Source: an uncultured Rhodobacterales bacterium (lineage in GTDB: Bacteria; Pseudomonadota; Alphaproteobacteria; Rhodobacterales; Rhodobacteraceae). From it: DNA of 55,155 nt. The translations under genes were made by a program, and so were the position numbers. The stretch spans positions 14,490 through 69,644 of the forward strand of contig CAYZQS010000003.1 of NCBI GenBank assembly GCA_964480735.1. The letters are read 5' to 3'. Shown here piece after piece: positions 1 through 55,155 of this stretch. Every line of letters starts with the position of its first letter. Positions within the stretch are counted from its first letter, which is position 1. Under the pieces are notes generated by a model, which worked only from the letters and a program-made list of their open reading frames with translations, was not told the origin of the DNA and searched no databases.

Positions 1-2
1 GC

Positions 3-2786
3 ATCGACGTTATTCTGGCAGGTCTGCGCGAAAGCCTTAAGGCCGGGCCAAAGACTTGCACCCATCACACCCATGCCATCGTTTTTCTGTACGAGCATCA
101 CCGCGAGCCAAAACCGCAGGAACCCGGTGCCACGTGGATCACCAATGCGCAAACCCAGCGCGCCTGCCTTCGGGCGGCAGAAACCGTGGTGACACTGGCC
201 AGCTATATCCGCCTTTTGGGCCGCGAAGCACGTGGTCACAGCGGGGCGGCAAGCGATGTTCATCTGGCGAAACTGGCCGTGACGGCGGGATTGGCAACCA
301 TAAAAGACGGAGCAGCGGTGAATCCGTTTTTGGGAGCAGATTTCGGCATTGGCGTGATCACCACGACCCTTGATCTTGCCCCGGACAAACCGCTGCACGA
401 AAAGGCAAAACCGGGACGGGCGTGGCGTTTTGGAATTGGACCGCAGGCCAAAAACGCCCGCAACCGTGATCCTTATCTAAAGCGCAATTACAAAGACGGT
501 GCGCATCCGTTTGAAACCTTGAAACGCACGGCCAATCCAACCACCTATATTGACGAAATCAACGTTGCCCGCGTGCCAAAGCGGACAAATATGTTCGCCC
601 GATCCCTGTTCGGTGATTTGGGAAAAACCGTGCAGGACGCCGCCAAAAACGGAAATTATGTCCGCAAATCGGCGGCTGCATTTGCGTTTCGCGGCAGCCT
701 TGCCGCGTTCACGCTTATTCAGGACGGCAAGGTTGCCAAAACCAAACACCCGTCCACGTCTGACGCGGCGACCAATGCCGCCAACATCAAAGCCGCCGCC
801 TATTATCTGGGGTGCGACGCGGTGGGTCTGTCCCGATGCCCGGACTGGGCCTATTACTCGCACGACGCCGCCGGTCAGCCGATCACGCCTTACCACAAAA
901 ATGCCATTTCGATCATCATCGATCAGGGGCACGAAACGATGGAGGGCGCATCCGGTGACGACTGGATCGCCTGTGCCCAGTCCATGCGGGCCTACCTTAG
1001 ATTTTCGCTTTTGGGTGGCGTTCTGGCCAATCACATCCGCAATCTGGGATTTGGTGCCCGCACCCATACGGTTATGGATGACGAAGTGCTGCACCCGCCA
1101 CTGTTGCTGCTTGCCGGGCTTGGCGAAGTGTCGCGTATCGGAGAAGTCATCTTAAATCCGTTTTTGGGCCCGCGCCTGAAATCCGGCATTGTCACGACAA
1201 ATATGCCGGTGACACACGATCAACCCATTGATTTTGGCCTGCAACGGTTTTGTGAAGCCTGTAACAAATGCGCCCGCGAATGTCCGTCCGGTGCCATCAC
1301 CGCCGGGCCAAAATTGATGTTCAACGGCTATGAGATATGGAAAAGCGACAGCCAGAAATGCACCACTTACCGACTGACCACCAAAGGTGGCGCCATGTGC
1401 GGGCGCTGCATGAAAACCTGCCCGTGGAACCTTGAAGGATTGTTCGCCGAAAAACCGTTCCGCTGGGCCGCGATGAAAATGCCCGGCGCGGCGCGCGTTT
1501 TGGCGAAACTGGACGACGCATTGGACCACGGCGCGATCAATCCGGTCAAACGCTGGTGGTGGGATCTGGAGATGGTCAACGAAGGCCCTTATGATCCAAG
1601 CCCCGAACCGCTGAACCAGCGCGGGTTGTCCAAGGACCTGAACCTGAAATACGAGGATCAGACGCTGGCGGTCTATCCCGCGCCCTTGGCCACCCCACCG
1701 TTTCCCTGGCCATTCCCGATGGATCGGGAGGCCGGAATAAAAGCCTATCAAAATATGATACCGGCGCAGGAACATATCGCGCGGCGAAAACAGGGCCAGC
1801 CGCCGGAACATATATTTACCGGGGACCAGACAGAAGCTCCGGTCATTCAGGTTGTCGTGTCTTTGGTCAAACGGATGACCAAAGAGGTTACCAAATATGA
1901 ATTCAAAACTCTTGACGGTGCGCTGCTGCCAAAAGTGCAGCCGGGGGCGCATATCGACGTGGTGGTGGCACCGGAATTTTTTCGGCAATTTTCGTTGTCA
2001 GGTGATCCGGCGGACCGCAGCAAATACCAAATCGCGGTGCTGCGCGAGGGCCAGGGTCGCGGCGGGTCGCAGTTGATGCACCGCATATTTGAAGAGGGGC
2101 GGAAAGTGTTTATTTCCAAGCCTTTGAACCATTTTCCACTGTCAGAAGACGCAAGCAAATCGTATCTTATGGGCGGCGGAATTGGCGTGACACCTTTGAT
2201 TTCAATGGCGCACCGTCTGTACCGTTTAAACGCGGATTTTGAGATGCACTATTCCTGTTCAAAAATGGCCAATGCCGGTTTTCTGAAGGATCTGTCAGAA
2301 ATGCCCTGGTCAGATCGTGTGCATTTGCATTTTTCGGACAAGGGCAGCCGGGCATTTTTGTCTGACATCCTGCGCTATAAACCCAAAACACACGTTTATA
2401 CCTGCGGACCCGAAGCCTATATGCAATCGGTTCTTGACGCCGCAACCGCCAATGGATTTGCCGAGGAAAACCGCCACATGGAGTATTTCAGTGTCCCAGA
2501 CCTTCCTGAATACCAGAATTTTGATTTCATCCTGAAATTGTCAAAGTCGGGCCGGGAAATAAAGGTTCCTGCCGATAAGTCAGCCACAGACGTATTGATT
2601 GCAGCTGGTATTCCGGTGGACGTCAAATGTTCCGACGGGCTGTGCGGTGTATGCAAATGCGGCCTGATTTCGGGTGATGTAGAGCACCGGGATTTTGTTT
2701 TGTCCAACAGGCAACGGCAATCCAATGTGATCCTGTGCCAGTCCCGCGCTGCCAAAATGAATGGTGTGATAGAGGTCGATCTTTAG
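3..2786 (+). CDS. Catabolic-type reductive dehalogenase (RdhA) fused to a phthalate-dioxygenase-reductase-like module (flavin + NAD(P)H + 2Fe-2S). The 5' end runs off the window.
   Basis: The frame is open from nt 3, with no stop upstream of the listed GTG at 186. Two 4Fe-4S motifs (CEACNKCARECPSG, CGRCMKTCPWN) follow the core NPFLGPRLKSGIVTT. An earlier degenerate copy, NPFLGADFGIGVITT, suggests the vestigial N-terminal duplicate of NpRdhA-type enzymes. The C-terminal third has RQFSLSG (flavin), GGGIGVTP (NAD) and CSDGLCGVCKC...C (2Fe-2S). Confidence 0.8.
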   Translation: MDVILAGLRESLKAGPKTCTHHTHAIVFLYEHHREPKPQEPGATWITNAQTQRACLRAAETVVTLASYIRLLGREARGHSGAASDVHLAKLAVTAGLATIKDGAAVNPFLGADFGIGVITTTLDLAPDKPLHEKAKPGRAWRFGIGPQAKNARNRDPYLKRNYKDGAHPFETLKRTANPTTYIDEINVARVPKRTNMFARSLFGDLGKTVQDAAKNGNYVRKSAAAFAFRGSLAAFTLIQDGKVAKTKHPSTSDAATNAANIKAAAYYLGCDAVGLSRCPDWAYYSHDAAGQPITPYHKNAISIIIDQGHETMEGASGDDWIACAQSMRAYLRFSLLGGVLANHIRNLGFGARTHTVMDDEVLHPPLLLLAGLGEVSRIGEVILNPFLGPRLKSGIVTTNMPVTHDQPIDFGLQRFCEACNKCARECPSGAITAGPKLMFNGYEIWKSDSQKCTTYRLTTKGGAMCGRCMKTCPWNLEGLFAEKPFRWAAMKMPGAARVLAKLDDALDHGAINPVKRWWWDLEMVNEGPYDPSPEPLNQRGLSKDLNLKYEDQTLAVYPAPLATPPFPWPFPMDREAGIKAYQNMIPAQEHIARRKQGQPPEHIFTGDQTEAPVIQVVVSLVKRMTKEVTKYEFKTLDGALLPKVQPGAHIDVVVAPEFFRQFSLSGDPADRSKYQIAVLREGQGRGGSQLMHRIFEEGRKVFISKPLNHFPLSEDASKSYLMGGGIGVTPLISMAHRLYRLNADFEMHYSCSKMANAGFLKDLSEMPWSDRVHLHFSDKGSRAFLSDILRYKPKTHVYTCGPEAYMQSVLDAATANGFAEENRHMEYFSVPDLPEYQNFDFILKLSKSGREIKVPADKSATDVLIAAGIPVDVKCSDGLCGVCKCGLISGDVEHRDFVLSNRQRQSNVILCQSRAAKMNGVIEVDL

Positions 2787-2811
2787 TATACTGCTGTAAG
2801 CAATTGGAGAT

Positions 2812-3261
2812 TTGGCCGTGGAATACACCTGTGAAATCGAAATTGACCTGCCACAAGCCAGAGTTATCGAATTGTTTGACGACGCGGATAATCTGAAAGA
2901 ATGGCAGGAAGGATTGGTCAGTTTTACCCACCGCAGCGGCGAGGCAGGCCAGCCCGGCGCCGTGTCCGATCTGGTGTTTCAGATGGGAAAGCGAAAGATT
3001 GAAATGGTCGAGACGATCGAGCGGCGAAATCTGCCAGAAGAATTTACAGCCATTTTTACGGCAAAGGGCGTCTGGAACCGCAACGCGAATTTCTTTGAAG
3101 CCAGAGGCGACAAAACCATTTGGCTGCAAAAGAACGAGTTTCGATGCACCGGTATCATGATGCGGCTGATGACAGTGCTGATGCCCGGAATGTTCAAAAA
3201 GCAGTCATTGAAATATATGGTCGCCTTTAAAGCATTTGCTGAAGGCGCGCCGCCAAATTAA
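2812..3261 (+). CDS. SRPBCC/START-like ligand-binding protein
   Basis: 149-aa ORF 25 nt after the dehalogenase stop, with a TTG start as listed. Size and overall sequence pattern resemble the SRPBCC superfamily. The call is by resemblance only. Confidence 0.55.
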   Translation: MAVEYTCEIEIDLPQARVIELFDDADNLKEWQEGLVSFTHRSGEAGQPGAVSDLVFQMGKRKIEMVETIERRNLPEEFTAIFTAKGVWNRNANFFEARGDKTIWLQKNEFRCTGIMMRLMTVLMPGMFKKQSLKYMVAFKAFAEGAPPN

Positions 3262-3536
3262 GTCCAGTTCACGGCCTGACCACCCGGCAGCAGTTGGCGG
3301 ACCTGTGACGGCAGGTCGTAGTCCAATGAATACGCATCACAAAATCCGCTGACGATTTCATCGGAACTTAGAATGAAGTCAAGGACCGAGCCAAGAAAAT
3401 CCGGATCGCCGGCATTTTCCATCAGGGTATTTATGTCAGCACCGCTGTTGGCCAGAAAAACCCGCATAAAGTCCTGCTGGTCCGCCAACCAGCCAAGTGC
3501 CTGAAGGGCAATGGTTTCTGCCTGATCCTGTTTCAT
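3258..3536 (-). CDS. DUF3572-family protein
   Basis: 92-aa ORF divergent from pleD. The sequence (ALQALGWLA...FL..SG...DPDFLGSVLDF) and its position next to pleD match this alphaproteobacterial family as I remember it. Confidence 0.6.
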   Translation of the reverse strand: MKQDQAETIALQALGWLADQQDFMRVFLANSGADINTLMENAGDPDFLGSVLDFILSSDEIVSGFCDAYSLDYDLPSQVRQLLPGGQAVNWT

Positions 3537-3652
3537 GCAACCTTAATTTTCTGCCGCTGTGCGGGGTGATTTCGAAAGGAATTCTTAACACCTTTACCTC
3601 TAAATACCATTCATCAATCTACCTTAAGACTTCCATAACGAGAAAGATAAAA

Positions 3653-5041
3653 ATGTCAGGACGCATTCTTGTGGTCGATGATATTGCCACCAACCGGATG
3701 ATCTTGAGGGCCAAACTTTCTGCGGCTTATTTTGACGTTATTCTTGCCGAAAGCGGGCGCGACGCGCTGGAAAAAATCAGGCAGGAACAGCCGGATATCG
3801 TGCTTTTGGACGTTTTGATGCCGGATATGGACGGCTTTGAAGTCTGCAAAATACTTAAGGCAAATCCAGAGACGGCGCATGTGCCGGTGCTTATGGTCAC
3901 CGCCCATTACAGCCAGACACAACGCTTGCGAGGGCTGGAATGTGGTGCCGATGATTTCCTCAGCAAGCCGATCAATGATCTGGCGCTATTTTCCCGCGTG
4001 CGCAATCTGATCCGTGTCAAGTTTATGTTTGATGAACTGCGCCTTAGAAACACAATTTCCCGGGATTTTGGTTTTGGTGTCGAGTGGCCGCCACCGCCAA
4101 CCGCCCGTGATTTAGGCGGTCACGTGGTTTTGGCCTGCCCCAACGAAACCGTTGGGCGAAAGTGGCGGCAGGACCTGCTGGCGCAGTTGCCCATCACAGT
4201 TGACATCGAAACCAGCGAAGATCAGGTGGCAGAGCCGGAGGCGGGCAATGCACCGGATATTTTTGTTGTTCACAGCCGCATTGGCAAGCACGGCGACGGG
4301 TTGCGACTGGTGTCACGCCTGCGCACCCGCCCGCGCACCCGCCATGCGCTTATCATTCTGGTGGTGCCGCAAGGCGATCAGACATTGGCGGCAAAAGGGC
4401 TTGATCTTGGGGCCAGCGATTATGTGTTTGATCCGTTTGATCCGCAGGAAATGATCATTCGGCTGCAAAGCCAGATGCGGCGGAAACATATTTCCGACGG
4501 GCTGCGAAACGCTGTGCAGGACTCGTTGCGGCTGTCAGTGCTTGATCCGCTGACCGGGCTTTACAATAGACGGTATGCCACGGAACACCTTGATAAAATC
4601 AACTCCCGCTCGCAGGAGACCGGCAAACCTTTTGCACTTATGCTGCTGGATATCGACAATTTCAAACGTGTCAACGATGCGCATGGTCACCCGACCGGTG
4701 ATCGGGTGCTTAAAGAGTTTGCCCAAAGAATTCAGGACAATATGCGCGGGGTTGATCTGGTGTCCCGCCTTGGCGGTGAAGAATTTCTGGTGGCCATGCC
4801 GGACACCACGCAGGATGAGGCGCGCATTGCCGGTGAAAGGCTGCGCCGGGTGATCGAGCAGGATTTTTTTGAGCTTCAAAGCGCGAACAAGCACCTTTCG
4901 ATCACCGTCAGCATTGGCGTGACCGTGGGTTCGGCAGAACCTGCAGAGGTTGACGTGTTGTTGCAGGAAGCTGATCAGGCGCTTTATGCGTCTAAGGCTG
5001 AGGGGCGAAATCAGGTGACCCTGTTTTCATCCGCCGCCTGA
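3653..5041 (+). CDS. pleD: Response-regulator diguanylate cyclase PleD (REC-REC-GGDEF)
   Basis: ATG at 3653 (MSGRILVVDD). Two receiver domains, the second degenerate, precede a GGDEF domain with an RGVD I-site just upstream of GGEEF. The listed start at 3497 overlaps the divergent gene and is rejected. Confidence 0.85.
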   Translation: MSGRILVVDDIATNRMILRAKLSAAYFDVILAESGRDALEKIRQEQPDIVLLDVLMPDMDGFEVCKILKANPETAHVPVLMVTAHYSQTQRLRGLECGADDFLSKPINDLALFSRVRNLIRVKFMFDELRLRNTISRDFGFGVEWPPPPTARDLGGHVVLACPNETVGRKWRQDLLAQLPITVDIETSEDQVAEPEAGNAPDIFVVHSRIGKHGDGLRLVSRLRTRPRTRHALIILVVPQGDQTLAAKGLDLGASDYVFDPFDPQEMIIRLQSQMRRKHISDGLRNAVQDSLRLSVLDPLTGLYNRRYATEHLDKINSRSQETGKPFALMLLDIDNFKRVNDAHGHPTGDRVLKEFAQRIQDNMRGVDLVSRLGGEEFLVAMPDTTQDEARIAGERLRRVIEQDFFELQSANKHLSITVSIGVTVGSAEPAEVDVLLQEADQALYASKAEGRNQVTLFSSAA

Positions 5042-5090
5042 ATTCTGGCGGTGCAAGCCTTTTATGGTACCACGCGAACCGCCCCACACT

Positions 5091-5579
5091 TTACGGCTGT
5101 TTGCCCTTTGGTCCGCGCGAATTTTCCAGACGTTCCGCGAAAGACTGGCGTTCTGCGGCGGTCATCAGATTAATCCGGGTCATCAAAATAGAGTGGCCTA
5201 GTTTAATATTGCCGGTCACCGCTTGGCGTTGCGCTGCCAGGACCTGCTCCACAGCCTTCGTGTCAAACGGTTCTGCGCGCAGGGCCTCTGCCAATTCTTC
5301 CAGATGCTGACGGATCACCGACCGGCCCGCCTGAATTTGATCGCGGTTCTCGTCAATCGCCACCCGCAGTGCCTGCCGGTCCTGATCATCCAGCCCGCGC
5401 ATATAACTGCGCAGACCGACGATGCCCAAACTGCGGTCAACCGGGCGGCGGTGATCCGGCGGACCACCGCGCAAAAGCGCACCGGCAACCAAGCCGATAA
5501 TCAACAGGTTCAAGCCCAGCGACGCCACCAGCAAAATGCGCTTGCTCAGACTGGCCTTAGGTTTTCCCGGATCGGTCAT
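5091..5579 (-). CDS. Membrane-anchored periplasmic Spy/CpxP-like protein ('periplasmic heavy metal sensor' type)
   Basis: Start moved to ATG 5579 (MTDPGKPK), directly after the upstream stop at 5581. It has the anchor ILLVASLGLNLLIIGLVAGALL, then a helical domain with LTXXQ-like motifs (LDDQDRQAL, MTAAERQSF). Confidence 0.6.
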   Translation of the reverse strand: MTDPGKPKASLSKRILLVASLGLNLLIIGLVAGALLRGGPPDHRRPVDRSLGIVGLRSYMRGLDDQDRQALRVAIDENRDQIQAGRSVIRQHLEELAEALRAEPFDTKAVEQVLAAQRQAVTGNIKLGHSILMTRINLMTAAERQSFAERLENSRGPKGKQP

Positions 5580-5580
5580 G

Positions 5581-5949
5581 TCAACTCTCCACCAATAAAT
5601 CGTCAAATGTTGATATCGCGTCAAACGGCTCTTCCGACGAGGTGTTGAACACGAAATCCGAAAAATCCGCCAGACTGTCAGGCGCGGCGTAGCCAATCCA
5701 AAGCCCAACCGCCGTACAGGCCGCAAGCGCACCCGCTGCCCGCCATCCGCCAATGGCATCTGCAATGCCGCGCCACCAGGCCGGCTGTTGTCGTGCGCTG
5801 ACGTTGGATTGCAGGGGTTGCTGGGCTTTTGCGTCAGCAAGGATTGCCGCCACCAGATCTTCTGACAGGGGCGTGTCCTCAGATCGCAATTTGGCAAAAA
5901 GACCGTCCAGTTCCGTATCTATGTGGTTTTTTGATTTCTTGGTCATCAT
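5581..5949 (-). CDS. Putative anti-sigma factor (single-pass membrane protein)
   Basis: ATGA overlap with the sigma gene and one TM segment (AAGALAACTAVGLWIGYA). The assignment is by position and topology only. Confidence 0.5.
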   Translation of the reverse strand: MMTKKSKNHIDTELDGLFAKLRSEDTPLSEDLVAAILADAKAQQPLQSNVSARQQPAWWRGIADAIGGWRAAGALAACTAVGLWIGYAAPDSLADFSDFVFNTSSEEPFDAISTFDDLLVES

Positions 5950-6530
5950 TCCAGTCCCAGTTCTTCCTTTTGACCCAGCAACAAAGCCGCAAGTGCGCGC
6001 TTGCCTCTGGCTGTCAGACTTTCTACCGCATCCACGCTGATGTTCAGTATCTCGGCAATTTCAGGGTTCGCAAACCCCTCGATGTGGCGCATGACCACCG
6101 CCGTTCGCTGTCGCTCTGGCAGTTGATCAAGTGCAGCGGTCAGGGCTTTTGCGCGTTCGTTTTGCTGCATGGTTTGCACAACCGTTGCTGTGGTATCTTT
6201 TGGCTCGGCGATCTCATCCAATCCAACGCTGCGGCGGCGGCGCAGGCGGTCCATGCACAGGTTGCTGGTCACGCGGTAAAGCCAGGTTGACAGTTTGGCC
6301 TCTCCGCTTCGCCAGTCCGGCGCCATTTTCCACAACCGCATCATGGCTTCCTGTGTCACGTCTTCAGCTTCCGTCAGATCATTCAGCAGCCTTTTTGCAA
6401 GGGACAAGACGCCCGGCGCAAGCCTTAGGGTCAATTCCCGTGCCGCCTGATTGTCGCCATTGACGTACAGGCGCAACACTGCGTCGTCGCTTAGGTCGTC
6501 AAGGGCGTTGGAAAGCATGTTCATCGCCAA
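5946..6530 (-). CDS. ECF (sigma-70 family) RNA polymerase sigma factor
   Basis: Region 2 (EDVTQEAMMRLWK, LYRVTSNLCMDRLRR) and region 4 HTH (RQRTAVVMRHIEGFANPEIAEILNISVDAVESLTARGKRAL). Confidence 0.85.
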   Translation of the reverse strand: MAMNMLSNALDDLSDDAVLRLYVNGDNQAARELTLRLAPGVLSLAKRLLNDLTEAEDVTQEAMMRLWKMAPDWRSGEAKLSTWLYRVTSNLCMDRLRRRRSVGLDEIAEPKDTTATVVQTMQQNERAKALTAALDQLPERQRTAVVMRHIEGFANPEIAEILNISVDAVESLTARGKRALAALLLGQKEELGLE

Positions 6531-6560
6531 AATGCGTACAATCGCGGTACTGGATTTGCA

Positions 6561-6593
6561 ATCGGTCCGGCGCGAAAGCCACGCCGGACCGAT
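6561..6593. terminator. Strong stem-loop between the EF-hand gene and the ECF sigma gene
   Basis: ATCGGTCCGGCG (6561-6572) pairs perfectly with CGCCGGACCGAT (6582-6593) across a 9-nt loop. There is no clear U-tract on either strand, so terminator function is uncertain. Confidence 0.35.
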
Positions 6594-6600
6594 TTATGGC

Positions 6601-7086
6601 TTATTCAGAAGCGGGGCGTTTTTTCTTGCCGCCAAACCGGTGTTTTTTCATGTTTTCCAGTTCTTCTTCAGAAATGGCACCGTCGCCGTTTTCATCCAGT
6701 CGTTCAAAGAATTTTGCCTGGCGTTCGTCGTTGCTGAGTTCTGCCATGCTGAGTTGGCCATCATCATCGGCATCCTGTCTGTCAATCATGTGATCCACGC
6801 GCTTTGCCTGGCGCTTGGCGGCATTTTCCTGCATGGCGGCCAGCAGTTCTTCTTTGGACAGAAAACCGTCGCCATTTGTGTCACGCTCGGCGAATTTTGC
6901 TTCGCGGTGCGCGATCATTTCCTCGATTGTGATCTGGCCGTCGGCGTTGGCGTCGATTTCCTCGAAATTAATGCGCGGGCCGTGGCCGTCCGGACCACCA
7001 CGGGCCAGTGCCGGTGACAGGGACGTAACGCCGACCGCGCCGATTGTCAGGGCGGTTATCATGGCGACTGCTGTAGATTTTTTCAT
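6601..7086 (-). CDS. Secreted calcium-binding protein with four EF-hands
   Basis: Signal peptide MKKSTAVAMITALTIGAVGVTSLSPALA. Four canonical loops: DANADGQITIEE, DTNGDGFLSKEE, DADDDGQLSMAE, DENGDGAISEEE. Confidence 0.8.
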   Translation of the reverse strand: MKKSTAVAMITALTIGAVGVTSLSPALARGGPDGHGPRINFEEIDANADGQITIEEMIAHREAKFAERDTNGDGFLSKEELLAAMQENAAKRQAKRVDHMIDRQDADDDGQLSMAELSNDERQAKFFERLDENGDGAISEEELENMKKHRFGGKKKRPASE

Positions 7087-7258
7087 GTTTCTTACTCCGA
7101 TGTTAAAAAGAGGCGACGTTGTGCTGCCTTCATGAACTTAAAACGGGGCAGGCCTGAGTTTCCGTCGAAAAAAATTTGACCACGGGCATTTGCGACATCC
7201 AGACGCAAGGCGCACTGTGTCTGTTTACATTCCTTCCGCGCGGGTTAGGTCGTGCGGT

Positions 7259-7678
7259 ATGACCATGACCCCAATATCAGAGAACCCCGGCAGCGGAGAA
7301 CGGCGCGTTCGACCGGCACTTATCAACGGCTGGCGGCGGAAATGCCCCAATTGCGGTACCGGACCGATGATGCGCAGCTACCTGAAAACCCGCGACAGCT
7401 GTGCGGTTTGCGGCGAAGAGCTGCACCATCACCGGGCAGACGACGGGCCCGCCTACGCCACTATATTGGTCAGCGGACATATATTGGCACCACTTATCCT
7501 TTGGGTATATGCCACGTTCCGGCCGGACCCGCTGGTGATGGCAATCGGGCTGAGTGGCGTGTTTGTGGCGCTTGCGCTGTTCTTGTTGCCACGGTTCAAG
7601 GGCATGTTTGTGGCCGTACAATGGGCCAAGCGCATGCATGGATTTGGCTTGCCGGACGATGAAGAATTGCCACACTAA
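7259..7678 (+). CDS. DUF983-family membrane protein
   Basis: ATG 7259 (MTMTPISE). It has CPNCG...CAVCG zinc-ribbon-like pairs followed by two hydrophobic segments, as in DUF983. Confidence 0.65.
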   Translation: MTMTPISENPGSGERRVRPALINGWRRKCPNCGTGPMMRSYLKTRDSCAVCGEELHHHRADDGPAYATILVSGHILAPLILWVYATFRPDPLVMAIGLSGVFVALALFLLPRFKGMFVAVQWAKRMHGFGLPDDEELPH

Positions 7679-7748
7679 AGGGCAAATTTACCTTTTCCCC
7701 GGCAATCACTGATCCTATGCTAAGGTTTGGATCATCCAATGGGACCTC

Positions 7749-8426
7749 ATGGACAAAACTCAAATCCGAAACGCCGCGACGATTATTTTACTGCGCGACC
7801 GGGACAGTGAACCAAAAGTGTTGATGGGACAGCGCGGCAAAACCGCTGCGTTTATGCCAAACAAGTTTGTGTTTCCGGGCGGCGCCCTGGATGAACAGGA
7901 CAGCCAGGTCTCGTTGGCGCGGCCGATAAATGCTGATTGCCTGCGGCGGTTAAGGGCCAAGGCGGATGCGGGCGTGGCCGAGGCGCTGGTGTTGGCGGCC
8001 ATTCGCGAACTGTGGGAAGAAACCGGATTGTTGCTGGGTCAAAAGGGTGATGCCGGGCAAAACGGCGGCGTGCCTGAAGCATGGCAGTCGTTTTATCAGT
8101 CCGGCGTGCAGCCAAGCGGTGCGGGCATACGATTTGTTTTTCGCGCCATCACCCCGCCGGGTCGCCCCCGGCGGTTTGACGCGCGGTTTTTTCTGGCCGA
8201 TGCTGATTGCATAAGCGGCTCGCTTGACGATTTTACCCATGCAAGCGATGAGTTAAGCCACTTGCAATGGATCGCGCTTTCAGAGGCCCGTAATTTTGAT
8301 CTGCCGTTCATAACAGAGGTGGTGCTGGCCGAGATTGCTGCGGGGCTAAAATCCGGAGAGTCAGATCAATCGGTGCCGTTTTTTTTCAACGAAGCGGATA
8401 CATCCTATTTCGACCGCTTGATTTAA
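7749..8426 (+). CDS. NUDIX-family hydrolase
   Basis: 225 aa with a Nudix-box core AIRELWEETGL preceded by FPGGALDE. Confidence 0.7.
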   Translation: MDKTQIRNAATIILLRDRDSEPKVLMGQRGKTAAFMPNKFVFPGGALDEQDSQVSLARPINADCLRRLRAKADAGVAEALVLAAIRELWEETGLLLGQKGDAGQNGGVPEAWQSFYQSGVQPSGAGIRFVFRAITPPGRPRRFDARFFLADADCISGSLDDFTHASDELSHLQWIALSEARNFDLPFITEVVLAEIAAGLKSGESDQSVPFFFNEADTSYFDRLI

Positions 8427-8454
8427 GTCCAGAATTCGTCAATTTAGGTCCAGA
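8422..8454. promoter_or_regulatory. Two direct repeats TTTAAGTCCAGA / TTTAGGTCCAGA spaced 21 bp start to start; candidate TauR (MocR) operator
   Basis: Repeats lie at 8422-8433 and 8443-8454, 15 nt upstream of the tauR start. On the other strand they read CTGGACTTAA and CTGGACCTAA. This fits my unverified recollection of the Rhodobacter capsulatus TauR site CTGGACYTAA. Confidence 0.5.
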
Positions 8455-8468
8455 TCGGATGGGCCTAG

Positions 8469-9926
8469 ATGACAATTGCCGCAGATACGTTTTTTTTGGA
8501 TCCGGCGTTTCAGGGATCCTTGCAAAGCCAGATACAACAGATCGTGGCTGCGGCTATTTTATCGGGCCGGTTTTTGCCCGCGGAAAAGCTGCCGTCGTCG
8601 CGAAAACTGGCGTCCCATCTGGGCGTTTCCCGCATTACCGTGACGCTGGCCTATAACGAGCTTGTGGCAGATGATTATCTGAGAGCGAAAGATAAATCCG
8701 GATATTTCGTTTCAGAAACCGCACCGACGTCGCCCCTTAGCAGCGCAGATTTTGTAACGCCGACTGACACCGTTGATTGGGACCGGGTGATGCACCGCCG
8801 GTTTACCGGCTCGCGACAGGTGGCAAAGCGCCCCGACTGGCGGCAGTTTCCCTATCCGTTTATTTATGGTCAGGCTGATCCTGACCTGTTTCACCAATCA
8901 AACTGGCGGCTTTGCGCGCTGGAGGCGCTTGGGAAAAAACAATTTGACAGCCTGACCGTTGACTACGCCGAAAGAGACGATCCAGAGCTGATAGATTTTA
9001 TTGCCAGGCACACGCTGCCGCGTCGTGGTATTCTGGCGCGGCCAGAGCAGATACTGGTGACGGTCGGTGCACAAAACGCGCTGTGGATGGTAGCGCAGAT
9101 ATTGCTGGGCGCGGGGCGGTTGGCGGTTTGTGAAAACCCCGGGTATCCGGGATTGCGGGATATTTTGAACCACGCCGGATGCCGCAAATACATGGTTGAC
9201 GTTGATGACGACGGATTGCCCCCGGACATGCTGCCAAAGCAAATGGACGTGGTGTTCACCACGCCAAGCCACCAGTGCCCCACCACGGCCACCATGCCGA
9301 TGGAGCGCCGCCGCGAATTGCTGCGGCTGGCGGAAGAAAGGGATTTTCTGATCGTCGAGGATGACTACGAATTTGAGATGAGCTTTTTAAAAACACCGTC
9401 ACCGGCGCTAAAATCACTGGACCGGGACGGGCGGGTGATCTACGTCGGCAGTTTTTCGAAATCGCTGTTTCCGGGGCTGCGGCTGGGTTATCTGGTGGCT
9501 TCTGAGGCTTTCGTACGGCAGGCGCGGGCGTTGCGCGCCGCGGTTTTACGACACCCACCAGGCCATATGCAGCGGACCACGGCGTTTTTTCTGGCCCGCG
9601 GGCATTACGACGCGATGATCAAAACCATGCGCGATGCGTTTCACGAACGTCGAAAAGTCATGGATAACGCGCTGCGTCAGTCCGGCCTTTATATTGCCGG
9701 AAAGGCGGTTTTTGGCGGCTCCAGCATCTGGATCAGGGGGCCGGACGGAATGCGGGCTGATGATCTGGCGCAGGCGTTGCAGCATAGGGGCGTGTTGATT
9801 GAGCCGGGCACACCTTTTTTTGCGGGGCATGATGCGCCTGAAAATTATTTTCGGCTTGCGTATTCGTCGATCGCGGCAAAACGCATTCCGGAAGGCGTGT
9901 CGCGGATTGCCTCTGCGTTGGCGTGA
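8469..9926 (+). CDS. tauR: MocR-subfamily GntR regulator (wHTH + PLP aminotransferase-like domain), TauR-like
   Basis: N-terminal wHTH (LPSSRKLASHLGVSRITVTLAYNELVADDYL), an aminotransferase fold with SFSKSL (PLP lysine), and a position immediately upstream of xsc-pta. Confidence 0.7.
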   Translation: MTIAADTFFLDPAFQGSLQSQIQQIVAAAILSGRFLPAEKLPSSRKLASHLGVSRITVTLAYNELVADDYLRAKDKSGYFVSETAPTSPLSSADFVTPTDTVDWDRVMHRRFTGSRQVAKRPDWRQFPYPFIYGQADPDLFHQSNWRLCALEALGKKQFDSLTVDYAERDDPELIDFIARHTLPRRGILARPEQILVTVGAQNALWMVAQILLGAGRLAVCENPGYPGLRDILNHAGCRKYMVDVDDDGLPPDMLPKQMDVVFTTPSHQCPTTATMPMERRRELLRLAEERDFLIVEDDYEFEMSFLKTPSPALKSLDRDGRVIYVGSFSKSLFPGLRLGYLVASEAFVRQARALRAAVLRHPPGHMQRTTAFFLARGHYDAMIKTMRDAFHERRKVMDNALRQSGLYIAGKAVFGGSSIWIRGPDGMRADDLAQALQHRGVLIEPGTPFFAGHDAPENYFRLAYSSIAAKRIPEGVSRIASALA

Positions 9927-9984
9927 ATGGAAAGTTTGGGCGCAGCACCAGAGCAGGTTTTTCCTGGCATCTGACACAGTTTTG

Positions 9985-10192
9985 CGACTGAGTTCCGGAA
10001 TTCTAGAATTCTGGAAGTCCGGACTTCCGGACTTCTGGAATACTGGAATACCGGAATACTGAAATACTGGACTTCCGGAATTCCGGAATTCTGGAAGACC
10101 GGAGGTTCAAAAGACCGGTAGACCAGATTTCTGGAAGACCGGAATTCCAGAAAACTGGTGTGCCGGGACCTTGGAATTTGAAAATACTGCAA
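9985..10192. repeat. Tandem array of ~25 degenerate 8-bp palindromic units, consensus TTCCGGAA
   Basis: From 9993 the sequence parses without indels as TTCCGGAA TTCTAGAA TTCTGGAA GTCCGGAC TTCCGGAC TTCTGGAA TACTGGAA TACCGGAA TACTGAAA TACTGGAC TTCCGGAA TTCCGGAA TTCTGGAA GACCGGAG GTTCAAAA GACCGGTA GACCAGAT TTCTGGAA GACCGGAA TTCCAGAA AACTGGTG TGCCGGGA CCTTGGAA TTTGAAAA. Confidence 0.95.
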
Positions 10193-10624
10193 CTTTCAAA
10201 TCACCAAATCAGCGTGACACCGAACGTCCAAATGACCGGCGTGCCAAAGCGTGCCGAACAGTATTCATCGCGGAGGTTTTCCAAATGCGGCCACTCATTG
10301 ATTTTGGGTTTGTTTAGCGGATCAACCAAAGTGATCTGTGTTTATTCCAACGCACTGCGGTTTCGTAAAACGTGTCGGTGTATGGGCAAGCTGTTTGTTC
10401 AAGTCCCGGCGGCTTTTTCAGGAAAAAACTTCCCTGATCGAATGCTATTGTTCCAGACCCAAAGCCAAATGGGAGTTCTGGATATAAAAGCCCCACATAT
10501 CTGGCCCTATCGCATCTTGATCCGCTGTCGCATAACATCGCCGCAAGGTCCGATCAGAGGCCTTGTTTTTGCTGCCTGTGCGCCTTCGCATCACCAGTTT
10601 TTGCCAATTAAGGATACCCACCCC

Positions 10625-12403
10625 ATGAAAATGACCACCGAGGAAGCCTTTGTTAAAGTTCTGCAAATGCACGGTATCGACAACGCTTTTGGCATAATTG
10701 GGTCGGCCTTCATGCCGATCTCGGACTATTTTCCAAAGGCGGGCATCACATTTTGGGATTGTGCCCATGAATATTCCGGCGGCATGATGGCCGATGGCTT
10801 TGCCCGCGCAACCGGCAAGATGTGCGTCGCCATTGCCCAAAACGGCCCCGGCATCGCCAATTTTGTCACGCCGATCAAAACCGCTTATTGGAACCACACG
10901 CCGATGCTGCTGGTCACGCCGCAGGGTGCAAACAAAACGATGGGGCAGGGTGGCTTTCAGGAAGTGCCGCAAATGAACATGTTCGCGGATTGCGTGGCCT
11001 ATCAGGAAGAAGTGCGCGATCCTTCCCGCATGGCCGAAGTGCTGAACCGGGTGATCTTGCAGGCAAAGCGGCTGTGCGCTCCGGCCCAGATCAACGTTCC
11101 GCGCGATTACTGGACGCAGGTGATCGACATTGACCTGCCGGCGATTGTGGAGTTTGAGCGCCCTTCCGGTGGCACCGACGCCATAGCGGCTGCCGCTGAT
11201 TTGCTGTCAAATGCCAAGTTTCCCGTCGTCCTGAACGGTGCGGGCGTGGTCATTGGCGGTGCGATTGCCGCCACGCAAGCCCTTGCCGAACGTCTGGATG
11301 CGCCGGTGTGCTGCGGCTACCAGCACAATGATGCTTTCCCCGGCAGCCATCCGCTGTTTGCCGGGCCGCTGGGTTATAACGGCTCTAAGGCCGGGATGGA
11401 GCTGATCTCAAGGGCCGACGTGGTGCTGGCGCTTGGCACCCGTTTGAACCCGTTTTCCACCCTGCCGGGATACGGCATCGATTACTGGCCAACAAAGGCC
11501 AAAGTCATTCAGGTGGATATTAATCCTGACCGGATCGGCCTGACCAAACCGGTCAGCGTCGGTATCGTTGGCGACGCCAAAGCGGTGGCCACGCAGATAC
11601 TTGATCAATTGGCGGACACCGCCGGTGACGCGGGTCGTTCAGACCGCAAAGCCCTGATCGCCAAAACAAAATCGGCATGGGCGCAGACCCTGACGTCGAT
11701 GGATCACGAAGAAGACGACGACGGAACAACCTGGAACCAGCGCGCACGGGACGCCAAGCCCGATCACATGTCCCCGCGCAAGGCGTGGCGTGCCATTCAG
11801 GCGGCTTTGCCGAAAGAAGCCATCATCAGTTCTGACATCGGCAACGCCTGCGCCATCGGCAACGCCTATCCCAGTTTTGAAGAAGGGCGCAAATATCTGG
11901 CCCCCGGCCTGTTTGGCCCCTGCGGGTACAGTTTTCCGGCCATTTTAGGTGCCAAAATTGGCCGTCCCGACACACCGGTTGTGGGCTTCGCCGGAGACGG
12001 TGCCTTTGGGATTTCCATGAACGAGATGACCGCCTGCGGGCGGGATGACTGGCCCGCGATCACCATGCTGATCTTTCGCAATTACCAGTGGGGGGCTGAA
12101 AAACGCAACACAACGCTTTGGTACAACGACAACTTTGTCGGAACAGAGCTGGATTACAACGTGTCATACGCGGGCATTGCCGAGGCCTGTGGCGTCAAAG
12201 GTGTTGTCGCTACATCAATGGACGGCCTGACCGATGCCCTGAACGCGGCGGTCAAGGCGCAGATGCAGGAAAATCAGACCACGTTCATCGAGGTGATGCT
12301 CAATCAGGAACTGGGCGAACCCTTTCGGCGTGACGCCATGAAAACGCCGGTGGAGGTGGCCGGTATAAACTCTAAAGATATGCAAAGCCAAAGCGCGGTT
12401 TGA
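10625..12403 (+). CDS. xsc: Sulfoacetaldehyde acetyltransferase (ThDP-dependent)
   Basis: ATG 10625 after AAGGA. The N-terminus MKMTTEEAFVKVLQMHGIDNAFGIIGSAFMPISDYFPKAGITFWDCAHE is characteristic of Xsc. It is 592 aa and is followed by pta. The in-frame upstream extension to 10160 is rejected. Confidence 0.9.
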   Translation: MKMTTEEAFVKVLQMHGIDNAFGIIGSAFMPISDYFPKAGITFWDCAHEYSGGMMADGFARATGKMCVAIAQNGPGIANFVTPIKTAYWNHTPMLLVTPQGANKTMGQGGFQEVPQMNMFADCVAYQEEVRDPSRMAEVLNRVILQAKRLCAPAQINVPRDYWTQVIDIDLPAIVEFERPSGGTDAIAAAADLLSNAKFPVVLNGAGVVIGGAIAATQALAERLDAPVCCGYQHNDAFPGSHPLFAGPLGYNGSKAGMELISRADVVLALGTRLNPFSTLPGYGIDYWPTKAKVIQVDINPDRIGLTKPVSVGIVGDAKAVATQILDQLADTAGDAGRSDRKALIAKTKSAWAQTLTSMDHEEDDDGTTWNQRARDAKPDHMSPRKAWRAIQAALPKEAIISSDIGNACAIGNAYPSFEEGRKYLAPGLFGPCGYSFPAILGAKIGRPDTPVVGFAGDGAFGISMNEMTACGRDDWPAITMLIFRNYQWGAEKRNTTLWYNDNFVGTELDYNVSYAGIAEACGVKGVVATSMDGLTDALNAAVKAQMQENQTTFIEVMLNQELGEPFRRDAMKTPVEVAGINSKDMQSQSAV

Positions 12404-12491
12404 TCCTTGCGTTAATGTCTGTTTCGGCACTAGAATCTGACCTGTTCGCTTGCTTTGACGGCGGACAGGTTAATCGTCGCGGGGGCTGAAT

Positions 12492-13448
12492 TTGAAATCT
12501 GACAATTCGCCCTTTCTAAGCAAGTCAAAACCTGTCTGCCCGCCGGAATTGCTGCAAAAAGCGCAAGCCTTGCCGCCGTCTGTTGTCGCCATTGCCGGGG
12601 CCGACGCAAAATTGCCAATGTCAGCCGCAAAAGAGGCAACCGATGCTGGCATCATGAAGCCGCTTTTCACCGGCAATTTAGATGAAATTCAACGCCTAGC
12701 AGATGATCTGGCTTGGGATATCAGCCGGTACAAGTTGATTAATACCAAGGGCGAAGAAAGCGCTGCCGCCGCCGCAGCACAAGTTTGCGGACAGGGGCAG
12801 GCCGACGTAATGATGAAAGGTCAGGTGCATACCGACACGTTTGTGCGGGCCGCGCTAAGCCGCGAATACGGACTGCGAACCGATCAAAAACTGGTGCATA
12901 TCTTCCACATCACCGCGCCTGGCGGGGGCAGGCCGCTGCTGCTCACCGACGCAGCCGTAAATGTTAATCCAACGATTGAAACCCTTCAGATTGCAACCCG
13001 TGCGGCCGTGACGATGTCACGCACTTTGGGAACCGTCAAACCGAGCGTTGCTTTCCTGTCAGCAACCGAATCGCCGATCCCCTCGGTGCCAAGCGCTGTG
13101 GCGGCCCGAGAATTATCCAACTGGGCGAAGGCCAATATTGCCGATTCGGAGTTCAGCGGACCGCTGGCCTTTGATCTGATCCTGTCCAAACAGGCCGCCG
13201 GAATAAAAAATATGGGGGATGATCCGGTGGCCGGAGCTGCGGATATTATTGTGGTTCCGGATATCGTTTCCGGCAATTCAATTTTCAAGGCGCTGGTCTA
13301 TTTGTCCGGCGGATGCGCGGCCGGTATTGTCACGGGTGCCGCCGTTCCGCTGTTGCTGACCAGCCGGGCGGACACGGCGGCTGCGCGTCTGGCCTCTGTG
13401 GCGCTGGCCGGAATAATGGCAGCCAAAAAAGAACCGCCCGGTGGCTGA
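12492..13448 (+). CDS. pta: Phosphate acetyltransferase (PTA_PTB family) partner of Xsc
   Basis: 318 aa with a phosphate acetyl/butyryl transferase pattern and conserved xsc-pta synteny. The TTG start as listed is uncertain. Confidence 0.8.
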   Translation: MKSDNSPFLSKSKPVCPPELLQKAQALPPSVVAIAGADAKLPMSAAKEATDAGIMKPLFTGNLDEIQRLADDLAWDISRYKLINTKGEESAAAAAAQVCGQGQADVMMKGQVHTDTFVRAALSREYGLRTDQKLVHIFHITAPGGGRPLLLTDAAVNVNPTIETLQIATRAAVTMSRTLGTVKPSVAFLSATESPIPSVPSAVAARELSNWAKANIADSEFSGPLAFDLILSKQAAGIKNMGDDPVAGAADIIVVPDIVSGNSIFKALVYLSGGCAAGIVTGAAVPLLLTSRADTAAARLASVALAGIMAAKKEPPGG

Positions 13449-13502
13449 CCTTCATCGTCAACGCAACGGGCGGTGGTATTAAAGTCTTACTAAATCAGTG
13501 AT

Positions 13503-13865
13503 TTAGTTGTTTATTTCCCAGACTTCCGCGTCGCAAATCGCCCCGCCAACCATGCAACCTTCGATTTTCAACTGTTTGGACGTCATGATCACTGTGCCGT
13601 CAAACGTCAGAAACTTCGGCATGTCAGGGTGCTTCATGTTTGGTCCGGCCCACGTGCCGTCGGCCTGTTTTTCCATGCCGTGACACATTTCAAATCCGTC
13701 GCTGACCCGCGTACAGGTCAGACCATCGGCGCCATCAACAACCGCAATGACCTGATCGCCCTTACGCAGCCAGGATGTTTCCTGAGCAACCACCGCTGTG
13801 GACGCCATAAGACCCGCGCCAAATACCAGGGCCGTGCCCGCTACCATTATTTTATTCATTTTCAA
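13503..13865 (-). CDS. Small secreted protein, DUF2147-like
   Basis: Signal peptide MKMNKIMVAGTALVFGAGLMASTAVVA. The C-terminal pattern W.G...P......F.G.V.....L.IEGC....IC....W resembles DUF2147. Confidence 0.45.
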   Translation of the reverse strand: MKMNKIMVAGTALVFGAGLMASTAVVAQETSWLRKGDQVIAVVDGADGLTCTRVSDGFEMCHGMEKQADGTWAGPNMKHPDMPKFLTFDGTVIMTSKQLKIEGCMVGGAICDAEVWEINN

Positions 13866-13938
13866 CTCCCTTGAAGGATTATCTGTCAGTGGGGGGAGCT
13901 TATATTAGCAAACGCTAAAATGCAAATAACTGCATGTG

Positions 13939-13962
13939 TCCGGGCTGTCAAAACAGCCCGGA
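13939..13962. terminator. Rho-independent-type hairpin downstream of the membrane-protein gene
   Basis: TCCGGGCTG / CAGCCCGGA is a 9-bp stem with a 6-nt loop, flanked by T-rich sequence on both strands (TATTGTTCATTTTATT on plus, TTATTTGCATTTTA on minus). Confidence 0.5.
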
Positions 13963-14017
13963 TATTGTTCATTTTATTGCAGCGGCAAATTTGGATTTCA
14001 ACCCAATGCCGGGCACA

Positions 14018-14449
14018 TCAGGCGGTTTCAACCTTGTTTTCAAGCGACGCTGCAACCAGCCCCATAACCGCGCCAAAAACGATGTGCAGCATCAGCGTCA
14101 TGCCAATCCCCATCATGCCAAATTTTATGCCAAAAAAGCCGCCACCGGCCATTGGCATAACAACCACCATCATCATGACCCAAGCGGCCAGACCGACCAC
14201 AACGCCTTTGCCCAGCTGCGAACCGCCGGGAATTGAATCATTGGCCAGCGCATAGATACCGCCCCATGCAATGGAGCCGATCATGAAATGGGCCACCCAG
14301 CCCACAATTGCGGGCATTCCCATCATCGCGCTCAGCATGATGATAATGTCCATCTCGGGCATGATACCCATCATATTTTTCATCACGAAAACCACTGCCA
14401 GAACTGCTGAACCGACAAAGCCTCCGATTATCCCGTTTTTCAGTGTCAT
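14018..14449 (-). CDS. Met/Gly-rich integral membrane protein (about 4 TM), family not recognised
   Basis: 143 aa, strongly hydrophobic, with many Met clusters (MMGMPAIVGW, VMMMVVVMPMAGGG, FGMMGIGMTLML). Confidence 0.6.
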   Translation of the reverse strand: MTLKNGIIGGFVGSAVLAVVFVMKNMMGIMPEMDIIIMLSAMMGMPAIVGWVAHFMIGSIAWGGIYALANDSIPGGSQLGKGVVVGLAAWVMMMVVVMPMAGGGFFGIKFGMMGIGMTLMLHIVFGAVMGLVAASLENKVETA

Positions 14450-14517
14450 TGGGCCTTCTCCTTTTAGTATGCGCGGCCAAAGTCAGGCAATTGCGCTTTT
14501 TGTTAAAACGGCGGCCC

Positions 14518-14775
14518 TCACTTTTTCTTTTTGTGAAAGGCCGCCATTAGTTCCGGAGACACCTTGCTGTCCGAAGTTTTACCGAAACTCTGATGGATCA
14601 GCAGATTGGCCTGTTTTGTCTGCCTGACAAAATTATTGCAGTTGTTGCACATCAAAACATGCAACCAAATCCTGACCCGGCTTAATCTTGAAAGCTTTTT
14701 GTCAGAATAATCCTGCGCCTTTTCGCAAACGTCCCGGCAGGTCATCATAGCGGTGTTTCCTTTTGTTCTCGGCAA
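14518..14775 (-). CDS. ZAS-type (zf-HC2) anti-sigma factor, short form
   Basis: H-x3-C-x2-C motif (HVLMCNNC) plus an upstream Cys (MTCRDVCE). It lies directly downstream of the ECF sigma gene. The start could be M10 (14748). Confidence 0.65.
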   Translation of the reverse strand: MPRTKGNTAMMTCRDVCEKAQDYSDKKLSRLSRVRIWLHVLMCNNCNNFVRQTKQANLLIHQSFGKTSDSKVSPELMAAFHKKKK

Positions 14776-14836
14776 TCGCTTTTGCGTGCCGATATGTTAA
14801 AGACTCAGCAGACGCGGTTTCGTTACAGTATTTTCA

Positions 14837-15439
14837 TTATTTTATTTCCGCTTCAAGAATTCGGCGGATTTGTTCGCGGGCGCGGAACAAATGAACCCGC
14901 ACATTGCCCTCTGAAATTTCCAGCATAGCAGCAATTTCACGCGACGACAGTTTTTCGCGGGACAAAAGGCTTAGAATTGCGGCCTGAACTTTTGGCAGCT
15001 GATCTATGGCGTCACGCACGATGTCCCATGTTTGCTTGCCGCCCAAAATGCGCTCTGGCGTGATTTCCTCCCACAAAACATGCGGGTCAATCCAGTTGCC
15101 GGCCGCATTGAACATGTCATCAAAGTCTTGCGTAATCTGGTCCTTGGTGTCGGGTTGCAATTCCAGATGTTGAAACCTGCCGTCCTGTTTTGCACGGGTC
15201 CGCGCCTTGTTGGCAAGAATGGCAAATATCCAGTTTTTAAGCGAGGCGCGCCCGTCAAAACTGTCAAGCTTTGCAACAACCGCCATCCAGGTGTCCTGCG
15301 TGACCTCCTCGCCGGTTGCCCGGTTTCCGACCAGCGCTGTGGCAACCCGAACCATAGACGGGTTCAGATCGCCATAAATTTCCCCAAAAGCACCCTCGTC
15401 GCCACCCTTCAGCCGACGAAGCAACGCACGCTCTGCCAT
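14837..15439 (-). CDS. ECF RNA polymerase sigma factor
   Basis: Start moved to ATG 15439 (MAERALLRRL). Region 2 (GEEVTQDTWMAVV, WIFAILANKAR) and region 4 (QAAILSLLSREKLSSREIAAMLEISEGNVRVHLFRAR). Confidence 0.85.
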   Translation of the reverse strand: MAERALLRRLKGGDEGAFGEIYGDLNPSMVRVATALVGNRATGEEVTQDTWMAVVAKLDSFDGRASLKNWIFAILANKARTRAKQDGRFQHLELQPDTKDQITQDFDDMFNAAGNWIDPHVLWEEITPERILGGKQTWDIVRDAIDQLPKVQAAILSLLSREKLSSREIAAMLEISEGNVRVHLFRAREQIRRILEAEIK

Positions 15440-15725
15440 ACTCGCCCCCCGTTCAAGACTGTATGCGCAGAAGCGGGAAACCGTAAGGGTGGATTTGGCG
15501 TATGCCTTGGCTGGGGTTATCATTTAAAATCCGGCCTTGGATGCGTCCTGCCCCAGCGCCTCGGTTACTGACAAAACGGCCTTTGGATTTCGGTCATGGT
15601 TCGAAATCAGCTGCACCCAGCCTGTCTGAACGACTCCACATCGCAATTCTCAGTTCTGCCAGAACTGCGGACTTACGCATCCCTCAGCGAATGACCGGCA
15701 AGTGGAATAATGTTCTGATCACCGG

Positions 15726-15754
15726 TTGACAAATCAAACAGTGCAATATATCTA
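15726..15754 (+). promoter_or_regulatory. Candidate sigma-70 promoter of the SRPBCC-TetR-SDR operon
   Basis: TTGACA (15726-15731), a 17-nt spacer, then TATCTA (15749-15754), about 40 nt before the ATG at 15796. Confidence 0.4.
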
Positions 15755-15797
15755 ACAATCGATAGATAAAATCAAACAATCGAAAGATAGATAAAAT
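15755..15797 (+). repeat. Tandem direct repeat ACAATCGA(AAGA)TAGATAAAAT x2 between the promoter and the start codon
   Basis: 15755-15772 is ACAATCGATAGATAAAAT and 15776-15797 is ACAATCGAAAGATAGATAAAAT. AAATCAAACA also occurs twice (15731, 15769). Confidence 0.8.
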
Positions 15798-16323
15798 GAA
15801 ACTCTCCACACACACAATCACCGTAAAGGCTTCAGCCGCTCATGCCTGGAAAATCATTGGCGAAGACTTTGTTCACGTTGACCGCTGGATGGCTGCCAAC
15901 CCAACTGCCGACACGATTTCTGGTGCGGCCCTTCCCGGTGCCCCGGCAAAAGGCCGCAATTCCTACCTGATCAAAAAGTTTCAGCCCGTGTATCAAGAGG
16001 AAGTCATCACCGCCTATAGCGACGCCAAACGCAGCGTTTCCACGCGGGTTACCCTGCGCAATACCCCCCGATTGCTGCCAATGCTTGGGTACATTGCGAC
16101 GGTGGATGTGAAAGCCGACGGTGACGAAGAATGCACAATCACCTACACCGGCCAAGCCACCACAAAGTGGTTCAGCGCACCCATGAAGGGCATGTTAACC
16201 AAGAGCTTGGACGCCGGCTTTTTGCGCGGTCTTGAAGAGCTGTGCCATTACATCCAAACCGGCGAACCACATCCAAGAAAGGTCGAAAAAGTCAATTCCG
16301 AAGCCGCCTTGGCGGCAGCCTGA
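15796..16323 (+). CDS. SRPBCC-superfamily protein (polyketide cyclase/dehydrase-like)
   Basis: 175 aa. Called by family resemblance only. Confidence 0.5.
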   Translation: MKLSTHTITVKASAAHAWKIIGEDFVHVDRWMAANPTADTISGAALPGAPAKGRNSYLIKKFQPVYQEEVITAYSDAKRSVSTRVTLRNTPRLLPMLGYIATVDVKADGDEECTITYTGQATTKWFSAPMKGMLTKSLDAGFLRGLEELCHYIQTGEPHPRKVEKVNSEAALAAA

Positions 16324-16346
16324 TAAACTGACCATCTGGTGTCACT

Positions 16347-16958
16347 GTGATCAAAGGAAAAGCCATCAAAGACGTCTCAATAAAATCGCGCCTGATCGAG
16401 GCCGGGAAATCCATGTTCGCGGAGCGGGGTTTTAATGGCGCGTCGGTCCGTGAGATATGCAAAATGGCCGACGCCAGCTCTACCATGATCCACCACTATT
16501 TTGGCTCAAAAGAGGGGCTTTACAACGCGATCATCGAGGAATTCACATCAACCACGTTCGATGTACCCCTGCGATTGATCGACAAGCCGCCCAGGACACA
16601 GGAAGAGTTCATTTTGCGTCTTGAAATGTTCATTTCCGAGACGTTTCGCGCCCTGTCAGCCCAAGCGCCGGTGTTTCGGATCATTGCACGCGAAGCCAGA
16701 CAATATGTTGGTACATCAAAATTTCACGATGGGTTTTCAAATTACCTAAGCGCTGCCCAAAACGCCGGGTTTGTGAGCGCTGATCTAAAAATAGAACTGG
16801 TCACAGGGCTCGTGCTCGACCGCCTTGGTGGGCAGATTATGTACGCATCCAAGATGCAGGACGACCGCCCCAACGTGCTGAATGATGAGGCCTATGCCAA
16901 AGAATGGCTGAACGCCAATACCACTGTTTTGATCCACGGTTTGGGCGGTCGCCCTTAG
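16347..16958 (+). CDS. TetR-family transcriptional regulator
   Basis: N-terminal HTH (RLIEAGKSMFAERGFNGASVREICKMADASSTMIHHYFGSKEGLY), with a GTG start. Confidence 0.85.
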   Translation: MIKGKAIKDVSIKSRLIEAGKSMFAERGFNGASVREICKMADASSTMIHHYFGSKEGLYNAIIEEFTSTTFDVPLRLIDKPPRTQEEFILRLEMFISETFRALSAQAPVFRIIAREARQYVGTSKFHDGFSNYLSAAQNAGFVSADLKIELVTGLVLDRLGGQIMYASKMQDDRPNVLNDEAYAKEWLNANTTVLIHGLGGRP

Positions 16959-17026
16959 TCCGGATCCAACACACGCAGTTTATGCCCAAAATCGGCGCGA
17001 AATACCTCTTTTGAAAGGAAAGACCA

Positions 17027-17842
17027 ATGGCCAACACAATCCTTATCACCGGCGCATCTGCCGGCATTGGCAAAGCAACAGTAAAATTGTTTCAACAGAA
17101 GGGTTGGAACGTTGTCGCGACGATGCGCAAACCGGATGAAGAACAAGAGTTGACCCAGCTGGACAATGTGCTGGTGACCCGTCTGGATGTGACAGATGAA
17201 GCCTCGATCAAGTCGGCGGTCAACGAAACTGTCGCCAGATTTGGCGGCATCGACGTGTTGGTTAACAACGCCGGATATGGCGCCATTGGCCCCATGGAGG
17301 CCTTTGCGATCGAAAACGTGCGTCGACAGTTTGACACCAATGTGATCGGACTGATCGCAACCACCCAAGCAGTGTTGCCGCACATGCGGGCCGCAAAATC
17401 TGGCACAATCGTCAATATCAGCTCTATTGGTGGCAAGGTGACCTTCCCGCTGATGTCGCTATATCACGGAACCAAGTTTGCCGTTGAGGGGCTGACCGAG
17501 TCGCTGAAATTTGAGCTGGACGCAATTGGCGTCAAGACCAAGATTGTAGAGCCGGGTGCCATCAAGACGGATTTTTACAGCCGTTCGATGGACATTTCCA
17601 ACGACGAAAGCATGCAAGAATACCAACCCACCGTGCAGGCCATGACAAACGCAATGCAAGGCCAGAATAACCATGGATCAGCGCCAGAGGTGGTGGCCGA
17701 GGTGATCTGGAACGCGGCAACTGACGGAACGCCTGCGCTGCGCTACCCCGTTGGCGCGGGTGCTGCGCATTTCATTGACAACCGCAAAATGGCTGACGAC
17801 GAAACGCACATGAATGGTGTGAAAGAACAGATGGGGCTTTAA
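17027..17842 (+). CDS. Short-chain dehydrogenase/reductase (SDR)
   Basis: TGASAGIGKA cofactor motif, NNAG, and the catalytic YHGTK. Confidence 0.85.
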   Translation: MANTILITGASAGIGKATVKLFQQKGWNVVATMRKPDEEQELTQLDNVLVTRLDVTDEASIKSAVNETVARFGGIDVLVNNAGYGAIGPMEAFAIENVRRQFDTNVIGLIATTQAVLPHMRAAKSGTIVNISSIGGKVTFPLMSLYHGTKFAVEGLTESLKFELDAIGVKTKIVEPGAIKTDFYSRSMDISNDESMQEYQPTVQAMTNAMQGQNNHGSAPEVVAEVIWNAATDGTPALRYPVGAGAAHFIDNRKMADDETHMNGVKEQMGL

Positions 17843-18323
17843 GGCGCAGCATAACTTGTGGTCAGCAAGGGCATTGGCAATGACTTTGGGGGGCAGTCCC
17901 GGACAATTTGAAGACGGACCAAATGTCTGGGGTAGCTCAATACCAGATGTGTTGGGATCGATCATTTTTAGGCGGTGCAAGAAAAACAGTTTCTGCTTCA
18001 GTTATTGACAAAGGGAATTCGAACGAAGTTGCGTGCGGGGATGTGTCAGTTTGAGCATTGCGCAATATTCGTATAGTGAAATCACTCCGGTCACTGGCCC
18101 CGCGGGGTACAAACGTCCGCTTTTTTGATGACGTGCAGATAGAGCCGGATGTGAGGATTGTCACCGAAAAGTGAAACGGCGCGGTTTCAGGGGTATAAAG
18201 TCGACTCCGACTAAACTTGGTTGTACATTGTTGAACCGGCGGGAACGCGATTTTCTGTGAGAATAAGAGGAAACGAGAGCCCTCTTCAGGCGGCCAACCA
18301 TCGTCTAAGTCGTTGAAAAGGCT

Positions 18324-18370
18324 TGGCGGCGAGTACCGGAATCGAACCGGTGTACACGGATATGCAATCC
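18324..18370 (-). pseudogene. Orphan 3' fragment of a tRNA-Cys(GCA)-like gene (anticodon arm to CCA)
   Basis: The minus strand reads GGATTGCATATCCGT GTAC ACCGGTTCGATTCCGGT ACTCGCC G CCA. This has a T-arm, a 3' acceptor strand and CCA, and is close to E. coli tRNA-Cys GGATTGCAAATCCGTCTAGTCCGGTTCGACTCCGG. There is no matching 5' acceptor strand or D-arm upstream. Position 37 is T and the discriminator is G, so the fragment is degenerate. Confidence 0.55.
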
Positions 18371-18675
18371 TATAGTTTGCACTGTTTTTGTTGGGTTATT
18401 TTGTAATATGAACCACGTAGAGCCCGAGGAATTACCGCGGGTCAGTTGCTGAAAGTAAAATGGTTTGAGCGAAGCAAATATTCGTTTCTGGTGCAGTGGA
18501 CGACCGCTCTGAGCTCTCTTTGACAGATGCTGTGCTTTGATCGAATGTCCGCATTGCGCGAAAAAGCTATTACTTTGCACCTGTAGAATTTGGACCACCA
18601 GACGCACACCAATTCGACCTGGTCAATTTGGTTGAGCGTTTCAATCGATCTAATCAAAGTTCGTAACAACAATCC

Positions 18676-19359
18676 CTACCCAAGTGCATAACCCCTGCCG
18701 CGCACGGTTCGAATTAGGTCCGCCGCTTCCGCACCAAGGGATTTGCGCAATCTGCCGACATGTACGTCCACCGTTCGGCTATCCACGTACACGGACCGCC
18801 CCCAAACTTTGTCCAGCAATTGATCCCGTTCGAAAACACGGCCGGGTCTTTCCATCAGGGTTCGAAGCAGCTTGAATTCCAACGGGCCAAGGGCGACTTC
18901 CTCACCAGAAACATGCACCCGGTGGGCTTCGACATTCATTTCAATGCCACCGACGCGGATAGTATCTCCACCCCCCGATTTACTGCGCCGAAGGGTTGAA
19001 CGCACGCGGGCAAGAAGCTCCGACACTGAATATGGCTTGGTGATATAGTCGTCTGCACCCACGTCCAACCCGCGAATGACATCTTCTTCTTCTCCGCGCG
19101 CGGTTAACATTATGACCGGTGTTTCACGTGTTTGCGACCGAGCGCGGATACGCCGGGCAAGCTCAAGGCCGGAGGCGCCCGGCATCATCCAGTCCAGAAG
19201 GATCAGATCAGGCACCTCTTCGGCCAATTCCAGTTCGGCCTCATCCCCGTCCTGCGCAGTCCTGACGTCATAGCCTTCCTTGCGAAGGTTATAAGCGATC
19301 ACTTCGCGTTGCGCGGCTTCGTCTTCGACGACCAGAATTTGCGCGCCGGAACTAGCCAT
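18676..19359 (-). CDS. phoB: Phosphate regulon response regulator PhoB
   Basis: A REC domain plus an OmpR/PhoB winged helix (RTVDVHVGRLRKSL), in phoU-phoB synteny. Confidence 0.9.
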   Translation of the reverse strand: MASSGAQILVVEDEAAQREVIAYNLRKEGYDVRTAQDGDEAELELAEEVPDLILLDWMMPGASGLELARRIRARSQTRETPVIMLTARGEEEDVIRGLDVGADDYITKPYSVSELLARVRSTLRRSKSGGGDTIRVGGIEMNVEAHRVHVSGEEVALGPLEFKLLRTLMERPGRVFERDQLLDKVWGRSVYVDSRTVDVHVGRLRKSLGAEAADLIRTVRGRGYALG

Positions 19360-20071
19360 CCTTTAGTTCAGAAAGGTTGACTGATGTGACGTCCTGTTTT
19401 GGGCGATCGTCCGCAGGGAAAGCACCCGTGACAAGGTAAATTGCCTGTTCAGACAGGTTGGTCGCATGATCTCCGACGCGCTCGATGTTCTTGGCGATGA
19501 AGTGAAGGTGCATTGCCGGGGCAATCGTGCGTGGGTCTTCCATCATGTGGGTCAGAAGTTCGCGGAACAATGAATTGTAAATCTGATCCGCCTCAAGATC
19601 GCGTTCGATCACGTCCTGCGCCTTGGCTAGATCGCGATTTACGTATGCGTCTAAGGCGTCAGCCAACATCGCCTCAACCACCCGCGACATCCGTCGCAGG
19701 GTTCCGTTCAATGATGATGAATACTGGAACTCTTCCAGAACAAAGGTCCGCTTGGCCATGTTGCGGGCGTAATCCCCGCAACGTTCCAAAGTGCTGGCCA
19801 TGGTTAGAACAGATAACACGGTGCGCAGATCGCCAGCGTTCGGGGAACGCAGGGCGATCACACGTTCAACTTCGCCACGGATTTCCGCTTCAAGGTCATC
19901 GATGGCTTGATCACCCACCTTAACCTGCGCGGCCAGTTCAAGGTCCCCTTTTTCCAGCGCGGTCATTGCATCGCGCAGCGCGGTTTCAACCATTCCACCC
20001 ATGCGCAACATCAGCGCCTGAATGCGTTCAAGGTCTTTGTCAAAAGCTGCTAAGATATGTCCTGAATTCAT
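19352..20071 (-). CDS. phoU: Phosphate signalling protein PhoU
   Basis: 239 aa with two PhoU-type helical repeats, between pstB and phoB. Confidence 0.9.
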   Translation of the reverse strand: MNSGHILAAFDKDLERIQALMLRMGGMVETALRDAMTALEKGDLELAAQVKVGDQAIDDLEAEIRGEVERVIALRSPNAGDLRTVLSVLTMASTLERCGDYARNMAKRTFVLEEFQYSSSLNGTLRRMSRVVEAMLADALDAYVNRDLAKAQDVIERDLEADQIYNSLFRELLTHMMEDPRTIAPAMHLHFIAKNIERVGDHATNLSEQAIYLVTGAFPADDRPKQDVTSVNLSELKDG

Positions 20072-20080
20072 GTTTCTACC

Positions 20081-20884
20081 CTAACCGATCCGTCCGGTGA
20101 TGTAAGCCTCGGTCCGTGGGTCCGAAGGTCTGGTGAAAATATCGTCCGTAGCGCCGTATTCCACAAGATTGCCCAAGTGGAAGAACGCCGTGCGCTGGCT
20201 GACGCGCGCAGCTTGCTGCATCGAGTGGGTGACGATGACGACTGAAAAGCGGGACGACAGGTCTTGGATCAACTCCTCGATCTGGGCCGTCGCGATTGGG
20301 TCAAGCGCCGAACATGGCTCGTCCATCAGCAAAACCTCGGGCCGGGTCGCGATTGCACGCGCAATGCACAGGCGTTGCTGCTGACCGCCGGAAAGCCCTG
20401 TTCCCGGCGTGTTCAACCGGTCCTTCACCTCACCCCAAAGGGCGGCGCGACGTAGCGCCTTTTCAACGATCCCATCAAGCTCGGCCCGGTCTTTGGCCAG
20501 CCCGTGAATGCGTGGGCCATAAGCAACGTTGTCAAAGATTGACTTAGGAAAAGGGTTTGGTTTTTGGAACACCATGCCGACGCGCGCACGCAATTGGACC
20601 GGATCGATATTTGGATCGTAAATGTCTTCGCCATCCAGTGTGACATCGCCCGACACCCGACAGATCGGGATCGTGTCGTTCATGCGGTTAATGCACCGCA
20701 GGAAAGTCGACTTACCACAACCCGACGGTCCGATAAACGCCGTCACCTGACGGTCCGGGATATCGACTGAGACATCGTGAAGCGCTTGAGTGTCCGCGTA
20801 AAACACATCGACATTCTTCGCTGTGATCTTGGGCGTGGCCGTTTCGACGGCATTCTCCATCTTCGTCTCCAGGTTCATCACCAT
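20081..20884 (-). CDS. pstB: Phosphate ABC transporter ATPase PstB
   Basis: Walker [10 protein letters not shown], signature LSGGQQQRL, Walker B LLMDEP. The start is uncertain (alternatives 20878/20860). Confidence 0.9.
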
Positions 20885-22182
20885 TTCCTCTCAAATTTAC
20901 TGCGCAGGAAAATCGCGAGTGCATTCATTGTTATCAGGAACCCAAGCAACACAAGGATGGCTGCCGAGGTGCGGCTGGCAAATCCGCGTTCCGGGCTGTC
21001 GGCCCAGATGAAGATCTGCGTTGGAAGGGCGGTGGCGCTGGACAGCGGGCCGTCGGGCGCGGATGTGATAAAGGCGTTCATACCGATCAGCAAAAGCGGT
21101 GCGGTTTCGCCAAGGGCCTGGGCAAGGCCGATGATTGTTCCGGTCAAAATGCCCGGCATAGCGAGCGGCAGGACGTGGCCGAAAACCGTTTGCTGTGGCG
21201 ACGCGCCAAGCCCAAGGGCGGCTTCGCGAATGGACGGCGGCACCGATTTCAGGGCAGCGCGGGTCGCGATGATGATTGTGGGCATTGTCATCAGAGCAAG
21301 GGTCATTCCGCCGACCAATGGGGCCGAACGTGGCAGACCAAACCAGCCGATGAAGACCGATAGCGCCAAAAGGCCGAAGACAACGGACGGCACGGCGGCA
21401 AGGTTGTTGATGTTCACCTCGATCAAATTGCTGAACCGGTTCTTCGGTGCGAATTCTTCAAGGTAGATCGCGGCACCAATGCCCAGAGGGAACGAGATCA
21501 GGAAACAGACCAACAACGCCCAGGCCGACCCGATCAGCGCACCCTTTAGACCCGCAAGCTCCGGAAACCGGCTGTCGGCATTTGTCAGCAAGCCCCAGTT
21601 CAGCGGTTTTGATATCGTATCTGCCGCGATCAACTGGTCAAACATCGCGATCTGCTGATCGTTCAGGCGGCGGTTTTCTTCGGGGGTTTCGGGATCAATA
21701 CCGCCCTTGTTTAGCTGATCGTAGGGGTCCGAAACAGGTACCGTCAGTTCAATTGTTTGGCCAATCAGGTTTGGATCCGCGACCACCAGATCACGCAGGT
21801 GAAATTGCGCCCCATTGGACAGAATTTTTTCGACCTGTTTCTTGGTCGCACGATCAGACATATCGACGTCTGGAAGGTGCCGGGCCAGAGATGCAGCTAG
21901 GGCATCGTCAAACCCGCCACGCGGCAGGCGATTTTCCTGAATTTCGTCAGGATCAACGAACACATCAAACGTGACATGGGTTTGCACAAATGCGCTGTGT
22001 CCCGATGCGACCAGTGAAATCACAAGGGTCGCAAGCATCAGGAACGCAAAGCAAATGGCTGAAAGGCCAAGACCCTTCAGGACGCGCTCTTTTCGTTTGC
22101 GCCGCACCAGTGAGGCCTGAACCAATTCAATCGTTGTTGGTTGGTTTTCCATGTTTTTATCCGCCTCAGTCATAGGCTTCAC
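20878..22182 (-). CDS. pstA: Phosphate ABC transporter permease PstA (long form)
   Basis: 434 aa, multi-TM, with an EAA-type loop ([14 protein letters not shown]) and pst synteny. The start is uncertain. Confidence 0.85.
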
Positions 22183-23542
22183 GATATTTGTGCACGATCC
22201 GGATCGCGAGGATGTTGATGCAAAGGGTCACAAGGAAAAGCATCATCCCAAGCGCGAAAGCAGCCAGCGTTTTCGGATTGTCAAAGGCGGTGTCGCCGAT
22301 CAGCAAGGTCACGATCTGGACCGTCACGGTCGTCACACTGTCCAGCGGGTTCAGCGTCAGACGCGCAATCAAACCAGCGGCCATCACCACGATCATCGTT
22401 TCCCCAATCGCCCGGCTAACGGCCAAAAGAACGCCGCCCATGATGCCGGGAATGGCAGCAGGGAACAGAACCTTTGTCATCGCCTCACCTTTTGTGGACC
22501 CAAGCGCCAGCGCCCCGTCGCGCAAGGATTGCGGGACCGCGGAAATTGCATCATCCGCAAAAGATGTTATGAACGGGATCAACATCACGCCCATAACGAC
22601 ACCCGCCGCCAGGGCAGAATTCGGCGCGACATCAAGGCCAAGGTTCGCGCCGAAACTGCGCAACGCCGGGGCAATCACCAAAATGGCGAAGAAGCCATAT
22701 ACGACCGTCGGCACTCCGGCGAGGATTTCAAGAAGCGGCTTTGCCGCCGCGCGGAACCGTCGGTGCGCGAATTCGTTCAAATAGACGGCTGCGAAAAGAC
22801 CGGTGGGAACCGCAACCGTCAACGCCACAACTGTGACGACCAAAGTGCCAATCAGCACCGGTATCCAGCCAAACGCACCGGACGCGGCGACCTGATCTTC
22901 GCGGATCGGGATCTGCGGCTCCCAATTCAGACCGAAAAGGAATTCGGTCAGCGGCACTTTGTTTAGAAACTTGATCGTCTCAAACAACAGGGCCGAAACG
23001 ATGCCAATCGTGGTCAGGATCGCGACAACCGAACAAAATACCATCAACCCGTGGATCAAACGTTCGCTTCCCTGACGGGCGCGCATTTCTGGGCTTAACC
23101 GCGCGCGGCGCAGGGAAAGAATGGCGAGTGATACGATCACAATCGTTGCGATCAACAGGATGCTTGAGACCGACCGCAAGGAATTCAAGCGATCCGCGGC
23201 CTCTTGTTTCCACGGCTCCGGTTCCCCAAACACCCGCCCGCCAGCAAGCGACTGGATTTCCGTCAAAACCAAACTGACAGCACCCGCGCCATCGCCTTCA
23301 AACGCTTGCGCAGGAACGCCCGCCAAAATCATGCGCTCGATCACGGCGCCGTCCAAGAACATCCAAAGCAGGGTGATCGCCATGACCGGAATGATCACCG
23401 CCAGTCCTGCAAACAACCCGTGATATCCGGGGCTGGAATGCAAGGTCGCACCGCCTGCACGCAACGAGGTCGCGGCGCGGCAGTTGATGACATAGGCAAG
23501 CGTTGCGCCGATGATCAGCAAAAGAAAAGGCAAGATCGTCAT
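22166..23542 (-). CDS. pstC: Phosphate ABC transporter permease PstC (long form)
   Basis: 458 aa, multi-TM, with an EAA-type loop (RDGALALGSTKGEAM) and pst synteny. Confidence 0.85.
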   Translation of the reverse strand: MTILPFLLLIIGATLAYVINCRAATSLRAGGATLHSSPGYHGLFAGLAVIIPVMAITLLWMFLDGAVIERMILAGVPAQAFEGDGAGAVSLVLTEIQSLAGGRVFGEPEPWKQEAADRLNSLRSVSSILLIATIVIVSLAILSLRRARLSPEMRARQGSERLIHGLMVFCSVVAILTTIGIVSALLFETIKFLNKVPLTEFLFGLNWEPQIPIREDQVAASGAFGWIPVLIGTLVVTVVALTVAVPTGLFAAVYLNEFAHRRFRAAAKPLLEILAGVPTVVYGFFAILVIAPALRSFGANLGLDVAPNSALAAGVVMGVMLIPFITSFADDAISAVPQSLRDGALALGSTKGEAMTKVLFPAAIPGIMGGVLLAVSRAIGETMIVVMAAGLIARLTLNPLDSVTTVTVQIVTLLIGDTAFDNPKTLAAFALGMMLFLVTLCINILAIRIVHKYREAYD

Positions 23543-23564
23543 GGGGCGGTGCCCTAAAGAAAAT

Positions 23565-23585
23565 GCCGGGCCACGGCGGCCCGGC
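23565..23585 (-). terminator. pstS-pstC intercistronic hairpin (attenuator or mRNA-stabilising stem-loop)
   Basis: GCCGGGCC / GGCCCGGC is an 8-bp GC stem with a 5-nt loop. On the minus strand it is followed by ATTTTCTTT. Confidence 0.55.
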
Positions 23586-23602
23586 AGGATTGGCAGGTTA
23601 AG

Positions 23603-24631
23603 TTAGTTCATTTCCATCGAAACGCCGTCTAAAACGGTGTCCTGAATGTCATAGCGCGCGTCATCAGACAGCGCGACAAGACCGCGTTCCGCCAGATATC
23701 CGTCGGCTTCAAGCGCATCGTCGGACATGTATTCCGCAATGAATTCTTCCAGGTTCGGGATCACACCGCGATGCGCGTTCTTGAAATAAACGTACAAGGG
23801 GCGCGAGATTGGATAGCTTTTGTCCGCAATCGAATCGGTTGACGGCGCAATGCCTTCGATCTGAACGCCTTTCAGAACATCAAGGTTTTCATACAGGAAC
23901 GAATACCCGAAAATCCCTACCGCGTTTTCGTCCGCATTCAAGCGCTGAACGATCAGGTTATCGTTTTCACCGGCTTCAACAAACGGTCCGTCCTGTCGCA
24001 TGCGCGAGCAGTTTTCCTTGACCCATTTGCTGTCAAAACCGCCTTCTTTGACAAAGGCCAAGTGCTTACACCCTTCGTGCATCGCCAATTCAACAAAAGC
24101 GTCGCGTGTGCCGGAAGTTGGCGGCGGGCCATAGGTCAAAATTTCAATTGCTGGAAGGTCTGGGTTCACATCCGCCCAAGTCTTGTTCGGGTTATCAGCC
24201 CATTCACCGTTCACAGGAACCTGCGCTGCAAGTGCCAGATAAATGTCTTCAAGCGACAGGTTCCAATCCTCACCGCTGTCGCGCGATACGGCCATAGAAA
24301 GACCGTCAAACCCAATCAGTGCTTCGCTGATGTCGGAAACACCGTTTGATTGGCAAAGTTCATATTCGGATGACTTCATCGCGCGCGATGCGCCTGTCAC
24401 ATCAGGAAACCCTTCGCCGATACCGCCACAAAAAATCTTCATCCCACCACCGGTTCCGGTGGACTCAACGATCGGTGAGGGTGACCCGGTTAGGTTGACA
24501 AAATTCTCGGCAACGGCTTGCGTGTATGGAAATACCGTAGACGATCCGACGATCCGAATTTCATCGCGTGCAAGTGCAGGTATAGCAATTGCAGTTGCGC
24601 AAATCGCTGTGACAAGAGTTCTGGTTAGCAT
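23603..24631 (-). CDS. pstS: Phosphate-binding periplasmic protein PstS
   Basis: Signal peptide MLTRTLVTAICATAIAIPALA, followed by the IVGSSTVFPYTQAVAE motif of PstS-family binding proteins. It is the first gene of the pst operon. Confidence 0.85.
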   Translation of the reverse strand: MLTRTLVTAICATAIAIPALARDEIRIVGSSTVFPYTQAVAENFVNLTGSPSPIVESTGTGGGMKIFCGGIGEGFPDVTGASRAMKSSEYELCQSNGVSDISEALIGFDGLSMAVSRDSGEDWNLSLEDIYLALAAQVPVNGEWADNPNKTWADVNPDLPAIEILTYGPPPTSGTRDAFVELAMHEGCKHLAFVKEGGFDSKWVKENCSRMRQDGPFVEAGENDNLIVQRLNADENAVGIFGYSFLYENLDVLKGVQIEGIAPSTDSIADKSYPISRPLYVYFKNAHRGVIPNLEEFIAEYMSDDALEADGYLAERGLVALSDDARYDIQDTVLDGVSMEMN

Positions 24632-24712
24632 GTCTGCTCCAATTCGTTTACATCCCGCCCCCTTGGCGGTGCCCTATGCCTAGCGGGCCTTCGTGACACT
24701 TATGCAAAGATT

Positions 24713-24730
24713 CTGTAACAGTTTTGTAAC
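24713..24730 (+). promoter_or_regulatory. Candidate Pho box (two TGTAAC half sites at 11-bp periodicity)
   Basis: CTGTAACAGTTTTGTAAC lies in the pstS-phoR divergent intergenic region. Compare the E. coli consensus CTGTCAT-N4-CTGTCAT. Confidence 0.45.
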
Positions 24731-24807
24731 GTCTTAAGATTTTTCGGCGCGCTCTCGAATGTGTTGGCAATCTTCTGTAGAGAACCATCAGAACTGGAGT
24801 TTGACAT

Positions 24808-25818
24808 TTGGATTTTGAGTTCATCGAAGCCATACCATTGCCCGCTTTCGTTGTTTCGGCGGATGACCTCATTGCAGCTGCAAATTCAGCGTTTCTGGGA
24901 CTGCTTCCACACGCCCGCATTGGACGCAGTTATCTGACCGTGCTGCGGCAACCCGTGCTCGTGTCGCTGATTGGTGGCCTGAGATCGGATGGCCAGCCAG
25001 AAGCGATCCAACTGGCACTAAAAGGCGAGCGCGAGGGTCTTTACAGTGCCACCGGCTCCAACCTGGGTGATGGCGAGGTATTGATTTGTATTCAGGACAC
25101 AAACGAAACTGCCGTGGCCATTCAAATGCGTCAGAACTTCGTGGCCGATTTAAGCCACGAACTAAAAACACCGCTGACGGCCATTTCGGGCATCCTGGAA
25201 ACCTGTGATGGCGACCCCGATGCGATGGCGCATTTCCTTCCCACTATGTCGGGTGAACTGGACCGAATGAAACGATTGGTCGACGATTTGCTGACCTTGT
25301 CGCGTGTCGAGGCGAACGAACGGCGTAGCCCGAACCAGACTATTGTGCTGCAAGATGTCGTGGCAAAGGCCTGCGCGCCTTTGGCAGTGCTCGCAGAAAA
25401 ATTGGAAGTTCGAATTGAAACGACATTGCCAAGTGACCCATACCACTTCCAGGGCCATGAAGATGAAGTCGTAAGAGCGATAGCGAACCTTGTCGAAAAT
25501 GCACTGAGGTACGGGAATGAGGGCGGATACGTTCGAATTGCCGGCAGTATGAACAATCTGGGAGGCGGCGCATCAAACGTCACAATTGAGGTGAGCGATG
25601 ACGGCCCCGGCGTTGATAGCCACCACATTCCCCGTCTGACAGAACGTTTCTATCGCATCGATGCACATCGATCACGCGATACCGGTGGAAGCGGGCTGGG
25701 ACTCGCCATAGTAAAACACATTGTGAACCACCACCGCGGGCAAATTAAGTTCGAAAGCCAGCCCAATCACGGATCAACGGTTATACTGACACTTCCGGTC
25801 GAACAAAGCGGGTCATAG
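24808..25818 (+). CDS. phoR: Sensor histidine kinase PhoR-like (PAS-HisKA-HATPase, no TM segments visible)
   Basis: H-box LSHELKTPLTAI, N-box ENALRYGNEG, G-boxes SDDGPGVD and GGSGLGLAIV. TTG start. Divergent from pstS. Confidence 0.75.
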   Translation: MDFEFIEAIPLPAFVVSADDLIAAANSAFLGLLPHARIGRSYLTVLRQPVLVSLIGGLRSDGQPEAIQLALKGEREGLYSATGSNLGDGEVLICIQDTNETAVAIQMRQNFVADLSHELKTPLTAISGILETCDGDPDAMAHFLPTMSGELDRMKRLVDDLLTLSRVEANERRSPNQTIVLQDVVAKACAPLAVLAEKLEVRIETTLPSDPYHFQGHEDEVVRAIANLVENALRYGNEGGYVRIAGSMNNLGGGASNVTIEVSDDGPGVDSHHIPRLTERFYRIDAHRSRDTGGSGLGLAIVKHIVNHHRGQIKFESQPNHGSTVILTLPVEQSGS

Positions 25819-26177
25819 CGTTATTCAGCAGCGGTAATCGAACGGACTTGCCTTCAGCTTGGCGTTATACGTTCCAGGTTAATTCACGTTCTTAGAGCTT
25901 CCATGTGACGTAAAGCAGAGGTTGCACCATCTTTTTGAAAATACCGCTTAGTCCCGCAATGCCGACAATTTTGTGGAGCGTCGCGAAAGATCCTATCGGG
26001 AATTCAATCTATCCCGTCACCAGAACGCTCGATTGAGCTGAATATCCGCACCACTGAAATTTAAGTGTATGAAACTTCAGGCAAAAATTTCGAAGTAATC
26101 TTTGGTTTGCGGAATTATCCAAAAAGCTACCTAGCAAAAAGATTGGACGTACAGCGAGATAACTGTTGAAGACTATT

Positions 26178-27182
26178 TTAAATGGATGCGCCGGGGTGAA
26201 CTTCCGCTCCAAATATGTGAATCTTTTTCTCCGGTACTTTTTGATCGGCGGTTGTCGAAAGAACAATGCTTGCGGCCTTGTGCCCAATTTCAAATCGAAA
26301 CGAGTTTGTTGTTGCGAGTTGCACCGGCATCCCATCGAGCATTTCCAATCCGTTAAAGCCAACAAGCGCCACATCATCTGGTACCGTCATTCCAGTGTCG
26401 ATGCAGTGCATCAATCCCCCGATCGACATGACGTCGCTTGAATAATAAATGCAGTCGATTGACGGATCTTCTTGCAGGATTGCGGCGGTTAGTTCTCGAC
26501 CCTTTGCAACTGAACTTGTGCCTTCATACATCTCCTGGGCTTTCAAAGTGACCCCTTGCTCTCCCAAACAATCAGCGAACCCTCGCAATCGCTTTCGAGC
26601 GCGAAAATCAAACGGCATTTTGGTGCCGACAAATCCAATGTTTTTGTAGCCGTGAGATAAGATTTCCTGAGCGGCGCGGCGTCCAGCCTCGATGTGGGAA
26701 ATACCTACACAGTAATCTAGCGGTACACCGTCAACATCCATAACCTCAACGATGGGGACGCCTGATGCCTTCAGCATCTTCACCGTTTTTTCGGAATGCT
26801 CCAACCCAGCAATGATCAACCCCGTTGGTCGCCACGATAACATCTCACGTATGACGTTTTCTTCGTCTTCAAAACGATAATTCGAAATCCCAACTACCGG
26901 CTGCAAAAGGCTGCCAGCCAGCGCCGAAGATATGCCCGAAAGCATCTCAGGAAACACAAAGCTGTTAAGTGAAGGCACGACGACACCGACCAGATTGACC
27001 GTATTTGACGCTAATGCACCGGCAATGCGGTTGGGCACATATCCAAGTTGATCGCTGGCGTGTTTGATCCGATCGCGTGTTTTTTGGGAGACATCCGGAA
27101 CGCCGCGCAGTGCCCGCGAAGCGGTCATTTCACTGACGCCAGCCAATCCGGCAACGTCTTTCAGAGTTGGTCTGTCGTTCAT
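26178..27182 (-). CDS. LacI-family repressor, closest by eye to the gluconate repressor GntR of E. coli
   Basis: HTH TLKDVAGLAGVSEMTASRAL. End-to-end colinearity with E. coli GntR as I recall it (LGYVPNRIA, SLNSFVF, EMLSWRP.GLI, C-terminal PGASI versus PGGSI). Confidence 0.8.
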   Translation of the reverse strand: MNDRPTLKDVAGLAGVSEMTASRALRGVPDVSQKTRDRIKHASDQLGYVPNRIAGALASNTVNLVGVVVPSLNSFVFPEMLSGISSALAGSLLQPVVGISNYRFEDEENVIREMLSWRPTGLIIAGLEHSEKTVKMLKASGVPIVEVMDVDGVPLDYCVGISHIEAGRRAAQEILSHGYKNIGFVGTKMPFDFRARKRLRGFADCLGEQGVTLKAQEMYEGTSSVAKGRELTAAILQEDPSIDCIYYSSDVMSIGGLMHCIDTGMTVPDDVALVGFNGLEMLDGMPVQLATTNSFRFEIGHKAASIVLSTTADQKVPEKKIHIFGAEVHPGASI

Positions 27183-27195
27183 CTTTTGTCACCCT

Positions 27196-27209
27196 TGTTA
27201 GCGCCAACA
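27196..27209. promoter_or_regulatory. LacI-type operator O1 (near-palindrome TGTTAGCGCCAACA)
   Basis: 14-bp near-palindrome 14 nt upstream of the repressor start codon. Confidence 0.55.
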
Positions 27210-27263
27210 TTGGCCTGCGCGGAATCGTTGCACAAGAGGTTGATTTGTTTTGGACATTGCGAT

Positions 27264-27289
27264 TGTTAGCGCTAACGGTAACGCTAACA
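27264..27289. promoter_or_regulatory. LacI-type operators O2/O3 (TGTTAGCGCTAAC and GTAACGCTAACA, adjacent)
   Basis: GTTAGCGCTAAC is a perfect 12-bp palindrome. It is immediately followed by a second related site, about 30 nt upstream of the gap pseudogene start. Confidence 0.6.
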
Positions 27290-27320
27290 TTCGTATTTGA
27301 ATCTGGGCCAGGAGGGTAAA

Positions 27321-27730
27321 ATGACTACAAAGAATGCAATAAACGGCTTTGGGCGCACCGGGCGGGGTCTTTTGCGAAGCCTGATCGAGGGTGAAGTTTC
27401 GGACATAGATGTTGTCGCAATTAGTGACCTCGGGGATCCGGAAATGCTTGCCCATCTGTTAAAGTACGATTCTGTACACGGTCCCTTGAAACGCCAAGTT
27501 TCGATCGAAGGTGATAACTTGTGCGTTGATGGCAAAAATATTCGACTTACGTCCATTACGAAGCTGACCCGATGGTCTCGATCGATTTTAACCATAATCC
27601 GCATTCTTCCTGTTTTGCGCCACAGCAAACCAAAGTTACTGAAGGCGGGCTTGTTCGGGTTCTTAGCTGGTACGACAACGAGTGGGGATTTTCCGACCGG
27701 ATGATCGATACGGGCCATGCGTTGGCTAGA
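27321..27730 (+). pseudogene. gap: Glyceraldehyde-3-phosphate dehydrogenase pseudogene (internal ~200-codon deletion plus frameshift)
   Basis: The N-terminus MTTKNAINGFGRTGRGLLR...LAHLLKYDSVHG runs to about codon 85. Around 27555-27570 it jumps to another frame reading the extreme C-terminus ([22 protein letters not shown]...[17 protein letters not shown]). The catalytic Cys region is absent. Confidence 0.8.
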
Positions 27731-28550
27731 TTATCCATCACCACAACATCGCCTTTTCTCAAGGTTGGTGCGAGTTGGGTTTTGATGTAGGTGATAAATG
27801 CGGGGCCATCCATCGGGCCGTCCAGCACCCAAGGTGCCGTCATGCCATCATGGCGCAGGCCGGCAATGAATGTCATGGTCTTCCAGTGACCGTGTGGGAT
27901 TGAAGCCACCAAGCGCTGGCCTTTTGCAGATCGCCCACGCAGTCGGGCCATCTTTGTGTTCAGTCCGGTTTCATCCACTGGCTGGCAGGAGATTGCGCAG
28001 CAATCTGCCGAGAAGCGATGAACACGATCCGGTCCAATAGGTGTAGATGGTGTTTCAGCCAATCCTGGCGTTTGCGCCAGCGGTTGCGTTTTGCCTGCAC
28101 ATCGGCACGTTCCTGTTCACTGGCGTGAGCCGTTTTTTTTATAAGTGATCCGGTTGGAGCGCAGCCAGTCATCCAGTGTGGACGATCCGGCACGCACACC
28201 ATGTTCACCGTCCAGTCGGGCACATAACTCGGCCAATGTCAGGTCTGGTTGATCGGCAATCCAGCCGATGATATCCGCGCGATACTGATCAAGCTTACTC
28301 TTGCGTTTCTTCGGCACTTTTGGGTCAACATGACCAAAATCGCCTGCCTGCCGAACAAATCGAATGGCCGAACTGGCACTGACCTTAAACTGCCGCGCAG
28401 CCGCACGGCGCGATACACCTGACCCAACCAAATCAACAATACGAAGTCGTAAATCCCGAGATAAAGCCATAAATGATCCTCCTGACTCTTTGAATCAGAG
28501 GAATTCAATCCCGTAAACCTGTTTATGATTCAAAGCAGGCCGGAAGTGCT
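27728..28550 (-). mobile_element. IS630-family insertion sequence remnant (transposase frame-broken and 3'-truncated)
   Basis: The N-terminal HTH ORF is 28470-28117. The frame changes at the A8 run (28133-28140) to ...LIKKTAHASEQERADVQAKRNRWRKRQ...RIVFI, and changes again to VDETGLNTKMARLRGRSAKG...GDVVVMDNL. Homology stops at about 27727, before the last catalytic residue, where it abuts the gap remnant. The outer end is not defined. Confidence 0.75.
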
Positions 28551-28704
28551 CTAACCGACTGACCGACCGGTCGACAAGTGCGCCGCTGCCATCCAACGTT
28601 GGTCAGAGAATGGCCAAAAAACACCTTTTGTTCGCGGCAATTTGTCAAAGACCAAGGATAAAGCGCGTTGCGCAGCCGCTTCCGTCAGTTTAAAAGAAAA
28701 CGCC

Positions 28705-29223
28705 TTACGCGTCTTCGCGCGGATAGGCCACCAACCCCAATCTGCGAGCATTCTCCAGCGACAGCGTGTCAGATTCCAGACCTCTCGCCGCCTGAAATCG
28801 CCGGATCGCCCTTTTTGTGCGCGGGTCCATCTGGCCGGTGATGCGACCAAAATAGACGCCGCGTACTTTCAGGGCACGTTGCAGGGAGGCCACAAACTGT
28901 GTGTCCATCGCCACGCGACAGGGTGTTTTAAACCAGCTGTCCACCCGTGCGGTTACGATTTTTTGCAGGGTTTCTGTGCGGTAGACCGCGGGCGTGATCA
29001 GCCCGCCGGTATCGTCATAGGTGGCAGCGCGCACCAGAACTTGTTCGGTGACCGTTTCAATCACGGCAGGCGAGGTGGTTTTGCCATAACACGCACCGGG
29101 TTCGGGATTTGGCGGGCCAGCGTTGCGGGCCACCAGCAAAGTGTCCTGCCGGTCGGACCCGGCTTGACAGGCAACCAGCAGCATCAGACCGCCGGTCAGG
29201 CCAATAAGAGTGCGTTTGCGCAT
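28705..29223 (-). CDS. Lipoprotein with a C-terminal peptidoglycan-binding (PG_binding_1-like) domain
   Basis: Lipobox LLVAC. The C-terminus LQRALKVRGVYFGRITGQMDPRTKRAIRRFQAARGL is typical of the PG-binding repeat. Confidence 0.7.
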   Translation of the reverse strand: MRKRTLIGLTGGLMLLVACQAGSDRQDTLLVARNAGPPNPEPGACYGKTTSPAVIETVTEQVLVRAATYDDTGGLITPAVYRTETLQKIVTARVDSWFKTPCRVAMDTQFVASLQRALKVRGVYFGRITGQMDPRTKRAIRRFQAARGLESDTLSLENARRLGLVAYPREDA

Positions 29224-29398
29224 GGTAATCCTGTACTGCTGCCGCCCGATTTTCCGGGTCTTGGTGCCAACCTAACGTGAAACGGGGGTTAACTAAAGAA
29301 AAATGCGCACCGCGCGTCGTTTGCCCGCTAAGGCAGTTTTCTTTTTACCTGAATAAGCTGGTGGCGCTGAAAACCCTGTTCGCCCATGCGCCTTACGT

Positions 29399-29441
29399 GC
29401 GTTTTGCAAAACCGCCCTGCGTCAGATTAAACACAAAACGC
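29399..29441 (+). repeat. 43-bp intergenic repeat, copy 1
   Basis: GCGTTTTGCAAAACCGCCCTGCGTCAGATTAAACACAAAACGC. The last 29 nt match copy 2 with 2 mismatches. The ends GCGTTTTG / CAAAACGC are self-complementary. Confidence 0.85.
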
Positions 29442-29442
29442 T

Positions 29443-29805
29443 TTAAGGCGTCGGTGCCTGCAACAGATCATCCAGCATATACGAGATATCCTCCACATGG
29501 CGCGCAATGATATGCACCACCAGCCCTTCGCGCTGCAGTTCTCCGGTCACTCGCAGCAATCGTCCGGCAATCACCGCCCGGCGGTAGGTCTCATAGGTCT
29601 TGGACCAGCAGATGATGTTGGAAATCCCGGTCTCATCCTCCAGCGTCAAAAAGATGATGCCCTTGGCGGTGCCGGGACGCTGGCGCACCAGAACCAGCCC
29701 GGCCACACAGACAACCGCCCCCTGGGCCGGTTCATCCAGCCGTTTGTGCGGCAGACACGCGGGCGGGCGTGGCCAGCTTTTGGGTTGCGGGGGCACATAA
29801 GTCAT
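29443..29805 (-). pseudogene. dnaE2: C-terminal remnant (about 100 codons, OB-fold end) of the error-prone polymerase DnaE2
   Basis: VCVAGLVLVRQRPGTAKGIIFLTLEDETGISNIICWSKTYETYRR...LLRVTGELQREGLVVHIIARHVEDIS matches the conserved DnaE2 C-terminus. A full-length DnaE2 is over 1000 aa, and nothing upstream continues it. Confidence 0.75.
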
Positions 29806-29807
29806 AA

Positions 29808-29822
29808 GAACAAAATAAGAAC
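29808..29822. promoter_or_regulatory. Alphaproteobacterial LexA (SOS) box GAAC-N7-GAAC
   Basis: GAACAAAATAAGAAC lies 3 nt upstream of the ATG of the dnaE2 remnant ORF. Confidence 0.45.
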
Positions 29823-29971
29823 ATTTGCGAAAATAACAAGAGTTTTATTGGGTGCGATGACCTGCCTCTGGCAATCGCCGCAAGATTGACCTATCTGGCA
29901 GATAAACCGGCGCTTTTGCGCGGGAAAGACAGAAATAATCACCGCTTATGGGCGGCGCAAAGGACAAGTGA

Positions 29972-30294
<323 letters not shown>

Positions 30295-30295
<1 letters not shown>

Positions 30296-31041
30296 TGAAG
30301 ACGCTCCTGCGCAGGGCAATGGCAACTGGCCTGATGCTGGTTTGTCCTCTGTTTGCCAGCGCGCAAGACAACGAAAAATACATCCAAAGCGCGACTTATA
30401 TTGCGCCAACCACGCGCTATGACCACGGTATTTTAGGCGATGCGATTGAATATGGCGCGATGCGAATGCTTTATGCCAGTTGTGAGGATTGCGCCAATCC
30501 GGTGCGGGGCAGCGTCAGGATAACGCTACCGCAAAACCGGGTGTTTGAGGATCTGAAACCACGATTGATTGATCTGGACAATGACAGGCAAAACGAAGTT
30601 GTGGTCATTGAAACAGATCTTGATCTGGGCGCGCGGTTGGCGGTCTATGATCTGAAAGGCCTCATAGACGCCACACCGTTTATCGGTCGCACCCACCGTT
30701 GGCTGGCCCCGATCGGTGCGGCTGATCTGGACGGCGACGGCTTTGTGGAGCTTGCTTATATTCTGAAACCGCATCTGGCCAAAGAGCTGCTGGTCTGGCG
30801 CTGGCGCGACAGAAAACTGGCGTTTGTCGCCAAAATCGGCGGGCTGACCAATCACCGGATCGGTCAGGATTTTATTTCCGGTGGAATTCGAGATTGCGGC
30901 CAGGGGCCGGAACTGGTGAGTGCTAACAGCAACTGGTCTTTGGTTATGGTCACAACTTTTGACGGCGGCAGTCTGGTGTCCCGCCCGGTTGGACCTTTTC
31001 GCGGCACAGACAGCATCAACGCGGCCCTTACCTGCCCATAG
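30295..31041 (+). CDS. Secreted FG-GAP/VCBS-repeat protein
   Basis: Signal peptide, then DLDNDRQNEVVVIE and AADLDGDGFVELAY Ca-binding-like FG-GAP motifs. The start overlaps the ferredoxin stop. Confidence 0.6.
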
Positions 31042-31047
31042 CCAATT

Positions 31048-31090
31048 GGGTTTTTCCTGCGCGCCCTGCCGCAGATTAAACACAAAACGC
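31048..31090 (+). repeat. 43-bp intergenic repeat, copy 2
   Basis: GGGTTTTTCCTGCGCGCCCTGCCGCAGATTAAACACAAAACGC, in the same orientation as copy 1. Confidence 0.85.
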
Positions 31091-31114
31091 CATACCCTGA
31101 GATTGATGCGGGTT

Positions 31115-31389
31115 TAAGAGCCCTTCACCCTTATTCATAATCACCCGGTTTCTTCCGGATACGGCAGCCCGTCATTCTATTGGCCGCAGCGCGATATGAA
31201 TATCATGCAAGGCCAACGGGGCGACGGATGCCGTATCCGGGTGAAATCCCCTCGGGACCCACGCCAATTTGCCCCAATTTCCGCGCCGTTGTTCTTGCAG
31301 GTACTCCATTACCGGCTGCGAACAACAGCTTGATCTAGGGCCAAATTGGCGCAGGCCGGGTGCCTATGAATAAGGGTGAAGGGCTCTAA
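31115..31389. mobile_element. MITE-like element: 22-23-bp perfect terminal inverted repeats, TAA flanking duplication, highly structured non-coding interior
   Basis: (A)GAGCCCTTCACCCTTATTCATA at 31117-31139 is the exact reverse complement of 31365-31387. TAA lies on both flanks (31115-31117, 31387-31389). The interior has no ORF but contains nested hairpins, for example CCGGATACGGCA 31155-31166 with TGCCGTATCCGG 31229-31240. Confidence 0.6.
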
Positions 31390-31419
31390 GGTGAGTATTT
31401 TTGCAAAGATGAAGCCGCG

Positions 31420-32298
31420 TTAGCGGGTGAAGACGTTGACGATGGCGGAAATGTCTTTATCGCCATCGCCAAAGTCAGACGCATTTTGCAGGATGTTCAG
31501 GGATTGATCGGTCATCGGGGTTTTGGCCCCTGACCGGGTTGCGACGTCTGACACCGTGACCAGGTCTTTGATCATCGTGTCCGTCGCGCCCATCGGGTTT
31601 TCAAAATCCCGTGCGGCCATGCGTGGGGCAAACAGCTGGAAAGGTTTGGAATCCGCAAATCCACCGGCAAGGGCTTGGGTCAGCGTCTTGGCGTTGACAC
31701 CGGATTTTTCGGCGAAATGGACCGCCTCGGCGATCACCGACATGGTGCAGCCAACGATGATCTGGTTACACAGTTTGGTCAGCAGCCCGGCACCGGTCCC
31801 ACCCATATGCGTAAAGCGCGCGGACAGGTTGGCGATGATCGGGCGCAGGGTTTTGATATCAGCGGCGTCCCCGCCGGCCATGATGGCCAAACTGCCTGCA
31901 ACAGCACCCGGAACGCCACCGGATATGGGGGCGTCAACCCAGGACGCGCCGTTTGACTGCCGCAGGCGGGCGGCGAAATCACGCGCGGTATCGGGGTTTA
32001 TAGTGCCAAAATCGACAATGATTTTTGGGTGGTTTGATGTTGCAATGCCGTTTTCGCCGAAGACCACTGCCTCTATGGATTTAGCGTCCATAAGGCACAT
32101 AAACACGTAATCGGCGTTTTCAGCCACCGCGCGTGGTGTTTCATGGGCCACCGCGCCCTTGGCGACCACGTCGTTCATCTTGGCCGCTGTTCGGTTCCAA
32201 ACATGGACGGTATATCCGGCGTCCAATAGGCGGTGCACCATAGGTTCACCCATCAGGCCTATGCCAATATAGCCGATTGTTGGTCTGTCAGTGCTCAT
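31420..32298 (-). CDS. NAD(P)-dependent beta-hydroxyacid dehydrogenase (3-hydroxyisobutyrate / tartronate-semialdehyde reductase family)
   Basis: ATG 32298 ([20 protein letters not shown], a GxGxMG fold), with an ATGA overlap with the upstream dehydratase. Confidence 0.8.
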
Positions 32299-34016
32299 AG
32301 TTCTTCGTCCCGTTCCCATGTTGAATCGCCCTTGTGGGTCAGCGCGCCCAAATGGGCGGACCCCACCTGATCGGCGTATTTTTGCAAAACACCGGCCAGG
32401 GGGTGTTTGCGGCGGCGCGGTTTATAGGCCGTGCGCCGCGCCTGCAGCGTTGCCGCGTCCACCTGCAAATCCATCGTCCGGGCTTTGGCATCTATGGCAA
32501 TGATATCGCCGTTTTCCACCAGTGCCAGCGGCCCACCGGCCCCCGCTTCAGGCGAAACATACCCGATGCACAGGCCCCGCGTTGCCCCGGAAAACCGCCC
32601 GTCTGTCACCAAAGCCACTTGTTCGCCCATACCCTGCCCGTAAATCACGGCTGTCGGCCCAAGCATCTCACGCATGCCCGGACCACCGCGCGGGCCTTCG
32701 TTGCGAATGATGATCACGTCGCCTTCGCTGTAATTGCGGGTGCGAATCGCGGCCATGCAATCTTCTTCACTTTCAAACACCAGGGCCGGGCCTTTGTGGG
32801 TCAGCTTTTTAAGTCCTGCGATTTTGATCAATGCGCCGTCAGGCGCCAGATTGCCTTTAAGCACCACGACACCGCCGTCAGGCGTGATCGGCTTTGCCGC
32901 GTCGTGGATGATGTCGCCATCCGGCGGGCCTGCGTCCGCCACCAGCTCTGCCAGCGTACCGCCCATGATCGTTGGTGTTTTGCCGTGGATAAGCCCTTGA
33001 TCCAGCAGGGTTTTGACAACCACCTTGATGCCGCCCAGCCGGTGCACGTCTTCGGCGTAATATTTGCCACCGGGCTGCATGTTGCCAATCAGCGGCGTGC
33101 GGGCAAAAACCTCTGCCACGTCTTCCAGTGTGAACCTGATACCCGCCTCATGGGCAATCGCCGGAATATGCAGCGCGGCGTTGGTGGACCCGCCGGTGGC
33201 GGAAACCACAGTGCAGGCATTTTCCAGACTTTCCCGGGTGATCAGATCGCGCGGCAACGGGCCGCCGTTTTGCAAAAGGTCCATCACCACATGGCCCGCC
33301 TGCCGCCCCAAAACCGTGCGTTCTTCAAAAACCGCCGGCGCAGTGGCAGAGCCTGGCAAACCAATGCCAAGGGTTTCAGACACCATCGCCATCGTGTTGG
33401 CGGTAAACTGGCCGGGGCAGGCACCTATGGTGGGCATGGCGGCGCGTTCCATACCGTCCAGTTCAGATTCAGTCATATGGCCCGCCTGCACAGCGCCAAT
33501 GCCTTCGTATGTGTCAATCAATGAAACCCGCTGGCCGCGCCACTGGCCAATCAGTGTGCTGCCGCCGTGCAAAAACACCGAGGGCACGTTCAGGCGCACC
33601 ATCGCCATCATGATCGCGGGCAGGTTTTTGTCACATCCGGCATAGCCAATCAGCGCGTCATAGGCGTGTCCGCGCATCACCAGTTCGATTGAATCGGCAA
33701 TAATCTCGCGCGAAATCAACGAGCATTTCATACCCTGATGGTTCATGGAAATGCCGTCAGAGACGGAAATGGTGGTAAAGGCCCGTGGCGTGCCGCCCGC
33801 TTCCTGTACACCTGCATAGGCGTGTTTGGCCTGATCGCCCAGATTGGCATTACAGGGCGAAGTTTCGCTTTGCGTGGTGACAATGCCCACAAACGGCCGG
33901 GCGATGGCGGCATCATCCAGCCCCATTCCGCGCATGAACCCCCGGTGCGGCGTGCGGTCCAGACCGTCAGTGGTGATGCGCGAGCGCAGCCTGGTCGCGT
34001 TGGATTGCTTGGCCAT
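32295..34016 (-). CDS. IlvD/Edd-family dehydratase (sugar-acid dehydratase type)
   Basis: 573 aa with [12 protein letters not shown] and other IlvD/Edd signatures. The context suggests an aldonate dehydratase rather than IlvD proper. Confidence 0.8.
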
Positions 34017-34037
34017 GATCCCCTCCGTTGGCGGGCG

Positions 34038-34829
34038 TCAGCCGATCGAAAACGCCACCTTGCCCAGCACATCCATATCAACCGAAATATCACCTGCGTC
34101 GTCAAGCGGTATCGGCGGCACATGGGTTCCGCACATCACGATCATTCCGGCCTTCAGCGTCAGGCCCCGACTGATCAGATGATTGGCCAGCCAGGCAACC
34201 GCATCCAGCGGGTGTTGCGGAGCGGTACCAACTGTATTGGCAACGATTTCGCCGTCAATTGACACCAAAACCGCAAGTGTTTCCACATTCAGCAGCTGTG
34301 GCGTCATACCCGGGCCGCCGTGAACCAGCCCGGCGGTGGTGATATTTTGGGCAATGACAGAGGTCAGGCGGGACGATGGCAGATGCAATCCGCGGCAATC
34401 TATCAGTTCGATCGCCGGGACAAATTTTTCAATCGCATCCATCGCGGAATTCCGGTCGTGCCCACCTTCCCGCGGGTTCATATCGCGGCCAATCTCTGCC
34501 ATGATTTCAGGCTCAATCAGCATGCTGTGGTAGGCCTGCCCCGATAATTTTGCCCCGGATGGGTGCATCTGGTTTGCAAACATCCGTGCGGAGCCTGGCT
34601 CTGACGTGCCAAAATGCTGCATCAGTGCTGCCGAATTCATCGCCAGTTTATACCCGCACAACGCCGTTCGGTGCCCACCTGCCAGCAGCGCCGCACTCAC
34701 CTGATCCTGAATGTCATAGGCCGCTATGATGTCATCTGGGATTTGATCGGCGTAATCGCTGAAATCGGTGAGATTTACCATATCATCAACCAGTGCGTTG
34801 ATCAGGCTGTCAGCAATATTACCCGCCAT
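34038..34829 (-). CDS. FAH-superfamily hydratase/dehydratase (2-keto-4-pentenoate hydratase-like)
   Basis: 263 aa with AAYDIQD near the N-terminus and a ...GMIVMCGT... C-terminal pattern typical of MhpD/HpcG-like proteins. Confidence 0.6.
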   Translation of the reverse strand: MAGNIADSLINALVDDMVNLTDFSDYADQIPDDIIAAYDIQDQVSAALLAGGHRTALCGYKLAMNSAALMQHFGTSEPGSARMFANQMHPSGAKLSGQAYHSMLIEPEIMAEIGRDMNPREGGHDRNSAMDAIEKFVPAIELIDCRGLHLPSSRLTSVIAQNITTAGLVHGGPGMTPQLLNVETLAVLVSIDGEIVANTVGTAPQHPLDAVAWLANHLISRGLTLKAGMIVMCGTHVPPIPLDDAGDISVDMDVLGKVAFSIG

Positions 34830-35613
34830 CAGGGTTCACCCATTTTTCAAAATCCTGACGCCAGCCCAACCCGGCGTGCGTTGCGCCCGCAGGCCAGTAT
34901 TCGGCCGCGACACACCCATCGTAGCCGACCGTTCGCAAAGCATCCAGCGCTGAACGAAAATCAATCCCGCCACTGCCCGGTTCATGGCGGCCCGGAGCGT
35001 CGGCAAACTGTACATGGCCAATCATATTGCCCGCGCGGGCAATGGCCAAATCAAGATCCGGTTCCGTTTGCGCCATGTGATATAGATCAAACTGCAGTTT
35101 GACGTTTGGCCTTTCAACACGCCGGATAACGTCCAATGCGCCGCGCAACCGGTTTATCAAAAAACCTGGCACGTCGGTTGGATTCACTGGTTCTACCATC
35201 ACCGTGGCGTCGATTTTGGCAAAGATATCAGCAGCGTATCGTAAATTGGCGATCAGCGTTTTTGTCGCCACTGCTGTTTGACCTGTCTGTGGTCGCCCGG
35301 CCAGACAGTTTATCTTTTTTACTTTCAGCGCTTTGGCATAAGACAAACATTCAGCCACCGCACCGCGAAATTCATCCACCCGCAACGGCAGGCAGGCCAG
35401 CCCGACATCGCCGTTGCTAATGTCGCCGGGTGGGACGTTTATCAGTTCAAGTGAAACACCCGCGCCACTGACGCAATGCTGCAATTGAGCGATTGACAGT
35501 TCATACGGGAACTGAACCTCGACGTGCCGAAAACCAGCCGCCGCAGCAGCGGCAAATCGTTGCTGTAAAGGCAAATCTGAAAACAGCATCGAAAGGTTGG
35601 CTGCAAAATACAC
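34819..35613 (-). CDS. Hydroxypyruvate isomerase-like TIM-barrel isomerase (Hyi/OtnI family)
   Basis: Start moved to GTG 35613, preceded by AGGAG (VYFAANLSMLF...RFAAAAAAGFRHVEVQFPYE matches the Hyi N-terminus). The listed TTG at 35667 is less likely. Confidence 0.7.
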   Translation of the reverse strand: MYFAANLSMLFSDLPLQQRFAAAAAAGFRHVEVQFPYELSIAQLQHCVSGAGVSLELINVPPGDISNGDVGLACLPLRVDEFRGAVAECLSYAKALKVKKINCLAGRPQTGQTAVATKTLIANLRYAADIFAKIDATVMVEPVNPTDVPGFLINRLRGALDVIRRVERPNVKLQFDLYHMAQTEPDLDLAIARAGNMIGHVQFADAPGRHEPGSGGIDFRSALDALRTVGYDGCVAAEYWPAGATHAGLGWRQDFEKWVNPDGG

Positions 35614-35663
35614 GAATTCTCCTGCGCGGTTTACGGCACTTTTAGGCCTGCCCGCCGCTTGGT

Positions 35664-36554
35664 TCAACTGATGGGACCGTCCTTACCATTGCCGGTGATC
35701 ACCTCAAATACTTTTGCGGCGGCGGTTTTTGCGGTGATGCCGGAGGTGTTAACAACGTGATCGGCTTTGGCGTAAAGGGCTTCACGGTCACGCAAGATTG
35801 CCTGTAAATCCGCCATCGCGTCCGGATTGCCCGAAGCCGGGCGCAAATCGCCCTGGGCACGCACGCGCAACATATGATCTGTGGCCGCCGCCCGCAGCCA
35901 GACGGTGTGATAGCGGCTCAGCAAATATTCAAAGGTTTCTGGCGCTGAAACAATCCCGCCGGCAACCGCCAGAACCATGCTGTCACCGGATCTTTCCAAT
36001 GACCCAAGCGCCTGCCGTTCCAGACGCCGGTACGCGGCTTCGCCGTAAAGGGCGAAAACCTCGGCAATGGGCATACCGCTTGATTGCCGGATCAGATCAT
36101 TCAGTTCGACAAACCGCAGGTTCAGCCGCGCCGCAAGAACCGGCCCGATGGTTGATTTCCCCGCACCGCGCAAACCAATCAGGGCAATGCGGCCCGGAGG
36201 TTTGGTTTTTGGCGGCGTCAGTATGTGCAGGACCTGCTGGCGTTGCTGGCTGGTTGCGTTTTCAAACCGCTTTGCCAGGTCCATGTTTTCCAGGTTTCCC
36301 GGCGTTAACAGATCGACAACAGAGGTGTCGAGCGCCAGCGCCACCCGGTTCAATAGGGCGATGGAAACATTGCCCCGGCCGGATTCAAGCTGCGCAAGAT
36401 GCCGTGGCGAAACGTTTGATTTTTCCGACAACTCACGCCGGGTCAGGGCTGCGTTCGCCCGCATTTGCCTGACCCGCGCCCCAATCACCCGCAACAGCGG
36501 CGCTGCGTCGTTCATGCGATTTGGGTCCACTTTCAACATCTTTTCAGCGATCAT
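35664..36554 (-). CDS. boxR: BzdR/BoxR-type regulator (XRE HTH fused to a shikimate-kinase-like domain)
   Basis: N-terminal HTH (LTRRELSEKSNVSPRHLAQLESGRGNVSIALLNRVALAL) and a C-terminal P-loop GLRGAGKST with a shikimate-kinase-like fold. Adjacent to boxB. Confidence 0.7.
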   Translation of the reverse strand: MIAEKMLKVDPNRMNDAAPLLRVIGARVRQMRANAALTRRELSEKSNVSPRHLAQLESGRGNVSIALLNRVALALDTSVVDLLTPGNLENMDLAKRFENATSQQRQQVLHILTPPKTKPPGRIALIGLRGAGKSTIGPVLAARLNLRFVELNDLIRQSSGMPIAEVFALYGEAAYRRLERQALGSLERSGDSMVLAVAGGIVSAPETFEYLLSRYHTVWLRAAATDHMLRVRAQGDLRPASGNPDAMADLQAILRDREALYAKADHVVNTSGITAKTAAAKVFEVITGNGKDGPIS

Positions 36555-36571
36555 TCGGGTTGGGTCATCGG

Positions 36572-38023
36572 TTAAGCCATATGCAGCTTCACGTATTCAT
36601 AGTCTCCGGGCTTGTTGTTGATGCCGCTGCGGGGCGGCGCGATCCAACCGGCGTATTCCCCCGGTGTGGTGACCGGTGCCATCAACGAGGCAATAAAGTC
36701 ACCATCTGCTGATGAGGGCAGCCAATCGTCTTTTTGATCCTGCCAGTCCCGGTCTGACACAACTTTGCCATCCGGCGTTATGGGCGCGCCCTTGAACGCG
36801 CCGATCTGACGGTGAAACCCTTCGTGTGGCAGCGCCAGTTCAAAATCTATGCCCAGTTTGCTGATAATGACATTCCAGCGCCGCACGCCGCCGGATGCAT
36901 CCACCGTATAGTCATCCCGCAGGCGCATGTTAATCGCGGTCAGGGCAGGGGCATCGCGCAGCAGGATTTTACCATCCACATATTCAGACACCGGATATGT
37001 GGTGTTTTTCAGTTGATGATCATCTTCAATCCGGTTTTCCCGAAATCGCCCCTTTACGCCCGCGTTAAAGGCATTGGCGGCGTTGGTGCTGACTTCTGAT
37101 CCAAACAGATCAAGCGAAAGCGTGTAGTGCAGGTTAAGTTTCTTTTGCAATGTTGGCAGGTCGATTACCCCCAACGCCCGAATTTTGTCGATGTCGTAAG
37201 GGTCCTTGATCCCGGCCTCGTTCATCGCTTCGCAGGTCCGGCGGATGGTCCGGCCCACACCGCTTTCACCAACAAACATATGATGCGCTTCTTCTGTCAG
37301 CATAAAGCGGCAGGTTCTGGACAGCGGATCAAAACCCGATTGCGCCAGCGCCTCCAGCTGCATCTTGCCGTCGCGGTCGGTAAAACAGGTGAACATGAAG
37401 AACGACAGCCAATCAGGGGTTTCCTCGTTGAACGCGCCCAACATGCGCGGGGCCTCGTCAGAGCCTGACTGTCGCCGCAACAGATCATTGGCTTCTTCAC
37501 GCCCGTCGCTGCCAAAATATTTCTGCAGAATATAGACCATCGCCCACAGGTGCCGGCCTTCCTCGACATTCACCTGAAAAAGATTTCGCATGTCATAAAG
37601 CGACGGGGCGGTTTTGCCCAAATAGCGTTGTTGCTCCACGCTGGCGGGTTCCGTGTCACCCTGAATAACCACCAATCGGCGCAGCATGGCGCGGTATTCT
37701 CCCGGCACCTCCTGCCATGCCGGTTCACCGTAGTGTTCGCCACAGGGGATTTTGCGGTCTTCCACCTGTGGGGCCAGCAGAATGCCCCAGCGGTATTCCG
37801 GCATCTTTACATAGTCAAATTTGGCCCAGCCCTTGGGATCAACGCTGATGGCGGTGCGCAGATAAACCAGATTTTCCAAATAGCCGTCCGGGCCGCTGTT
37901 TTTCCACCAATCCAAATAGCCGGGATGCCATTTCTCAAGCGCTTTCAGAACGCGTCGGTCACTGGAAAGTTCAACATTATTGGGGATTTGCGTGTCATAG
38001 CTAACGTTAATCAGGTCACTCAA
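36572..38023 (-). CDS. boxB: Benzoyl-CoA 2,3-epoxidase oxygenase component BoxB (di-iron)
   Basis: 483 aa with di-iron motifs NVEEGRHLW and LTEEAHHMF. The N-terminus ...IPNNVELS...ALEKWHPGYLDWW is typical of BoxB. Confidence 0.85.
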   Translation of the reverse strand: MSDLINVSYDTQIPNNVELSSDRRVLKALEKWHPGYLDWWKNSGPDGYLENLVYLRTAISVDPKGWAKFDYVKMPEYRWGILLAPQVEDRKIPCGEHYGEPAWQEVPGEYRAMLRRLVVIQGDTEPASVEQQRYLGKTAPSLYDMRNLFQVNVEEGRHLWAMVYILQKYFGSDGREEANDLLRRQSGSDEAPRMLGAFNEETPDWLSFFMFTCFTDRDGKMQLEALAQSGFDPLSRTCRFMLTEEAHHMFVGESGVGRTIRRTCEAMNEAGIKDPYDIDKIRALGVIDLPTLQKKLNLHYTLSLDLFGSEVSTNAANAFNAGVKGRFRENRIEDDHQLKNTTYPVSEYVDGKILLRDAPALTAINMRLRDDYTVDASGGVRRWNVIISKLGIDFELALPHEGFHRQIGAFKGAPITPDGKVVSDRDWQDQKDDWLPSSADGDFIASLMAPVTTPGEYAGWIAPPRSGINNKPGDYEYVKLHMA

Positions 38024-38046
38024 TTGATCTCTCCGGTTTGTTCACT

Positions 38047-39702
38047 TTACACGCGATCTTTGTTGTATTTGGCCCGCATCCCGCTGCCGTAGCGCTGTAA
38101 CGCGCCGTCCTCGCCAACTGCGTTGGGCCGTTGAAAAATCCAGTTTTGCCAAGCGGTCAGGCGGCCAAAAACCCGCGTTTCAAGGGTTTCCACCCCGGCA
38201 AAGCGCAGGTTGGCCTCCATGCCTGTCAGGGCGTCCGGTGAAAAACTTGCGCGTTCTTCCAAAAACACCCGGATTTCATCGTCCCAGTCAATATCATCAA
38301 GCGCGAAAGTCACCAGCCCAAGCGCATGCGCGGCCTGTGCGTCAAGCGGATGATTTTGCCGGTCAGTCATTCCCGCCGCCACACCATCGTTGCCCCAAAA
38401 CCGGGTTTCCAGCCGAGTTAAGCCGTTTGACATGGCCAGCGGGCCAAAATTTGCCTGCGTCAGAGTTATTTCAGCAGGCGGCCGGTTGTCGCCCTCAAAC
38501 GCGCCATCGGCCATATAGCTGCGGTCCGCGGCAAACAGCAGTTCGGCCAGAATACCGGTGAAACAAGAACCGGGCGTGACCAAGGCGATCATTGAACGTG
38601 ACGTCAGATCAATACGCTTTAGCACCCGTTTCCAGTTCAGCAAAATCTCGCGGGCCAGCCAGTTGCTGTTGTTTTCAAACAAAAACCGCTCGTGCGCGGC
38701 AACGGTTGCGGGATCACCGGTTGCTTTGAAGATCAATATTCCAATGTCAATCTCGTTAAACCGAAGGTGCAGGATGGCGTCATCCAATTGCCGTGCGCAG
38801 GCCAGCAACCAATTGTCCGCACCCTGCTTTTGCAATTGCGCAAGGGTTTTGGGCGGGGCGTTTTTGGGCGCTGTAATTTCAAGGGTTGCCGTGCGCCTGT
38901 TCCGGTCAATTTCCACAGTCAGCGTGTCATATTTGATCAGATTGCCGTCGATACTGCGGGCGATTATTGGCAACGCGATGCCCGCAACGTCGCCGGTATC
39001 TGCCTTTTGCGCAAACTCTTTGGCGCGCTGCGCGACAACCTGGTCAAACTTAGAGTTTGGCACCACCTCATCCACCAGCGCCCAGTCTTTCGCCTTTTTG
39101 CCGCGCACCCCTTCCTCTGACGAACAAAACACATCCGCCAGATCACGCCGCACGTGGCGTTTGTCTGACACGCGCGTCAAACCACCCGTGCCCGGCAGAA
39201 CCGCCAGCAACGGCACTTCGGGCAGGGACACGGCAGACGATGCGTCGTCGGTCAGGATGATGTGGTTACAGGCCAGCGCCAGCTCATATCCGCCACCGGC
39301 ACAGGACCCGCGCACAGCGCAAATATAGTGCTGGTTTGAATCCTTTGCTGCGGCCTCGTAGGTATTGCGGGTCTCGTTGGTGAATTTGCAGAAATTGACC
39401 TTATGGGCATGATCTGCTTTGCCCAGCATGCGAATATTGGCCCCGGCGCAAAAAACGTTGTCCTTGCCCGAGCGCATGACCACGCAGCCAATTTCCGGGT
39501 GTTCAAAGCGCATGCGCTGCACGATATCGGCAAGTTCGATATCAACCCCCAAGTCATAAGAATTCAGCTTCAGCTCGTACCCGTCAATCAACCCGCCACG
39601 CTCATCCACATCCATGAACAAATTGGCCACGGTACCATCATATTCCACCCGCCAATGGCGGTATTTCGACGGGTCGGTTCGAAAGTCGATGGGTTTGGTC
39701 AC
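38047..39702 (-). CDS. boxC: 2,3-epoxybenzoyl-CoA dihydrolase BoxC (crotonase superfamily, double-length)
   Basis: 551 aa, with an enoyl-CoA hydratase-like N-terminal domain (FCAGANI, AVRGSCAGGGYELALAC), in synteny with boxB. GTG start as listed. Confidence 0.8.
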   Translation of the reverse strand: MTKPIDFRTDPSKYRHWRVEYDGTVANLFMDVDERGGLIDGYELKLNSYDLGVDIELADIVQRMRFEHPEIGCVVMRSGKDNVFCAGANIRMLGKADHAHKVNFCKFTNETRNTYEAAAKDSNQHYICAVRGSCAGGGYELALACNHIILTDDASSAVSLPEVPLLAVLPGTGGLTRVSDKRHVRRDLADVFCSSEEGVRGKKAKDWALVDEVVPNSKFDQVVAQRAKEFAQKADTGDVAGIALPIIARSIDGNLIKYDTLTVEIDRNRRTATLEITAPKNAPPKTLAQLQKQGADNWLLACARQLDDAILHLRFNEIDIGILIFKATGDPATVAAHERFLFENNSNWLAREILLNWKRVLKRIDLTSRSMIALVTPGSCFTGILAELLFAADRSYMADGAFEGDNRPPAEITLTQANFGPLAMSNGLTRLETRFWGNDGVAAGMTDRQNHPLDAQAAHALGLVTFALDDIDWDDEIRVFLEERASFSPDALTGMEANLRFAGVETLETRVFGRLTAWQNWIFQRPNAVGEDGALQRYGSGMRAKYNKDRV

Positions 39703-39774
39703 GGGCAGTCCAGACGAAGTATTTAGGTGTTATAATGCAATTTTCCGCCGGATAGTGCAAGAAAAAAGCAATTT

Positions 39775-40602
39775 TTATGCATTATATTGCATATTTACGT
39801 TCACATCCTCAATCCTCTGCAACCGATTCAGAAACTCTGTCAGTTTGCGCACAACCAGTTCCTGATGCTCCAAATGCGGGGCGTGCCCGCAGTTTTCGAC
39901 CATCAGGCTGTCAAAAGGGGCCAGCAGCCCGTCCCGCAACGCCTTTATCTGCGCTTTGGTGCCATAGGCATCCTGCACGCCCTGAATGGCCAAAACCGGC
40001 ACTTGAACGCCGGGCAGATAATCCTGAATGTCCCAGTTGCGAAAATCAGGATGCAGCCACGCATCGGCCCAACCGAAAAAGGCGTTGTCCGGGTCATTAT
40101 GATACTTTGCCAGACGCGCCCGCAAATCACCGGTAACGTAAGATTTACGTGTTGTGGCAATGGCATCCAGACCGCTGTCTTCAGCAAAAAAATGTGGTGC
40201 GATCAGGCACAATCCGCGCACGCGGCTGTCTGCCAGCCCACCCAGAACCGCCGCAATTGACGCACCATCGCTGTGGCCGATCAGAATGGCTTTCTCAAGG
40301 TTTAACGCCGCCAAAACAGCAGGCAGCACGTCCAGCGCCTCGCGTTCCATATAATCCAGCGGTCGCGGCAGCGCCGCAGCGCTTGACCTGCCATACCCCG
40401 TCCTTGAATAGGCAACCACGCTTAGGCCGGTGGCCAGATGCAGTGCTTTTGGAAAAGTTTTCCACAGTTCAACGCAGCCCAGACCCTCGTGCAGCAGCAG
40501 CAGAACCGGCGTTGTGCCGGGGCTTGGCCCCCAACAGCGCACCGCCAGCTTGCGGTCCGCAATTTCGATAAAAAACCCGTCGCCCTGCTGCCAATCGGCC
40601 AT
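39775..40602 (-). CDS. Alpha/beta-fold hydrolase
   Basis: 275 aa with HEGLG (oxyanion region), the nucleophile elbow GHSDG and a C-terminal GH. It sits inside the box cluster. Confidence 0.75.
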   Translation of the reverse strand: MADWQQGDGFFIEIADRKLAVRCWGPSPGTTPVLLLLHEGLGCVELWKTFPKALHLATGLSVVAYSRTGYGRSSAAALPRPLDYMEREALDVLPAVLAALNLEKAILIGHSDGASIAAVLGGLADSRVRGLCLIAPHFFAEDSGLDAIATTRKSYVTGDLRARLAKYHNDPDNAFFGWADAWLHPDFRNWDIQDYLPGVQVPVLAIQGVQDAYGTKAQIKALRDGLLAPFDSLMVENCGHAPHLEHQELVVRKLTEFLNRLQRIEDVNVNMQYNA

Positions 40603-42140
40603 CAGTCGCGCAGCTTAAAGCGCTGGATTTTGCCGGTGGCGGTCTTGGGAAGGTCATCGACAAATTCCACCCAGCGGGGATATTTCCATTTGCCCACGGT
40701 GTTTTTGACGTGTTCCTGCAGCTGACTGGACAGAACCTCGTTGCCGGTGCCTGTTTTCAAAACCACAAAAGCTTTGGGTTTTTCCAGTCCCGCCGCGTCC
40801 CGCGCCGCCACCACGGCGGCCTCCAGAACACTGCCGTGACTGATCAGCGCCTGTTCCACCTCAAAGGGGGACACCCAGATGCCGCTGACCTTGAACATAT
40901 CATCTGTGCGCCCGCAGTAAATATAACGCCCGTCCGCACGCTGTTCATATTTATCCCCGGTATGGGTCCAGACCCCGGCAAAGGTTGCGCGGGATTTTTC
41001 GCGTTGGTTCCAATACCCGTCGGCGGCTGAGGGCGCGTTGACCAGCAATTCGCCGATTTCACCGGTTTTGACGTCCGCGCCGCTGTCATTCACCAGTCGC
41101 AACCCATAGCCCGGCACCGCCACGCCCGACGTGCCGTATTCAAGGCTGTCAGGCGCATTTGACAGGAATATGTGCAACAGTTCGGTAGAGCCAACGCCGT
41201 CCAGAATATCGCTGCCGATGATCTTCTTCCAGTTGCGGCCAATTTCCGCGGGCAGGGCTTCACCGGCTGAAATTGCACGACGGATGTTGGTGGCACCGCC
41301 CGGCGTTTCACCGTCCATCGCCGCCAGCATCGCCGCGTAAAGCGTTGGCACACCACAGAAAATTGTCGGCTTTGTGCGGGCCATCACGTCAAACATCGCG
41401 TCCGGCGTGGGCCGCTGTGGCCACAAAATGGCTGTTGCGCCCACGGACATCGGAAAACTGATCGAATTGCCAAGACCGTAGGCAAAGAACATTTTGGCGG
41501 CAGAGAAAATCACGTCGTTTTCGGTTATGCCCAGCACTTTTGCGCCGTATGTGTCCGATGTGGCCTGAAGGCTGGAATGAACGTGCCGCACGCCTTTCGG
41601 AGCACCCGTAGAGCCTGAAGAATAAAGCCAAAAGGCGCATTCGTCAGCACTGGTTTGAACCATTTCACGGGGTTTGCTTTGCTTCAGTTCCGCTGCAAAA
41701 TCCAAGTGTTCACCGGCATCACCGATAACAAAAACCGCATTGACGTGTGCGTGGTCCGCCAGCAAAGGCGCAACAACCGGCAACATGGCGGCGGATACAA
41801 ACAACGCGCGTGGTCTGGCGTCATTCAATATTACATCATAAATTTCGGTGCTTAACATAGTGTTCAGGGGCACCGGAATCACACCGCATTTGATCGCGCC
41901 CCAAAATATCACGGGAAACTCTATGGTGTCATGCACCAGAATCACCGCGCGGTCCTCGCGGGCAATTCCGTGCCGCGCCAGCATGTCGCCGATCCGGTCA
42001 GATTGATCGGCCAGTGCGCCGTATGTCAGTTGCCGCGCACCCGCGTCGCCCTCTACAAAGGCGGGTTTGTCGGCAATCGGACCGCTGCGATGGCGTTCCA
42101 CGAAATAAACTGCGGCGTTGGCATTGTTCTTGCTGGTCAT
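40602..42140 (-). CDS. bclA: Benzoate-CoA ligase (AMP-forming acyl-CoA synthetase family)
   Basis: AMP motif YSSGSTGAPKG, TGD, and a C-terminal KTATGKIQR. The box-cluster context supports benzoate as substrate. Confidence 0.75.
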   Translation of the reverse strand: MTSKNNANAAVYFVERHRSGPIADKPAFVEGDAGARQLTYGALADQSDRIGDMLARHGIAREDRAVILVHDTIEFPVIFWGAIKCGVIPVPLNTMLSTEIYDVILNDARPRALFVSAAMLPVVAPLLADHAHVNAVFVIGDAGEHLDFAAELKQSKPREMVQTSADECAFWLYSSGSTGAPKGVRHVHSSLQATSDTYGAKVLGITENDVIFSAAKMFFAYGLGNSISFPMSVGATAILWPQRPTPDAMFDVMARTKPTIFCGVPTLYAAMLAAMDGETPGGATNIRRAISAGEALPAEIGRNWKKIIGSDILDGVGSTELLHIFLSNAPDSLEYGTSGVAVPGYGLRLVNDSGADVKTGEIGELLVNAPSAADGYWNQREKSRATFAGVWTHTGDKYEQRADGRYIYCGRTDDMFKVSGIWVSPFEVEQALISHGSVLEAAVVAARDAAGLEKPKAFVVLKTGTGNEVLSSQLQEHVKNTVGKWKYPRWVEFVDDLPKTATGKIQRFKLRD

Positions 42141-42172
42141 AGCAATCTTTCAAATTTGCGGGTGCCCTTTGT

Positions 42173-42874
42173 TCACACCCCAAGATAACGGTGCAGCGCC
42201 TCTTTGTCTTTACGTAACGCCTCAGAGGTTCCGGTCCAGACGATCTTGCCCCGTTCGATGATATGGTTGCGGTCCGCGATCTTCAGCAGATCAGACAGGT
42301 TTTTGTCGACCACCAGAATAGACATATTGTCGGCCCGAATTTGGTTAAGCGCCGCCCAGATTTTCTGGCGCACCAGCGGGGCAAGGCCTTCGGTTGCCTC
42401 GTCCAGAATCAAAAGCTTTGGATTGGTCATCAGGGCGCGTCCGATTGCCAGCATTTGTTGCTCGCCACCTGACAGCAGGTTGCCCATAGATGTACGGCGT
42501 TCTGCCAGTTCGGGAAATAATTCGAAAATTCGCTGAATGGTCCAGGGGTTTTTGGCATTCAGGTGATTGCTGGCGGTGGCAACCAGATTTTCCCGCAGGG
42601 AAAGATTGGGAAAAATCTGCCGCCCCTCGGGCACCAGTCCAAGGCCCAGATTGGCAGTTTTAAACGACGCACGGCCCACCAGTTCTGTTCCCTCAAATTT
42701 GACGGACCCGGCGGTGGCTTTCACAATGCCCATGATAGAGTTGATCGTGGTGGTCTTGCCCATGCCGTTGCGGCCAAGCAAGGTGGCAACCTCGCCGGTG
42801 CCAACGTATAGGTCGATGCCAAACAAGGCCTGCGAGGGGCCGTAATGGGTGGTTAAGCCTGATATTTGCAACAT
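42173..42874 (-). CDS. Branched-chain/aromatic-acid ABC transporter ATPase (LivF-like)
   Basis: Start moved to ATG 42874 (MLQISGL). Walker A GRNGMGKTT, signature LSGGEQQML, Walker B LILDEA. Confidence 0.85.
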   Translation of the reverse strand: MLQISGLTTHYGPSQALFGIDLYVGTGEVATLLGRNGMGKTTTINSIMGIVKATAGSVKFEGTELVGRASFKTANLGLGLVPEGRQIFPNLSLRENLVATASNHLNAKNPWTIQRIFELFPELAERRTSMGNLLSGGEQQMLAIGRALMTNPKLLILDEATEGLAPLVRQKIWAALNQIRADNMSILVVDKNLSDLLKIADRNHIIERGKIVWTGTSEALRKDKEALHRYLGV

Positions 42875-42875
42875 A

Positions 42876-43619
42876 TCAGTCTTCCCCCAGATAGGCGTGG
42901 CGAACCTCATCGTTGTTGCGGATGTCTTCGGGGCTGCCGGTGGCGATCAGGCGCCCATAAACCAGCACGGAAATGCGGTCTGCCAAGGCAAAGACGGCAT
43001 CCATGTCATGCTCGATCAGCAGGATCGTGCGTTCACCCTTCAGCTCTTTTAAGAATGCCACCAGCAGCGCACTTTCCTCGGGGCCAAGTCCGGCCATCGG
43101 TTCATCCAGCAACATAAGTTCCGCGCCAGAAGCCAGCGCAATGGCGATTTCCAGCTGCCGGTGTTCACCGTGGGACAGTTCAGAGGTCAAACTGTCAGCA
43201 CGACCGCGCAGGCCAACCTTGTTCAGGTTTTCCATCGCGGCGTCGCGGATATGGGTCAGGCTGCGTGCAGGTTTCAGAAACCTGAAGGAATGGCCATCCT
43301 GCGCCTGCACAGCCAGCGCCACATTGTCCAGCACGCTGAGACCCATCACCAGCGAAGTGATCTGAAACGACCGCGTGATGCCCAGTTTGGCCCGCGCATA
43401 GGCCGGTTTATGGGTGATTTCACGCCCGGCCAGCACCACCCTGCCGGAGTCTGATTTCAAGCCGCCCGACAGTTGTGAAATCAACGTGGTTTTGCCGGCA
43501 CCGTTGGGCCCGATGACCGCATGAATTTCACCTTTAAGCACGTCCAGATTAACGTCATCGGTCGCAGTGACACCGCCAAAACTTTTGTTCAGGCCAAAAA
43601 CCTTAAGCAGGGCTGTCAT
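42876..43619 (-). CDS. ABC transporter ATPase (LivG-like)
   Basis: Walker A GPNGAGKTT, signature LSHGEHRQL, Walker B LMLLDEP. Confidence 0.85.
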   Translation of the reverse strand: MTALLKVFGLNKSFGGVTATDDVNLDVLKGEIHAVIGPNGAGKTTLISQLSGGLKSDSGRVVLAGREITHKPAYARAKLGITRSFQITSLVMGLSVLDNVALAVQAQDGHSFRFLKPARSLTHIRDAAMENLNKVGLRGRADSLTSELSHGEHRQLEIAIALASGAELMLLDEPMAGLGPEESALLVAFLKELKGERTILLIEHDMDAVFALADRISVLVYGRLIATGSPEDIRNNDEVRHAYLGED

Positions 43620-43620
43620 G

Positions 43621-44586
43621 TTATTTTCCCCCTGCTTTAAACAGGCCCATCAGGCCGCCACGGATGAACAAAACCACGCCGATCAGCATCAGGCCAAAGG
43701 GCAGGTGCCAAAAGGTGGTTAGGGATGACAGAAATTCCTCGATCAACACGAATGTCGAAGACCCAAGGACCGCGCCAAACGCTGTGGAGGCCCCACCAAG
43801 GATCACCATGAACATCAATTCGCCAGAGCGCGTCCAGTGCATCATGTCAGGCGAAATAAATGTGGTGAAATTGCCCAGCAGAAAACCTGCATAGCCGCAC
43901 ATGGCACCTGAAATCACATAGGCGGTCAGCCGGTAGAAATAGGTGTTATACCCCAGCGTCACCATACGTTCGTTGTTGCCTTTGGCCCCCTGCAAAACCA
44001 TGCCAAACCGTGAATTGACGATGATTTTGACCAAAATCATGGCACCAACCAACGAGACATAAGACAGCAGGTAAAGTTGCAGCGGATCGTCCAGGTTGAT
44101 CATCGGCAGTTCGCTGCGAATATCAATCGTCAGGCCGTCATCACCATTATAAACTTCCAGCGACTGAAACAGAAAAAACGCCATCTGGCTGAATGCCATT
44201 GTGATCATGATGAAATAAACGCCTTTGGTGCGCAGGGATATTGCCCCCGTAATCAACGCAAAAAGCGCGGATATTCCGACCGCAAGCAACAGATGGAACA
44301 GGCCGTTGTACGAGGCCACGGCCTCAAACCCGCCCCATGTTGCATGATGGGCCGGAATGCCAACCGCATAGGCACCCAATCCGATAAAAGCAGCGTGCCC
44401 AAAGGACACCATCCCGCCATACCCAAGGATCAGGTTCAGGCTGACAGCGGCAATCGCCAGAATAACCAGCCGCGAGGCCAGATCCAGATAGAATGCGTGT
44501 CCCGTCCACAGGAACACCGGCGGCAATATGGCCAGCGCGACCATGCCCACAAAGGTGACCCATCCGACAACGGACAACTTCAGCAT
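43621..44586 (-). CDS. ABC transporter permease (LivM-like)
   Basis: 321 aa, multi-TM, in Liv-type operon order. Confidence 0.8.
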   Translation of the reverse strand: MLKLSVVGWVTFVGMVALAILPPVFLWTGHAFYLDLASRLVILAIAAVSLNLILGYGGMVSFGHAAFIGLGAYAVGIPAHHATWGGFEAVASYNGLFHLLLAVGISALFALITGAISLRTKGVYFIMITMAFSQMAFFLFQSLEVYNGDDGLTIDIRSELPMINLDDPLQLYLLSYVSLVGAMILVKIIVNSRFGMVLQGAKGNNERMVTLGYNTYFYRLTAYVISGAMCGYAGFLLGNFTTFISPDMMHWTRSGELMFMVILGGASTAFGAVLGSSTFVLIEEFLSSLTTFWHLPFGLMLIGVVLFIRGGLMGLFKAGGK

Positions 44587-45509
44587 CAGCGTACCCTTGG
44601 CGGAAACAGCCCCTGCGGGCGAAATGCCAGAATAATCGCCATCAGGATATAAATCGCCATTGCCGAAACTGCCGGTGCCGCGGTTTCGGCCGCGTCTTCG
44701 GACATGAACAACTCAAACCCCTGATCCAGAAAGGACCGGCCCATTGTGTTGATCATGCCAACGATCAAGGCCGCAACAAACGCCCCTTTCATGGACCCGA
44801 TGCCGCCGATTATGATGACGACGAATGCCGTGATGATGATCTGACCACCCATGCCCAAAGAGGCGGTGGTGATCGGTGTGATCAGCATCCCGGCCAAACC
44901 CGCCATCATGGCACCCAGCGCAAATACCAAAGCAAACAGCGTTTGAATATCAATGCCCAGGGCTGAAACCATCGTTCGGTTTGAGGCCCCGGCGCGGATC
45001 AGCATGCCCAAACGGGTATAGTTCACCAGCCAGACAAGCCCGGCGGCAACCGCAAGACCGGTTCCGATGATCAAAAGACGATAGGATGGGATAACAGCGC
45101 CCTCAAACAGTTCAATCTGACCATCAAGCCAAAGGGGCAGGGGAACGGTTATGCCCGCAGGCCCCCACAGCAGATGCGCCAGCGTTTCCAGCACCAGAAT
45201 CAGCCCGAAAGTGCCAAGCACGTGATCGAGATGGTCTTTTTCGTAAAGTCGGCGCGCCACCAGTTTCTCAATTGCAAATCCCAACGCGCCGGTTAGGGGT
45301 AGGGCAATGACCACCGCCCACAAGAAATTGCCGATCAAAAGGGTCAGCGACGCGCAAATAAACGCGCCAATCATATAGATCGACCCGTGCGCCAGATTGA
45401 CAAAATCAAGAATGCCAAACACCAGCGTCAGCCCGGAGGCCACTAAAAACAACAGCAGGCCCAGTTGCAGGCCGTTCAGCGTTTGAACAAATAAAAGAGT
45501 GTAGTCCAC
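44586..45509 (-). CDS. ABC transporter permease (LivH-like)
   Basis: Multi-TM. Start tentatively GTG 45509 (VDYTLLFVQTLNG); the listed start is 45533. Confidence 0.75.
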   Translation of the reverse strand: MDYTLLFVQTLNGLQLGLLLFLVASGLTLVFGILDFVNLAHGSIYMIGAFICASLTLLIGNFLWAVVIALPLTGALGFAIEKLVARRLYEKDHLDHVLGTFGLILVLETLAHLLWGPAGITVPLPLWLDGQIELFEGAVIPSYRLLIIGTGLAVAAGLVWLVNYTRLGMLIRAGASNRTMVSALGIDIQTLFALVFALGAMMAGLAGMLITPITTASLGMGGQIIITAFVVIIIGGIGSMKGAFVAALIVGMINTMGRSFLDQGFELFMSEDAAETAAPAVSAMAIYILMAIILAFRPQGLFPPRVR

Positions 45510-45582
45510 GAAGGTTCCCCGACCCTTGCGCAATTATGGCCGGAGCAATTGCCCCGACCATATTTCTTTTTTCAGGCAGGCC

Positions 45583-46758
45583 TTAGTTCAGCGAACATTC
45601 AGCCGCATATGTATCCTGATGGGCCTCATAAACCGTTTGCACGATCTTGGTTGTCCAGTTGCCGTCGGAATCTTTCACGACCTCACGCAGATAGAAGTTC
45701 TGGATCGGCATGTGGTTGTTGCCGTAGGTGTAAGGACCACGAACCGACGCATAAGTTTCTGCCTTCATTGCGGCCCGCATACCGTCCATGTCCGACAGAT
45801 CACCACCAACCGCTTCAACCGCTGATTTGATCAGGAAGATCGCATCGTAAGCCTGGGCTGCATAAAACGACGGATAGCTGCCGTGAGCGGCACGAAAGTC
45901 CGCCACAAAACGGTTGTTTTGCGCGTTGTCCAGCGTTGGATCCCACTGCTGGGTGAACTGGCTGCCCAAAACATCCGTGAAATCCGCTGCCTGAAATTTT
46001 GGCAGGCTTAACGCATCAACCGTAAATGTGGTGTAAAGCGGCAGGCTGTCTTTCAGACCGGCCTGTTGGTATTGCTTCATGAACGCTCCACCGGCCTTGC
46101 CGGGATAAAACACAAACAACCCTTCGGCACCCGAAGCTTTGGCTTTGGCCAGTTCGGCGGAAAAATCAAGCTGGGTTGGCCACGCCGTCATATCCGTGCC
46201 CATCACTTCGCCCTTAAAGGTGCGTTTGACACCTGCCACCATGCCCTTACCGGCGGCATAATTTGGCGCGATGATATAGATCGATTTCACGCCGTTCTGG
46301 TTCAGAACCTCACCCATCGCCATTGGCGTTTGGTCGTTCTGCCAAGAGGACGAAAAGAAATTCTTGTGGCACAGTTTGCCGGCAACCGGGCCGGGGCCTG
46401 CGTTTGCGGTGATAAGAAATTTGCCCGCATCCAGAACGGATTTCCGCGACGCCATCAAAACGTGGCTCCAAATATAACCGGCAACAAAATCAACATCGTC
46501 CTGTTTGACCAGCTTATCCGTCGCCTGTTTGCCGATTTCAGGTTTGAACCCGTCATCCGCAAAAATCAGGTTCACGTCCAAATCACCCATTTTGCCGCCG
46601 ATATGTTCCATCGCCAGATCGACACCTTTCTTGATGTCGTTGCCGATAACAGCGCCACCGGTGGTTAGCGTCGTGACAAAGCCGATTTTTACTTCAGCGG
46701 CCTGTGCCAGGCTTGTCAGCATGGTTGCAGCCAGCGCCGCGCCTATCAATCGTTTCAT
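45583..46758 (-). CDS. Periplasmic substrate-binding protein (Leu/Ile/Val-binding family), probable benzoate/aromatic-acid binding
   Basis: ATG 46758 after GGGAGA. Signal peptide MKRLIGAALAATMLTSLAQA, then a type-I PBP pattern. It is the first gene of the box/transport gene string. Confidence 0.75.
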   Translation of the reverse strand: MKRLIGAALAATMLTSLAQAAEVKIGFVTTLTTGGAVIGNDIKKGVDLAMEHIGGKMGDLDVNLIFADDGFKPEIGKQATDKLVKQDDVDFVAGYIWSHVLMASRKSVLDAGKFLITANAGPGPVAGKLCHKNFFSSSWQNDQTPMAMGEVLNQNGVKSIYIIAPNYAAGKGMVAGVKRTFKGEVMGTDMTAWPTQLDFSAELAKAKASGAEGLFVFYPGKAGGAFMKQYQQAGLKDSLPLYTTFTVDALSLPKFQAADFTDVLGSQFTQQWDPTLDNAQNNRFVADFRAAHGSYPSFYAAQAYDAIFLIKSAVEAVGGDLSDMDGMRAAMKAETYASVRGPYTYGNNHMPIQNFYLREVVKDSDGNWTTKIVQTVYEAHQDTYAAECSLN

Positions 46759-47437
46759 GTATATTCTCCCATTGGTCTTCATTTTGGACGATCGCGTCCG
46801 TGATTACAGGTGTCTACTTTGCGACATTTACTGTGGGTATGCAAAAGCTTTGTCCTGTGGTGGAACCCTCCGACACAGCGTCAGGCAGGCGGGCCGTATC
46901 GCAAAACGTAAGTTCACCGTCAAAACTGGCTGAAATTGCATATGCGGGATTACACATTATTCAGGCCGCAATATCAAGTAACTATTTTATATATGAAATA
47001 TCTAACTTTGAAGTATAAGATGCAGAAAAGTTAATACATTCCCGATCGTTAGCGCACAGGGTGGAACTCGCGGGCTTTCTACAGATGAAAGATTTGCCCG
47101 GTTTGGCGTGCCCACGAAGCCGCTGCTAAAGGCGGCGAATTTTGTTCACTCAGGCGCCTGCAAGTTAACTATGAATTGATCAACAAGTACATTTACCACC
47201 CAAAGGCGAAGTGGACCGCTGTTGGAACCGAGTTTATCAACAGTTGGGCCCAGCCGATTGGCTCGTCTAATAACAGTGACGGCCCAGCGGAACACAGAGA
47301 AATCACCACAATTCATGATCAAGGCTTTGAACTAAAACTAAAAAATTTGCGCCGTATTCCGCCGAGGCGGTATTGTGAGGCAGCAGCTATGGTGACTTTG
47401 CAGGTTTATTCCTATAAAACAGTCACAGGAGATCATT

Positions 47438-49750
47438 TTGAAAAAAACTTTTTACCATCCCATATTTGGTGTCGCGTGCCTGCTTGTCCTGATGATCACG
47501 TTCCCGGGGCAATCCGTTGGCCAGTCCATGCCGCAGACAGATTTGATCAGGCAGGGCGAGCCTACCGTCGTGATTTATGACCGTGAAGGCAGGCCCGGGA
47601 AATGGGCGTTTCTTCCGGCACCAAAGATTAAGGCCATGCAGGATTTCCTGGCCGAAATTGCGCCATATCTGATTGGGCGTGACGATATTTCCTTTCGCAG
47701 CGCTTCAACCGGTGCAACCGGCGACAAAACCGCCGATTGCGCAACTCACAGCACCGATGTCCCCTTTGGAACAGCAATCACACCACTTGTTTTGGCCGAC
47801 CTGTCAAAAGACGTCAGCGCCGATGGGCACCGCTCTGCTCCGGCACCGGCCCTTGCCGCCGCTGTGGACGATCTGGCCGCGCGGGGCGGTGGGCGTATCG
47901 TTTTCGTCACCGATGGCGTTGACAATTGCGGGGGTGATCCGCTGCTGGTGGCGGAAAACGCCCCGCCGTCGGTTATAATTGACGTGGTTGCGCTTGGTCA
48001 GGCCAATCAACTGCACACACTGGCGGCAATCCCGCTGGCCGCCCGCGGGAATTTTTACCTGTCAACGCCTCCGGACCGCAGCGCCGCACTGGAGGGGCAG
48101 CCACCGGAGGCCGCTCCGCCGGGTGAAAATTCCGGTGCCGATGATCGTCCGGGCGAATTTCCCGATGGTGATCTTGTTCTTGATCCCGGCGAGGCAACAG
48201 GCGCGGATGCCGCCAACCTGTCGTCGCCGTTGTTTCCCGGTGGCGGTGCCGGAGCCACGCGCATTTCTGTTAACACCGGCGTTGATGCCTGCCCGGCCTT
48301 TGATGACCTGTCCCGGCAATTGCTGGATTATTCGCGCGGAATAGACAGTGCCAAAGACAGCGGCACACCAGTACCCAAAGCCGATCCCGTGGCGGTGTCG
48401 ATCATTCTGGATGCCAGCGGATCGATGGCAGCCCGGCGTGGTGGCAAACGTAAGATGGATGTGGCGCTTAAGGCGCTGAGCGCCGCCATTCCGTCGCTTG
48501 ACGGCAAAAACGCCGTGGTCAATCTGCGGGCCTACGGCTTTGATGCCTCGGTTGCCAAAACGCCGGAAGCGTCCTGTCCCAATACAAAGCAACTGGTTGA
48601 ATTTGGCCGCGATCAGGGGCAGGCCATTTCTGATACCGCCAATGGCCTTACGCCATATGGCTACACACCCATCGCCGCCAGCCTTTTGGCAGCGGGGCGT
48701 GATCTGGAACAGGTAACAGCGCGGCGGCGATTTGCAGTGTTGATTTCTGACGGCGAAGAAACCTGCGGTGGCGATCCGGTGAAAATTGCCGCCGCGCTGA
48801 ATACAGAGGGCACAGATGTGAACACATTTGTGGTGGGCTATGATCTGGACGCTGAGCAAAAAGCGCAGATGCGGGCAGTGGCAGAGGCGGGCGGCACCGA
48901 ATACCTGAATGCCGCCAACGGTGCCGAACTGGCCAAAGCCCTGCGCGAAATCGTGACCTTTGCCGCTGAAAAGGCGGAACGGATCGCACCCACTTGCAGC
49001 AACCCGGTTGCCGGTGGTGAAACGCCCGAGACCGCGACACCGATTTTGCCGGGGATTTATACAGTGGGCGAGTTGCTGGAAAAAGGCACGTTCCGTTATT
49101 ACCGCGTGGCCTCGGCAGAAGGGCAGGTGGCGTTTGTGCGCGGGCTGATCCAGTCAAGACGCTTTATACCCGGTGACGACGGCATGGAAGAGGCGATCTA
49201 TGCGCTGGGGTCGCTTACCGTTGTGATCCTCAATCCTGACGGCAGCAAAATCGCCGGACGCTTGGCGCGGGAGTCAGATATTCCAGGCACCAGCGTTGTG
49301 GCAACCTATGCGGATACCTCCGGTGACGGTTTCATAATCGGCATCGGTGACAATTACGACCGGGTGGCGCCCAGCGGTCTGTTTCAGATCACGCTCGAAG
49401 ACGCCAGCGATGCGGGAAACGGTGATGCGGGTGCAAAAAAAGATACCGCGGATTTTCGTGAAATTATGCTTGGGCAACCGTCAACCGGTCATTTGGGGTT
49501 TGACGATTCCGCCGATGTGTGGCGGCTGGACGCGGAAGGTGAAACGACGATCGCGGTGAGCTTTGACGTTTCAGACTTGCGCTACCGCATCGTGGTATTT
49601 GACGAGGCAAGCGGCAAACGTCTGGCCCGCACCCGTGATCAATTGGTCACGTTTGAAGCGAACGGCCCTGTCCGTATTCAGGTTGAAAGTCGCGAACCGC
49701 GTCTAAAACCACGGTTTTCAGGTTACGAAATCGCGGTGATCACGCCATGA
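47438..49750 (+). CDS. Secreted multi-domain protein: degenerate vWA + intact vWA (MIDAS) + two PPC-like beta-sandwich regions
   Basis: TTG start 6 nt after AGGAG, with signal peptide MKKTFYHPIFGVACLLVLMITFPGQSVG. The first module ends RIVFVTDGVDNCGGDP with no DxSxS motif. The second has ILDASGSM ... LISDGEETCGGDP. The C-terminus has FRYYRV and DSADVWRLDAEGETTIAVSFD ... RIVVFDEASGKRLA, which is PPC-like. Confidence 0.75.
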   Translation: MKKTFYHPIFGVACLLVLMITFPGQSVGQSMPQTDLIRQGEPTVVIYDREGRPGKWAFLPAPKIKAMQDFLAEIAPYLIGRDDISFRSASTGATGDKTADCATHSTDVPFGTAITPLVLADLSKDVSADGHRSAPAPALAAAVDDLAARGGGRIVFVTDGVDNCGGDPLLVAENAPPSVIIDVVALGQANQLHTLAAIPLAARGNFYLSTPPDRSAALEGQPPEAAPPGENSGADDRPGEFPDGDLVLDPGEATGADAANLSSPLFPGGGAGATRISVNTGVDACPAFDDLSRQLLDYSRGIDSAKDSGTPVPKADPVAVSIILDASGSMAARRGGKRKMDVALKALSAAIPSLDGKNAVVNLRAYGFDASVAKTPEASCPNTKQLVEFGRDQGQAISDTANGLTPYGYTPIAASLLAAGRDLEQVTARRRFAVLISDGEETCGGDPVKIAAALNTEGTDVNTFVVGYDLDAEQKAQMRAVAEAGGTEYLNAANGAELAKALREIVTFAAEKAERIAPTCSNPVAGGETPETATPILPGIYTVGELLEKGTFRYYRVASAEGQVAFVRGLIQSRRFIPGDDGMEEAIYALGSLTVVILNPDGSKIAGRLARESDIPGTSVVATYADTSGDGFIIGIGDNYDRVAPSGLFQITLEDASDAGNGDAGAKKDTADFREIMLGQPSTGHLGFDDSADVWRLDAEGETTIAVSFDVSDLRYRIVVFDEASGKRLARTRDQLVTFEANGPVRIQVESREPRLKPRFSGYEIAVITP

Positions 49751-50979
49751 TAAAAACCTTGCCGATTGCACTGGTGTTGTCTGTGGCTGCCGCGCCGGTG
49801 GCCGCACAGGATCTGCCGGATTTTGAAGCTTTGGCCGAAAAGTATTTGCAAGAGGCAATAGTGGCCGCACAACAACAGGCCAAACTGGGCGAACGCGAAA
49901 CCGCGCCCAAATTCGTGAAACTTATTCAGGATGATGAAAGGTGGATGAACCCGCGCGTCAAACCCGGTATCGGCGCGATGATCGGGCATTTTGCCATGTA
50001 CGATGCACAAGGATTTACCCTGGGCGCGGCGCAGATAGCAAACGATGCCGCCCGGGTAACAGCGCAGATAAAATACACTGCGTTTGAGGGAATTGACTGG
50101 CCCGCGCAGGTGGATTTTATCCGGGTCAACGATGTGTGGACACTGCGCGATGTTCGCCTGACCAAACGCACGCCGCTGCCGGACAACTCGCCGCCTGACG
50201 AGGTGCTTATCCGGTTTATCGACGATTACCAACGCAGCGTTGACGCGATCAGGGCATTGCCGGACCGGTCGTGGAAGGCCGTGCAGCTAACGCGCCACTG
50301 GGCGTTTGGCGGTGGCTACTGGCAGCGCAACAGCGATTGCCAAGAGGCCGTGCGCCGACAGTGTTTTGACGACCTTGCCACCAATCTTGGTCTGCACGTG
50401 AAAATGCTGTCCTTGCGTGAGAAAACCTTTGAGGTGATTGATTTCAAACTGGGCGCAGATACCGCAGAGGGAAATTTACGGGTCACCACCAAAACCAGAA
50501 GTGCCACGAAAACGGACAATTGGACAGTAAATCTGCGAAAACACCGGCGCTTCGGCTGGCAGATTGTTTCAATCGCCAAAATCGTTGACGCACAGCCGGA
50601 TGCGCCGCCCGCCACGCTGGCAATAGACAACAGCACACCTGAGGCTTTGGTTTTGTCCATTCTCAACGGTTTGCTGGGTCCGGGCGCGCCAAAGCCATCG
50701 GCGTTTTTAGAGGTCAGCACCCTGCTTGCACCGCATTTCGCTGATACGCGGTCGGGCCGGAAATCTTTGGGCAGACTGGCGGGACTTGGCACAATAGTGC
50801 AGATCTTTGGCGGTGGTCCGGCGGAAAACTGGGAGGTGACTGGCACAGCCAGCCAACAGGTTACCGCCACGGTGTGGGCGAAAAATCAGGGGTCATCAGA
50901 ATTGCAGCCGGTTCAGATCGTGTTTGACCTGGGCGGCGCAGACGGCAATCAAATTGAAAACATCGAGGTTGGAAAATGA
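49747..50979 (+). CDS. Secreted protein of unknown function (apparently three tandem ~120-aa modules)
   Basis: ATGA overlap with the upstream gene and signal peptide MIKTLPIALVLSVAAAPVAAQ. A recurring module end ...V.A.I.......W....F.....W.L... appears three times (WPAQVDFIRVNDVWTLRDV; DNWTVNLRKHRRFGWQIVSI; VWAKNQG...VQIVFDLGGADGNQIENIEV). No family recognised. Confidence 0.65.
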   Translation: MIKTLPIALVLSVAAAPVAAQDLPDFEALAEKYLQEAIVAAQQQAKLGERETAPKFVKLIQDDERWMNPRVKPGIGAMIGHFAMYDAQGFTLGAAQIANDAARVTAQIKYTAFEGIDWPAQVDFIRVNDVWTLRDVRLTKRTPLPDNSPPDEVLIRFIDDYQRSVDAIRALPDRSWKAVQLTRHWAFGGGYWQRNSDCQEAVRRQCFDDLATNLGLHVKMLSLREKTFEVIDFKLGADTAEGNLRVTTKTRSATKTDNWTVNLRKHRRFGWQIVSIAKIVDAQPDAPPATLAIDNSTPEALVLSILNGLLGPGAPKPSAFLEVSTLLAPHFADTRSGRKSLGRLAGLGTIVQIFGGGPAENWEVTGTASQQVTATVWAKNQGSSELQPVQIVFDLGGADGNQIENIEVGK

Positions 50980-51638
50980 AAATTTGCAAAAACTTGATAC
51001 GCATGATCGCATCAACCACTGTTTTGGCTACGCTCAGCGCCGGACCGCTGGCAGCGGAACCCTTTGGGGTGGGCTTTACCGGCCCGGCGTTTTTGACCCC
51101 CGGTGCCAATACCTTTGATAATTTCTCCGGCATGGTTGAATTTGCCGACAACCTTGCCGGTTCGTTGTCTGATTTCCTGCCGGAGGATGCGTCTGAAACG
51201 CCAGCCAACGAAAACGCGGCGCTGGGGTCGCAATGTCTGACAGACCCCGCCTGTTCCGCCTGCGCCGGGGATGCCGACGCACGGGCAAACCGGGCGTTTG
51301 AGGTATTGATCAACAACGAACGCCTTTTGGCCCGCACCCTGCGCAAGGCCAAAATGCTGGAAAATGTTGCCGAAGGTGCGGCGTCGCAACATGCGGCGGC
51401 AAAAGCCGCCTATACCATTCAACTGGCCAGCGAGATCGAACCGGCCAAGCGGGAATTTTTCAAGAATCTGGGCAAGGCCCAGAATGCCGCTCTGGATGTG
51501 TTGCATGTGAAGCTAAAACAAATTGGCACATGCGAGCAGGAACACTTGGGCAGCGCCACGTTTTTGGCCCTGGCGGAACATTCCTATCAGATCGCCAAAC
51601 TCAGATTTGCCCTCAGTTTGAAGGGAGAGGGGCAGTGA
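50976..51638 (+). CDS. Secreted helical protein of unknown function with a Cys cluster
   Basis: ATGA overlap, a signal peptide ending LAAEP, and the cluster CLTDPACSAC plus one distal Cys. The remainder has a helical, Ala/Lys-rich composition. Confidence 0.6.
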   Translation: MKICKNLIRMIASTTVLATLSAGPLAAEPFGVGFTGPAFLTPGANTFDNFSGMVEFADNLAGSLSDFLPEDASETPANENAALGSQCLTDPACSACAGDADARANRAFEVLINNERLLARTLRKAKMLENVAEGAASQHAAAKAAYTIQLASEIEPAKREFFKNLGKAQNAALDVLHVKLKQIGTCEQEHLGSATFLALAEHSYQIAKLRFALSLKGEGQ

Positions 51639-52180
51639 ATGTTCGATCCGCAGTATTCTGTCTATGCACCGCCGTTTCACCGGCCATGGCTGACGACGGC
51701 GCGTATGCCGCCGCTTATGACATCAACGTTGAATTTCCGATTGCTGCGCACGGCGATGGCGCTCGCGAGGTGTTTTGGCTGATCAACCTTGGCGGCGACG
51801 ATCTGGTTGATGCCTATAAATTGCTTCCCGCACCTGCGGCTGGCGAAGTTCTGGTGGTTGGGGGTGGTACTGAAACCAACACCCGCCCTGACGTGACGCT
51901 GGAACTGGTGAAACGCTTTGGTGGCGAGGTTGTGGCAAGCGCCAACCTGTCCGGTGATCCCACATTTGCAAACTGGGTGGTGACAGCGCCGGTTTACTTG
52001 CGCGTCACGGCGGCAGACGATGTGGACAAACAGGAAATTCTGATCGGCATCCAGATTTTTCCGGCAGGCGCGACTACAGCGGGCCGGTCGGAAGCAACCA
52101 GCACAACCGACTTCAAACTGCCGATTCCGGAAAATGCCACCGACCCGGTTCCGAAACTGGTTGTTCCCGCCGACAGGTAG
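51635..52180 (+). CDS. Secreted PPC-like beta-sandwich protein of unknown function
   Basis: GTG 51635 in a GTGA overlap with the upstream stop, preceded by GGGAGAGG. Signal peptide VNVRSAVFCLCTAVSPAMA. GDDLVDAYKLLPAPAAGEVLVVGG...DVTLELV...GEVVASAN resembles pre-peptidase C-terminal domains. Confidence 0.6.
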   Translation: MNVRSAVFCLCTAVSPAMADDGAYAAAYDINVEFPIAAHGDGAREVFWLINLGGDDLVDAYKLLPAPAAGEVLVVGGGTETNTRPDVTLELVKRFGGEVVASANLSGDPTFANWVVTAPVYLRVTAADDVDKQEILIGIQIFPAGATTAGRSEATSTTDFKLPIPENATDPVPKLVVPADR

Positions 52181-52237
52181 GCGGCAGGGTCCTGTACCTA
52201 TTGACTTTTGTTGGAGGCAGGGCGCGGGGGTAAAACC

Positions 52238-52292
52238 CATGCGGTTTCATGTGGGCCGGACTTTTCAGGCACCAAGTGTTTGTTCAGAAAAA
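52238..52292 (+). repeat. Flanking module copy A (about 55 bp) of the octamer-array locus
   Basis: CATGCGGTTTCATGTGGGCCGGACTTTTCAGGCACC...TTCAGAAAA. 27 of the first 36 positions are identical to copy B. Confidence 0.7.
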
Positions 52293-52447
52293 GCCAGTCC
52301 AACGAGGTTGCAACAGACGTAATATCAGCCGATTTCCGCAATCTGAACCCCGCTATCCAAAGCCCGGATGCAAAGCTGACCATTGCCAAGTCGGCGCACG
52401 GTTTCTGCTGTAATACGCTGAAATAAAACCGGAACCCAGGTCTAATT

Positions 52448-52559
52448 TTCCGGTGCACCGGTGCACTGATCAACCGGCCTACTGGCCCACTGATCAACCG
52501 GTGCATTGGTCCACCGGTGCACCGGCCAATCGGACCACCAGACCACCAGCGCAATGCCG
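52448..52559. repeat. Tandem array of 14 degenerate 8-bp palindromic units, consensus CACCGGTG
   Basis: It parses without indels as TTCCGGTG CACCGGTG CACTGATC AACCGGCC TACTGGCC CACTGATC AACCGGTG CATTGGTC CACCGGTG CACCGGCC AATCGGAC CACCAGAC CACCAGCG CAATGCCG. Confidence 0.95.
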
Positions 52560-52593
52560 GTTTGAACCAAAACCCCGGGGCAAAAGCCAATCG

Positions 52594-52647
52594 CCTGTGG
52601 TTTGATGGTGCCCGGCCGTTTCAGGCACCGCTGATCAATTCAGAAAA
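52594..52647 (+). repeat. Flanking module copy B
   Basis: CCTGTGGTTTGATGGTGCCCGGCCGTTTCAGGCACCGCTGATCAATTCAGAAAA. A related copy lies downstream of array 1 at 10392-10443 (TGTTTGTTCAAGTCCCGGCGGCTTTTTCAGG...CTGATCGAAT). Confidence 0.7.
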
Positions 52648-52681
52648 TGGGCATGATGTGACAGACCCGCTGTCCCAAAAA

Positions 52682-52707
52682 AGCCCCCGGAGAATGCACC
52701 GGGGGCT
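52682..52707 (-). terminator. Rho-independent terminator of the family-5 SBP gene (potentially bidirectional)
   Basis: AGCCCCCGG / CCGGGGGCT is a 9-bp stem with an 8-nt loop. A T6 run follows on the minus strand and TTTTCATTTT follows on the plus strand. It lies 55 nt past the stop at 52763. Confidence 0.8.
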
Positions 52708-52762
52708 TTTCATTTTGTTATTGATTGTGACCGCCCGAAAAGGCTGCGATCACCCGCTCAAA

Positions 52763-54817
52763 CTATTCGTCCAACCACCACTGCTCGGCCCGGTATGGGG
52801 TCGTGCGGTAGTATTCATACGAATGGGTTTTGAAAGTCACAAAGTTCTTCAGGTCATTGTTGTGATAGATCGGCGCCGGTGATTGTACCGTACCGATAAA
52901 CAACATATTGCTGACCATGTTTTCAACCATGCGTGCGCCCAATGTGTTGGACAGATCAGACCCCGCAGGTGCCGACTGGAACCCGTTGATGTCTGAAATC
53001 AACTGCTTGACGTACTCTGGCGGCTCGACGCCGTTCGCACCATCGCTGTCAACCCATTCTGCCCACAGCATACCCGTACGGTGGCCAAAATAGTTTTCAA
53101 ACGGAGGGACCCACAGTTCGTTGTTGCCAAGCACGATCGCCAAAGGCTGAGACTTGCGCCACATGCCAACATCCAATGCGTTGGAAGACTGCTGTGAACG
53201 GTATTCGTCCGGCGTGACTTCTTTCACAGTTGTCTGGATACCGACATTGGCCCAGTGCTGGCCAACCAGCTCTACAACCTGTCCGGCCATACCTTGCGTT
53301 GAATATTGCAGGTTCACCACCAGCTTGTCACCATTTGGCAGTTCACGAAAGCCGTCACCATCAGTATCGGCCATGCCCAAAGCATCCAGCTTGGCATTCG
53401 CCGCCGCCGGATCATATTCTGTCATGTAAGATGACCATTTTGGATCGACAAAGCTTGGTGCAGGTGAAAACCCGATATACTGCTTGGGTTCAGCCTGACC
53501 AAAAAACGCAACCTCGTTGATCTCGTCACGGTTGATTGCGATAGACATCGCTTCGCGGAAAGAAAGATCACCAAAGACTTTACGCTTTTCCGGATCCTCG
53601 TGCGTGACGTTGAACGAGAATGCGGATATCGTAACTTCGGGCCGCAGATCGATGGTAAAGTTGCCTTTTTCCTGGTTTTCCAGCAGCAAAGGTGCCGATG
53701 GCAGCTGCAGCGATTGGGATTTATAGTCAACCTCGGCATTCACCAGCTTCAGGATGCGAACTTCGTTTTCGTTGATGAAAATCTCGTCCTGTTCGCTGAT
53801 ATACGGCAACTGCTGCCCGGCTGTGTCCACCATAAAGTAATATGGATTGGCCACCAGATGCCGCCCGTCAACGGATTCCGCAATCATGATGTGGCTTTCC
53901 AGCGTTGGCATTGTATCCGCGGGCAGTCCGGCAACCTTGTCCGGTGCGGCCAGCATCGGCGTTGGCGTGTCGGTCCAGTCCGAATTGCCGTAATAGGCGG
54001 AAACAACCGCAAGACCGTTTTCAAAGCCAAGTGCTGCAGCTTTGGCGTCCGCGTCCGCGCTTAGGTCCGGATGGAAAGGCGCCAAAAAGTGCATCGGCTG
54101 AAAGCCCTGGGCAAACGAGTTGGCAAAGTGGGCCAACAGGCCGGGCTTTGGTGCAGGCAGATTGAAAACAACTGTGGTTGCATCCGGTGTGTCCACCGTC
54201 ATCCGCTCTCCGCCAACCAAAACGTAATCTTTTGCTTTGGGGATCACTTTTTCATCCAGCGCCAGATTGTCGTACCAGAATTTGACATCAGCAGACGTAA
54301 ACGGTGCACCGTCCGACCATTTGTGGCCTTCGCGCAAAAAGAACGTCAGCTGGGTGAAATCATCGTTCCACGACCAGTCCTTGGCCACATCAGGCACAAT
54401 GGTTTGCAGGTCATCGGAAAACCGCACCAGATTGACGTGACGCACGGACAAAAAGTCTGACGTACCCGCCTCGGTTGCATTTGACAGAACATCGAATGTG
54501 CCGCCGTATTTCCCAAGCGACGCATAGGGCACCACCACAAGGGGTTCTGACGGCAGACGGTCTTCTACCGCCGGTAAATCACCATTGCCGCGAATACGCG
54601 CGTTCATTGCTGCGATATCCGGGTTTTCAGAATAGGTGAGCGTGCAGTTTGCCGCTTCCTGATAAACACTCAGCTCGTACTGCTGGGGGTATTTACCGGC
54701 GGCCACGCCTTGCATGTCCTCAACCGTGATGCCCGCACAACCGGAATGCGAGCCCGCATAAACCGATCCGGCAAGCGCGACAGTCGCCACACCTGATAAA
54801 AACATTAGTCGTTTCAT
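52763..54817 (-). CDS. ABC transporter substrate-binding protein, family 5 (oligopeptide/nickel-type, large form)
   Basis: ATG 54817 (MKRLMFLSGVATVALAGSVYAGS signal peptide), about 684 aa. The overall pattern is that of DppA/OppA-like SBPs. No cognate permease genes are in the window. Confidence 0.7.
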   Translation of the reverse strand: MKRLMFLSGVATVALAGSVYAGSHSGCAGITVEDMQGVAAGKYPQQYELSVYQEAANCTLTYSENPDIAAMNARIRGNGDLPAVEDRLPSEPLVVVPYASLGKYGGTFDVLSNATEAGTSDFLSVRHVNLVRFSDDLQTIVPDVAKDWSWNDDFTQLTFFLREGHKWSDGAPFTSADVKFWYDNLALDEKVIPKAKDYVLVGGERMTVDTPDATTVVFNLPAPKPGLLAHFANSFAQGFQPMHFLAPFHPDLSADADAKAAALGFENGLAVVSAYYGNSDWTDTPTPMLAAPDKVAGLPADTMPTLESHIMIAESVDGRHLVANPYYFMVDTAGQQLPYISEQDEIFINENEVRILKLVNAEVDYKSQSLQLPSAPLLLENQEKGNFTIDLRPEVTISAFSFNVTHEDPEKRKVFGDLSFREAMSIAINRDEINEVAFFGQAEPKQYIGFSPAPSFVDPKWSSYMTEYDPAAANAKLDALGMADTDGDGFRELPNGDKLVVNLQYSTQGMAGQVVELVGQHWANVGIQTTVKEVTPDEYRSQQSSNALDVGMWRKSQPLAIVLGNNELWVPPFENYFGHRTGMLWAEWVDSDGANGVEPPEYVKQLISDINGFQSAPAGSDLSNTLGARMVENMVSNMLFIGTVQSPAPIYHNNDLKNFVTFKTHSYEYYRTTPYRAEQWWLDE

Positions 54818-55100
54818 TGATATTTCTCCCACTGTTGAAACAATTTGTTGAATATCGCGTTTCGTTTTAATCGAGCCATAACTCCCAGAAAACGTCGAAC
54901 GCAATTTTCAACCCAAATCTATTTGACGCAGAATTCAAAAATGAAAGCTGAACGATCTGCGGCAGCCAGTATCAAAAGTCGTATCATCAAATTTTTGACC
55001 AAACAAGCAAAAGTCTGAATTTGCGATATTTGTCCAACGAAAACGGTTAAGTCGAGTTAAGTGCCAACCGGTTCAGACGGAATTTTTGATTTGCAATGTT

Positions 55101-55155
55101 TGGCGGAGAGACAGGGATTCGAACCCTGGGTGGAGTCACCCCCACAACGGTTTTC
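55101..55155 (-). tRNA. tRNA-Ser (NGA anticodon), 3' part only; continues beyond the window end
   Basis: The minus strand reads ...GAAA ACCGT TGTGGGGGTGACTCCACC CAGGG TTCGAAT CCCTG TCTCTCC G CCA. This gives a long variable arm (type II tRNA), G35 A36 visible, discriminator G and an encoded CCA. Confidence 0.8.

Follow-up and report, generated by a model that had tools for sequence, protein, structure and literature searches.

The window analysed here is the whole of a 55,155-nt stretch of DNA from an uncultured Rhodobacterales bacterium (contig CAYZQS010000003.1 of assembly GCA_964480735.1, forward strand), and the locus under study lies in it between a vWA operon and a convergent SBP gene. 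Comparison with two full paralogues recovered from the same genome, designated L204 and L206, showed that positions 52212-52640 of the plus strand represent one copy of a dispersed, non-coding mosaic element of approximately 430 bp: a profile built from the three copies matched the window at these positions, L204 at 578-1005 and L206 at 9689-9254 with nhmmer E values of 1e-123 to 1e-129, and the mean column identity of the paralogue alignment (A2) was 71%. The element comprises, in order, a module A, a spacer, a head of about 50 nt, an octamer array and a module B, the array being its variable and polar centre. Module A (52226-52292, plus strand) follows the pattern GGGG.AAA.CCATGCGGTTTCATG..CCGG..TTTCAGGCACC..TTCAGAAAA, and its core, TGCGGTTT.AT, is invariant across the three paralogues, as are the islands AAAAG.CAG, GCAATC.G, ATCCAAAG and GGCGC of the central spacer (52293-52397, plus strand). 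Module B (52576-52647, plus strand) ends in CAGGCACCGCTG, the right edge of the family homology, and a 3′ profile matches 52547-52640 (E 1e-17). The initial annotation had regarded A and B as co-oriented direct repeats flanking the array, and this was borne out, as 52233-52273 and 52589-52629 are 76% identical over 41 nt and their local alignment score of 34 (18.1 ± 2.7 for dinucleotide shuffles) was reached in none of 500 shuffles; a profile made from the 5′ part of the paralogues also matches 52584-52647 (E 8e-4). Between the element and the SBP gene, outside the conserved sequence, the terminator scan found a bidirectional, intrinsic-terminator-like hairpin (52679-52710) whose 12-bp stem lies between an A run and a T run; this hairpin is absent from the flanks of the paralogues. 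A coding function for the region was rejected, since every frame is interrupted by single-nucleotide gaps when the paralogues are aligned; in addition, the open reading frames across it are without a Pfam match, and a 130-aa antisense frame had no homologue among 5.8e9 proteins.

The array of the element (array 2; 52448-52551, plus strand) consists of 13 octamers with a box CAYYRR followed by two variable nucleotides and the consensus CACCGGTG. Units 1 to 7 read TTCCGGTG CACCGGTG CACTGATC AACCGGCC TACTGGCC CACTGATC AACCGGTG, and units 8 to 13 continue in the same strict 8-nt register with CATTGGTC CACCGGTG CACCGGCC AATCGGAC CACCAGAC CACCAGCG; in a shifted register the unit reads GGTGCACC. The initial annotation had counted 14 units over 52448-52559, of which the register stands while the number is better given as 13, followed by a decaying tail. 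This tail (52552-52583, plus strand) carries the register on through two decayed units, CAATGCCG and GTTTGAAC, and includes a conserved GTTTGAACC block that recurs in L206 and, for the X1 variant, at the L204 locus. The reported recurrence of units was also found, CACCGGTG occurring exactly twice and the combination CACTGATC-AACCGG likewise twice, which gives array 2 a 24-nt higher-order period. In a lag-8 scan of the window, identity over 96 nt peaked at 0.656 in array 2 and at 0.80 in a second array (array 1), whereas the window averages 0.25 (sd 0.051) and every other lag stays at or below 0.47; these two arrays were the only outliers in the 55 kb.

Array 1 (9993-10168, plus strand), an array of the same general kind, has 22 units with a box CYGGAM plus two variable nucleotides and the consensus TTCCGGAA. 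Although the array itself is matched by many other contigs, no profile match and no detectable homology with the array 2 family were found in its flanks, and array 1 would seem to be of a type of its own, likewise present at several places. The proposed family of composite intergenic elements is consequently kept for array 2, whose order of module A, head, array and module B recurs in L204 and L206, and is not supported for array 1; a resemblance of copy B to 10392-10443 also fell away, its score being reached in 36 to 355 of 500 shuffles and no profile match being found there. The box of array 1 resembles a TauR half-site. As a TauR operator array 1 was rejected, since canonical TauR boxes lie elsewhere, and matches of array 1 to IncF plasmids were set aside as perfect (CCGGAATA)n repeats that are unrelated.

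The head (52398-52447, plus strand) contains GCYRTAAY, CTGAAA (52418-52423), a 17-nt spacer and TCTAAT (52441-52446), and its final 30 nt are the most conserved part of the family. While the remaining parts of the element are 60-70% identical among paralogues, the head is approximately 95% conserved, with GGTCCAATTTTCCGGTGCACTGGTGCACTG identical in L204 and L206, and 52418-52470 is matched at 85-90% identity by four other contigs at genome depth. The junction of the head with the first unit is the best-conserved part of the element family. That first unit, TTCCGGTG, had been taken for a hybrid of the two array consensus sequences, a view that did not survive: it does not vary among the three full copies and forms a fixed part of the head/array junction. 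By our own reading the head is a candidate promoter-like sequence (TTGAYA/CTGAAA-17-TCYAAT), though its -10-like hexamer is without the usual A at position 2 and a consensus scan of the head found no promoter; an antisense promoter is good in L204 only.

The substitution pattern was tallied for 44 units from the three paralogues of the array 2 family. Changes in the CCGG core comprised 41 transitions and three transversions, while those at the outer positions comprised 14 and 38, respectively (Fisher p 2e-11), and in array 1 the corresponding figures were 16 and none in the core and three and 23 outside it (p 6e-9), with the reservation that these p values are optimistic as the units are not independent, variant units being duplicated. 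Within array 2 itself all ten departures from CCGG are transitions, in line with the initial annotation, which had further described the unit as a perfect palindrome; a functional palindrome is contradicted by the directional conservation of the unit, as C1 and A2 are kept and positions 7-8 are free, leaving a conserved CAYYRR and pointing to a directional 6+2 box rather than a maintained palindrome. On the sense strand, C>T accounts for 30 of the core changes and G>A for 11, a bias towards the former (p 0.004). The 8-bp register is free of indels across 13 to 22 units despite approximately 25% substitution. The arrays are polar, being sharp and consensus-like beside the head and decaying farther off, and units diverge more from the consensus the farther they lie from the head (pooled rho 0.52, p 2e-4).

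The existence of further modules in the genome, foreseen in the initial annotation, is established by the two paralogues and by contig depth, which places at least seven copies of the element at genome depth in three subsurface metagenomes (X1-X3). The three full copies contain 13, about 17 and about 14 units and occupy dispersed, ordinary chromosomal contexts, one behind the vWA operon, another behind a TPP-enzyme gene and the third within a suf/Yip1 cluster, their neighbours being the vWA operon, the SBP gene, a protease and Yip1/suf genes. In the window and at L204 the element follows a same-strand gene and lies between convergent genes, while at L206 it is antisense to its neighbours. Variation in unit number was confirmed at one locus: L204 differs between strains by a net 8 nt, with one 8-nt and one 41-nt indel, whereas no length change was seen at the window locus or at L206 in five samples, whose contigs mask rare variants. 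Considered as a variable-number tandem repeat, the array has degenerate units, and a single 8-nt change was seen, at L204. Strain SNPs at L204 amount to three in the 240-nt 5′ part and three in the 50-nt 3′ part, as compared to 0.7% in the neighbouring gene, so that change in this copy is no slower than nearby. No hallmarks of a MITE or other non-autonomous transposon were seen in the three copies: terminal inverted repeats were lacking, GGAGGCAGGGCGC... at one end not being an inverted copy of ...CAGGCACCGCTG at the other, and there was no flanking target-site duplication; neither is there a transposase near the window copy, L206 or L204.

Of the functions offered for the array in the initial annotation (structural DNA, a protein landing pad or a transcription insulator), the evidence favours the landing pad. 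We consider, with a probability of roughly 0.4, that the array is a DNA-level landing pad for a small, cooperatively binding, sequence-specific protein. One binding unit would be accommodated per 8 bp, the 6-bp box CAYYRR being read and the 2-bp spacer ignored, and binding would start at the invariant junction of head and first unit and then coat the array, in the mode of ribbon-helix-helix proteins on plasmid centromeres and operators such as ParG on parH and MetJ on met boxes. Units may be gained or lost through strand slippage where they are nearly identical, close to the head, while the register and the YYRR core would be held by selection for protein contact. Candidate roles for the coated element include chromosome organisation or segregation, control of the promoter-like head and titration of a plasmid partition protein. 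Several observations count against a landing pad. No ParA or ribbon-helix-helix gene was found by tblastn and profile searches in the approximately 82 kb of the window, L204 and L206; the copies are dispersed and none lies at a partition locus; the conserved 240-nt 5′ part and module B are not explained by a bare binding array; and the L204 copy is no less variable between strains than the DNA around it.

The rival that survives best, and which we nevertheless regard as rather unlikely, is that the element acts as RNA, being transcribed in the sense direction either as a long 3′ UTR to the preceding operon or starting at the promoter-like head, with the array folding into a long, G.U-rich hairpin and thereby stabilising or terminating transcripts, insulating the convergent genes or yielding a small RNA. 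The excess of C>T over G>A in the sense core would keep G.U pairing in a sense RNA, and the sense strand folds better at L204 (-74.8 vs -57.3 kcal/mol for the antisense strand) and in array 1 (-76.8 vs -53.1), but the window copy folds better in antisense (-72.5 vs -62.3) and L206 folds equally on both strands. RNAalifold gave the sense strand of the 5′ part a weak consensus structure with 89% of cells paired, 12 pairs changed on both sides and a covariation bonus, as compared to a covariation penalty for the antisense strand, yet this covariation comes from three sequences and from a structure derived from the same sequences. The placement of the window and L204 copies after a same-strand gene between convergent genes, with a terminator following in the window, speaks for the RNA reading, and the antisense orientation of L206 speaks against it. 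Permuting the order of units did not weaken the predicted hairpin in any of the three family arrays (p 0.27, 0.90 and 0.53), and as permuted orders fold as well as the real one a specific fold is not what is conserved. Conservation of positions 1-2 opposite their free pairing partners 7-8 likewise means that the outer pairs are often broken. An RNA element is further opposed by the promoter scan and the defective -10-like hexamer, by the locus being matched in no RNA run and by the Rfam searches, in which nothing in the window reached the gathering thresholds and the intergenic region at E<=5 gave terminator-like noise only.

An origin as a non-autonomous dispersed repeat of the BOX, RIME or REP mosaic kind, carrying an octamer microsatellite that changes by replication slippage and is used by neither the host nor a dedicated protein, appears unlikely as well. 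It would account for at least seven dispersed intergenic copies whose flanks are only 60-70% identical, for the 8-nt and 41-nt strain indels at L204 and a SNP density there equal to or above that of flanking DNA, for the local block structure with its 24-nt higher-order repeat and for the near absence of similar arrays from relatives (one in 1.45 Mb), with hairpin potential merely a by-product of the unit. Neutral decay, however, should affect the eight positions alike and bring indels, whereas the register is intact and core and outer positions differ sharply, and the strong conservation of a non-repetitive head and the lack of terminal inverted repeats, target-site duplications and neighbouring transposases are likewise at odds with this account. 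BOX of Streptococcus pneumoniae (boxA-boxBn-boxC), BIME/REP and the rhizobial RIME are interspersed mosaic repeats, and the element has the dispersed intergenic copies and the modules flanking variable tandem subunits that mark such repeats. The likeness, judged by description, extends to strong hairpin potential and to frequent placement between convergent genes, but the subunit is 8 nt and not approximately 45 nt, the end modules are direct and not inverted, and the array shows polarity and has a leader-like head; no homology to a described repeat family was found in Rfam, BOX, REP and RIME being compared by description.

Improbable, in our estimation, is a leader-directed system in which a dedicated protein would recognise the invariant junction of head and first unit and either add octamers at that point or coat the array, the seven or more copies then serving as centromere-like organising sites or as decoys titrating the partition protein of an invading plasmid. 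Polar templated growth may be compared to telomerase and to CRISPR adaptation, each in its own way; CRISPR arrays have a leader on one side, and the repeat farthest from it is degenerate. The likeness to CRISPR concerns architecture only, in the conserved leader-like sequence at one side of the array, and CRISPR was rejected in view of contiguous 8-nt units without spacers and without cas genes. Finally, the proposal that a CCGG-specific methyltransferase or endonuclease produced the transitions and the array through 5-methylcytosine deamination or nicking at CCGG is very improbable, for although core changes are almost all transitions and mostly affect the inner C/G of CCGG, the observed/expected ratios outside the arrays in the 82 kb were 1.07 for CCGG, 1.02 for CTGG and 0.94 for CCAG, which indicates neither genome-wide decay nor avoidance of CCGG (avoidance would have been visible, since other palindromic hexamers are strongly depleted, GTGCAC unremarkably so among them), and the conserved head, the 8-nt phase and the transversion-rich outer positions are left unexplained.

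The landing-pad reading draws on several characterised systems. The parH site of TP228 is approximately 100 bp long and has 12 degenerate tetramer boxes with 4-bp spacers, each bound by one ParG dimer, and the TP228 boxes (12 plus 8) at 8-bp (4+4) spacing are coated cooperatively with tolerance of degenerate boxes (PMC3130281). Array 2 is similar, its 104 bp comprising 13 degenerate boxes spaced 8 bp apart, with 14 to 17 units in the paralogues. It differs from the TP228 parH/OF system (type Ib, with a ParF ATPase and a ribbon-helix-helix ParG) in that no parF- or parG-like genes adjoin the element, in that parH is a single plasmid locus as compared to at least seven dispersed chromosomal copies, in its box (CAYYRR vs ACTC) and spacers, which are not AT-rich, and in that the array, whose binding is putative here, is embedded in a conserved 430-nt element. 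MetJ binds as one dimer per 8-bp box and requires adjacent boxes for repression (PMC3228920), and the omega protein of pSM19035 binds 7-bp heptads that double as its centromere (PMC9499535). Both resemble the array in their contiguous short units with one ribbon-helix-helix dimer each, the met boxes being tandem 8-bp palindromic units, but the heptads have a 7-bp period and neither met boxes nor heptads lie in a dispersed element. Met boxes have the consensus AGACGTCT and, in gammaproteobacteria, form short runs in front of met genes. A MetJ operator was rejected for array 2, as its unit is CACCGGTG and not AGACGTCT and its context is without met genes.

In PLSDB the sole match of the family array was CACCGGTG CACTGGTG CACTGGTG CACAGGTG on the Sphingomonas sp. 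gentR plasmid NZ_CP144671, identical in 31 of 33 nt to the start of the L204 and L206 arrays; plasmid matches of the element beyond array-only matches were not found. This match falls within a 1.37-kb non-coding stretch made up of four clusters of 8-bp-phased GTGCACnn units, and the genes that follow immediately are parA and one for a ribbon-helix-helix protein (PF20605). Of five homologous ParA-RHH loci inspected, three likewise show palindromic hexamers (GTATACnn, GTTAACnn or ..TCGAC) arrayed in an 8-bp phase immediately in front of parA. The arrays of NZ_CP144671, Sphingobium pUT1 and Acetobacter aceti pAAJCM20276_3 share with the family their tandem, degenerate, palindromic units at an 8-bp period, but adjoin a partition operon on its upstream side, whereas the family copies lie elsewhere. 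As the Sphingomonas plasmid keeps GTGCAC with a free central dinucleotide while the family keeps CAYYRR, the architecture is shared and a common specificity is only putative. From their position, and not from annotation, we infer that the 8-bp-phased GTNNAC plasmid arrays are centromeres, which yields the testable prediction that such arrays constitute the centromeres of a group of alphaproteobacterial ParA-RHH plasmids.

Arrays of short units with a strict register and position-dependent constraint bear the signature of cooperative protein coating, for which plasmid centromeres are the main known examples so far, together with a few operators, and here a coating-type architecture is part of a conserved element that bears a leader and is scattered over a chromosome. 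If the binding protein exists, these elements would represent a new class of chromosomal landing pads that might serve organisation, segregation or anti-plasmid action; if it does not, they would provide a clear-cut example from nature of a polar array that is driven by slippage and keeps a pyrimidine-pyrimidine-purine-purine core, useful for telling mutation and selection apart in bacterial repeats.

As regards the occurrence of such loci elsewhere, a first scan of genome contigs for orthologue comparison returned nothing, the last gene of the vWA operon had two homologues only, and locus L003, 47% identical, is without the array. A CYRG-N4 pattern of seven units in viral contigs was discarded, as almost all of its matches are perfect microsatellites; one degenerate case (L059/L063) lies within a plasmid- or phage-origin-like region. 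Judged by Xsc and TauR, the closest relatives fall in the Alphaproteobacteria, and when 1.45 Mb of xsc surroundings from 80 genomes of that class were scanned at lag 8, a single array was revealed, in L142.

The initial annotation had described, at 52238-52647, an array of octamers bracketed by direct repeats of about 55 bp, and both components proved to be real. This array (array 2, 52448-52551) is composed of 13 octamers in an unbroken register from 52448 (TTCCGGTG CACCGGTG CACTGATC AACCGGCC TACTGGCC CACTGATC AACCGGTG CATTGGTC CACCGGTG CACCGGCC AATCGGAC CACCAGAC CACCAGCG), directly followed by two decayed units, and its lag-8 identity over 96 nt peaks at 0.656 as compared to a window mean of 0.25 (sd 0.051). 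Array 1 (9993-10168) reaches 0.80; lags other than 8 gave at most 0.47, and besides these two arrays the lag scan revealed nothing conspicuous in the 55 kb. Tandem Repeats Finder and a repeat finder recovered both arrays, with a 24-nt higher-order period. The direct repeats (52233-52273 and 52589-52629) are 76% identical, with a local alignment score of 34 that was reached by none of 500 dinucleotide shuffles (18.1 ± 2.7); the additional likeness claimed between the downstream repeat and 10392-10443 was not significant in a shuffle test.

Array 2 lies within a 582-bp intergenic region between convergent genes, of which the 5′ neighbour (+ strand) is the last of the four vWA-operon genes and the facing neighbour (− strand) encodes a family-5 solute-binding protein. 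A bidirectional terminator-like hairpin is located at 52679-52710, the region has no match in Rfam, and the ORFs crossing it are without family or homologue. The vWA operon (47438-52180) specifies four proteins (770, 410, 220 and 181 aa); a Pfam domain is lacking in the last three, and only two homologues of the 181-aa protein were found among 5.8e9 proteins; the operon also occurs at a 47%-identical locus (L003), where the downstream neighbour differs. The nearest matches to Xsc and TauR of the window (88% and 73% identity, respectively) come from Rhodobacterales and other alphaproteobacterial MAGs, and the species is absent among 185,579 reference genomes and present in three subsurface metagenomes.

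Mapping of contigs from these three metagenomes onto the region (80% likeness) identified, in each run, four additional contigs matching 52418-52470, a stretch that comprises the 30 nt 5′ of the array and its first two to three units. Their depth equalled that of the genome in all three runs (for example, 42, 38.6, 45.8 and 45.5 as compared to 46.6 in metagenome X1), their upstream flanks all differed, and each ran on into its own, different array with the register unchanged. With a pattern derived from the flanks of two of them, a JGI metagenome yielded two contigs of this genome (13-14 kb), each harbouring a full paralogue (L204, 578-1005, + strand; L206, 9689-9254, − strand). Alignment of the three copies established that approximately 430 nt are homologous (window 52212-52640; profile searches, E 1e-123 to 1e-129), in the order module A, a spacer that contains conserved islands, a head of about 50 nt, the array, a GTTTGAACC block and module B, which terminates in CAGGCACCGCTG. 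The paralogues likewise show the direct repeat formed by modules A and B, and module B is matched by the 5′ profile (E 8e-4). In X1, where L204 as reference uncovered additional members, seven distinct contigs (2192, 4087, 4491, 765, 1175, 996 and 5038 nt) carry the element at genome depth. The earlier proposal of a family of composite elements is therefore right for array 2, and it is not shown for array 1, the flanks of which gave no match to the element profile; the array 1 unit type is abundant in other contigs (depth 836 vs 49 over 10040-10073 in X1).

The three full copies contain 13, about 17 and about 14 units, in each case beginning with TTCCGGTG directly 3′ of ..GGTCYAATTTT, and this junction of head and first unit is nearly identical across paralogues whose remaining parts are 60-70% identical. 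Divergence from the consensus grows with distance from the head in the family arrays (pooled rho 0.52, p 2e-4), and likewise from left to right in array 1 (rho 0.56, p 0.005). Changes at core positions 3-6 of the 44 family units comprise 41 transitions and 3 transversions as compared to 14 and 38 at the outer positions (Fisher p 2e-11), the corresponding numbers for the 22 units of array 1 being 16 and 0 as compared to 3 and 23 (Fisher p 6e-9). C1 and A2 of the family units are conserved and positions 7-8 are almost free, which, as read from the sequence, makes the functional unit a directional box (CAYYRR followed by two variable bases) and not the maintained palindrome initially assumed. Variation in unit number was borne out at one locus: among strains the L204 array varies in length by a net 8 nt, a 41-nt indel lies just 3′ of it, and the SNP density in the element at least equals that of the neighbouring gene, whereas the window locus shows at most two transitions at constant length (five samples) and L206 a single SNP and no indels.

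Known systems of this build are arrays bound by ribbon-helix-helix proteins. The parH site of TP228 consists of about 100 bp with 12 degenerate tetramer boxes at regular 4-bp spacers, each box binding one ParG dimer, and is adjoined by an 8-box operator (PMC3130281); MetJ occupies one 8-bp box per dimer and requires adjacent boxes (PMC3228920), and the omega protein of pSM19035 coats 7-bp heptads which double as centromere (PMC9499535). In support of this analogy, the sole PLSDB match to the family array (CACCGGTG CACTGGTG CACTGGTG CACAGGTG) was found on a Sphingomonas plasmid, within 1.37 kb of non-coding DNA that is composed of four clusters of GTGCACnn units in 8-bp phase and is directly followed by parA and the gene of a ribbon-helix-helix protein (PF20605). 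Of five homologous ParA-RHH loci examined, three likewise possess 8-bp-phased palindromic hexamers just 5′ of parA (GTATACnn, GTTAACnn, ..TCGAC). On the basis of the 8-bp arrays of ribbon-helix-helix systems and the Sphingomonas match, we consider a cooperative DNA-binding landing pad to be the best explanation of the array, and we infer the steps that lead from architecture to binding. The indel-free register, the 6-bp box with its free 2-bp spacer and the confinement of core changes to the purine or pyrimidine class point to unit-wise recognition: a partner would recognise each unit and require fixed spacing, binding would start at the head junction, and slippage between near-identical head-proximal units would bring about changes in unit number. 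Counting against this model, neither a ParA nor a ribbon-helix-helix gene is present in the approximately 82 kb of genome read (window, L204 and L206), and the element copies lie in ordinary chromosomal contexts; the analogy is further limited as the Sphingomonas arrays conserve other unit positions than the CAYYRR family, and the model does not explain the conservation of modules A and B and of the 240-nt 5′ part. The main further possibility is a dedicated protein that recognises the head, which, if it exists, would make the element considerably more interesting.

Although alike in architecture to a type Ib centromere/operator, the element does not belong to that family, as no partition genes adjoin it and it occupies more than a single locus. 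As a genomic object it most resembles interspersed mosaic repeats (BOX A-Bn-C, BIME and RIME, compared by description), from which it differs in its 8-nt internal unit, its end modules being direct repeats, and its polar array with a leader-like head; searches of Rfam and of plasmids revealed no sequence similarity of the element to a described family.

Among the alternatives to a landing pad, the element may act at the RNA level. Core changes on the sense strand include more C>T (30) than G>A (11) events (p 0.004), the sense strand folds far more strongly than the antisense for L204 and array 1, and the 5′ part has a sense consensus structure with 89% of cells paired and 12 double changes, while its antisense strand receives a covariation penalty. 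This covariation is based on three sequences, however, and outer 'pairs' are frequently broken, permuted unit orders fold equally well, the better fold of the window copy is the antisense one, in L206 the element and its neighbours are on opposite strands, and the locus turned up in no RNA run. A mosaic repeat that is purely selfish or neutral and carries a slippery microsatellite would fit the dispersal, the rapid change seen at L204 and the fact that relatives almost lack such arrays, but leaves the position-specific constraint and the strongly conserved head unexplained, and transposon ends are not visible. The suggestion that a CCGG-specific enzyme made the array found no support, as CCGG shows no depletion outside the arrays (observed/expected 1.07), nor are CTGG and CCAG enriched there, which argues against genome-wide CCGG methylation or restriction. 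Depletion of GTGCAC is unexceptional, many palindromic hexamers being depleted; across the window, L204 and L206 (82 kb, arrays masked) CCATGG, GCCGGC, GGCGCC and GGGCCC are strongly under-represented (observed/expected 0.27-0.4), and CCGG, GATC and GAATTC are not.

Canonical TauR boxes (CTGGACYTAA) are located at 8423-8432 and 8444-8453 (− strand), 3258-3267, 10478-10487, 10501-10510 and 55047-55056. An exact direct pair lies just 5′ of the MocR/GntR gene 8469-9926, identifying the latter as tauR; a 2-mismatch pair precedes xsc (10625-12403) and a 1-mismatch box the SBP_bac_5 gene, and matches with at most one mismatch number 8 as compared to 2.3 expected. Array 1 is situated between tauR and xsc, and its conserved box, CYGGAM, is similar to the TauR half-site CTGGAC. 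Across 1.45 Mb of xsc loci from relatives, only one further lag-8 array was found (L142, 8170-8242, uncultured Rhodobacter MAG; units GKCYRGAC), and it too adjoins tauR; this may be coincidence, or arrays of this kind may be connected with TauR sites. The predicted RNA fold of array 1 (9975-10120) is −76.8 kcal/mol (z −11) for the + strand as compared to −53.1 for the − strand, and on the + strand only its unit order beats 98% of permutations.

Elsewhere in the window, an intergenic inverted repeat (31117-31148/31356-31387; 32 nt, 94% complementary, arms 207 nt apart) has no Rfam match. A 44-nt direct repeat (29398-29441/31047-31090; 80% identical, ..GCCCTGCnnCAGATTAAACACAAAACGC) has one copy beginning 6 nt past the end of ORF 30295-31041 and the other about 120 nt beyond ORF 28642-29280, the second copy showing weak inverted similarity to the element start (52201-52239). 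At its end (55100-55155) the window seems to contain the 3′ half of a − strand tRNA gene (GGTTCGAATCCCTG motif), for which ARAGORN made no call because the window end cuts the gene.

Arrays of 8-bp-phased palindromic hexamers of the GTNNAC type precede ParA and PF20605 operons at L207 (2230-3120; Sphingomonas sp. gentR plasmid NZ_CP144671, in which phase is held between clusters hundreds of bp apart), L211 (1712-1760), L212 (1676-1738) and L208 (1730-1805); these alphaproteobacterial arrays are probably unannotated centromeres or operators. Two IMG/VR contigs (L059, 10647-10726; L063, 10722-10801) carry a 10-unit degenerate array (GTCTAGAC GTCTAGAT GGCCAGAT ...); the region around it is origin-like and contains CGGTTTCGCACT iterons together with several DnaA boxes (TTATCCACA). 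Perfect (CCGGAATA)n microsatellites are present on IncF plasmids of E. albertii and E. coli (L202, 3001-3078; L203, about 3001-3042; 9.8 copies in E. albertii), approximately 550 bp 5′ of a ProQ/FinO-family gene and annotated within a hypothetical protein.
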